Source: Rhodothermales bacterium
GTDB taxonomy: Bacteria; Bacteroidota; Rhodothermia; Rhodothermales; VXPQ01
Direction: 5' to 3'
DNA: 37,874 bases
NCBI GenBank assembly: GCA_040904565.1
Contig: JBBDTI010000045.1
Span: forward strand, 1 to 37,874
Both the position numbers and the translations under genes were made by a program. This document shows positions 1 through 37,874 of this stretch, piece by piece. The notes under the pieces are model-generated. The model made no database searches, had not been told where the DNA came from, and saw only the letters and a list, made by a program, of their open reading frames with translations. Numbering within the stretch: position 1 is the stretch's first letter; each line of letters begins with the position of its first letter.

Positions 1-651
1 AAATCCAGTAGGGCCCACCACGGTGCCGCGTCCAGAAACGGCTCAGAATAATCGGGCGCCAGAAGCCGTCTACTATCAGGCGCTGTTCGTTATCAGGTCC
101 GGGCCTCCCCTCATCCAGTAGTTCGGGTACGTCATCGTAGACGGATACGCCGGCTCGCGGTCTCGTTCATCGTCTCGTTCAGAGACGAAGGTGCCGAAAT
201 GGCATGCGTTCTGAAGGTTGACGACTGGCGTATGAGCAATTGTCAACACCGCCGCTGCCCAGGATCAGCCGCATTTCGCAGCTCTTCATGGTTCCTTTAC
301 GTAGTTGGGACCGTAATTTGCGGCGTCCTGGGGTGAAGAAACACTCGAAAAGGGCATCCGTTACCGGTTGCCGAAGATCTTGCAGAGATGGCGTGAACTG
401 CTGCTCGGCGGGATAGGTCAAGCGCTTTAGCCGTGGAACCTGATGGTTCTGCTGCTGTTTTCGAGCGCGAATTGGCAAGTAGAACGATCAAATGTGCCTG
501 TATGAATGAAGGCATCAATAGATATACATCGCGATTTTTGTTCAAACCGTTAGCACAGAGGCGGCAGACACCAGGAAAACTGGATTACAAGGCTAAATTG
601 TGGAGTTCTTCCGTAACGGAAGAGCGAGAAACCGATGGCGACGGCGCGTAT

Positions 652-1119
652 GTGTGTCCGCATGCCGAAGAAGTACGTGCCCTGATTGGCAATCTTGAGA
701 ACGGCGTGGCGTTTCAGTCGGTGGCCGTGGCTGCGCTGCAGACGCTCCATAGCGTTTGGTCGGCGGAGAAAAGGGCGGTCGTCGAGGCCATTTCGCTGGC
801 TCAGGGTGAGAAGCTCTGTTCGATGATTCATTCTGCCGAGGAGACGGCGGCGGCCATTTCGGACGCTCTGGATGCGCAGGGGGAGCACATTCTCAATATG
901 GCGCCCGATGCGTCGGTTCGCGAGGAAGGGGACAACTCCTGGTGGTTTGCGCTTACCGAAACCATTCAATCTATCGAAGACGGTACGGATCGCCTCCTTT
1001 CGCTGGCGTCCGGGCAGCCGAAAGGAAGTCCGGCGCGCCGCCTGAGTTCGGTCGTCGTGCGCCTGCTTCGGAAGCAGCATCACGAACTGCTCGTCGAAGC
1101 AGACGCATGGATATCATAG
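652..1119 (+). CDS. hypothetical alpha-helical protein (start uncertain; ORF is open from 433)
   Basis: Protein-like composition from about GTG 652 onward; the upstream part of the ORF lies in AT-richer, promoter-like DNA; 7 nt gap to the next gene. No family recognised. Confidence 0.55.
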   Translation: MCPHAEEVRALIGNLENGVAFQSVAVAALQTLHSVWSAEKRAVVEAISLAQGEKLCSMIHSAEETAAAISDALDAQGEHILNMAPDASVREEGDNSWWFALTETIQSIEDGTDRLLSLASGQPKGSPARRLSSVVVRLLRKQHHELLVEADAWIS

Positions 1120-1126
1120 GCGGCTG

Positions 1127-1501
1127 ATGGCAGATCTGATCGAGCGGCTTCTTCAGTTCGACGACGCCGAGCTGGAAGGGCAGTGGGCTCACGTTGAAGC
1201 GTGGGTGGAGCGGAAGTTCGACCGTGACGCCAGCATTGAAGCTGTCCTGTTTCTGATAGGGATCCAGTCTGCCGGACGAGGCTACGAGCCGGAGATGGAG
1301 AAAGAGGCGAAACAGGATACCATCATGGAGGGCACCTACTGCGCCTTCGAGACGCTCGGTCTCTACGAGCGGATTGGTCTGGACGAGGACGGCTCGTGGA
1401 TCTGGGAGCGCGCCGTGCCCTCCATTCCCCAACTTTCCGTCGATCGGCAAGAAAAATTGCTGAAGCTCGGGATCGTCCGCTACTTCAGCGACGTCTTGTA
1501 G
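1127..1501 (+). CDS. conserved hypothetical protein
   Basis: 124 aa ORF. The 'EAVLFLIGIQ..G' and 'EKEAKQD' segments resemble a small Bacteroidota conserved hypothetical family (from recall); operonic spacing. Confidence 0.7.
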   Translation: MADLIERLLQFDDAELEGQWAHVEAWVERKFDRDASIEAVLFLIGIQSAGRGYEPEMEKEAKQDTIMEGTYCAFETLGLYERIGLDEDGSWIWERAVPSIPQLSVDRQEKLLKLGIVRYFSDVL

Positions 1502-1575
1502 CATATCGTTTCGGCAGATGTGTGAACGCCCTTCGACCGATACGATTCACCCTTCAACGTTCGCGAGAACGCACG

Positions 1576-2289
1576 ATGCATTACCTCATCCTTACGGTCT
1601 CGCTGCTGTTTTTGGCTCTTACGTCACAGGGCGTCGACCCGGCGCTTTATTTTGAGGTGGACACGCCGCAGGGGCGATTCGTCATCAAGCTGTACGATGA
1701 GACGCCCCTTCATCGCGACAACTTCAGGCGCCTCTTAGAAGAAGGCTTCTACGACGGCACGACCTTTCATCGGGTCATCCGGGGATTCATGATTCAGGGC
1801 GGTGATCCGAATTCACTGGACGACGACCCCTATAACGACGGTGCCGGCGATCTGGGCTACACCATCGATGCCGAAATCGTCCCTCACCTCATCCACAAGC
1901 GGGGTGCGATCGCTGCGGCACGGACGGGCGATGCAGTGAATCCCGAACGCGGCTCGAACGGGAGTCAGTTCTACATCGTGCAGGGCCGGACGTTTGACGA
2001 TCTCACGCTGGACCGCGTCGAGCAGCAGATCCGCCAGATGACGGGCGACGTGGAATTTGCGTTTTCCGATACGGCGCGCGCCGTGTATCGAGATATCGGT
2101 GGAGCACCGAATCTAGACGGACAGTATACCGTGTTCGGCGAAGTCGTCGAGGGTATGGACGTCGTCGATTCGCTCGCTGCCGCGGATACGCCGAGGTCGA
2201 CGGGTCGCCAGGTCGATCCGCAGCTCATCGACCGACCCTTCGAGTCGATCCCCATGACGGTGCGGCCGCTGCCCGACTACGTCGAATAG
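1576..2289 (+). CDS. cyclophilin-type peptidyl-prolyl cis-trans isomerase, exported
   Basis: Motifs [38 protein letters not shown] and [14 protein letters not shown]; hydrophobic signal peptide after ATG 1576. Confidence 0.95.
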
Positions 2290-2294
2290 GTGTA

Positions 2295-2408
2295 CCTGGC
2301 TGCTCGGAACTGCCGCGAAGGCAGGGGCATTCACAGGATGGATGAAATCGACGCAGCCCGATCGCTGCGTCTTTTTTTTACCCGCCCGAACCTTCATCAT
2401 CCGACCTA
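2295..2408 (+). promoter_or_regulatory. putative structured leader/attenuator RNA upstream of lysS
   Basis: Interrupted hairpin at 2295-2337; alternative pairing of 2298-2306 with 2349-2358; terminator at 2350-2379; outer pairings 2336-2346/2393-2402. Confidence 0.4.
2350..2379 (+). terminator. intrinsic terminator
   Basis: GACGCAGC-ccgatc-GCTGCGTC, a perfect 8-bp stem followed by T8. Confidence 0.8.
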
Positions 2409-2425
2409 CAACACAGGACCGACAG

Positions 2426-3991
2426 ATGCCGAGAGAGCTGAGCGACCAGGAGCTTCGACGCCGCGAAGAGCTGGCGGCGATACGGGAGGAGGGCATCGAC
2501 CCGTATCCGCATTCCTGGGACGTCGACGACAACGCGACGCACATTCTCAAGACATTTGACGAAAACCTCCACCAACCCGGTAAGGATCGTCCCCCCCGTC
2601 AGCAGTATGACGTGTCCGTAGCCGGTCGCATCATGTCGGTGCGTGTAATGGGGAAGGCCGCTTTCTTCGACCTGCAGGACGAATCCGGGACGATACAGAT
2701 CTACGTTCGTCGCGACGACCTCCCCGAGGGGTTCTACAACAAGGTGTTCAAACGCCTCCTCGACATCGGGGATATCGTCGGGGTCCGCGGGTTCGTGTTT
2801 CGGACGCGTATGGGCGAGATCAGCATCCATGCGGAAGAGATCGGCGTTCTCGCCAAATCGTTGCGACCGCTTCCCGTCGTCAAGGAAACCGACGAGGAAG
2901 TTTACAATGAGGTCACGGACAAGGAATTCCGGTACCGCCGGCGCTACGTCGATCTCGTCGTCAATCCCGACGTGCGTGAGGTTTTCCGGCAGCGCGCGCG
3001 ACTGATTTCGACGATGCGGCGGTTCCTGGACGAAAGGGATTACGTTGAGGTCGAAACGCCCGTGCTCCAGCCCGTCTATGGGGGCGCGTCGGCGCGGCCG
3101 TTTACCACGCACCACAATGCGCTGGACATGAAGCTGTATCTGCGCATTGCCGACGAGCTGTATCTGAAGCGGCTGCTCGTGGGCGGTTTCACGGGCGTGT
3201 ACGAGATATCGAAGGACTTCCGGAATGAAGGCCTCAGCCGGTTCCACAACCCGGAGTTCACGATGATGGAGCTCTACGTCGCGTTTAAGGACTACCGGTG
3301 GATGATGGATCTCGTCGAGGAGCTGATCGAGCACATTGCGACGGAGCTCCACGGTGTGCCCGAAGTGGAGGTGGGAGACCGCACGATCTCGTTCCGGAGA
3401 CCGTGGCGGCGCGTGCCCCTGTTCGATGCGATCGAGGAAGCTACGGGAGAACAGCTCGAGGGACTCGACCGGGACGAGCTCAAAGCCGTCGCGCGTAAGC
3501 TGGGCGTGGATGTGGACGACAGTATGGGCAAGGGTAAGCTCATCGATGAAATCTTCGGTGAGAGGGTAGAGCCGAAGCTGATTCAGCCGACCTTCATTAC
3601 CGACTATCCCATCGAACTCAGTCCGCTTGCCAAACGCCATCGCGAGAAAGAGGGCATCGTCGAGCGATTTGAACTGATCTGCAACGCCAAGGAGATTTGC
3701 AACGCGTTCAGTGAATTGAACGACCCCGACGACCAGCGAGCCCGGTTCGAAGAGCAGGCCCGGCTGCGTGCGGAGGGCGATGACGAGGCGATGCAGCTCG
3801 ATGAAGATTTCATCCGTGCGCTCGAATACGGCATGCCTCCGGCTGCCGGACTCGGCATCGGCATCGATCGCCTGACGATGCTGATGACAGGCCAGGATTC
3901 GATTCGCGACGTCATCCTATTCCCGCTTTTGCGTCCGGAATCCATTCGCGAGAAGGCGGAGCCGGGCGAGCGCGTTGTCGACGAAGAGTAG
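2426..3991 (+). CDS. lysS: lysine--tRNA ligase (class II)
   Basis: OB-fold '[21 protein letters not shown]'; motifs [42 protein letters not shown] and [16 protein letters not shown]. Confidence 0.98.
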
Positions 3992-4006
3992 ACGGGAGAT
4001 CGTCTC

Positions 4007-5302
4007 TTGGAAGCTCGCAGATCGACCCGTCACGACGTCGACGTAGACGAGCCCGCGGGCTACCGGGAGCTCGTCCGGGAGAACGTACATTTCCGGCGCC
4101 TCTGGCTGGGGAATCTCATCTCACTCCTGGGCGACTGGTTCAACACGATTGCGCTCTACACGCTCGTCGCCGAGCTGACGGGGTCGCCGTTTGCGCTCGG
4201 GGCCGTCTTCATTACGAAGATGCTGCCATCGGCCGTAGCGTCGCCGGTAGCCGGACTCATCGTCGACCGCTTCAATCGCAGGCGGCTGATGATCGTCTCA
4301 GACCTGCTCCGAGCCGTGGTCGTGCTCGGTCTCCTCCTGGTGAAGGACGCCGGGGACGTATACCTGGTCTACGTGCTCACGACGATGCAGGTCGTGATCG
4401 GCTCCGTCTTTGAGCCGGCGAAGAGCAGCTCGCTGCCTAATATCACGACGCCCCGCGAGCTGCTGACGGCCAATACGATCATGTCCGCCACCTGGAGCGT
4501 CATGCTCGCCGCCGGCGCGGCGCTCGGCGGATTCGCGACGCAGTGGCTGGGCGTGGAGGCCGTCTTCATCATCGACAGCATGACGTACCTGGTGTCGGCC
4601 TATTTCATCTACCGGACGGTCATACCTCAGGAGACCGAGGAAGCGCCGCCGTCGGGGTTCGTACGGGCCGCGGCGCGGGATATCCGCGAAGGCTTCCGGC
4701 ATCTCGTCACCCACCCACGCATCGGCCGCATCGCCCTCGCGAAGGCGACCTGGGCCGCTGCCGGCGGCGGACTCGTATTCATGCTCACCCTGCTCGGTGA
4801 AGCGCTGAGTCCACAGGCCACCGCGATCGGCATTGGGATCCTGTTCGCCACGCGCGGGCTCGGTACGGGTGTCGGCCCGGTGCTGGCGCGCTGGCTGTTC
4901 GTCGACCGCACCCTGTGGCCCACCGTGATCGGCTCGTGCGTGCTGATAAGCGGCGTGATGTACGCGGCGATCGGACTCGTGCCGTGGACGTATCTGGTAG
5001 CGGGCCTGGTGCTCGTCGCCCACGCGGCGAGCGGCGCCAACTGGGTGCTGGCGACCGTCATGCTTCAGAAGCGCACCGTCGACCGCGTCCGCGGACGCGT
5101 CTTCGCGGCCGAATGGCTGTTCGTGATGCTCGCGGATTCGGTTTCGATCTTCGTCGCGAGCGTGCTGCTGGAGACCTCGTTGTTCGATCTGCAACGTGCT
5201 TTCGTCGTCTTCGGAACGCTGCAGGCGCTCTGCGGCGCCGCGTGGCTTGCTATCGTCGTGCCCAGAGAGAACGCTGCTGAGCACGCCGATCCGGGCTCAT
5301 AA
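4007..5302 (+). CDS. MFS transporter (H+ antiporter/MefA-like)
   Basis: About 12 hydrophobic helices; '[17 protein letters not shown]'; motif A '[13 protein letters not shown]'; 'VRGRVFA'. Confidence 0.9.
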
Positions 5303-5407
5303 GGTCGCCGTCGACATCCCGTTTTTTCGCGGACTCCGTGGTTTTGGCGTCGTATTTGCGGATCTGTAGGATGTGGACGATGATATCTCAAATTGGGACG
5401 ACGCTCG

Positions 5408-8146
5408 ATGGCGTATCCTGAATGGACGGACCCCCTGAGTGAAGCTTCCGTACGCGCGTTCGGCGCGACGGACAGCCTCACGTTATCGATCGCGGAAATC
5501 GGGCCTGACGGCACCGTGCGCGCTATCAACGCATCAGGTCGCCGTACCTGGGGCTGGACGGAAGGGTCCAGGCTCCCGAACGTGCTTCGAATCGGGTTGA
5601 GCGAACTGGAGCCCGGGGAACTGCGCGTGGTGCCGATTGCCGCGGGTGGCCCGGCCGTCCTGGGCGTTCGACACGAGCCTGTCGGAGGATGGCTGCTCGT
5701 CGATTCCGGTACGTACGAAGGAGCCGATGGGTCCAGCTTTCGGTCTCTAATCGAGAATATGCCGGTTTGTGTGACCCTGCTTCGGGCCGACGGGACCGTA
5801 ACCTATGCGAATGCCGAGGCGGCGGCCGTGACCGGATACGAGGCGGAGGAGATAGAAGGGCGTGCGTTCTGGACGGATGCCATCCATCCCGAAGACCGAT
5901 GGAAGCTGACGGACGGTCTCCGCCGAGCGGGCGAGGGGGAGCACGTCTCGATGGCCGTTCGATTTTTAACCAGACACCGAGGCCCTCGCCGCGCGGAACT
6001 TCACCTCTTTTCACCGTCGTCGCGTACTACGCCGATCGTAGAGTGCGTGGCCTTCGACGTAACGGAGCGGAGCGAGGTCGAAGAGGCGCTCTTCCAGAGT
6101 GAGGCCCTGTATCGCATCTTTCTGGAGCAGAGTCCGGTCGGTATGCTGCATCTCGATGCGGCCGGCACGGTTACGTTCGAGAACCACCAGTTTCGTCAGA
6201 TTATCGGCGAGAATGTGGAGGACGCGTGGATCGGACGGTCCGTTTCCGACATCGATGCCCTCGATGCGCGATCCAGGGTGCTCGTCGGCAGCCTGATCTC
6301 GGAGGGGGAACCGTTCCACGGCGAGACGGCGGTGTATCGCAGGCGGAAGGGCGGAGTTCAGCATCTGCTTCTACACGGTTCACCCATCTTCCATCCGGAG
6401 GGCGGCATCGTCGGCGGCGTCGTGATGGTCGAAGATCGCACGGACGAGCGGCGAAGAAAGGAGGAGCTCGCGCTTCGGAGTCGTTATGCCTCCGCCGAAT
6501 CCGAGCTCCGAAAGGCCGCGCTATCCGACGAAGGCCAGCAGGCGTTTCTTGACCAGGCCGCGGCGATACTCGGAGAAAGCACCGCAGCGGATCGCGTCTT
6601 GATCCTTACGAATAATGCGGCTGACGACTGCTGCAGCCACCGAGCACAGTGGCGGCGGCAGGGCGTAGACGAGCCCGATCCGGTCGTCATCCTCCATCAC
6701 GAGGAGCCGGTTCTCAAACATTTGATTGCAGAGCGGGGCAGTCTGCACGTCGACAACGCGCAGCCGAATGTCGACCTCCACCCACTTCTGCAGCTCACCG
6801 GTGCGTATGAAAGCATCTGGACCCCGTTTTTTGATGAATCGAGGCTCGGTGGTTTCGTCGTCCTCGAACGGGTGGACGTCACCACGGACGGGGCGCGTCT
6901 CACCTGGCGTGAAACGGAGCGGCACCTCGTCGAACAGCTCGTTCGCCTGTTCGAGACGCTCTGGTCCTGGATGCTGGCTGGAAGCCGTTTTCGGCACATC
7001 ACGGCTACGATCGAGGACTGCCTCTTCACCTATACGTTCGACGAGGACGGGGAGCGGCGGTATCTATTTCTTACCTCGCAGATCGAATCACTTACCGGCT
7101 ACACGTCGGACGAAATCATCAGCCGTGACGGTCCACCTGCCCGGTGGTCGGAGCGCGTCGTACACGACGAGGATCAGCGGATGGTGGATCGCCACGACGA
7201 GGTGCTGCGAGACGGTCGGGAGAGCCGTGTAAGCTATCGCATCCGACATGCCGACGGCTCCGTCCGATGGCTGCAGGAGCAGGCTACGCCCGAAACGGAT
7301 GGCATGGGCGACGTGATCGTGAGCGGCATTCTCGCCGACGTTACGGAGCAGAAGGCGGCCGAGGAAGTCCTGACGGACGCCAGACGGCAGGCGGAATCCG
7401 CCAACCGGCTCAAGAGCGCCTTCATTGCGACGATGAGCCATGAGATCCGTACTCCGATGGGTGCCGTGAACGGCTTCGCCGAACTGCTCACCCGCGAGCT
7501 GGCCGAGCTCGAGGACCGGGGCGTCGAACTCCCCTCCCAGGTTATTGAGTTTCTGGAGGCGATCCGGGACAATTCAAAACGGCTTCTGACGCTCGTAAAC
7601 GATCTCTTCGATCTTTCGAATCTCGAAGTGGGCTCCATTGAATTGAATCGGCGCGACGTGCCCGTGCACGAGCTGGTCATGCGATCGACGAGCAAGGTTG
7701 CCGTTCCGCTATCACGCAAAGGGGTCGACTTCCGGGTCGATCTGGTCGACGCCGATCCCATGGTCGTTGTCGACGCACAGCGGTTGGAACAGGTGCTCGA
7801 CAATTTGCTGTCGAATGCCGTCAAGTTCACGCAGGAAGGGAGCGTGTCGGTGCACACGGAGCTCGAAACCGGGTGGGTCGTCGTCGAGGTGGCCGATACG
7901 GGCGTCGGCATCGCGAAAGAACATCTGTCGAGCCTCTTCGAACCCTTCGTTCAGGAAGACAGCCGCTTGAACCGGAAGTTTGAAGGATCGGGGCTCGGCC
8001 TATCGCTCGTCAAGCGGCTGCTCGACCTGATGGACGGGCGCATCGAGGTCGAGAGTGAGAAAGGCGAAGGTTCGACGTTCCGTATCAAGCTGCCTGACGC
8101 GAATGCGGCGCAGGACGCGACTCAGCCGGTGCGATATGAGCTGTGA
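5408..8146 (+). CDS. soluble multi-sensor histidine kinase (PAS-PAS-GAF-PAS-HisKA-HATPase)
   Basis: PAS motifs (YANAEAAAVTGY, IHPEDR, RIRHADGSVRW); GAF 'ADRVLIL'; H-box FIATMSHEIRTPM; N-box QVLDNLLSNAVKFT; G boxes DTGVGI and GSGLGL. No transmembrane segment seen. Confidence 0.93.
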   Translation: MAYPEWTDPLSEASVRAFGATDSLTLSIAEIGPDGTVRAINASGRRTWGWTEGSRLPNVLRIGLSELEPGELRVVPIAAGGPAVLGVRHEPVGGWLLVDSGTYEGADGSSFRSLIENMPVCVTLLRADGTVTYANAEAAAVTGYEAEEIEGRAFWTDAIHPEDRWKLTDGLRRAGEGEHVSMAVRFLTRHRGPRRAELHLFSPSSRTTPIVECVAFDVTERSEVEEALFQSEALYRIFLEQSPVGMLHLDAAGTVTFENHQFRQIIGENVEDAWIGRSVSDIDALDARSRVLVGSLISEGEPFHGETAVYRRRKGGVQHLLLHGSPIFHPEGGIVGGVVMVEDRTDERRRKEELALRSRYASAESELRKAALSDEGQQAFLDQAAAILGESTAADRVLILTNNAADDCCSHRAQWRRQGVDEPDPVVILHHEEPVLKHLIAERGSLHVDNAQPNVDLHPLLQLTGAYESIWTPFFDESRLGGFVVLERVDVTTDGARLTWRETERHLVEQLVRLFETLWSWMLAGSRFRHITATIEDCLFTYTFDEDGERRYLFLTSQIESLTGYTSDEIISRDGPPARWSERVVHDEDQRMVDRHDEVLRDGRESRVSYRIRHADGSVRWLQEQATPETDGMGDVIVSGILADVTEQKAAEEVLTDARRQAESANRLKSAFIATMSHEIRTPMGAVNGFAELLTRELAELEDRGVELPSQVIEFLEAIRDNSKRLLTLVNDLFDLSNLEVGSIELNRRDVPVHELVMRSTSKVAVPLSRKGVDFRVDLVDADPMVVVDAQRLEQVLDNLLSNAVKFTQEGSVSVHTELETGWVVVEVADTGVGIAKEHLSSLFEPFVQEDSRLNRKFEGSGLGLSLVKRLLDLMDGRIEVESEKGEGSTFRIKLPDANAAQDATQPVRYEL

Positions 8147-8240
8147 GACAGGCCACCAGATGTGAGGCCGGATGTGAGGCCCGGCCGCATCCGTGCGACC
8201 GGCGGGCTGCCCATCCGCGTTTCACTGTGCGACCCGCGGG

Positions 8241-9194
8241 CTATGTATCCGCGTTCCGCTGCGCGACCCGCACGTTTCGTTGGAACCCATCGTGTTTTGT
8301 CCGCTTGATCGGGCTCTTTTGGAAGCGATCTCGAAACGTTTCGAGATCCATTTCCTCCCACTCCACGAGCGGCGTGTTCGTCGTACCCGGCCGGGGCGCG
8401 TACCGCTCTTCCGTCGTAGGTTTCTTGAATTTATTCCAGGGGCACACGTCCTGACAGATGTCGCATCCGAAGACCCAGTTGTCGAAATCAGGCTGGATGT
8501 CCTCGGGAATGTCGTCGCCCCGGTGTTCGATCGTCCAGTACGATATGCAGCGGTTGGAATCCACGACATACGGTTGGTAAATCGCATCGGTCGGACAGGC
8601 ATCGATGCACCGGGTGCAGGATCCGCAAAAGTCGCCCGTCGAGCGGTCGTATTCGAACGGTACGTCGACGATCAGCTCACCGATGAAGAAGTACGATCCG
8701 AGCGATCGGTTGATGAGATTGGTGTGCTTGCCGATCCATCCCAGTCCACTCCGCTGGGCCCATACTTTGTCCAGCACCGGCGCAGAGTCGACAAACACCC
8801 GCCCCTCTATGCCGCCTGCCGCCTCGTCCAACCAATCGAACAGGGCATAGAGCTTCTCCTTCATTACGTAGTGATAGTCATCTCCCCAGGCGTACCGGCT
8901 GATGCGCCCAATATGCGGGTCGGTGGGAGGCTCCTGAGGCTGGTAATAAGATTGTAGCACGGATACGACGCTGCGGGCGCCTTCGACGAGACGGCGGGGA
9001 TCGACGCGCTTCTCGAAGTGGTTATCCATCCATCCCATACTGGCGTGCCGCCCCTGTAACAGCCACTCCTCCAGGCGCTGCGCCTGCTCGTCGAGCCGAA
9101 CGGCCTTCGATGCGCCGCAGGCATCGAAGCCCAACTCGATGGCTCGCTGCTTGAGCGCTCGGGTAAGCTCTTCGGATGAAGTGGATGTGGACAT
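8241..9194 (-). CDS. queG: epoxyqueuosine reductase
   Basis: ISRYAWGDDYH, FVDSAPVLDK, GLGWIGKHTNLI and the 4Fe-4S motifs CGSCTRCIDACPT and FGCDICQDVCPWN. Confidence 0.96.
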   Translation of the reverse strand: MSTSTSSEELTRALKQRAIELGFDACGASKAVRLDEQAQRLEEWLLQGRHASMGWMDNHFEKRVDPRRLVEGARSVVSVLQSYYQPQEPPTDPHIGRISRYAWGDDYHYVMKEKLYALFDWLDEAAGGIEGRVFVDSAPVLDKVWAQRSGLGWIGKHTNLINRSLGSYFFIGELIVDVPFEYDRSTGDFCGSCTRCIDACPTDAIYQPYVVDSNRCISYWTIEHRGDDIPEDIQPDFDNWVFGCDICQDVCPWNKFKKPTTEERYAPRPGTTNTPLVEWEEMDLETFRDRFQKSPIKRTKHDGFQRNVRVAQRNADT

Positions 9195-9288
9195 CTGAGG
9201 CACAGCCTGTTGGAATTATCAGCATATATGAACGGCTGTCCAATGGGCATTGATTCTTGGTGCATAGCAGTCATCCGAAGCGGGCGGT

Positions 9289-9357
9289 CCACTCCAGGCG
9301 GCGCGTCCCTTCCACCTCAGGCGGCGCGTCCCTTCCACCTCAGGCGGCGCGTCCCTT
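9289..9357. repeat. 23-bp tandem repeat x3
   Basis: CCACTCCAGGCGGCGCGTCCCTT (9289-9311), then CCACCTCAGGCGGCGCGTCCCTT twice (9312-9334, 9335-9357); no spacers. Confidence 0.95.
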
Positions 9358-9625
9358 CAGTTCAGCGTACCTGCCCCTTACGTGTCGTCGGGCCCCGTCC
9401 CTTCCTCCCGACGCATGCGAGCCGATCCATGCCGCGGCACGTGTTTTGACATAGATTCCGTGGTGAAGGAACGGCTCCCGGCGAAAACCACGGGAGGAAG
9501 TGTGCCGTCATCTCCTGTCGAAACGGTGCAGAGAGCCGTCATCACGGGCCGCAGCTTCGTGAGAGAACGTGAAGCGACGCGGGTAGAATTTTCCACATAC
9601 GTAAGAACCGATCAGCGCATACGTC

Positions 9626-10171
9626 ATGTCGATACGGGTATTGGGTAGAATTTTAAGTGCCGGTTTCATTCTCCTGGCATGTTCGGGATGTGCGTCCGTC
9701 CAAACGGTCGAGACGCACGGCGGCGATGCCTCCTTCAACCAGCTCAATCGAGCCGTGAAGGGTAAGGTCGTGCGCGTCCGTCTCCTGGACGGGTCGGAGA
9801 TGAACGTCGTCGGCGTACAGGTCGATGCAGACTCGCTCAGCTGGCTGGATCGAGAAGCGAACACGCTCGTGGCGATATCGACGGGTGACGTCGCCGAAAT
9901 CAGCGTGGTCAAGACGGAGTCGGGGGCGCTGCGCGGACTACTCGTTGGTGCGATTGCCGGCGCGGTGGCTGGTGGTGTCCGTGCGGCGGCGGAGGGAGAC
10001 GATCCCAACATGGGTGCGGATCCGCTCGCCAAGACGCGTGACGAGAAGCTGCGCATATATCCGGCTGCCCACGCCGTGTACGCTGTGCTGGTTACGACGC
10101 CGGTCGGAGCGATCCTGGGAACGCGCCAGATCTACCGCGTCGAGCGGGGTGGGTTGGTAGTCGTTCCGTAA
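9626..10171 (+). CDS. hypothetical lipoprotein
   Basis: Signal peptide with lipobox-like 'ILLAC/SGC'; Gly/Ala-rich hydrophobic segments in the C-terminal half. Confidence 0.7.
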   Translation: MSIRVLGRILSAGFILLACSGCASVQTVETHGGDASFNQLNRAVKGKVVRVRLLDGSEMNVVGVQVDADSLSWLDREANTLVAISTGDVAEISVVKTESGALRGLLVGAIAGAVAGGVRAAAEGDDPNMGADPLAKTRDEKLRIYPAAHAVYAVLVTTPVGAILGTRQIYRVERGGLVVVP

Positions 10172-10209
10172 CCGTGGTATCGTCGGACCCCTCAACTGCC
10201 GCAAAACAC

Positions 10210-10249
10210 AAAAAAAGCGGGCCCGCCAATTTGGCGGGCCCGCTTTTTT
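10210..10249. terminator. bidirectional intrinsic terminator
   Basis: A7-GCGGGCCCGCCAA-t-TTGGCGGGCCCGC-T6 between convergent genes. Confidence 0.93.
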
Positions 10250-10271
10250 GATTAGCCTTGCGCTAAGCCGA

Positions 10272-11825
10272 TTACATGTCGCCTGACTGGACAGGAATCG
10301 TGTCTACGCGTCGTGCCTGGTTGGCACCTTCCTTCTTCGTCGTGCCGGGCAGTACGCCGCGGCCTTCGGTCTGGAAGCGGCTGGCAGCCAGCCCGTTGTT
10401 GACGTAGTACTGCTCGGCAGCCCGTGCGCGATCCGCGGAGAGCTGCTGTGCATTGCGCTCACCCGGAGCGGCATAGCCGACGATCTGCCCCGAAAGGTTC
10501 GGGCACTGCTCGAAGATGTCGACGTTCTCGGCCAGTGCCGAACGGCCTTCACTCGTCAACGTGCTCGAGTTGCGGTCGAAGTACGCCGAGTTCATCTCCG
10601 TGATGTCGTAGCAGATCTGCGCGATGCACTGCTCTGCGACGATCGTGATGGATCGCGTATCGCTGCCGGCTGAGTTCGTGGCCGTCAGCGTGACGGTATA
10701 CGTTCCCGGCTCCGTGTACGTGTGAGAAGGATTCTCACCGGTGCCCGTCGATCCGTCACCGAAGTTCCAGCTGTACTCAACCGGCTCGTCACCGTCGACG
10801 TTTGACGTGAAGTCAATCTCGACCGGGCCGCAGACCTCAAAGCGTGTCTGGCTGGCTTCGATGCCTATAATGCTCGCCGGTACCGGCTCGCGGACCGTTA
10901 CGGAGCACGTAGACGTATCCGTCGCCCGGCCGTTGTTGGCCGTAGCGGTAACCGTATACGTACCGCCGGACGAATAGCTGTGCGAGGCCGTCATGCCCGT
11001 GGCCGTAGCTCCGTCACCGAAATCCCAGCTGATCGCGACCGGCTGGGTCGCATCTGCATTGACGGAGGCCGTAAATGTACCGGCTTCGCCGGTATCAAGC
11101 GTCGTCGAAGGGCAATCGAGCGACAGGATCTCAGCCGGCGTAAAGGCGCTCTTGAAGTTGAACTTCAATCCAAGCGTAAGCGAATTCATGATGTCGAACG
11201 GCAGAAAGCTGTCGCCCGTGATCGGCGTATCCTCGAACGTGTCGAAGCCATCATCAGCGAACGTCAGATTCGCCAGGTTTTCGACGACGAGGGACGTGCG
11301 ATCGCTCAGCACGATATCCAGACCCAATCCGAGAGCCGGTCCGAACGTCGTGCTCGTCTGGTCGTGCTGACCAACCGTTACGTGCGCGCCGGCGGCTACA
11401 AACGGTGCAACACGGGCCGGTGTGGCAAATCGAAACAGAAGCTGACCGCTGTGATAGAAACCTTCAGGATCGGACAGACCTGGGGGTACACCGTCACCGT
11501 AAAATCTGGCGAGCGGGTGGTTGTTGAACTGATATCCGAGGCTGATGCTCGAGCGCTGATTGTACTGATAGCCCAGTTCGATTCCGGCGGACAGCGGGGC
11601 CGGCGTATCGTCGACCTTCCAGTTGTCCATGTTGAAGTTGAAGGGTGACTGCTCCGTATCACCGAGGTGCCAGGCTACACCCACGCGAGGCTTCAGGAAG
11701 AAAGTCTCATCGGGACGCAGGTTCTGCGCGCTGGACTCCGGGATGAGTAGAAACGTGAAGACACCGACCAATAAGGCCGAGAAGATCTTCGTAAAAGATA
11801 AGTGTTTGTATGTCGTTGATAGCAT
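10272..11825 (-). CDS. outer-membrane protein: beta-barrel + 2 PKD domains + OmpA-like C-terminal domain
   Basis: Signal peptide ending SSA/Q; aromatic-rich barrel strands; two PKD repeats (WDFGDG/WNFGDG...HxY...GTYTVT); OmpA motifs YFDRNSSTL, QLSADRA and ARRVD. Alternative start at 11870. Confidence 0.88.
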   Translation of the reverse strand: MLSTTYKHLSFTKIFSALLVGVFTFLLIPESSAQNLRPDETFFLKPRVGVAWHLGDTEQSPFNFNMDNWKVDDTPAPLSAGIELGYQYNQRSSISLGYQFNNHPLARFYGDGVPPGLSDPEGFYHSGQLLFRFATPARVAPFVAAGAHVTVGQHDQTSTTFGPALGLGLDIVLSDRTSLVVENLANLTFADDGFDTFEDTPITGDSFLPFDIMNSLTLGLKFNFKSAFTPAEILSLDCPSTTLDTGEAGTFTASVNADATQPVAISWDFGDGATATGMTASHSYSSGGTYTVTATANNGRATDTSTCSVTVREPVPASIIGIEASQTRFEVCGPVEIDFTSNVDGDEPVEYSWNFGDGSTGTGENPSHTYTEPGTYTVTLTATNSAGSDTRSITIVAEQCIAQICYDITEMNSAYFDRNSSTLTSEGRSALAENVDIFEQCPNLSGQIVGYAAPGERNAQQLSADRARAAEQYYVNNGLAASRFQTEGRGVLPGTTKKEGANQARRVDTIPVQSGDM

Positions 11826-13073
11826 GGCGTATGGGTCTTTATAGTTTCGTGTAAAGGGTGAGGAACTCATATTTTTCTAAAAGGAGGCGGGGTGCCTAAA
11901 TATGGGTGACGTTTCTGGCTACTTGCAGGCACTGGTCTATTTCAAATGTGAAAATCGGATCGGGCTCATTTACTGGTAGTGAAGATATGTCCTCTCAGTA
12001 TCCAGCAACAATAAGAGGTGGCGCCATCCAATTACAAATTCCTTTCGATTCACGTCGTGTCTCCGATCGCTCGTCCGACAATCTTAGCTTCATTGCGCTC
12101 GTCTGATCAGGACGGTACGTAATCTACGCCACACGTAAAGCGCGTCATGTAACACACAACATTTGGTACGTTAATGTACCACATTCTGGGGGAACGAACA
12201 CGGCGTTCGATGTAAAGATCCCGAGCGAATAATCTCACGGTATGCAACCAGTCGGCGGTGCGTAACAGTTTATGTAGGCAAGCGTCGCAGTAGATCCAGG
12301 CCAAAAGCGACCGATTGATGCGTCTCCGAACGATTTTACTCCGGCCTGCGCAGCGTACTGCCTAGCTGCGGAGGCAATACCGGATACACTCGTACATCCC
12401 TTTGTACCTAAAAGAAGTATGGGAGAAACGGGACAACCCATGCTCGTAACCTCCGACACAATCAGTGTGTGCTCTTCCTTTAGAGGCGGCGAGAAAAGCA
12501 CGAAAACTTTGTCTCCGCTAATAGGATCGCGATCAACGTGATCACGCCGCTTATCAATCCGTTCAACCTATAAGCAGCCCCGGCGTGTTCCCCCCGAGTA
12601 CGTTGCTGCGTCTACAAAGCACTCTCAATTACACCTTTATTACGAGTCGATAGGCGGGAAATGGTGGGGCGAATGGCATGTCCCATATGATTCGCATATG
12701 CACATTGTGGGAAAGGGTATGCAGAGCGTGTTCGACGATGTGAAATGGCGTACGCCGTAGACGCGTGAGGAGGTGCTGTGCCGGTGGGAGAGATTAACGC
12801 GACAGAAGCAAATGGGGGAGGAGATTTCCGTATGGGAGGAGGCCGCCGCGTCGAACCGTGCACTTCGTTTCCATCGACGTGGGGATTCCCCAAGCAGGCC
12901 CGCGGCCTCTCCGCGAATTGCGGATGCGGTCCGTAAAGTATAGCACTCCGGCCGTGGGTGATTTGCACCGAAGCACGCCACTACCGTGGAGGGAACCCAC
13001 TGCCCGGGTACGATGAGGCGGGCGTCACCCCGGCGATCTAGCGCGCGAGCTATCCGGGGCGCAGCGCGAAACC

Positions 13074-13325
13074 TTACAATTCGTTTACGTGCTTTTCGAT
13101 CTGGCTCTTGTAGTTCGCCGCCTTATTCTTGTGGATGATGCCCTTAGATGCGAGGCGGTCGAGCGTCTTCTTGACCTTCGGAAGCAAGGCTTCCGCTTCC
13201 TTCTTGTCCGTGGATTCACGAATCTTCTTCACCAACGTCCGCATCCTGGTTTTCTGGAGCCTGTTGCGATCCCGCCGTTCGGCATCCTGACGGACGCGCT
13301 TTGCTGCTGACTTATTCTGGGGCAT
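13074..13325 (-). CDS. rpsT: 30S ribosomal protein S20
   Basis: MPQNKSAAKRVRQ...LDRLASKGIIHKNKAANYKS. Confidence 0.98.
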   Translation of the reverse strand: MPQNKSAAKRVRQDAERRDRNRLQKTRMRTLVKKIRESTDKKEAEALLPKVKKTLDRLASKGIIHKNKAANYKSQIEKHVNEL

Positions 13326-13505
13326 ATGTTTGTGTTGCGCGTGTTGTGCGTGTCGTTCCTCTGTGTGCCGCCGGCTCGATCGGTCTCGTATCCCGGTTTG
13401 GCCAGCCTTGCAAACTAGCCCTCTGTAAAAACACTTTCAAGCTGTCGGCGTACATTGGGTTCCGCTCCGAGCGTCGTGGATTCCCCAGATGAGCCGTTTT
13501 GTGCA

Positions 13506-14405
13506 ATGATTTCATTTTTGTCGGAGTTTACCAGGGATGTCGACTCTCCGTCGACGTTCATTGTTATGGATGCCGACGGGTTGGATCAGCCGAGGCATTA
13601 TAAGGTCGTTCCCCGAAATGTCCTGTTCCTGATTGCTGGTGCAGTCTCGGCGCTTTCTGTCATCCTGCTGGCGATCGTCGCGTTGACGCCGGTTAAGGAG
13701 CTTATTCCGGGGTACGGATCCGCGGAAATGCGCCAGGACGTCCGGTACAACGAGCTGCGCGTCACCGCCCTTCTGGATTCGCTCGAATCGCAGCAGGAAT
13801 ATATGGGGCACCTGCGTCAGCTCATGCTCGGCGAGGTCGATGCGGACGCGGCCGGTGCCGCCCCCGCAGAATCCGGTGGCGCGCCGGACGCTGCCGGAAC
13901 GACGGTCCAGGTGGAGCCGCCGACGAACTGGTCGGATCATCAACAGCCGGCAATGTCTGTCGATCGTCTGGTGGCCAGGGGACCTGAAACCATGCGGTTG
14001 GCTAACGCCGCGTCGGTATATCTGCCGGGTGTGGCGCTGCCGGCACTGCCACCCGTTGACGGCTTCGTAACGAGCGGCTTCGATGCCCGGTCCGGGCATT
14101 ATGCGATCGACATCGCCGTCGAGGCGGGTACGACCGTGCGCGCGATCGGCGACGGGTACGTGGTGATGGCAGACTGGACGCAGGATGGAGGGTACGCTCT
14201 AGCCGTTCAGCACGCGGGAGGCTATCTGTCCGTTTACAAACACAATCAACGGCTCTTGAAACGGACCGGTGACCGCGTCAGCTCACGAGAGCCGATCGCC
14301 GAGAGCGGAAATTCCGGCGAGATTACCACGGGGCCGCATCTGCACTTCGAGCTGTGGCACAATGGCCTGGCGCAGGATCCCGCGGCCTTTCTGGTTAATC
14401 TTTAA
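13506..14405 (+). CDS. M23 family metallopeptidase, membrane-anchored
   Basis: TM helix plus coiled coil; HYAIDI (HxxxD), YKHN and TGPHLHFE (HxH). Confidence 0.93.
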   Translation: MISFLSEFTRDVDSPSTFIVMDADGLDQPRHYKVVPRNVLFLIAGAVSALSVILLAIVALTPVKELIPGYGSAEMRQDVRYNELRVTALLDSLESQQEYMGHLRQLMLGEVDADAAGAAPAESGGAPDAAGTTVQVEPPTNWSDHQQPAMSVDRLVARGPETMRLANAASVYLPGVALPALPPVDGFVTSGFDARSGHYAIDIAVEAGTTVRAIGDGYVVMADWTQDGGYALAVQHAGGYLSVYKHNQRLLKRTGDRVSSREPIAESGNSGEITTGPHLHFELWHNGLAQDPAAFLVNL

Positions 14406-14505
14406 AGGGCTGTTGATACATTATGCAGCTCATCGTTGCACGTCGCACCGATCACCGCGGCGTATGCGAACCCGATGCCCCGCATAAGCAAGACCGAAGG
14501 TGAAA

Positions 14506-14967
14506 ATGACACTTTTTGGACGTAACGAGGACGCATCCATGACGAAGCAATCCAGCGCCGCGGCTCCGAATCAGATCAATATGATCGGTGAAGGGACCAC
14601 CTTCGACGGCACGATCACTGCGGAAAGCGATATCCGGATCAGCGGGCGCGTGATGGGAAAGATCGATATATCCGGCAAGGTGATCGTCGCCCAGGAGGGG
14701 GTCATCGAGGGCGAGGTCAGGGCATCCAACCTGGATGTGGCCGGACGCATCGAGGGGACGATCGAGGTGTCCGAGCGCGTAGTACTGAAAAGTTCGGCAG
14801 AGATCGAGGGCGACATACGAACCGCACGGCTGGTCATTGAGGAAGGTGCCGTGTTCGACGGACGCTGCCAGATGGGAAGTCGATCGATGGGGTCGGATGA
14901 AATACTTTCTGCGGATCGTCGGAAGGCGCAGTCTACCGAGGACACCGTTTCTGATAAGGCTACGTGA
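14506..14967 (+). CDS. bactofilin (polymer-forming cytoskeletal protein)
   Basis: IGEGTTFDGTI...IRISGRVMGKI...IEGDIRTARLVIEEGAVFDGRCQM beta-helix repeats. Confidence 0.93.
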   Translation: MTLFGRNEDASMTKQSSAAAPNQINMIGEGTTFDGTITAESDIRISGRVMGKIDISGKVIVAQEGVIEGEVRASNLDVAGRIEGTIEVSERVVLKSSAEIEGDIRTARLVIEEGAVFDGRCQMGSRSMGSDEILSADRRKAQSTEDTVSDKAT

Positions 14968-15287
14968 GCCAGATGGGTGACGACGCAGGTGATACGGGGC
15001 CGTACAGTCAAGGACGGCACAGTAAAGGGCCCCAGAGTAAAGGGCGGCAGGACGAGGAGCGGCAGAGCGCCTTGAAAGAGGCCGGTCCGTATCTGACGCT
15101 GGGCCTGGAGCTCGGGTTTACGATGATCGTCTGGTCCGGTATCGGCTACGTGTTGGATATCTGGCTCGAAACGTTGCCCTGGTGTACCCTCGCGGGGGTC
15201 TTCGTCGGTATGTTTTCCCTTTTTAGGCAGCTGCTTCGTGCGGCTCGTAAGAGTGATGAGGCGTCGAAACGGCGTCGGGCCGAGTGA
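14964..15287 (+). CDS. AtpZ/AtpI-family small membrane protein
   Basis: Two TM helices with 'IGYVLDIWLETLPW...G...G'; GTGA overlap with the bactofilin gene; located upstream of the atp genes. Confidence 0.85.
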   Translation: MSQMGDDAGDTGPYSQGRHSKGPQSKGRQDEERQSALKEAGPYLTLGLELGFTMIVWSGIGYVLDIWLETLPWCTLAGVFVGMFSLFRQLLRAARKSDEASKRRRAE

Positions 15288-15474
15288 GGGCGCGGACGTC
15301 GAGGCATCGGGAGAGCGGATCTCACACCTCTGAGGCGCACAATTCTTTCAATTTGAATTCACTGCATATTGGCGTTACCCGCGAGTCTTTGTGTTTAGCT
15401 TTGCGTTTCTAACGCCGCATGTGAAGAAGCGTGCTAAACTCGTCAAGTAGACCGGCTGATTTTGTTAGCAACGT

Positions 15475-15783
15475 ATGCCAGGTAGCGGTCTGTGGCTGGG
15501 AATAGCATTAGGAATAGGGCTCGGCTTTCTGTACCTCGTGGCCAGCTACTTCTCGAACAGACGTGCGCTGCGTAGCGGGCGAAATGCGCTGCTGATCGTC
15601 GTTTCGGCGATGATGTTGCGTATCGTTGTTGCTCTGGCGGCGCTGGTAGCTGTGATGTTGCTGCTTCCCGTAGCGCCAACGGCGTTTCTGGGAAGTTTTT
15701 TTGTGATGTTTATCGTCGGGCTCGTTCTCGAGGTGTGGGTTTTTCATTCCCGCGAGGCCGCCGACACCCCACCTGTGGTGTGA
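15475..15783 (+). CDS. ATP synthase I-like membrane protein
   Basis: Hydrophobic 3-4 TM protein with 'MMLRI' directly before atpB. Confidence 0.7.
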   Translation: MPGSGLWLGIALGIGLGFLYLVASYFSNRRALRSGRNALLIVVSAMMLRIVVALAALVAVMLLLPVAPTAFLGSFFVMFIVGLVLEVWVFHSREAADTPPVV

Positions 15784-15826
15784 TGTTCGATACGTACAAC
15801 CTTGATTCGTACAAATTATTGCTGTC

Positions 15827-17041
15827 GTGAACGTTAGAACGATTCGCCGCTCCTTTCTGGCCCTGTTGTTGATCGGGTGCGGTGTATTTTTCACGCATCC
15901 GGCCCACGCCGCCGCTGATGGAGACGAACTGGACACGGTCGGACACACGGCAGACGGTGTCTATCTCGATTTTGCACCGTTTGGTTCGGTCGAGCTACCG
16001 CGCATTTTTCTGGTAGAGCGACAGTCGGGCGGATGGGGCATCGACGCGTTCGGTTCCACGAAGGCCGCACTGCATTCGGGAGCGTATGTGCTCGAGCATG
16101 AAGGCGAGGACGGGCATGTCGAGACGGTTCGTGACGAAGAGGCGCTCACCGAGATGATCGCGCACCACGAACATCTTTACAGCGATCTTAGGCCGGCGTC
16201 CGGTAGCATCGTGATCGACTTTTCCATTACCCGCCATCTCGTATTCGGCCTTCTTGCGGCCCTCATCACGCTGTTTGTTTTCGTCAAGCTCGCTCGGCAG
16301 TATCGGGACGGTCAGGGCAGAGATTCGGCACCACGCGGCATCTATCAGAACATGTTCGAATCCGCCGTCGTGTTCGTCCGCGACGAGATTGCCCGTCCGA
16401 ACATCAGGCACAAGCACGAGACATTTCTACCGTTTCTGCTGACGGCGTTTTTCTTCATTCTGTTCAGCAATATTCTGGGACTCGTGCCCTTCGCCGGCGC
16501 GGCGACGTCGAATATCTCCATCACGCTGGTACTGGCCGCCTTTACCTTCGTCCTGGGGCAAGTGCATGCCTCGAAGGATCATTGGAGACATATCTTCTGG
16601 CCCCCGGGCGTACCGTTCCTGATCAAATTTATCCTGATCCCGGTCGAATTCGTCGGCCTGTTCACGAAGCACGCAGCGCTTGCGATACGACTTTTCGCGA
16701 ACATGATGGCGGGTTCACTCGTGATCCTGAGCCTGATCGGGCTCATCTTTACTATCAACATGCTTTTCGGCGGAGCCGTCGCTTCGTCGATCGCACCGAT
16801 AAGCGTTGCATTGACGCTTTTTATATCGTGTGTCAAATTGCTCGTCGCCTTTATTCAGGCGTATGTCTTCACCATGTTGTCCGCGCTGTTTATCGGCATG
16901 GCCGTGGAGGAGCATCACGAGCATGAAGGGCCTACTCCGGCCGACGACGAACCGTATCACGACCTCACGCCGACGTTTTCGGATGACGGAGACGTCGCGG
17001 CGGCAACGACGGTCAGTCGAGAGGCGGTGCCCGTCGGATAG
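15827..17041 (+). CDS. atpB: F0F1 ATP synthase subunit a, with N-terminal extension
   Basis: ALAIRLFANMMAG (essential Arg), NILGLVP and VAFIQAYVFTMLS. Confidence 0.96.
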   Translation: MNVRTIRRSFLALLLIGCGVFFTHPAHAAADGDELDTVGHTADGVYLDFAPFGSVELPRIFLVERQSGGWGIDAFGSTKAALHSGAYVLEHEGEDGHVETVRDEEALTEMIAHHEHLYSDLRPASGSIVIDFSITRHLVFGLLAALITLFVFVKLARQYRDGQGRDSAPRGIYQNMFESAVVFVRDEIARPNIRHKHETFLPFLLTAFFFILFSNILGLVPFAGAATSNISITLVLAAFTFVLGQVHASKDHWRHIFWPPGVPFLIKFILIPVEFVGLFTKHAALAIRLFANMMAGSLVILSLIGLIFTINMLFGGAVASSIAPISVALTLFISCVKLLVAFIQAYVFTMLSALFIGMAVEEHHEHEGPTPADDEPYHDLTPTFSDDGDVAAATTVSREAVPVG

Positions 17042-17108
17042 GGAAATACCTTATCGCATAAACTATCACGCACTCGAATCCTCGAGATAAAAAACAGGGA
17101 GAACCACA

Positions 17109-17336
17109 ATGGAGGCAACTGCACTAGCTTGGTTGGGTGCCGGACTTGGAGCCGGACTCGTGGCACTTGGAGCCGGACTCGGAATCGGACGACTCGCCGG
17201 ACCGGCGATGGAAGGATCCGCCCGTCAGCCTGAAGCGGCCGGCGATATCCGAACGTCGATGATTATCGCTGCCGCTCTTATCGAGGGCGTAGCGCTGTTC
17301 GGACTCGCCATCTGCATTCTGCTCGCTCTTAAGTAA
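17109..17336 (+). CDS. atpE: F0F1 ATP synthase subunit c
   Basis: GAGLGIG, ARQPEA loop and AALIEGVALF. Confidence 0.98.
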   Translation: MEATALAWLGAGLGAGLVALGAGLGIGRLAGPAMEGSARQPEAAGDIRTSMIIAAALIEGVALFGLAICILLALK

Positions 17337-17450
17337 TCGTTTACGGCGAGCAGGCGCTCGCGCGTCCAGCCGGTCTGACGTGACGTATTCGATTCGTCGC
17401 CCGGCCGCGCCGCGCGTTCGCGTTGCAGCCTAGCTAACATCGATTCGACT

Positions 17451-17960
17451 ATGGAATTCATTCTCGCCCAAAGTCTGCTGGAGCCGAACACGGGGCTGAT
17501 CTTTTACAAGACCCTCGTTTTCGGTCTTCTGTTGCTCTTGCTGTACAGGTACGCCTGGAAGCCGATTACGAGCGCATTGAGCGAACGTGAGGAAACGATC
17601 GATTCGTCCATCAAGCGGGCCGAGCGCGCGCTTGCGGAGGCCCGGCAGATTCAGTCGCAGAACGAAAAGGATCGCAGGGAGGCGGAGCAGGAAGCGCAAC
17701 GCCTCATCCGGGAGGCCCGCGAAGCGGCCGACCGAGCCCGGTCCGAAGAGATCGAGAAGACGCGCGCCGACATTCGGCGTATGAAGGAGCAGGCCGAAAA
17801 GGAGATCGAACGGGAGAAGCAGAGTGCGCTGAACGAGTTGCGCGACGAGGTCGCAGCGCTCGCGATCCAGGCTGCCGAAAAAATCCTGCAAGAGAACCTT
17901 GACGCCGGTCGACAGCGCAGGCTCGTAGACCGGTTTATCGATAGTCTTCCCAAAAACTGA
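17451..17960 (+). CDS. atpF: F0F1 ATP synthase subunit b
   Basis: N-terminal TM, AWKPI..AL.ERE motif and a long coiled coil. Confidence 0.96.
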   Translation: MEFILAQSLLEPNTGLIFYKTLVFGLLLLLLYRYAWKPITSALSEREETIDSSIKRAERALAEARQIQSQNEKDRREAEQEAQRLIREAREAADRARSEEIEKTRADIRRMKEQAEKEIEREKQSALNELRDEVAALAIQAAEKILQENLDAGRQRRLVDRFIDSLPKN

Positions 17961-18041
17961 GTTGACGGATGTCGACCGGCCGGCGTGAGTGCCGACCGGC
18001 CCCGTATCGTCCGTCCGACATCATTCGCACGCCAAAAAACC

Positions 18042-18587
18042 ATGGTCGTAGCCCGCAGATACGCTCGAGCCCTTTACGAGGAAGCTGAACGTACCTCGAA
18101 GACGGATGCCGTCGACGAAGATATCGAGCTGATCGTGACGAGTCTGGAAGACTCGGGCGAGCTCGTTCGGTTTTTCAACAGTCCCGTTATCTCGAGGGAG
18201 AAGAAGCAGGACGTCGTGCGCGCGCTGTTTTCGACGCATATCGACGGTCTGACGCTGAAATTTCTCGAGATGCTCGTTCAGAAGCAGCGAGAGGATGTCT
18301 TTTTGGAGATCGCTTCTTCCTATCGGAATCTGCGCAACGAACAACGCGGCATTATCGAGGCCACCGCCCGTACGGCCGCAACGTTCAGCGACGAGGAGCG
18401 CGATCATCTCGCCGCGTCACTGAGCCGGCTGACGGGCAAACAGGTGCGTCTTCAGGTCGAAACAGACACCGGTCTTATCGGCGGCCTCGTCGTCCGCCTC
18501 GGCGATACCGTCTTCAACGGAAGCGTGCTGCATCAACTCGAAATGCTGCAGGACCGCCTGCAGGTCGATACAATATCATTGAACTAG
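18042..18587 (+). CDS. atpH: F1 ATP synthase subunit delta
   Basis: VARRYARALY...LIGGLVVRLGDTVFNGSV. Confidence 0.96.
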   Translation: MVVARRYARALYEEAERTSKTDAVDEDIELIVTSLEDSGELVRFFNSPVISREKKQDVVRALFSTHIDGLTLKFLEMLVQKQREDVFLEIASSYRNLRNEQRGIIEATARTAATFSDEERDHLAASLSRLTGKQVRLQVETDTGLIGGLVVRLGDTVFNGSVLHQLEMLQDRLQVDTISLN

Positions 18588-18658
18588 GTCCGCCGCGGCA
18601 GCGCCCTGTTCGGGCGGCATGGCGTGACGACCGACCAGAAACTAGCTATTGAAGCGTT

Positions 18659-20248
18659 ATGGCAACCTCGATTCGACCAGACGAAGTAACCGCGGTACTG
18701 AAGCGCGAGCTTGGAGGCTTCGAAGCGGAGACCGATGTGTATGAAGTCGGTACCGTCCTCCAGGTCGGTGACGGCATCGCCCGGCTCTACGGGCTCTCAG
18801 AGGTCCAGGCCGGCGAGCTGATCGCGTTTCCGGACAGCGGTGCGTCCGGGATGGTGCTCAATCTCGAAGAGGACAACGTCGGCGTTGTGCTGTTTGGTAA
18901 CGTCGACGCGGTAAAGGAAGGGGATGAGGCACGGCGGACGAAGCGCATCGCGTCGATCGAGGTTTCGGAGTCCATGCTGGGTCGCGTGATCGATCCGCTC
19001 GGTGTGCCGGTAGACGGACTCGGGCCGCTCACCGGCGAGACATACGAGATGCCTCTCGAACGAAAGGCGCCGGGCGTCATCTATCGCGAGCCGGTCAGCG
19101 AGCCGCTTCAGACGGGTATTAAGGCTATCGACTCGATGATCCCAATCGGTCGAGGCCAGCGCGAGCTCGTCATCGGCGATCGCCAGACGGGGAAGACGGC
19201 CGTGCTCACCGACACGATCATCAACCAGAAATCTACGCACGAGACGGACAAGCCGGTGTACTGCGTCTACGTGGCGGTCGGGCAGAAGGCCTCGACGGTT
19301 GCGCAGGTGAAGCGGTCGTTGGAAGAGAACGGTGCCATGGACTACACCGTGATCGTCAATGCGCCGGCTTCGACGCCTGCGCCGCTGCAGTTTATCGCTC
19401 CGTTTGCCGGTGCGTGCATCGGCGAGTACTTCCGCGACACGGGCCGGCATGCGCTCGTGGTGTTCGACGACCTGTCGAAACAGGCAGTAGCCTATCGCGA
19501 GGTGTCGTTGCTTCTTCGGCGCCCACCCGGGCGCGAGGCCTATCCGGGTGATGTCTTTTACCTCCACAGCCGCCTCCTCGAACGGGCCGCTAAGATCAAC
19601 AACACGGAGGCCGTCGCCAAACAGATGAACGACGTGCCTGAATCGCTAAAAGACAAACTTAAGGGAGGCGGATCGCTGACGGCCTTGCCGGTCATCGAGA
19701 CGCAGGCGGGCGACGTGTCCGCCTACATTCCGACTAACGTGATATCGATCACGGACGGACAGATTTATCTCGAGGCCGATCTGTTCAATGCCGGCGTGCG
19801 TCCCGCCATTAACGTGGGTATCTCGGTATCCCGGGTGGGCGGCGCCGCCCAGATCAAGGCGATGAAGAAAGTGGCCGGTACGCTCCGGATAGACCTCGCG
19901 CAGTATCGGGAGCTGGCCGCGTTCTCGAAGTTTGGATCGGACCTCGATCCTGCTACCCAGCGGCAGCTCCGGCGGGGCGAGCGTCTCGTAGAGATCTTGA
20001 AGCAGGGGGAATTCGAGCCGGTGCCCGTCGAGGAACAGGTCGCGATCGTTTTTGCGGCGACGGAGGGTCTTCTCGATCAGGTGCCGGTCGAAAAGATCCG
20101 CGAGTTTGAGCAGCAGTATATGGAACGGTTGCGGATGCAGCATCAGAATCTGCTGGATGAGATCCGGGACGAGGGCGTACTGACGGACGGCCACCGCGAC
20201 GCGCTTGCGAAGGTTGCGAATGATCTGTCTACCATCTACCAGGATTAG
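18659..20248 (+). CDS. atpA: F1 ATP synthase subunit alpha
   Basis: GDRQTGKT P-loop, [21 protein letters not shown] and [13 protein letters not shown]. Confidence 0.99.
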
Positions 20249-20308
20249 CGCAACTCCGGCGGAAGACCGGAGAAACAGAACCGTTTAGGCTGAGATCTAA
20301 CGAGCGAG

Positions 20309-21229
20309 ATGGCCAACCTTAGGGACATTCGGAACAGGATCGACTCGGTCCGCAACACGCAGCAGGTCACGCGTGCCATGAAAATGGTCGCGGCCGCCAA
20401 GCTGCGGCGCGCGCAGGAACGAATGTTCAGCGCGCGTCCGTATGCGTACCGTCTCGCAGAAGTGATCAGCAGGCTGAAGGATCAGCTGGATCCGACGGCC
20501 CACGACCTCTTCGAAGAAAGGGAGGACGTGAACGGGATACTATATATCGTCGTCACGGCCGATCGCGGGCTGGCCGGCGCGTTCAACTCGAATATCATCA
20601 AGGCGGCTGAACGGTCCATGGCCGAGGTCGAACCGCTCAGGGAATCCGGCAGCCTCTACGTCCTGGCGGTTGGACGGAAGGGCCACGAGCATTTTGCGAA
20701 ACGCGATTACCAGATGGTCGGCGACTTTCGGGGTGTGTTCGACGATCTGAACGTCGATCTCGCCCAGAGGATCGTTCAGCGCGCGGTCGACGGATATCGT
20801 GACGGTACGTGGGATGAGGTCAAGGTCGTCTACAACGAGTTCATGAACACGATCTCGCAGAATCGCATCGTCGAGCCCTTTCTCCCGATTCCTCGCGAGC
20901 AGTTTCTGACCCCCGTCATGGCCGATGAAAACGAGCAGCGGATCACGCTGGACGTCGGGCGGCAGATCGATCTGATGTTCGAGCCGCCGGCCGAAACGAT
21001 CCTTCAGGGCCTCGTTCCCCGGTATCTCAATTATCAGATGTATCGGGTTCTGCTGGAATCCAATGCCTCGGAACAGGGGGCGCGGATGGTAGCGATGGAT
21101 AACGCTACATCGAACGCGGAGGAATTCTTGCGCGATCTCAAACTGCGGTACAACCGCGCGCGGCAGTCGGCCATCACGACAGAGATCATAGAGATCGTCT
21201 CGGGAGCCAACGCGCTCGAGGGCGGGTAA
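20309..21229 (+). CDS. atpG: F1 ATP synthase subunit gamma
   Basis: QVTRAMKMVAAAKL, DRGLAGAFN, SEQGARMVAMDNAT and NRARQSAITTEI. Confidence 0.99.
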   Translation: MANLRDIRNRIDSVRNTQQVTRAMKMVAAAKLRRAQERMFSARPYAYRLAEVISRLKDQLDPTAHDLFEEREDVNGILYIVVTADRGLAGAFNSNIIKAAERSMAEVEPLRESGSLYVLAVGRKGHEHFAKRDYQMVGDFRGVFDDLNVDLAQRIVQRAVDGYRDGTWDEVKVVYNEFMNTISQNRIVEPFLPIPREQFLTPVMADENEQRITLDVGRQIDLMFEPPAETILQGLVPRYLNYQMYRVLLESNASEQGARMVAMDNATSNAEEFLRDLKLRYNRARQSAITTEIIEIVSGANALEGG

Positions 21230-21386
21230 GGAGGCCGTCGAACCCGGCGGAGTGTCGTGCGTACGTAATTGCGCTGCCGGAGGGACGCGCCAGGTTCGCT
21301 GTAGAGGGTTCGTTGTAGAGACGGCGGTGGACGACATCATGCGGGATGCGAGCACGGAAAGCGCGCTCCGCGAGGACATGCAAAAT

Positions 21387-21477
21387 GGAGAGGTGGCCGA
21401 GTGGCTGAAGGCGCTCCCCTGCTAAGGGAGTATACGGTACCCCCGTATCGAGGGTTCGAATCCCTCCCTCTCCGCCA
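21387..21477 (+). tRNA. tRNA-Ser(GCT)
   Basis: Acceptor stem GGAGAGG/CCTCTCC-G-CCA; anticodon arm CTCCC-ctGCTaa-GGGAG; long variable arm; T arm GAGGG-TTCGAAT-CCCTC. Confidence 0.98.
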
Positions 21478-21484
21478 ACGTAAT

Positions 21485-21523
21485 GGGCGTGCACCGCCGA
21501 CGCGGTGGACGCCCTTCGCTTTT
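21485..21523 (+). terminator. probable terminator after the tRNA
   Basis: GGGCGTGCACCGC-cgac-GCGGTGGACGCCC (one mismatch) followed by TTCGCTTTT. Confidence 0.65.
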
Positions 21524-21590
21524 CGAGCTCATTCGAACCCCGGGGGTTCGACACGAGCGAGCGCAGCGAGCGACTGATGGAGGGCTTCCA

Positions 21591-22247
21591 TCAGCTTGCA
21601 TTTTCATCCCCTCCGAAGATCTCCGGATTCGATCGGACGAACGATTCGACGGACCGGAAGATGGGCGAGCCCCAGCCGCGGCTCATGTAGAGATAACCCG
21701 TCACGGAAAAGACGAACGCTCCGAGGGCGTCGACGATTAGATCCCACATCGTATCGTTGAGCCCGCTCTTTTGCATGTTGAGTCCGAAGGACGAGTCCAT
21801 CCCAAATTCGAAGATCTCCCAGAGGGATCCGACGGCCATGGCGAAGCCGAACGAGAACAGGGCGACAAACCCCGGCTTCAAATGCAAATCTATACGCTCG
21901 AGCTGATTGAGCAGATAGACGAGCAGGAAGGCTACGAGTCCGAGAAGCAGGCCCGAGCCGGTGTGGAGCAGCGCATCCCACCACCAGAATCGCACGTAAT
22001 ACTCACGCACTTCACCCAGGAAGAGCGAGGCGAAGACGAACAGGATGGCGAGCAGTTCGAATTCAGGCGGGATGGTCACCTTGAACTGCCGTTCCATCAA
22101 CGCGGGAAGCGCCGTCAGCACGATGACGGCCCCCGTCAGGAGCACATTCAACCACTGCTGCCGGGCCGCCGATAGAATGAGCCCGGCAACCAGAATAATC
22201 TGAAGGCCGAGGGTGATCCATTCAAAAACGGATTGGGGTCTGCGCAC
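21591..22247 (-). CDS. uncharacterised multi-TM membrane protein (start uncertain)
   Basis: About 6 hydrophobic helices; conserved-looking 'YYVRFWWWDALLHTGSG', 'WEIFEF' and 'DTMWDL'; downstream of mscS. Confidence 0.8.
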   Translation of the reverse strand: MRRPQSVFEWITLGLQIILVAGLILSAARQQWLNVLLTGAVIVLTALPALMERQFKVTIPPEFELLAILFVFASLFLGEVREYYVRFWWWDALLHTGSGLLLGLVAFLLVYLLNQLERIDLHLKPGFVALFSFGFAMAVGSLWEIFEFGMDSSFGLNMQKSGLNDTMWDLIVDALGAFVFSVTGYLYMSRGWGSPIFRSVESFVRSNPEIFGGDENAS

Positions 22248-22284
22248 GACGCGATGGTTACGCAAAGGATGAACGATCGATACG

Positions 22285-23163
22285 TCAGGCGAACGGTCCC
22301 TCGCGGGTAACCGGTTCCTCATCGGCATCCGATACGATGCGTACGGGGAATGGATCGGTCTCGCTCCCCGCGTAGAGCGTGCGATGCGGGAACGGAATCT
22401 CGATGCCTGCCTCGTCCAACCCCTGCTTGATGTCGAGCTGCATCGAGTTGCGAAGGCGTAGAAAATTTTCTCGTGCACCCCAGACGGAGAACTGGAACGT
22501 CAACGCTGAATCACCGAAACCGGTGAAGATGAAGAGCGGAGACGGTTCTTCGAGGCACAGCGGATTGCTGCTGGCGACGCGCATAAGCACCTCCTGCACC
22601 GTCCCAAGGTCTTCCTTGTAGGCCACGCCGAGCTGGATGTCGTAACGGCGGATGGGGAAACGCGAGTTGTTCGTTATCTCCGTCTTGATGATCGTTTCGT
22701 TTGGAACGCGAACGAACAGGTTGTCAAAGGTCCGCAGCTTTACGGAGAGCAGGTCGATGGAAAGGACTTCACCGGTTGTCGTCCCAATGCGGATCACGTC
22801 TCCGACGGCGAAAGGCTTCTCACCGAGTAGAAAGAGACCGCTGATGATGTTCGATGCACTGGTTTGCGACGCGAAGCCGATCGCCACGGTCAGGATGCCT
22901 GCCGCCCCGAGAAGCACGCTCAGGTTGACGTTAAGATCGTTCAGTGCCGAGGCTACGAAAAGGCCGAGGATGACGTAATAGCTGACGCGTTCCAGGAGTG
23001 CGGCATGGTGGCGCGACGCCTGTTCGGAAAACATCCGAGTGAGTCCGCGGCTGCCGTAGCGAGCGGCCACCACGCCGACGATCACCTTTACGAGGGCAAA
23101 GAAGATGTCGAGCGCCAGAGGGCTGCTTAGAAACGAGGAGATGGTCGACCAGAGAGCATCCAT
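22285..23163 (-). CDS. mscS: small-conductance mechanosensitive channel (MscS family)
   Basis: LLGAAGILTVAIGFASQ..SNIISG...KPFAVGD.I, VPN, and AGIEIPFPHR. Confidence 0.93.
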   Translation of the reverse strand: MDALWSTISSFLSSPLALDIFFALVKVIVGVVAARYGSRGLTRMFSEQASRHHAALLERVSYYVILGLFVASALNDLNVNLSVLLGAAGILTVAIGFASQTSASNIISGLFLLGEKPFAVGDVIRIGTTTGEVLSIDLLSVKLRTFDNLFVRVPNETIIKTEITNNSRFPIRRYDIQLGVAYKEDLGTVQEVLMRVASSNPLCLEEPSPLFIFTGFGDSALTFQFSVWGARENFLRLRNSMQLDIKQGLDEAGIEIPFPHRTLYAGSETDPFPVRIVSDADEEPVTREGPFA

Positions 23164-24011
23164 TAAACAGCTGCGGTTGTGCGATGAATGAGGGAGCTGA
23201 AGGTGCGAAAAATGGTATTCGTGCGAATGTCGAGTCGTGGGCCACGTAATTTCTGCGTTTGGCCGACCTCTCTTGGAATTCTTCCCTCGTCGAATCGTAC
23301 GGTTGCCTGGTCGTCCGAGGCCTGGCGGCTGAGCGTCACCGCCTGCGTCCAGAGGTAGGACCCTTCACCCTCGAAGAGGGAGAGGTACTGGACCGGGACC
23401 TGTATATGTCCAATATGCAGGGCGTCCGTTCCGCCGTTTCGGACCTGAATGGGCGTAATGGCGCGATGTAATCGCCGGGGCAGGTTTTCGAGACGGAGGC
23501 GTCCCGCCGTCCGGACGGCGTAGCACAGCTCTCCTTCCACCGTCGACGATCCAAACCACGTGTCGGAGGGGCGGTAAGAAGGGATTTCCTGGAGCAGGCG
23601 ACTCTCCTTACCGACCTCTATGCGCATCCAGAGTGGCGTACTGACGTAGAGCGTCACCTCCTCTCCCGGGAGAATGAAAAGGGGGATGTCGGGGCGGACG
23701 ACGATGGCCCGATCCGCCAGCATCGGAGAGAGCGTGCACCGTGAATCGGTCTTCTGAAAGCTGTACCGCGTTACGGTGGCGCCAGGCGGGAGCTCCTCCA
23801 TCGACAGGTCCGTCTCACCGATAGGTCGAGGCGTTTCGATCGCGGCCGAATCGTCCATCGAATCCTCAGACTCGGTGTGCACCAGATGCCACGAATGCAT
23901 GGAACGGTAAATCCAGAGGGTGCTCGGGCCAACCGACCACTTCCCGGCAAAATCCTGTGCAAACGTAAAGGAGCCCCACCACTTCGTCTTCTCGTCCGTA
24001 TTCGTCTCCAT
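23163..24011 (-). CDS. conserved hypothetical soluble protein (DUF432-like)
   Basis: Beta-rich protein with 'SPMLADRAIVVRP' and 'RPSDTWFG...GELCYA'; stop overlaps the mscS ATG (TAATG). Family assignment is from recall. Confidence 0.7.
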   Translation of the reverse strand: METNTDEKTKWWGSFTFAQDFAGKWSVGPSTLWIYRSMHSWHLVHTESEDSMDDSAAIETPRPIGETDLSMEELPPGATVTRYSFQKTDSRCTLSPMLADRAIVVRPDIPLFILPGEEVTLYVSTPLWMRIEVGKESRLLQEIPSYRPSDTWFGSSTVEGELCYAVRTAGRLRLENLPRRLHRAITPIQVRNGGTDALHIGHIQVPVQYLSLFEGEGSYLWTQAVTLSRQASDDQATVRFDEGRIPREVGQTQKLRGPRLDIRTNTIFRTFSSLIHRTTAAV

Positions 24012-24145
24012 ATCGCGAGTGCTCGTGCATGAGTTATGTGGAAGATGAAAGTACGTGCGCGGGCACGGTTCATCAAACGAACACATGTAACATGCGGCCC
24101 ATTTTCGCTTTGTCACCCCTTTCTAACATAAGTGTGTGGGAACAT

Positions 24146-24163
24146 TAGTTGTTGAAACAACTA
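24146..24163. promoter_or_regulatory. palindromic operator (MarR-type candidate)
   Basis: TAGTTGTT-ga-AACAACTA, a perfect 8-bp inverted repeat in the AT-rich divergent promoter upstream of yceI. Confidence 0.65.
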
Positions 24164-24325
24164 TTATAACATGTGCCGGCCGACGGGCAGAGAAATCATG
24201 GTCTGGTATGCTCCGTGCGCCGGTAAGGCACTTCGGTCGGGAGCGTACCGAGATGTGCCCGCTTTGCAAGACGACGGCCGCATGCTAACGACGAACGTTC
24301 AAATTCAACGATAGGAGGAAATCAT

Positions 24326-24886
24326 ATGACGGAGCAGACAGCGGTTCTCGAAGGCACTGCCACCTACGACATCGATCCAGCCCATTCAGAAGTCGGTTTC
24401 ACGGTACGGCACATGGGGTTCTCGAAAGTGCGCGGTCGTTTCGAGCGCTATTCCGGACAGATCCGTTTGCAGCCGGACACCCTCTCTTCGCTGGAGGTTG
24501 AGGTGGACATCGAGGCGGCGTCGATTTCGACGGATGAGGAGAAGCGTGACGAACATCTTCGCACGAACGATTTCCTGGATGCCCAGAACCACGAGACCAT
24601 CACGTTCAAGAGTACCGGCCCGCGAGACGCAAACGCTCACACGTTCGAGCTGGAGGGTGATCTGACCATCCGCGGCGTGACGAAGGCCATCGTGCTCGAA
24701 GGCACGTATCTTGGCGAAGGCACGGATCCATGGGGAGGAAGCCGCGTCGGATTCGAAGCGTCGACGGTCATTAACCGAAAAGATTTCGGTGTGAACTGGA
24801 ACACGGTGCTCGAGTCGGGCGGATTTCTGGTCGGCGAGAATGTCGAAATTGAACTCAACGTGCAGGCCGTTCGATCGGACGACTAA
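24326..24886 (+). CDS. yceI: YceI family polyisoprenoid-binding protein
   Basis: IDPAHSEVGFTVRHMG.SKVRGRF, RDEHLRT.DF, GDLTIRGVTK and INRKDFG; AGGAGG RBS. Confidence 0.95.
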   Translation: MTEQTAVLEGTATYDIDPAHSEVGFTVRHMGFSKVRGRFERYSGQIRLQPDTLSSLEVEVDIEAASISTDEEKRDEHLRTNDFLDAQNHETITFKSTGPRDANAHTFELEGDLTIRGVTKAIVLEGTYLGEGTDPWGGSRVGFEASTVINRKDFGVNWNTVLESGGFLVGENVEIELNVQAVRSDD

Positions 24887-24937
24887 CCTTCTGCCGCACG
24901 CTGTATCTGAACGGGACCGGCGGAGAAGCGGGAGGGC

Positions 24938-25275
24938 GCATCGACGCCCGCCGAAAATCTCGACTTCTACACCCGGGTCCTCGGGATGAGGCTCGTTAAG
25001 AAGACGGTGAATTTTGACGACCCCACCACGTATCACCTGTACTACGGCGATGCGACGGGTATCCGGTTACGTCGGTCAAAGACAGACAGTACTTTAAACC
25101 CATCTATTTTCGAGAGCCGGGCGGCGTTCTGTTCGAGATCGCGACGGACGCGCCGGGCTTCACGCGCGACGAGTCGCTCGACGATCTCGGCGCGCCGCTG
25201 AAGATCCCGCCGTGGCTGGAACCGCGCCGGGCACACATTGAGAATCAGTTGGAAACCCTACCTTCGCCTGACTAG
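24938..25275 (+). pseudogene. ring-cleaving dioxygenase (MhqO/MhqE, VOC family) remnant with an internal deletion
   Basis: N-terminal piece [32 protein letters not shown] (24938 to ~25060) is joined out of frame to the C-terminal piece [26 protein letters not shown]...LKIPPWLE (25057-25275); the original start and the HH motif are missing. Confidence 0.9.
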
Positions 25276-25926
25276 ATGATGCCTACACTGCAAGATGGAC
25301 CGCCGGCCGATGAGGCGGGCGCAAGCGCGATACTCATTCACGGGCGCGGAGCCTCGGCATCCAGCATGCTGCACCTGGCCGAGGCGATCGATGTGTCCGG
25401 CGTTCACTACCGTGCGCCGGAAGCTCCGACGCGGTCGTGGTATCCGAACAGCTTTCTGGCTCCGCTCGAAGCGAATGAGCCGGGCATCGAAAACGGCCTG
25501 GCGACGATTCAGTCTACCATCGACGCACTGCGAGACGAGGGTGTGGACGAGCACCGGATCTTCTTGATCGGGTTTTCCCAGGGTGCATGCCTGGCGTCTG
25601 AGTTTGTCGCCCGACATCCGCGTCGGTACGGCGGCGTGGTCGTGCTGAGCGGTGGTTTGATCGGCAACGTGCAACGGAGGGATGCGGATCCTCCCGATGA
25701 CAAGGGTTTCGAGTACCAGGGGTCGCTGATGGACACGCCGGTTTTCGTGGGCTGCTCCGACGTCGACGCGCACGTTCCGGTCGAGCGCGTCCACAAGACG
25801 GCCGGGGTCCTGGGCGAGCTCGGCGGGGACGTGGACCTTCGGATTTACGAAGGAGTGGGGCATACGGTCAACGACGACGAGCTGAAGGCCGTACGTCAGA
25901 TGCTTCGCACAGCGTCCGACGGATAA
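25276..25926 (+). CDS. phospholipase/carboxylesterase (MhqD-like alpha/beta hydrolase)
   Basis: IHGRGA, GFSQGA nucleophile elbow, D.HVP and GVGHTV. Confidence 0.92.
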   Translation: MMPTLQDGPPADEAGASAILIHGRGASASSMLHLAEAIDVSGVHYRAPEAPTRSWYPNSFLAPLEANEPGIENGLATIQSTIDALRDEGVDEHRIFLIGFSQGACLASEFVARHPRRYGGVVVLSGGLIGNVQRRDADPPDDKGFEYQGSLMDTPVFVGCSDVDAHVPVERVHKTAGVLGELGGDVDLRIYEGVGHTVNDDELKAVRQMLRTASDG

Positions 25927-26121
25927 CGGCCCGGCGTTTCAGGCTCGATGTTCCCGGCCGTGGCATCCATCCCACGGATCGCCGTGCCTCGACCGGTCGC
26001 TGACCTCGATCGATGGTGTCACTGAGCTTCGAATTTCCACCGCGTCACGGACACGGTATGCGCGAGTACGTTCGATTACCGATCTTGCCGTACGCGACCG
26101 TTTGAATTCGAGGCACCTATT

Positions 26122-27624
26122 ATGCGTGATCAGCGCTTTATTCTGGCTCTGGATCAGGGGACGACGAGCTCTCGCGCCATCCTGTTCGATCACAGCGGGC
26201 ACATCCATGCGGTATCGCAGCGAGAGTTCAAGCAGATTTTTCCGAGGCCGGGCTGGGTCGAGCACGATCCCAATGAAATCTGGTCGACGCAGGCAGGTGT
26301 CGCCGCTGAGGTAATCGCCAAGGCGGGGATCCGTCCGCGCGACGTGGCGGCCATCGGCATTACCAATCAACGTGAAACGACCATCGTGTGGGACCGCACG
26401 ACCGGCCGGCCGATTCACAACGCCATCGTCTGGCAGGATCGTCGTACGGCCGGATACTGCGATTCGCTTCGCGACGCCGGATACGAAGATCTGATCCGTT
26501 CGAAGACGGGCTTGGTCATCGATTCCTATTTTTCCGGCACGAAGGTGCGATGGATGCTCGACAACGTAGACGGCGCGCGCGAGCGGGCTCGCCGCGGCGA
26601 GCTGGCATTCGGCACGGTCGATTCCTGGCTCATCTGGAAGCTCACGGATGGCCGCGTGCACGTCACGGACGTTACGAACGCATCGAGAACACTCCTTTAC
26701 AACATTCATCGGAACGAATGGGACGAGGAACTCCTCGATCTGCTCGAGGTGCCGGGGAGCATGCTCCCCGAGGTCCGATCCTCCAGTGAAGTGTATGCCG
26801 AGACTGCTGGAGACGCGATCTCCGCCAGCGTACCGATCGCAGGCATTGCGGGAGATCAGCAGGCCGCGCTGTTTGGACAGGTGTGCACCCGGCCGGGCAT
26901 GGTAAAAAACACATACGGCACCGGCTGTTTCATGCTCATGCAGACGGGCGAAGAAGCCGTTCAGTCCAAGAACAATCTCGTAACGACCATCGCCTGGAAG
27001 ATCGGCGACACGACGGAATACGCGCTCGAAGGCAGTATTTTCATCGCGGGGGCCGTCGTACAGTGGCTGCGCGACGGGCTGGGCATCATCCAGAAATCGT
27101 CGGACGTGGAACCGCTTGCACGTTCCGTCGACGACAACGGGGGCGTCTATTTCGTGCCGGCCTTCACGGGACTCGGAGCGCCGCACTGGGACCCGTACGC
27201 ACGCGGTGCCATCGTCGGATTGAGTCGCGGCACGAATGCGGGGCACATCGCGCGCGCCGCACTCGAAGGCATCGCGTTTCAAACGGTTGACGTCATCCGC
27301 GCGATGGAAGCCGATTCAGGACTCGACCTGGCTCAGCTACGGGTGGACGGTGGAGCAACGGCCAATAATCTGTTGATGCAGTTTCAGGCGGACCTGCTGG
27401 GGGTGCCCGTCATTCGTCCAAAAGTCTCCGAGACGACGGCGCTAGGCGCGGCCTATCTGGCAGGTCTGGCCGTGGGATTCTGGGCGGATCGTGATGAGAT
27501 TGCCGCGCAATGGAAAGAAGACCGGCGCTTCGAGCCGTCCATGGACCGAAATCGCGCCGACCACCTCATGACGCAGTGGACGCGGGCCCTCGAGCGCGCG
27601 GGATCGTGGGAGGTCGGATCGTGA
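26122..27624 (+). CDS. glpK: glycerol kinase
   Basis: [37 protein letters not shown] and [12 protein letters not shown]. Confidence 0.98.
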
Positions 27625-29246
27625 AGGAGTCCCTCTCTTTCAAGCGCGACGAGCTGGTATCGGTCGTGACGAATCGCTCAAGGCCGTGGGACGTGCTCGT
27701 CATTGGCGGTGGAGCGACCGGACTCGGAGCGGCCGTCGATGCGGCAAGTCGTGGATATGATACGCTGCTTCTGGAGCAGAGCGACTTCGGAAAGGGTACG
27801 TCGAGCCGCAGTACGAAGCTCGTCCACGGAGGCGTACGCTATCTCCAGCAGGGCAATCTGTCCCTCGTCTACGAAGCGCTTCACGAGCGCGGATTGCTTC
27901 TCGAAAATGCGCCTCACGTTACGACGAATCTGAATTTCGTCATCCCCTGTTATCGGTGGTGGGAAAAGCCGTTCTATGCGACCGGTTTGAAGCTGTACGA
28001 CCTGATGGCGGGGAAGCGTTCACTCGGGGGCTCCAGGGTGCTTTCGGCTCGAGGCGCCAGAGAACATCTTCCAACCGTACGATCGAAGGGGCTTCGGGGA
28101 GGCGTTCGCTACCAGGACGGTCAGTTCGACGATGCGCGCCTTGCCCTGAATCTGGCACAGACGGCCGTCGAACAGGGCGGCGTGGCGCTGAACTACGTCC
28201 GCGTAGATGCACTCGAGAAAGAGGGCGGGCGGATCTCCGGTGTCGTCGCGACAGACCTCGAGACAGGATCCGAGTGGACGATTTCAGCACGAGCGGTCGT
28301 CAATGCGACAGGCGTCTTCGGGGACACGATCCGGCGAATGGATCGGCCGGATGCAAAGCCGATGATTCAGCCGAGCCAGGGGGCGCATATCGTCGTCGAC
28401 CGATCGTTTCTACCGGGCGATTCCGCCCTCATGCTGCCGAAAACGGACGACGGCCGCGTCCTTTTTGCCGTTCCGTGGCACGAACGGGTTATTATCGGGA
28501 CGACGGATACGCCGCTCGACGACGTCACCCTCGAGCCGCGTGCACTTGAAGATGAGGTCACGTTTCTCGTCGAGCACGCGGATCGATATCTTGATCGGCC
28601 GCTCGGACGAGCCGACGTGCTCAGCGTGTTTGCCGGCTTGCGGCCGCTGGTCAGTACCGAGGATGATGAAGAGACCGCTGCCATATCGCGAGATCACGTG
28701 CTGTGCGTATCGCATAGCGGACTCATAACCATTACCGGAGGAAAGTGGACGACCTACCGCCGGATGGGCGAGGATACGATCGATAAGGCGGCTGAGCTCG
28801 CGGGGCTCGCCGCCCAGCCGTGCCGCACGCACTCCCTTCGCATTCACGGGTGGGTAGCATCCGTTGATCGCGATGCCGCGTACTCGATATATGGTGCCGA
28901 TGCCGAAGGCGTGGAGCAGGTCGTTCGTTCGACCGAGACCGGACCGGAGCTCGTACACGACGATCTTTCCGTTCGTGCCGGAGAGGTTCGGTGGATGGCA
29001 CGAAGGGAAATGGCTCGTACGGTGGACGACGTGCTGGCACGGCGCACCCGTTCCCTGCTGCTGGACGCGCGAGCGAGCGCCGAGGCCGCTCCAGCCGTTG
29101 CAGCGCTACTGGCGGACGAACTGGGAAAGGACGCGGACTGGGCCGACGACCAGGCGGCGTCGTTTCAGGAGATGGCAAAGTCTTATATATTGGACGCGCC
29201 GGGAGCGGGACCCGCAACGCCGGCACGCACGCGAGCGAATTCGTAG
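27621..29246 (+). CDS. glpD: FAD-dependent glycerol-3-phosphate dehydrogenase
   Basis: [24 protein letters not shown] and GGKWTTYR; GTGA overlap with glpK. Confidence 0.96.
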
Positions 29247-29289
29247 ATCCACTCGGGAGACCTCATCAACGGGGACTGAATAGCCACGC

Positions 29290-30261
29290 ATGCCTCACCT
29301 CTCTCGTCGACCCGCCGGCGCATTGCTGGCCGTGCTCCTGATGTTCTTCGTCGCGGAGTCCACCTGGGCCCAACTTCGAACCGGGGCATTCGCTCCCGAT
29401 GCGACCGGCCTATCTGACATCGATCTTCAGGGACACCGCGGCGCACGCGGTCTACTTCCGGAAAACACTGTTCCGTCCGTGCTGGCCGCGCTGGATCACG
29501 GTGTGGAAACGATCGAGCTGGATGTCGTCGTAAGCGGCGACGGCGAGGTCGTCGTATCCCACGAACCGTGGATGTCGAGCGTCATCTGCAGGGATCCGGA
29601 CGGTGCGCCGGTACGCGAAGATCAGGAGCGGGATTACAATCTATTCGAGATGAGCTACGCGGAGATCGCGGCCTTCGACTGCGGCGGCCGCGGACATCCG
29701 TCCTTTCCCGACCAGCGGCCGACGGCCGCGTCGAAGCCGCTCCTGCGCGACGTACTGCGCATTGCGGACGGATATGCGATGGTGACGGGCCGACCGCTGC
29801 CCCGGTACAACGTGGAAATAAAGTCGGCCCCCGAGAACGACGGGTTCTATCATCCGCCGCCGGATACGTTTGCCCGGCTCGTCTACGACGTATTGGCGGA
29901 CGAAGATGTCCGGGATCGGTCCACCATTCAGTCCTTCGATGTGCGATCGGTCCGGTCCGTCCGATCCATCGATGCGACGCAGACGGTGGCCCTTCTGGTA
30001 AACAACGACGACGGCTTCGAAGCGAATCTTCGGCAGCTCGGTTTCCTGCCCGATATCTACAGTCCGAATCAGCGTCTCGTCGACGCCGCGCTCGTCGAGG
30101 CCGCTCGTGCCGTAGGTATGGCCGTGGTGCCGTGGACGGTCAACGCCCCCGAGGACATGAGGCGATTGCTCGATCTCGGCGTAGACGGGCTCATTACGGA
30201 TTACCCGGACCGTGGACGAGACGTCGTCGACGCATATCTTCGCGGCCGGCAAGACAACTAA
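29290..30261 (+). CDS. glpQ: glycerophosphodiester phosphodiesterase, exported
   Basis: GHRGARGLLPENT, ELDV, NVEIK, IQSFD, WTVN and GVDGLITDYP; signal peptide ending TWA/Q. Confidence 0.93.
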   Translation: MPHLSRRPAGALLAVLLMFFVAESTWAQLRTGAFAPDATGLSDIDLQGHRGARGLLPENTVPSVLAALDHGVETIELDVVVSGDGEVVVSHEPWMSSVICRDPDGAPVREDQERDYNLFEMSYAEIAAFDCGGRGHPSFPDQRPTAASKPLLRDVLRIADGYAMVTGRPLPRYNVEIKSAPENDGFYHPPPDTFARLVYDVLADEDVRDRSTIQSFDVRSVRSVRSIDATQTVALLVNNDDGFEANLRQLGFLPDIYSPNQRLVDAALVEAARAVGMAVVPWTVNAPEDMRRLLDLGVDGLITDYPDRGRDVVDAYLRGRQDN

Positions 30262-30295
30262 TAATGTGGCGTTCACCATTCATCCCCCGTGCATC

Positions 30296-31024
30296 ATGCC
30301 TCCTTTTCTAGCTGAATTCGTCGGTACCGCGATCCTCCTCTTGCTCGGCGACGGCGTCGTTGCCAATGTGTTGCTGAAAGGAACGAAGGGGGAAAATTCC
30401 GGATGGATCGTCATAACGATGGGGTGGGGCATGGCCGTGTTCGTCGCCGTGTTCTGTGTGGCGGCCTTTTCCGGTGCGCACATCAATCCGGCCGTAACGA
30501 TCGGACTCGCGGCGGCGGGCAAGTTCTCCTGGGCCGCGGTACCGTCCTATCTCACGGCGCAGTTTCTCGGCGGTGCCTTCGGGGCGTTCCTCGTGTGGCT
30601 GCACTATCGGCCCCACTTCGTCGTAACGGAGAACACGGACCTGAAGCTGGCGGTCTTCTGTACGGGACCGGCGATTCGCGACACGCCGGCGAATTTCATT
30701 TCGGAGGCGATTGGGACGTTCGTGCTGGTATTTGCCGTTCTGTATCTGGCGGCGCCTGAGGTAGGTCTCGGGGCACTTGACGCGCTACCGGTCGGACTCG
30801 TCGTCCTCGTCATCGGTCTGTCACTGGGTGGAACAACCGGTTACGCCATCAATCCGGCTCGCGACCTGGGCCCACGCATCATGCACGCCGTGCTCCCGAT
30901 GGGCGCCAAGCGGGACAGCGACTGGAGCTATTCGTGGATTCCCGTCGTCGCCCCCGTCGTCGGTGGTGCGCTGGCCGCGCTGGCCTTTCACGCGTTGACG
31001 TTGTCGTCGACGGTAGGGGGATGA
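30296..31024 (+). CDS. glpF: glycerol uptake facilitator (MIP family)
   Basis: SGAHINPAVT and GYAINPARD (the NPARD aquaglyceroporin signature). Confidence 0.96.
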   Translation: MPPFLAEFVGTAILLLLGDGVVANVLLKGTKGENSGWIVITMGWGMAVFVAVFCVAAFSGAHINPAVTIGLAAAGKFSWAAVPSYLTAQFLGGAFGAFLVWLHYRPHFVVTENTDLKLAVFCTGPAIRDTPANFISEAIGTFVLVFAVLYLAAPEVGLGALDALPVGLVVLVIGLSLGGTTGYAINPARDLGPRIMHAVLPMGAKRDSDWSYSWIPVVAPVVGGALAALAFHALTLSSTVGG

Positions 31025-31097
31025 TTCTGCATGATATGGCACGCCGATGCGTGTATATTTACAGGTAGGGCGTTCCATCCACCATCCGTCTCCCGAA

Positions 31098-31637
31098 ATG
31101 GCTCACATCAAACTACCGGAAGGACTGCCCGGCATCGTCGGTCTGCTCGAAGAATATCCCGCGACAGGGAAGCACCTGCGGGGTCTCGCGCAGGAACTTT
31201 TGCGCGGCCCGTCTCCGTTAACGCCTGGAGAGAGGGAGCTTATCGCAGCGTTCGTATCGTCCGAGAACAACTGCTACTTCTGCGCGAACTCCCACAGCGC
31301 GGCGGCGCGCCATTTGCTTGGCGAGGATGCTTCGGTTGTGGAACAGGTCAAGCTCGGCATCGAGCAGGCTGAGATCAGTGGGAAGATGAAGGCGCTCCTC
31401 TCCATTGCTAAGAAGGTTCAGCTGGGTGAGCGTCGGGTGGCGGACGAAGACGTCGAGCGAGCTCGGGACGAGGGGGCGACGGACAAAGAGATTCACGATA
31501 CGGTTCTGATCGCCGCCGCCTTCTGCATGTACAATCGCTACGTCGACGGGCTTGCAACCTGGGCCCCGAAAAACCCGGAACTCTACGATCGGCACGGAGC
31601 CGAGCTTGCATCCGCGGGATACGTTACATCGAATTGA
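31098..31637 (+). CDS. AhpD/carboxymuconolactone decarboxylase-like peroxidase-related protein
   Basis: ERELIAAFVSSENNCYFCANSH (E-x-CxxC-x3-H) and 'AAAFCMYNRYVDGL'. Confidence 0.9.
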   Translation: MAHIKLPEGLPGIVGLLEEYPATGKHLRGLAQELLRGPSPLTPGERELIAAFVSSENNCYFCANSHSAAARHLLGEDASVVEQVKLGIEQAEISGKMKALLSIAKKVQLGERRVADEDVERARDEGATDKEIHDTVLIAAAFCMYNRYVDGLATWAPKNPELYDRHGAELASAGYVTSN

Positions 31638-31647
31638 TGCCGCTGTT

Positions 31648-33441
31648 ATGAAGAAGACGGTAACGAAAGTCGTCGTATCGATTTTCTTCGTGGCGCTGTT
31701 GGCCTTTCCCGTGGTCGACCGCTACCTCCAGGAGAGCGAGGCGCGGAATCAGGCCGGACTGTCATCGGAAGAGGCGCTGAACCGGTACGGTTTTTACCTG
31801 GAGGAGGTCTCTGCGTCGATCGGCATCGATTTTGAACACGAGGCGCCGGTCTTCGATGAGAAGCTCGAGCACATCATGCCCCAGGTCGCGTCGCTCGGGG
31901 CTGCCGTTTCGGTGGTGGATTACGACCGGGACGGACTGCAAGATCTCTACGTCACCTCAAGCGGGATCGGCGCCGACAATGCGCTGTACCGAAATCTTGG
32001 TGATGGTACGTTCGTGAACGTCGCCCGGGAAATGGGCTTGGGCGATGTGAATCGCGAGGGCACGGGCGTCTCGACGGGGGCCGTGTGGGGCGATTTCGAC
32101 AACGACGGATTTGAAGACCTGTTTCTCTATAAATGGGGGCGCTCCGAGCTCTATCGGAACGACGAGGGCGAAGGGTTTACGCGCGTCACCGGTCCGTCCG
32201 GGTTGCCTGACTGGGCCAACGTGAATGCCGGGATCTGGCTCGACTACGACCGGGACGGACATCTGGATCTCTTCTTCGCGGGATACTATCCGGAAGACCT
32301 CAATCTTTGGGAGATCGAACACACGCGCATCATGCCGGAGAGCTTCGAATATGCTTCGAACGGCGGCCGGATGTATCTATTTCGCGGCCACGGCGACGGA
32401 ACGTTCGAGGACGTGACGGAGGAGATGGGTCTGCTGGAGAGCCGGCAGTGGACGATGGCGGTTTCCGCGGCCGATCTCAGGGAGTCCGGGTATCCGGATC
32501 TGTTCATCGCCAACGATTACGGCACGGACCAGGTGTTTTTCAACAAGGAGGGAGAGGGGTTCGTACCGGCAGGCGAGCAAACCCAGGTCGGCTTTACGCC
32601 CAAGAGCGGGATGAACGTGGCGTTCGGCGATCTGGCGAATGAAGGAGCATTCTCCGTCTACGTTACGAACATTTCCGAGCCGGGCGTGCTCGTCCAGGGA
32701 AACAATCTCTGGGTACCGAGCGGGTCGGGGGATGCGCTGCGGTACCGCAACATGGCCAGCACGCTCAATGTTGAGATGGGCGGCTGGAGCTACGGCGCGC
32801 AGTTCGGCGACATCAACAATGACGGTCTGGTTGACCTGTTTGCTACCAACGGGTATGTCTCGGCGGATCGAACCGGCAGCTACTGGTACGACTTCTCGAA
32901 GGTCGCCGGGGGCAACGAGGCGATCATTTCAGACGCCAGGAACTGGCCGGCCATGGACGGCCGGAGCCTGTCCGGTTACCAGCTCAAGAAATTGTGGCTC
33001 AATACGGGGCAGTGGCGGTTCCAGCAGGTGGCGCAGGCCGTCGGCGTAACGGAGACGTTCGACGGGCGATCCGTCGTGTTTGCCGATCTCTGGAACCGCG
33101 GCGTGCTCGACATTATCGTGGCGCATCAGCGAGGTCCTCTGCTCGTCTACCGGAACGCGACGGCACCCGATCGCGAATGGATCGAATTTGAACTGTCGGG
33201 GACGGCGAGCAACCGCAGCGCGATCGGCGCGCAGGTCGAGTTGTACTGGAACGGGCAGCGCCAGCTTCAGCAGGTCTCGGGCGGGTCCGGGTTTAGCGCA
33301 CAGAATCAGCGTCGCGTTCATTTCGGTCTGGGCTCGGACGCCGACATTGAGAAGGTGGTCATCCGATGGCCGTCCGGGCGTACCCAGACACTAACAGGCG
33401 TCGAGCCGGGTCGTATTCATCGGATAACGGAACCGGCATAA
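31648..33441 (+). CDS. CRTAC1-family FG-GAP beta-propeller with C-terminal ASPIC/UnbV domain, N-terminally anchored
   Basis: Repeats DYDRDGLQDLYV, DFDNDGFEDLFL, DYDRDGHLDLFF and DINNDGLVDLF; C-terminal NRSAIGA...GSGFSAQ...HFGLG...IRWPSG. Confidence 0.92.
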   Translation: MKKTVTKVVVSIFFVALLAFPVVDRYLQESEARNQAGLSSEEALNRYGFYLEEVSASIGIDFEHEAPVFDEKLEHIMPQVASLGAAVSVVDYDRDGLQDLYVTSSGIGADNALYRNLGDGTFVNVAREMGLGDVNREGTGVSTGAVWGDFDNDGFEDLFLYKWGRSELYRNDEGEGFTRVTGPSGLPDWANVNAGIWLDYDRDGHLDLFFAGYYPEDLNLWEIEHTRIMPESFEYASNGGRMYLFRGHGDGTFEDVTEEMGLLESRQWTMAVSAADLRESGYPDLFIANDYGTDQVFFNKEGEGFVPAGEQTQVGFTPKSGMNVAFGDLANEGAFSVYVTNISEPGVLVQGNNLWVPSGSGDALRYRNMASTLNVEMGGWSYGAQFGDINNDGLVDLFATNGYVSADRTGSYWYDFSKVAGGNEAIISDARNWPAMDGRSLSGYQLKKLWLNTGQWRFQQVAQAVGVTETFDGRSVVFADLWNRGVLDIIVAHQRGPLLVYRNATAPDREWIEFELSGTASNRSAIGAQVELYWNGQRQLQQVSGGSGFSAQNQRRVHFGLGSDADIEKVVIRWPSGRTQTLTGVEPGRIHRITEPA

Positions 33442-34250
33442 TGCCCTGGGGAATCAGGTACGACCGGCGCTACACGGCGCCGTTGTTCATCACGTCCATT
33501 CTTATCGGCGCTCACCTGTCCTTCGGGATTCTGGAGAGCTACCGGGCCATTCTGCTCGCTATCGGCTCGGCCGTCGTGGCGGAGGTCATACTCTCCCGCC
33601 TTCTACGGGATCGCTGGCCCCACCTTTCGAGCTCGTACATCTCGGGCATCAGTGTAGGCATCCTGATTCGGACGCCGTTGTACTGGCCGTTCGCCGTTTG
33701 CAGCCTTCTGACGATCACGTCGAAATACGTGCTCCGATTTAGGGGTAAGCATCTATGGAATCCGTCCAACTTCGGTATCTGCGCGATGCTGTTTCTGGCG
33801 CCGCACGCCGTGGCGCCGCTCAGTATCCAGTGGGGCAACAATCTGTGGCCGATGGTCGTGATTTGGATCCTGGGATCGGTGATCATCTGGCGCATCCGTC
33901 GCTTCCATATCTGCGCGACCTATGTGGCCGGATTTCTCCTCTTCGCGTTCACGCGTACGCTCATTACGGGACACAGCTTCCTGGCGGAAGTCGCTCCGAT
34001 CACGGGACCGATGTATCAGCTGTTCGTCTTCTTCATGATCACCGACCCGAAGACGACCGTGTCGTCCAGACGAGGGCGGATGGCCGTGGCGTTCGCCATC
34101 GCGTTCGTTGAGATGCTGTTCCGCCTGGGTGAGGTGGTTCACGCCCCGTTCTACGCACTGTTCGTCGTCGGACCGATCTCGCTGCTGGTGGAAATGTGGT
34201 GGGAAGGCCGCCGGAACGCTGTTACGTCACCTTCAGCGGTCCAGGCCTGA
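33441..34250 (+). CDS. RnfD/NqrB-like (UnbU-like) integral membrane protein
   Basis: Multi-TM protein; SKYVLRFRGKHLWNPSNFG and FFMITDPKT match the NqrB/RnfD 'NPA..G' and 'FMATDP' regions; TAATG coupling to the upstream gene. Confidence 0.8.
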   Translation: MPWGIRYDRRYTAPLFITSILIGAHLSFGILESYRAILLAIGSAVVAEVILSRLLRDRWPHLSSSYISGISVGILIRTPLYWPFAVCSLLTITSKYVLRFRGKHLWNPSNFGICAMLFLAPHAVAPLSIQWGNNLWPMVVIWILGSVIIWRIRRFHICATYVAGFLLFAFTRTLITGHSFLAEVAPITGPMYQLFVFFMITDPKTTVSSRRGRMAVAFAIAFVEMLFRLGEVVHAPFYALFVVGPISLLVEMWWEGRRNAVTSPSAVQA

Positions 34251-34380
34251 GTGGTGCCCGGGTGATCGATACCGATCCGAGGGGCGGCGAACTGACGATC
34301 CTCGCAACCGCTATCCTATGTTAATTGTGCGCAGGGTCCCCTGTCGTGAGATGACTACCTCCAGACCATGGAGGATTCTC

Positions 34381-34915
34381 ATGGCATGTCTTGTCGTTGA
34401 CCCGCGTTCCGGGTTCTATTACGCGCAGTTCTACGACGCGAACCGGCGTCCGAAGCGCAAGCGTATTTCCGTGAAGACGAAAAAAAGGACGCATCGCCGA
34501 GCATGCCTTCATCAAGCTCGAGGATGACTACGCGCTGGGACGCTGCGATCCGTGGGTGCCGCAAGCCAAAGTAGATCACGATGCAGATCTCTCGCTCCTT
34601 GGAGACGCCGTGGACGCCTATCTCGCTTCTTGCTCTCACCTGAAGCCCAAGACAATCAAGACGTACAAGGAGATCGTTGAGCCGTTTCGGCGGTTTCGCG
34701 GCGACCAGTTCCCATCGCGAGATTCTCGGCATCGAAGGTACTAGCGTGGCTCGACTCGACCAACGCGGGCGTTGTCACGCGCCGAAAGTACACGAATCAC
34801 CTGGGCTATCTCTTTTGCTTCCTCTTTCGCGGAGGCTGGCTTTCGGAAGACGTCTTGAAGAGAGTTGCTCTGCGGAGAGTGCCTGAGCAGGCGCCGAAGG
34901 CAATGTCCCTGGAAA
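34381..34915 (+). pseudogene. tyrosine recombinase/integrase N-terminal remnant (2 frameshifts, no catalytic domain)
   Basis: Three frames read YYAQFYDANRRPKRKRISVKTK / IAEHAFIKLEDDYALGRCDPW...LGDAVDAYL...KPKTIKTY / WLDS...RKYTNHLGYLF.FL...GWL...PEQAPKAM; GGAGG RBS at 34370-34374. Confidence 0.75.
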
Positions 34916-34920
34916 GCTGC

Positions 34921-35082
34921 GGGCACAACCATCTATCGGTAAATCCTAGGCCTAGTCTGGATGACGTGAAGATCACGAAGCTGCTCGTCTCCGTTGGCAA
35001 GTAGATGGGAATTCCGCTTCTCGATCACATAATGGTTTGCGAGGATAGCCACGTGAGCCTCGCTGATATCGGTCAGCTGTGA
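34921..35082 (+). pseudogene. radC: RadC/JAB-domain C-terminal remnant
   Basis: GHNHLSVNPRPSLDDVKITKLLVSVGK*MGIPLLDHIMV...SLADIGQL* matches the RadC pattern HNHPSG.P.PS..D...T...G..+GI.+LDH; internal TAG at 35002-35004. Confidence 0.85.
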
Positions 35083-35323
35083 GCTCCCGTAGACGATATG
35101 ACAGTGGATTGTCATGGCGACGTACTATAATAAATGGCAGGAGAAAGGTCGCCAGACTACTTGCCGGCGCCTTGGCCTTCCAGGGGATAATGAGGGCAGA
35201 CTAGCAAGTCAGTAAAACTTTCCAGGTTACGGCAGCTGCGTGTCGCTGTAATTCGGACCTTCTAACTCGTTTATTATTAGTGCAAGGCGTGAGTGAATTG
35301 CTAGATCAGTCAGTCATAATCCT

Positions 35324-35755
35324 ATGAGCAGGAGTGCTTCCCCCCGGAGGGATTTTCTATCGCCAGCAGAGCGAAGCGAGAGAATGAGCCGGATTAAGCA
35401 CAAGGATACGGAGCCTGAGATGACGGTTCGGCGGCTCGTTCATTCTTTGGGATATAGATACCGACTTCATAGACAAGACTTGCCGGGAACTCCCGACCTC
35501 GTTTTCGCAAGTCGTCGTAAGGTTATCTTTGTTCACGGTTGCTTTTGGCACCTACACGAACCATGCGATCATTACCGACTGCCGCGGTCGGACCAATGGA
35601 TGGACAAGCTTCGGGCAAATAAGGAGCGAGATAGGCGCCATCGAGCCGCGCTTAGTCGTAGTGGCTGGGATGTACATGTGACATGGGAGTGCGAGTTGTC
35701 CAAGAAGAACCTGGATCACATCGCCGACGATTTGATCGCTTTCCTCGAAGCGTAG
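35324..35755 (+). CDS. vsr: very short patch repair endonuclease
   Basis: RSERMSRIKHKDTEPE, GYRYRLH, LPGTPDLVF, IFVHGCFWH, N.ERD and WECE. Confidence 0.96.
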   Translation: MSRSASPRRDFLSPAERSERMSRIKHKDTEPEMTVRRLVHSLGYRYRLHRQDLPGTPDLVFASRRKVIFVHGCFWHLHEPCDHYRLPRSDQWMDKLRANKERDRRHRAALSRSGWDVHVTWECELSKKNLDHIADDLIAFLEA

Positions 35756-35804
35756 GATCGATCCGCGACTCGGATTAGGAAAATTAATCTCGAATCAGAT
35801 AGGA

Positions 35805-36989
35805 ATGATGAACAGCATTGAGTTATTCGCGGGCGTAGGCGGTCTTGCCACGGGATTGGCAGAGGCGGGCTTTACGCACGATGCGGTCATTGAATGGGAC
35901 GATGTCGCTTGTGAGACGATTCGCTTCAATAAGCAAAGGGGTCATCCTCTAGTATGTGACTGGAGGGTGATTGAAGGTGACGTACGCGAGATGGATTACA
36001 AGTCACTTGGCGAGATCGCGCTTGTTGCCGGTGGCCCTCCTTGTCAACCGTTTAGTATTGGCGGAAAGCATAAAGGACGAGAGGACAATCGAGACATGCT
36101 TCCCGTGGCGGTTGATATAGTCCGGCAAACTCGTCCGAGGGCGTTCGTTTTTGAAAACGTAAAGGGCCTAACGAGGGCAAAGTATGAGACCTACCTCGAC
36201 TACGTCCTTCTCCGACTTTCGTATCCCGAGATCATGCGTAAGGACGACGAGAATGTCAACGAGCATCTCGATCGCCTGGAACAGCATAAGACAGATGGGT
36301 CCATCGAAGGACTGTCGTACAACGTCATCTTTCGCGTTCTTAATGCCGCTGATTACGGAGTGCCACAGCACCGCCACCGCGTCTTCATCGTAGGCTTCAG
36401 AAATGACGTCGGAGCCGACTGGCACTTTCCGCGACCGACGCACACCGAGGATGCCCTTCTTTATGACCAGTGGGTAACGGGTGAGTATTGGGAAAGGCAT
36501 GAGGTTCCAAGGGGCGATCGTCCGGCTATTCCGAAACGCAAGCTGCGCGCGATCGAGAAACTCAAGAGCGGAATAGCCGAGTTCATGGGCAAGCCTTGGC
36601 AAACGGTAAGAGACGCGATTGGTGACCTACCTGATCCTCGTGAGTGTGACATAGAGTACCTCAACCACGAGTACAATGACGGTGCTCGTATTTACCCCGG
36701 CCATACAGGAAGTCCGTTGGACAAACCTTCCAAGGCCCTAAAGGCGGGCGTTCATGGCGTACCCGGAGGCGAGAACATGCTGAGGCGTGTGGACGGATCC
36801 GTAAGGTACTTCACCGTGAGGGAGGCCGCGCGAATTCAAACGTTTCCTGACGACTATGCGTTTGTCGGCGCTTGGAGCCGATCAATGCGCGGATTGGGGA
36901 ATGCCGTGCCAGTGAAGCTTGCCTCAATTATCGGGCAGAGTATCGCTCAACGTTTAGCTGGTGATCAGTTGCGGCGAACAGCGGCGTGA
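35805..36989 (+). CDS. DNA (cytosine-5)-methyltransferase
   Basis: Motifs I ELFAGVGG, IV GGPPCQPFS, VI FENVKG, VIII Q.R.RVF, IX RIQTFPD and X GNAVP; TRD 'KAGVHGVPGGENML' recalled from M.Eco29kI-like enzymes. Confidence 0.97.
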   Translation: MMNSIELFAGVGGLATGLAEAGFTHDAVIEWDDVACETIRFNKQRGHPLVCDWRVIEGDVREMDYKSLGEIALVAGGPPCQPFSIGGKHKGREDNRDMLPVAVDIVRQTRPRAFVFENVKGLTRAKYETYLDYVLLRLSYPEIMRKDDENVNEHLDRLEQHKTDGSIEGLSYNVIFRVLNAADYGVPQHRHRVFIVGFRNDVGADWHFPRPTHTEDALLYDQWVTGEYWERHEVPRGDRPAIPKRKLRAIEKLKSGIAEFMGKPWQTVRDAIGDLPDPRECDIEYLNHEYNDGARIYPGHTGSPLDKPSKALKAGVHGVPGGENMLRRVDGSVRYFTVREAARIQTFPDDYAFVGAWSRSMRGLGNAVPVKLASIIGQSIAQRLAGDQLRRTAA

Positions 36990-37123
36990 CCTAAGGCACG
37001 CAAGTTGCTCTAGTTCTGCGATATTGAGCTGGTCTGGACGCCCGCCATTTGCGGGCGCCCGTGATCAGTCATATCTTGGCTAATTCACGCTCACTCGGAT
37101 GTCAGGACTGCGACGTGCACGCA

Positions 37124-37874
37124 ATGCCGGATTTTGACCGGAAAAAGTTCATTGAGGATCTAGAGTCAATCATTGATGGACTGCCACCGTCCGACGCGTA
37201 TCGAAGAAGCGGCGATCACTATGATCGTAAGAAGCTTCGCCGAATTGTGAAACGTGTGGTGAAGTTCAGCCAGGAGCTTGATCCGTACAGGCATCCTCGG
37301 GTCCACGATCCTGCGGATCCCTCCGTCGCGGGTCGACATTTGGCGAATGATCTCGAGGGCTCTGAAAGCGAGAATCTGGCGGATCTCGAAGGATTCTGGG
37401 GATCCGGGATATACGCCCTGTACTACAAGGGCGACCACCCTGCGTACGTGATTATCTCGGGTGCGGATGTCCCGATCTACGTTGGCAAGGCAAATCCGTC
37501 TGATTTCACGGCGACTAACCCTGTTAACCAGGGGCGCAAACTCTATAATCGAATTCGCGAGCATCGGTCAAGTATTCAAGAGTCGAATTCGTACGTCAGT
37601 GATCTCAGTAAGGCTTTGAGAAGTGAGAGGGGACTTCATTCACTCGCGGTTTCGGACTTTGAATGCTCGTACCTCGTCGTGCCCAGTGCCTACGCTGAAG
37701 CGGCGGAGACGGTGTTAATTGAGCACTACAAGCCCGTCTGGAACAAGGAAACTCAGCTCTGCGAAGGGATTGGCAAGCATGGAGATAGCGCCTCAACGCG
37801 CGCGAATACGAGGTCAAGATGGGACACGATCCACCCGGGACGCTCTTGGACACTTGGCGAGAATAACATCGACC
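37124..37874 (+). CDS. Eco29kI-family GIY-YIG type II restriction endonuclease (3' end beyond the window)
   Basis: Manually translated open frame from ATG 37124: GSGIYALYYKG...PIYVGKA...LYNRIREH...AETVLIEHYKPVWN...G.GKH...SRWDTIHPGRSW; no stop before the window end. Confidence 0.92.
   Translation, partial: MPDFDRKKFIEDLESIIDGLPPSDAYRRSGDHYDRKKLRRIVKRVVKFSQELDPYRHPRVHDPADPSVAGRHLANDLEGSESENLADLEGFWGSGIYALYYKGDHPAYVIISGADVPIYVGKANPSDFTATNPVNQGRKLYNRIREHRSSIQESNSYVSDLSKALRSERGLHSLAVSDFECSYLVVPSAYAEAAETVLIEHYKPVWNKETQLCEGIGKHGDSASTRANTRSRWDTIHPGRSWTLGENNID

Follow-up and report, generated by a model that had tools for sequence, protein, structure and literature searches.

A probable UnbV/UnbU-type membrane complex in PKS-free form, with an AhpD-like accessory protein, in a Rhodothermales bacterium

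Analysis of the window, a 37,874-nt stretch of DNA from a Rhodothermales bacterium, pointed to a three-gene module whose core is the pair formed by its second and third genes (g2 and g3). The reading that we favor, and consider probable, is that g2 and g3 together make up a UnbV/UnbU-type (enediyne E4/E5) complex in the inner membrane, here in an orphan, PKS-free form that supports a redox step, with the product of the first gene (g1) as an accessory. The original prediction for this DNA described three tightly coupled, co-oriented genes encoding a CxxC-H protein, an ASPIC/UnbV propeller and a multi-TM protein, and this description was borne out. The genes run from 31098 to 34250 on the plus strand, with a gap of 10 nt (31638–31647) between g1 and g2 and a TAATG overlap between g2 and g3 (Table 1). 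The HMM searches that had been proposed matched CMD, UnbV_ASPIC and NQR2_RnfD_RnfE to g1, g2 and g3, respectively, giving each of the three genes a Pfam match. One base was shared between the chosen g2 end and the g3 start in 11 of 30 other loci as well. A sigma-70 promoter scan returned 1 site against 1.6 expected, using a consensus that may not suit the host phylum.

Table 1. Features of the module, with positions in the window.
Feature	Position	Strand	Remarks
g1, AhpD/CMD-family protein, cytoplasmic, 179 aa	31098..31637	+	C59-x-x-C62-x-x-x-H66
g2, UnbV(E4)-type CRTAC1-fold protein, 597 aa	31648..33441	+	N-terminal TM anchor, FG-GAP propeller and C-terminal UnbV_ASPIC
g2 residues 3–29, predicted uncleaved signal-anchor helix	31654..31734	+	From the contact list of the complex model
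g3, UnbU(E5)-like 10-TM protein with RnfD/NqrB fold, 269 aa	33441..34250	+	
Stop of g2 overlapping the start of g3 (TAATG)	33439..33443	+	TAA 33439–33441, ATG 33441–33443

A relative of g3 was encoded in at least 587 species genomes, and 2548 representatives of the g3 family were counted. NCBI lists an 84%-identical protein for the cultivable Rhodocaloribacter litoris. For neighborhood counts, 80 g3 loci from several phyla were kept, and in 77 of them the end of a g2 orthologue (54–68% identity) lay no more than 400 nt upstream of g3, although co-occurrence counts of this kind overstate the support because kin are not independent. Two of the three remaining loci had no upstream DNA and the third had its g2 orthologue 5 kb away. 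Multimer modeling of g2 with g3, another of the proposed checks, predicted an interface between the two proteins. Three runs gave ipSAE values of 0.78, 0.77 and 0.76, whereas the highest of three controls was 0.00; the partner pLDDT was 80 and at least 92% of contacts were common between runs. Among complexes of solved structure, 116 of 157 pass the mark used for the complex score, compared with 2 of 215 mismatched pairs; these counts apply only roughly to g2-g3 because custom alignments were used.

In the modeled complex, residues 3–29 of g2 lay against residues 83–97 and 115–119 of g3 (TM4/TM5), and the g3 loops in contact with g2 were all on one face. The g2 stretches touching g3 (231–235, 316–318, 344–351 and 411–434) corresponded to motifs conserved in g2 orthologues. 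Four UnbV proteins linked to a PKS or to DUF1702 carried these motifs in diverged form. Of the 14 stand-alone paralogues in the genome of the window, 11 lacked the motifs and three had an unrelated insert. Natural fusion proteins also occurred, in which a g3-like domain and a propeller are combined with an additional TM helix (P0230, P0124 and P0249, the last of these cut). Judged from the models, g2 and g3 probably associate in a single membrane complex whose topology and interface are defined. A 562-aa g3 frame at locus L047 was tried as a fusion and rejected; its tail was of low complexity and it contained no further domain, and it was treated as a read-through.

The propeller of g2 was recognized by Pfam as FG-GAP_3 in six stretches (E 2e-34) followed by UnbV_ASPIC (E 3.4e-23), and contained four Dx[DN]xDG-type motifs. 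Its N-terminus, as read from the translation, has a basic stretch and then a 16-residue hydrophobic helix, with no lipobox. The N-termini of seven g2 orthologues were all of a similar anchor type; by contrast, a lipobox-like signal opens at least six of the stand-alone paralogues in the genome of the window. The AF2 model of g2 had a pLDDT of 86.5, and the only low-confidence parts of the protein folded alone were residues 229–234 and 413–440. Foldseek placed murine CRTAC1 (9etn_A) on top (E 6.4e-31, TMq 0.68). No cysteine occurs in g2, and no cysteine column was invariant among 29 orthologues. CRTAC1 is not known to carry a redox cofactor or to act as an enzyme. In the literature, ASPIC/UnbV is listed as an expanded paralogue family (PMC3174227) and a CRTAC1-family gene is mentioned beside hydrazine-synthase-like genes (PMC12758564).

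The membrane protein g3 scored 36.6 bits on Pfam NQR2_RnfD_RnfE (PF03116; gathering cut-off 27.7) and 21.5 bits on NCBIfam rnfD, far under the cut-off of 207. Its model was of moderate quality (pLDDT 69) and matched RnfD in Foldseek (8rbq_D, 9eri_D and 7zc6_D; E about 1e-5), and hhalign against an RnfD profile gave a probability of 80% and an E of 1.6e-6. In the alignment, the flavinylation motif D-x-x-[ST]-x-A-T was absent from g3 and present in all 28 genuine sequences (27 RnfD/NqrB proteins of the order plus E. coli RsxD), and hhalign set the RsxD loop bearing T187 against a gap in g3. Residues C114 and C158 of g3 were both cysteine in 103 of 201 homologues and S, T, V or A elsewhere; the Metabacillus homologue had one cysteine. 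A thiol relay of the DsbD/CcdA type through g3 was rejected because such a pair of membrane cysteines is not conserved. Examination of the flavinylation motif and of cysteine conservation identified no cofactor motif or site in either g3 or g2. The best-conserved polar residues of g3 (H104, N107, N110, H156 and D202) were on the cytoplasmic side, and its loops carried 1 K/R on the g2-contact face vs. 18 on the opposite face.

The first gene was assigned to CMD by Pfam (E 8.6e-12) and scored 82.5 bits on NCBIfam TIGR01926, "peroxidase-related enzyme", against a cut-off of 81.8; its top sequence match in the PDB was Mlr4105 (3c1l, E 9e-17). The CxxC...H motif was invariant across 14 orthologues. 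No hydrophobic N-terminal segment was visible in the translation, in line with the earlier claim that g1 lacks a signal peptide. An AhpC partner gene was found neither in the trio nor among the scanned genes of the window. The trio was found to recur within the order, as a g1 orthologue (61–75% identity) adjoined the pair in 9 of 13 same-order relatives, in three different arrangements. Orthologues of g1 at E <= 1e-50 were present in 12 of the order's 151 genomes, and 11 of these 12 also encoded g3. Outside the order, strict g1 orthologues adjoined the module in 4 of 80 loci, all from Acidobacteriota, and were missing from the other 76. Since g1 was also absent from a relative's locus with full flanks (L119), and since the search found no g1 orthologue in three g3-bearing genomes (G012, G023 and G106), it is not essential to the pair; gene content across these genomes marks it as a lineage-linked accessory. 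Additional arrays of g1 paralogues adjoin TonB-dependent receptors, distant from the pair.

The absence of PksE, thioesterase and other rnf/nqr genes, originally stated for the window, extended to the whole genome, which is 95% complete. There, g3 was the only match to PF03116, no other rnf/nqr gene was found, and the ketosynthase family was represented by only three frames of 410–460 aa, none of PksE size; DUF1702 (E3) gave no match, a weak negative since the search controls were silent too. Among the g3-bearing genomes of the order, a genuine RnfD/NqrB was additionally present only in G014 and G046. The UnbV/UnbU-type pair occurs here outside enediyne synthesis, as had been proposed, and recurs without a PKS in many phyla. 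A tblastn search against plasmids retrieved 43 Streptomyces records, with the matches falling in features named "enediyne biosynthesis protein UnbU" (E 1e-8 to 2e-11), and annotated Streptomyces UnbU was 31–36% identical to g3 over 61–67% of its length. In a quick tree, for which fusion proteins were trimmed to their first 300 residues, the orphan g3 proteins formed a tight clade (SH-aLRT 98) separate from the PKS/DUF1702-linked clade (100), and one genome (G025) carried both types. The literature searched contained no description of orphan UnbV/UnbU pairs; the UnbV and UnbU genes of enediyne cassettes are referred to as "of unknown function" (PMC9992847) and as "unique enediyne biosynthesis proteins" (PMC10760148). 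That the module is left over from, or an outlying part of, an enediyne or polyyne cluster, with its PKS elsewhere in the genome, could be read from the JGI product name "enediyne biosynthesis protein E5" given to some orthologues and from the true UnbV-UnbU-ketosynthase cassettes in two genomes of the same order. Against this stand the lack of a PKS-size ketosynthase frame and of a DUF1702 match, the separation of the two clades, their coexistence in one genome, and identities of 60% and more across phyla, which are unlike decay. We find the remnant explanation scarcely credible.

In other lineages the pair had other redox-type neighbors. On a Metabacillus plasmid, a membrane-anchored AhpC/TSA redoxin (TlpA-like) with a CxxC overlaps the start of the g3-like gene, and 22 of 80 loci had a gene for a Cys-rich membrane protein (CxxCxxCxxxC) close to the module (19 upstream, 3 downstream), accompanied by one for a small protein with a predicted mature N-terminal His. 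The Cys-rich, "ferredoxin-type" neighbor had no Pfam match at E <= 0.001; from its motifs we take it to resemble NapH/CcoG. Because other lineages attach such partners, a redox role of the pair is plausible. The specific electron relay first suggested found no support. In that relay, g1, as a CxxC protein in the cytoplasm, would pass electrons to a flavin-bearing g3 of RnfD type and on to the exported g2, which would be the terminal redox enzyme. The cytoplasmic location of g1 and its linkage to the pair, the RnfD/NqrB fold of g3, the cytoplasmic-side position of its best-conserved polar residues and the Metabacillus redoxin would all suit a relay, but the flavinylation loop of g3 is deleted, neither a cysteine pair in g3 nor any cysteine in the CRTAC1-fold g2 is conserved, and g1 is missing from the majority of loci that have the pair (76 of 80 in other phyla), all of which makes it distinctly improbable. 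The RnfD/NqrB fold has relatives among urea and ammonium channels, and urea transporters came after RnfD/NqrB in the fold search with g3 (E 0.04 and weaker), a likeness that would allow a channel role. A non-redox transport or receptor module, with g3 as a small-molecule channel, g2 as its periplasmic binding or gating partner and g1 merely co-regulated, would agree with this, with the CRTAC1/integrin-type propellers of the fold search being binding proteins, and with no cofactor motif having been found in g3 or g2. We nonetheless regard it as unlikely: the urea-transporter matches are weak (TMq 0.39–0.46), unrelated lineages repeatedly have partners of a redox or Cys-rich kind, and the PKS-linked paralogues sit in a cassette that Gui et al. 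in 2024 reportedly credited with oxidative tailoring.

In the favored reading of a redox-supporting UnbV/UnbU-type complex, g3 would be a pared-down RnfD/NqrB-fold protein with both termini inside. The N-terminal helix of g2 would hold it against TM4/TM5 of g3, and three conserved propeller loops would rest on the periplasmic loops of g3. Such a layout, predicted for the physical complex by modeling, may resemble that of RnfG on RnfD or NqrC on NqrB. On the outer side of the cytoplasmic membrane, the complex could then carry out, or assist, a redox reaction of some small or lipophilic molecule. The conduit or binding pocket would be g3, by way of either a cofactor held non-covalently or the substrate; covalent FMN and a relay of cysteines would play no part. 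The AhpD-type dithiol protein g1, found alongside the pair both in the order of the window and among some Acidobacteriota, may act as a peroxide- or disulfide-handling accessory on the cytoplasmic side, which is also where H104, N107, N110, H156 and D202 of g3 are located. The analysis establishes the genes with their folds, pairing and linkage, as well as the lack of a PKS and of Rnf/Nqr; it is by inference that we add a redox chemistry, a substrate for it and a function for g1.

More broadly, and with considerable doubt, the pair might be an old and very widespread two-subunit membrane oxidoreductase built on the RnfD scaffold, in which a CRTAC1 propeller replaces the flavin subunit RnfG and from which enediyne E4/E5 is a specialized offshoot. 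Its electron or thiol feeders would be lineage-specific: the AhpD-like protein here, the Cys-rich ferredoxin-type membrane protein in Acidobacteriota and the TlpA-like redoxin on the Bacillota plasmid. If this were true, action of the orphan complex on a membrane-soluble substrate would show how E4/E5 process the PksE polyene. Within the enediyne cassette, E3, E4 and E5 have stood without an explanation, and the present results place E4/E5-type proteins in a much larger family that is strongly conserved and operates with no PKS at all. In this family the flavin site that is the hallmark of RnfD is gone, and partners of redox or Cys-rich type keep being recruited. The orphan pair would offer a tractable, non-toxic model for the long-standing E4/E5 question, and the routine naming of such genes as "RnfD", seen among the database matches, can be corrected.

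Each of the three proteins can be set against a known system. With AhpD/CMD proteins (TIGR01926; PDB 3c1l, 2pfx, 2oyo and 2prr), g1 shares the AhpD core, the C-x-x-C-x-x-x-H motif and its size, but it belongs to a tightly conserved subfamily of its own that co-occurs with the UnbV/UnbU-type pair. Vertebrate CRTAC1 (PDB 9etn), like g2, has a propeller with a C-terminal UnbV_ASPIC domain; it was the top structural match of g2 (rmsd 3.8 Å over 595 alignment columns) and matched it in sequence too (E 1.4e-16), at an identity of just 18%. In contrast to vertebrate CRTAC1, g2 has a TM anchor, three partner-contact loops and coupling to a membrane protein.

The whole fold of g3 is common to RnfD/NqrB (TMq 0.70–0.72), including matched motifs (G-x-H-x-W-N-P-S-N in g3 vs. 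G-Q-N-P-F-N-P-A in RnfD, and F-F-M-I-T-D-P-K-T vs. F-F-I-L-T-D-P-V-T), whereas about 50 residues with the flavinylated Thr are deleted. RnfG and NqrC are single-TM-anchored periplasmic partners on the outer face of RnfD and NqrB, and by analogy g2 would likewise be one such partner of g3, although the partner there is an FMN-binding domain and here a CRTAC1 propeller. The closest parallel in domain content is enediyne E4/E5, in which an anchored FG-GAP and UnbV_ASPIC protein is followed by an RnfD-like membrane protein; the order VCBS/UnbV then UnbU, with overlapping ends in the S. clavuligerus cassette, is also that of g2-g3, and the g3-contact loops of g2 are common to both and diverged in UnbV. 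The two differ in that PksE, thioesterase and DUF1702 (E3) of the enediyne cassette (E3/E4/E5/E/E10) were not found around g2-g3, which has an AhpD-like partner instead, and in that E5 is 335–346 aa long against 269 aa for g3. Compared with enediyne E4/E5, the orphan proteins are far more conserved (54–91% identity across phyla) and far more widespread.

The three open reading frames of the original prediction were recovered with the coordinates, strand, spacing and domains claimed for them, in a genome assembled to 4.02 Mb in 95 contigs (95% complete), of which the window is contig C45. The AhpD-like protein g1 had the motif C59-x-x-C62-x-x-x-H66 and no signal sequence, and scored marginally above the cut-off of NCBIfam TIGR01926 ('peroxidase-related enzyme'). 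It was separated by 10 nt from the gene of the propeller g2, whose N-terminus, lacking a lipobox, consisted of a basic stretch followed by a hydrophobic helix. The g2 stop codon overlapped the start codon of the membrane protein g3 (TAATG). On NCBIfam rnfD, g3 reached 21.5 bits, far below the cut-off of 207. The only promoter-like match of the region took in a TATATTT stretch approximately 40 nt ahead of the g1 start and was at chance level (1 found vs. 1.6 expected).

Features of the trio and its flanks in the window
Feature	Coordinates	Strand	Description
Predicted glycerol-use cluster	26122-31024		FGGY kinase, GlpD-type FAD oxidoreductase, glycerophosphodiester phosphodiesterase, MIP channel; directly upstream of g1
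Promoter-like match	31031-31059		Just 5' of g1
g1	31098-31637	+	179 aa; Pfam CMD
g2	31648-33441	+	597 aa; Pfam six FG-GAP_3 stretches and UnbV_ASPIC
g3	33441-34250	+	269 aa; Pfam NQR2_RnfD_RnfE, weak (36.6 bits vs. threshold 27.7)
Probable mobile restriction-modification island	35324-37873		About 1 kb past g3; Vsr mismatch endonuclease, C-5 cytosine methylase, Eco29kI-type restriction enzyme (gene cut by window end); G+C 0.51-0.55 vs. about 0.60

The core of the trio is the g2-g3 pair. More than 8000 scored homologues were obtained for g3, the closest named ones from Rhodothermales, and in a profile search the number of representatives fell from 2548 at E ≤ 0.001 to 1359 at ≤ 1e-10 and 232 at ≤ 1e-30. 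With one genome per species, at least 600 stretches matched, and relatives were confirmed in at least 587 species genomes. Among the 80 loci retained, from Acidobacteriota (many Pyrinomonadaceae, Terriglobia), Planctomycetota, Gemmatimonadota, Balneolaceae, Verrucomicrobiia and others, 77 had a g2 orthologue (54-68% identity) on the same strand, ending at most 400 nt upstream of g3; two of the exceptions had no upstream DNA and the third (L035) had its g2 orthologue 5 kb away. Of the 76 loci whose downstream sequence reached 1.5 kb or more, 48 carried a second CRTAC1 paralogue (27-31% identical) just 3' of g3. In 63 of 80 loci, g2 was immediately preceded by the gene of a protein of approximately 1175 aa, with TPR, FG-GAP and UnbV_ASPIC domains in the one example scanned. 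Within the window's own lineage the distribution of g3 was patchy: it was found in 15 of 151 genomes and 14 of 73 genera of the order, one of the 15 being a fragment of 30 residues where a contig stops, and, at E ≤ 1e-40, in 18 of 401 genomes and 10 of 180 genera of the phylum. The own genome held 15 UnbV_ASPIC matches vs. a single g3.

Recurrence of the whole trio, as originally predicted, was borne out within the order: nine of 13 relatives had a g1 orthologue (61-75% identity) adjoining the pair, arranged as g1-g2-g3 like the window (three loci), as g2-g3-g1 (five) or with g1 divergent from g2 (one). Three of the four loci without g1 stopped less than 2 kb from g3, and L119 had full flanks. 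At E ≤ 1e-50, g1 orthologues occurred in 12 of 151 genomes of the order, 11 of them with g3 (the exception was G092), and none was detected at this threshold in three g3-bearing genomes (G012, G023 and G106). Beyond this order, the module was flanked by strict orthologues (56-64% identity) in four of 80 loci, and weaker CMD matches occurred in six more. The linkage is given as counts, with no test, because the relatives are not independent. The CxxC...H motif was invariant across 14 aligned orthologues. Overall, g1 is a real, lineage-linked accessory that stays near the pair despite shuffled gene order; it does not belong to the universal core. Tandem extra g1 copies in two genomes adjoined TonB-dependent receptors, not the pair. 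Two or three g1 paralogues stood in tandem at G001:C5:15714-17386, G086:C475 and G086:C263, and at the first two a TonB-dependent receptor gene followed directly. The phosphodiesterase gene preceded g1 also in one same-family relative (L109), and in no other relatives.

Structure prediction indicated that g2 and g3 probably form one membrane complex. The pair passed clearly: three runs gave ipSAE values of 0.78, 0.77 and 0.76, and none of three controls rose above 0.00. Partner pLDDT was 80, and the runs shared 92% or more of their contacts. These values express the confidence of a model and are no measurement. Among solved complexes the tool's mark is reached in 116 of 157 cases, and among mismatched pairs in 2 of 215; these counts apply only roughly here because user-supplied alignments went into the model. 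The g3 residues touching g2 (28-32, 77-80, 119-135, 176-189 and 228-233) fell in every second loop. The loops of this face held one lysine or arginine in total vs. 18 on the opposite face; the contact face is therefore periplasmic and both g3 termini are inside. The contact stretches of g2 fell within motifs kept in its orthologues: M-P-E-S-F-E-Y-A-x-N-G-G, P-K-S-G-M-N ... Q-G-N-N-L-W, and about 30 residues of the form S-Y-W-Y-D-F-S ... N-W-P-A-M. Diverged versions were found in four UnbV proteins adjoining a UnbU-like gene, and among the 14 stand-alone paralogues of the own genome the motifs were absent in 11, with an unrelated insert in the remaining three. When g2 was folded alone, its sole low-confidence parts were residues 229-234 and 413-440. 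All seven g2 orthologues compared kept an uncleaved-type anchor helix, which in the model packs against TM4/TM5 of g3. A lipobox-like signal opens at least six stand-alone paralogues. Topology, partner-specific loops, disorder when alone and anchor all fit the complex model, independently of its score. Natural fusions also joined a g3-like domain to a propeller through one extra TM helix (P0230, 881 aa; P0249, 607 aa, cut; P0124, 822 aa, with a junction resembling a lipoprotein signal). Such an added helix would be required to export the propeller from a protein that ends on the inside.

The g3 model, of moderate quality (pLDDT 69), matched RnfD chains best (8rbq_D, 9eri_D and 7zc6_D; E ~1e-5, TMq 0.70-0.72), followed by NqrB and, far behind, urea transporters. 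The family profile matched RnfD of PDB 8ahx only at E 0.0077, in the C-terminal third; global hhalign against genuine RnfD/NqrB gave a probability of 80% (E 1.6e-6), with the signatures G-x-H-x-W-N-P-S-N and F-F-M-I-T-D-P-K-T common to both. The motif D-x-x-[ST]-x-A-T-[PSA]-L was present in 28 of 28 reference proteins (27 genuine RnfD/NqrB of the same order and E. coli RsxD); its Thr corresponds to RsxD T187, which carries the FMN. In the alignment, the g3 family shows a gap in place of the roughly 50 residues around this motif. The most conserved residues among 201 g3 homologues were H104 (196), N107, N110, D202 (195) and H156 (182), which the topology described above places on or close to the cytoplasmic face. 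Besides g3, no PF03116 gene was found in the own genome, and genuine RnfD/NqrB were missing from most g3-bearing genomes of the order, both being present only in G014 and G046. The own genome gave three matches to ApbE (flavin transferase), though it is without Rnf or Nqr; one, a fragment at a contig end (G000:C17:9394-10209), directly followed a stand-alone UnbV_ASPIC paralogue.

The electron path originally proposed, from g1 through a flavin-bearing g3 to the exported g2, was not supported, as every part tested was missing: the flavin loop is gapped in g3, and C114 and C158 were both Cys in just 103 of 201 homologues. A channel or receptor module with no redox function is the main rival reading, and we consider it rather unlikely. 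The partners of g3-like genes appear to lean towards redox chemistry. On a Metabacillus plasmid, the gene of a membrane-anchored AhpC/TSA redoxin with C-Q-A-C overlapped the beginning of a g3-like gene (265 aa); this locus had no propeller. The cluster on Serratia plasmid NZ_MT039191.1 (L125) consisted of DUF1702, LuxR, VCBS, a g3-like gene, a methyltransferase whose annotation reads L-histidine N-alpha-methyltransferase, and an NAD(P) oxidoreductase; it held no PKS. Two extra genes accompanied the module in 22 of 80 loci (among L012-L091; upstream in 19, downstream in three), neither of which was found in the own genome. The first encodes a polytopic protein of 487-507 aa that contains 15-16 Cys and the motif C-x-x-C-x-x-C-x-x-x-C; it had no Pfam match at E ≤ 0.001 and by motif presumably resembles NapH/CcoG-type proteins. 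The second encodes 207 aa: after its signal peptide the mature protein is predicted to begin with His, and the C-terminus carries an anchor. Loci with both include L168 (8209-11355) and L165 (8821-11470). At some loci they are joined by a YtkA-like protein and a membrane protein rich in His; together these may form a metal- or electron-handling set. On balance we favour an UnbV/UnbU-type complex of two subunits in the inner membrane, with an AhpD-like protein as accessory; the complex would act in a redox step on the outer face of that membrane, without covalent FMN or a thiol relay.

The known counterpart of the pair is the enediyne cassette, said to yield iodinated polyene and polyyne products in work by Gui et al. 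from 2024. The cassette on the S. clavuligerus plasmid comprised DUF1702, VCBS/UnbV (634 aa), UnbU (346 aa), a type I PKS (1984 aa) and a thioesterase, and there too the ends of UnbV and UnbU overlap; the cassette order is described in PMC5181780. Annotated UnbU proteins were 31-36% identical to g3. In a quick tree, 29 orphans (the PKS-free form) made up a tight clade (SH-aLRT 98), apart from the PKS/DUF1702-linked (100), fusion (99) and genuine RnfD/NqrB (100) clades; the Metabacillus protein formed a long branch of unsure placement. Two genomes of the window's order had UnbV, UnbU (335 aa) and a ketosynthase in succession (L157, G007:C44; L158, G025:C740), the start of an enediyne-type cassette. 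Both loci end within the ketosynthase gene, and G025 has the orphan pair as well. Neither genome belongs to the actinomycete groups in which PMC5181780 and PMC10760148 surveyed such cassettes. The ketosynthase frames of the own genome were of FabF size only, with none of PKS size, and DUF1702 was not found there, although this negative is weak. Polyketide synthesis is therefore not where the pair works here, in agreement with the module outside enediyne synthesis that had been predicted.
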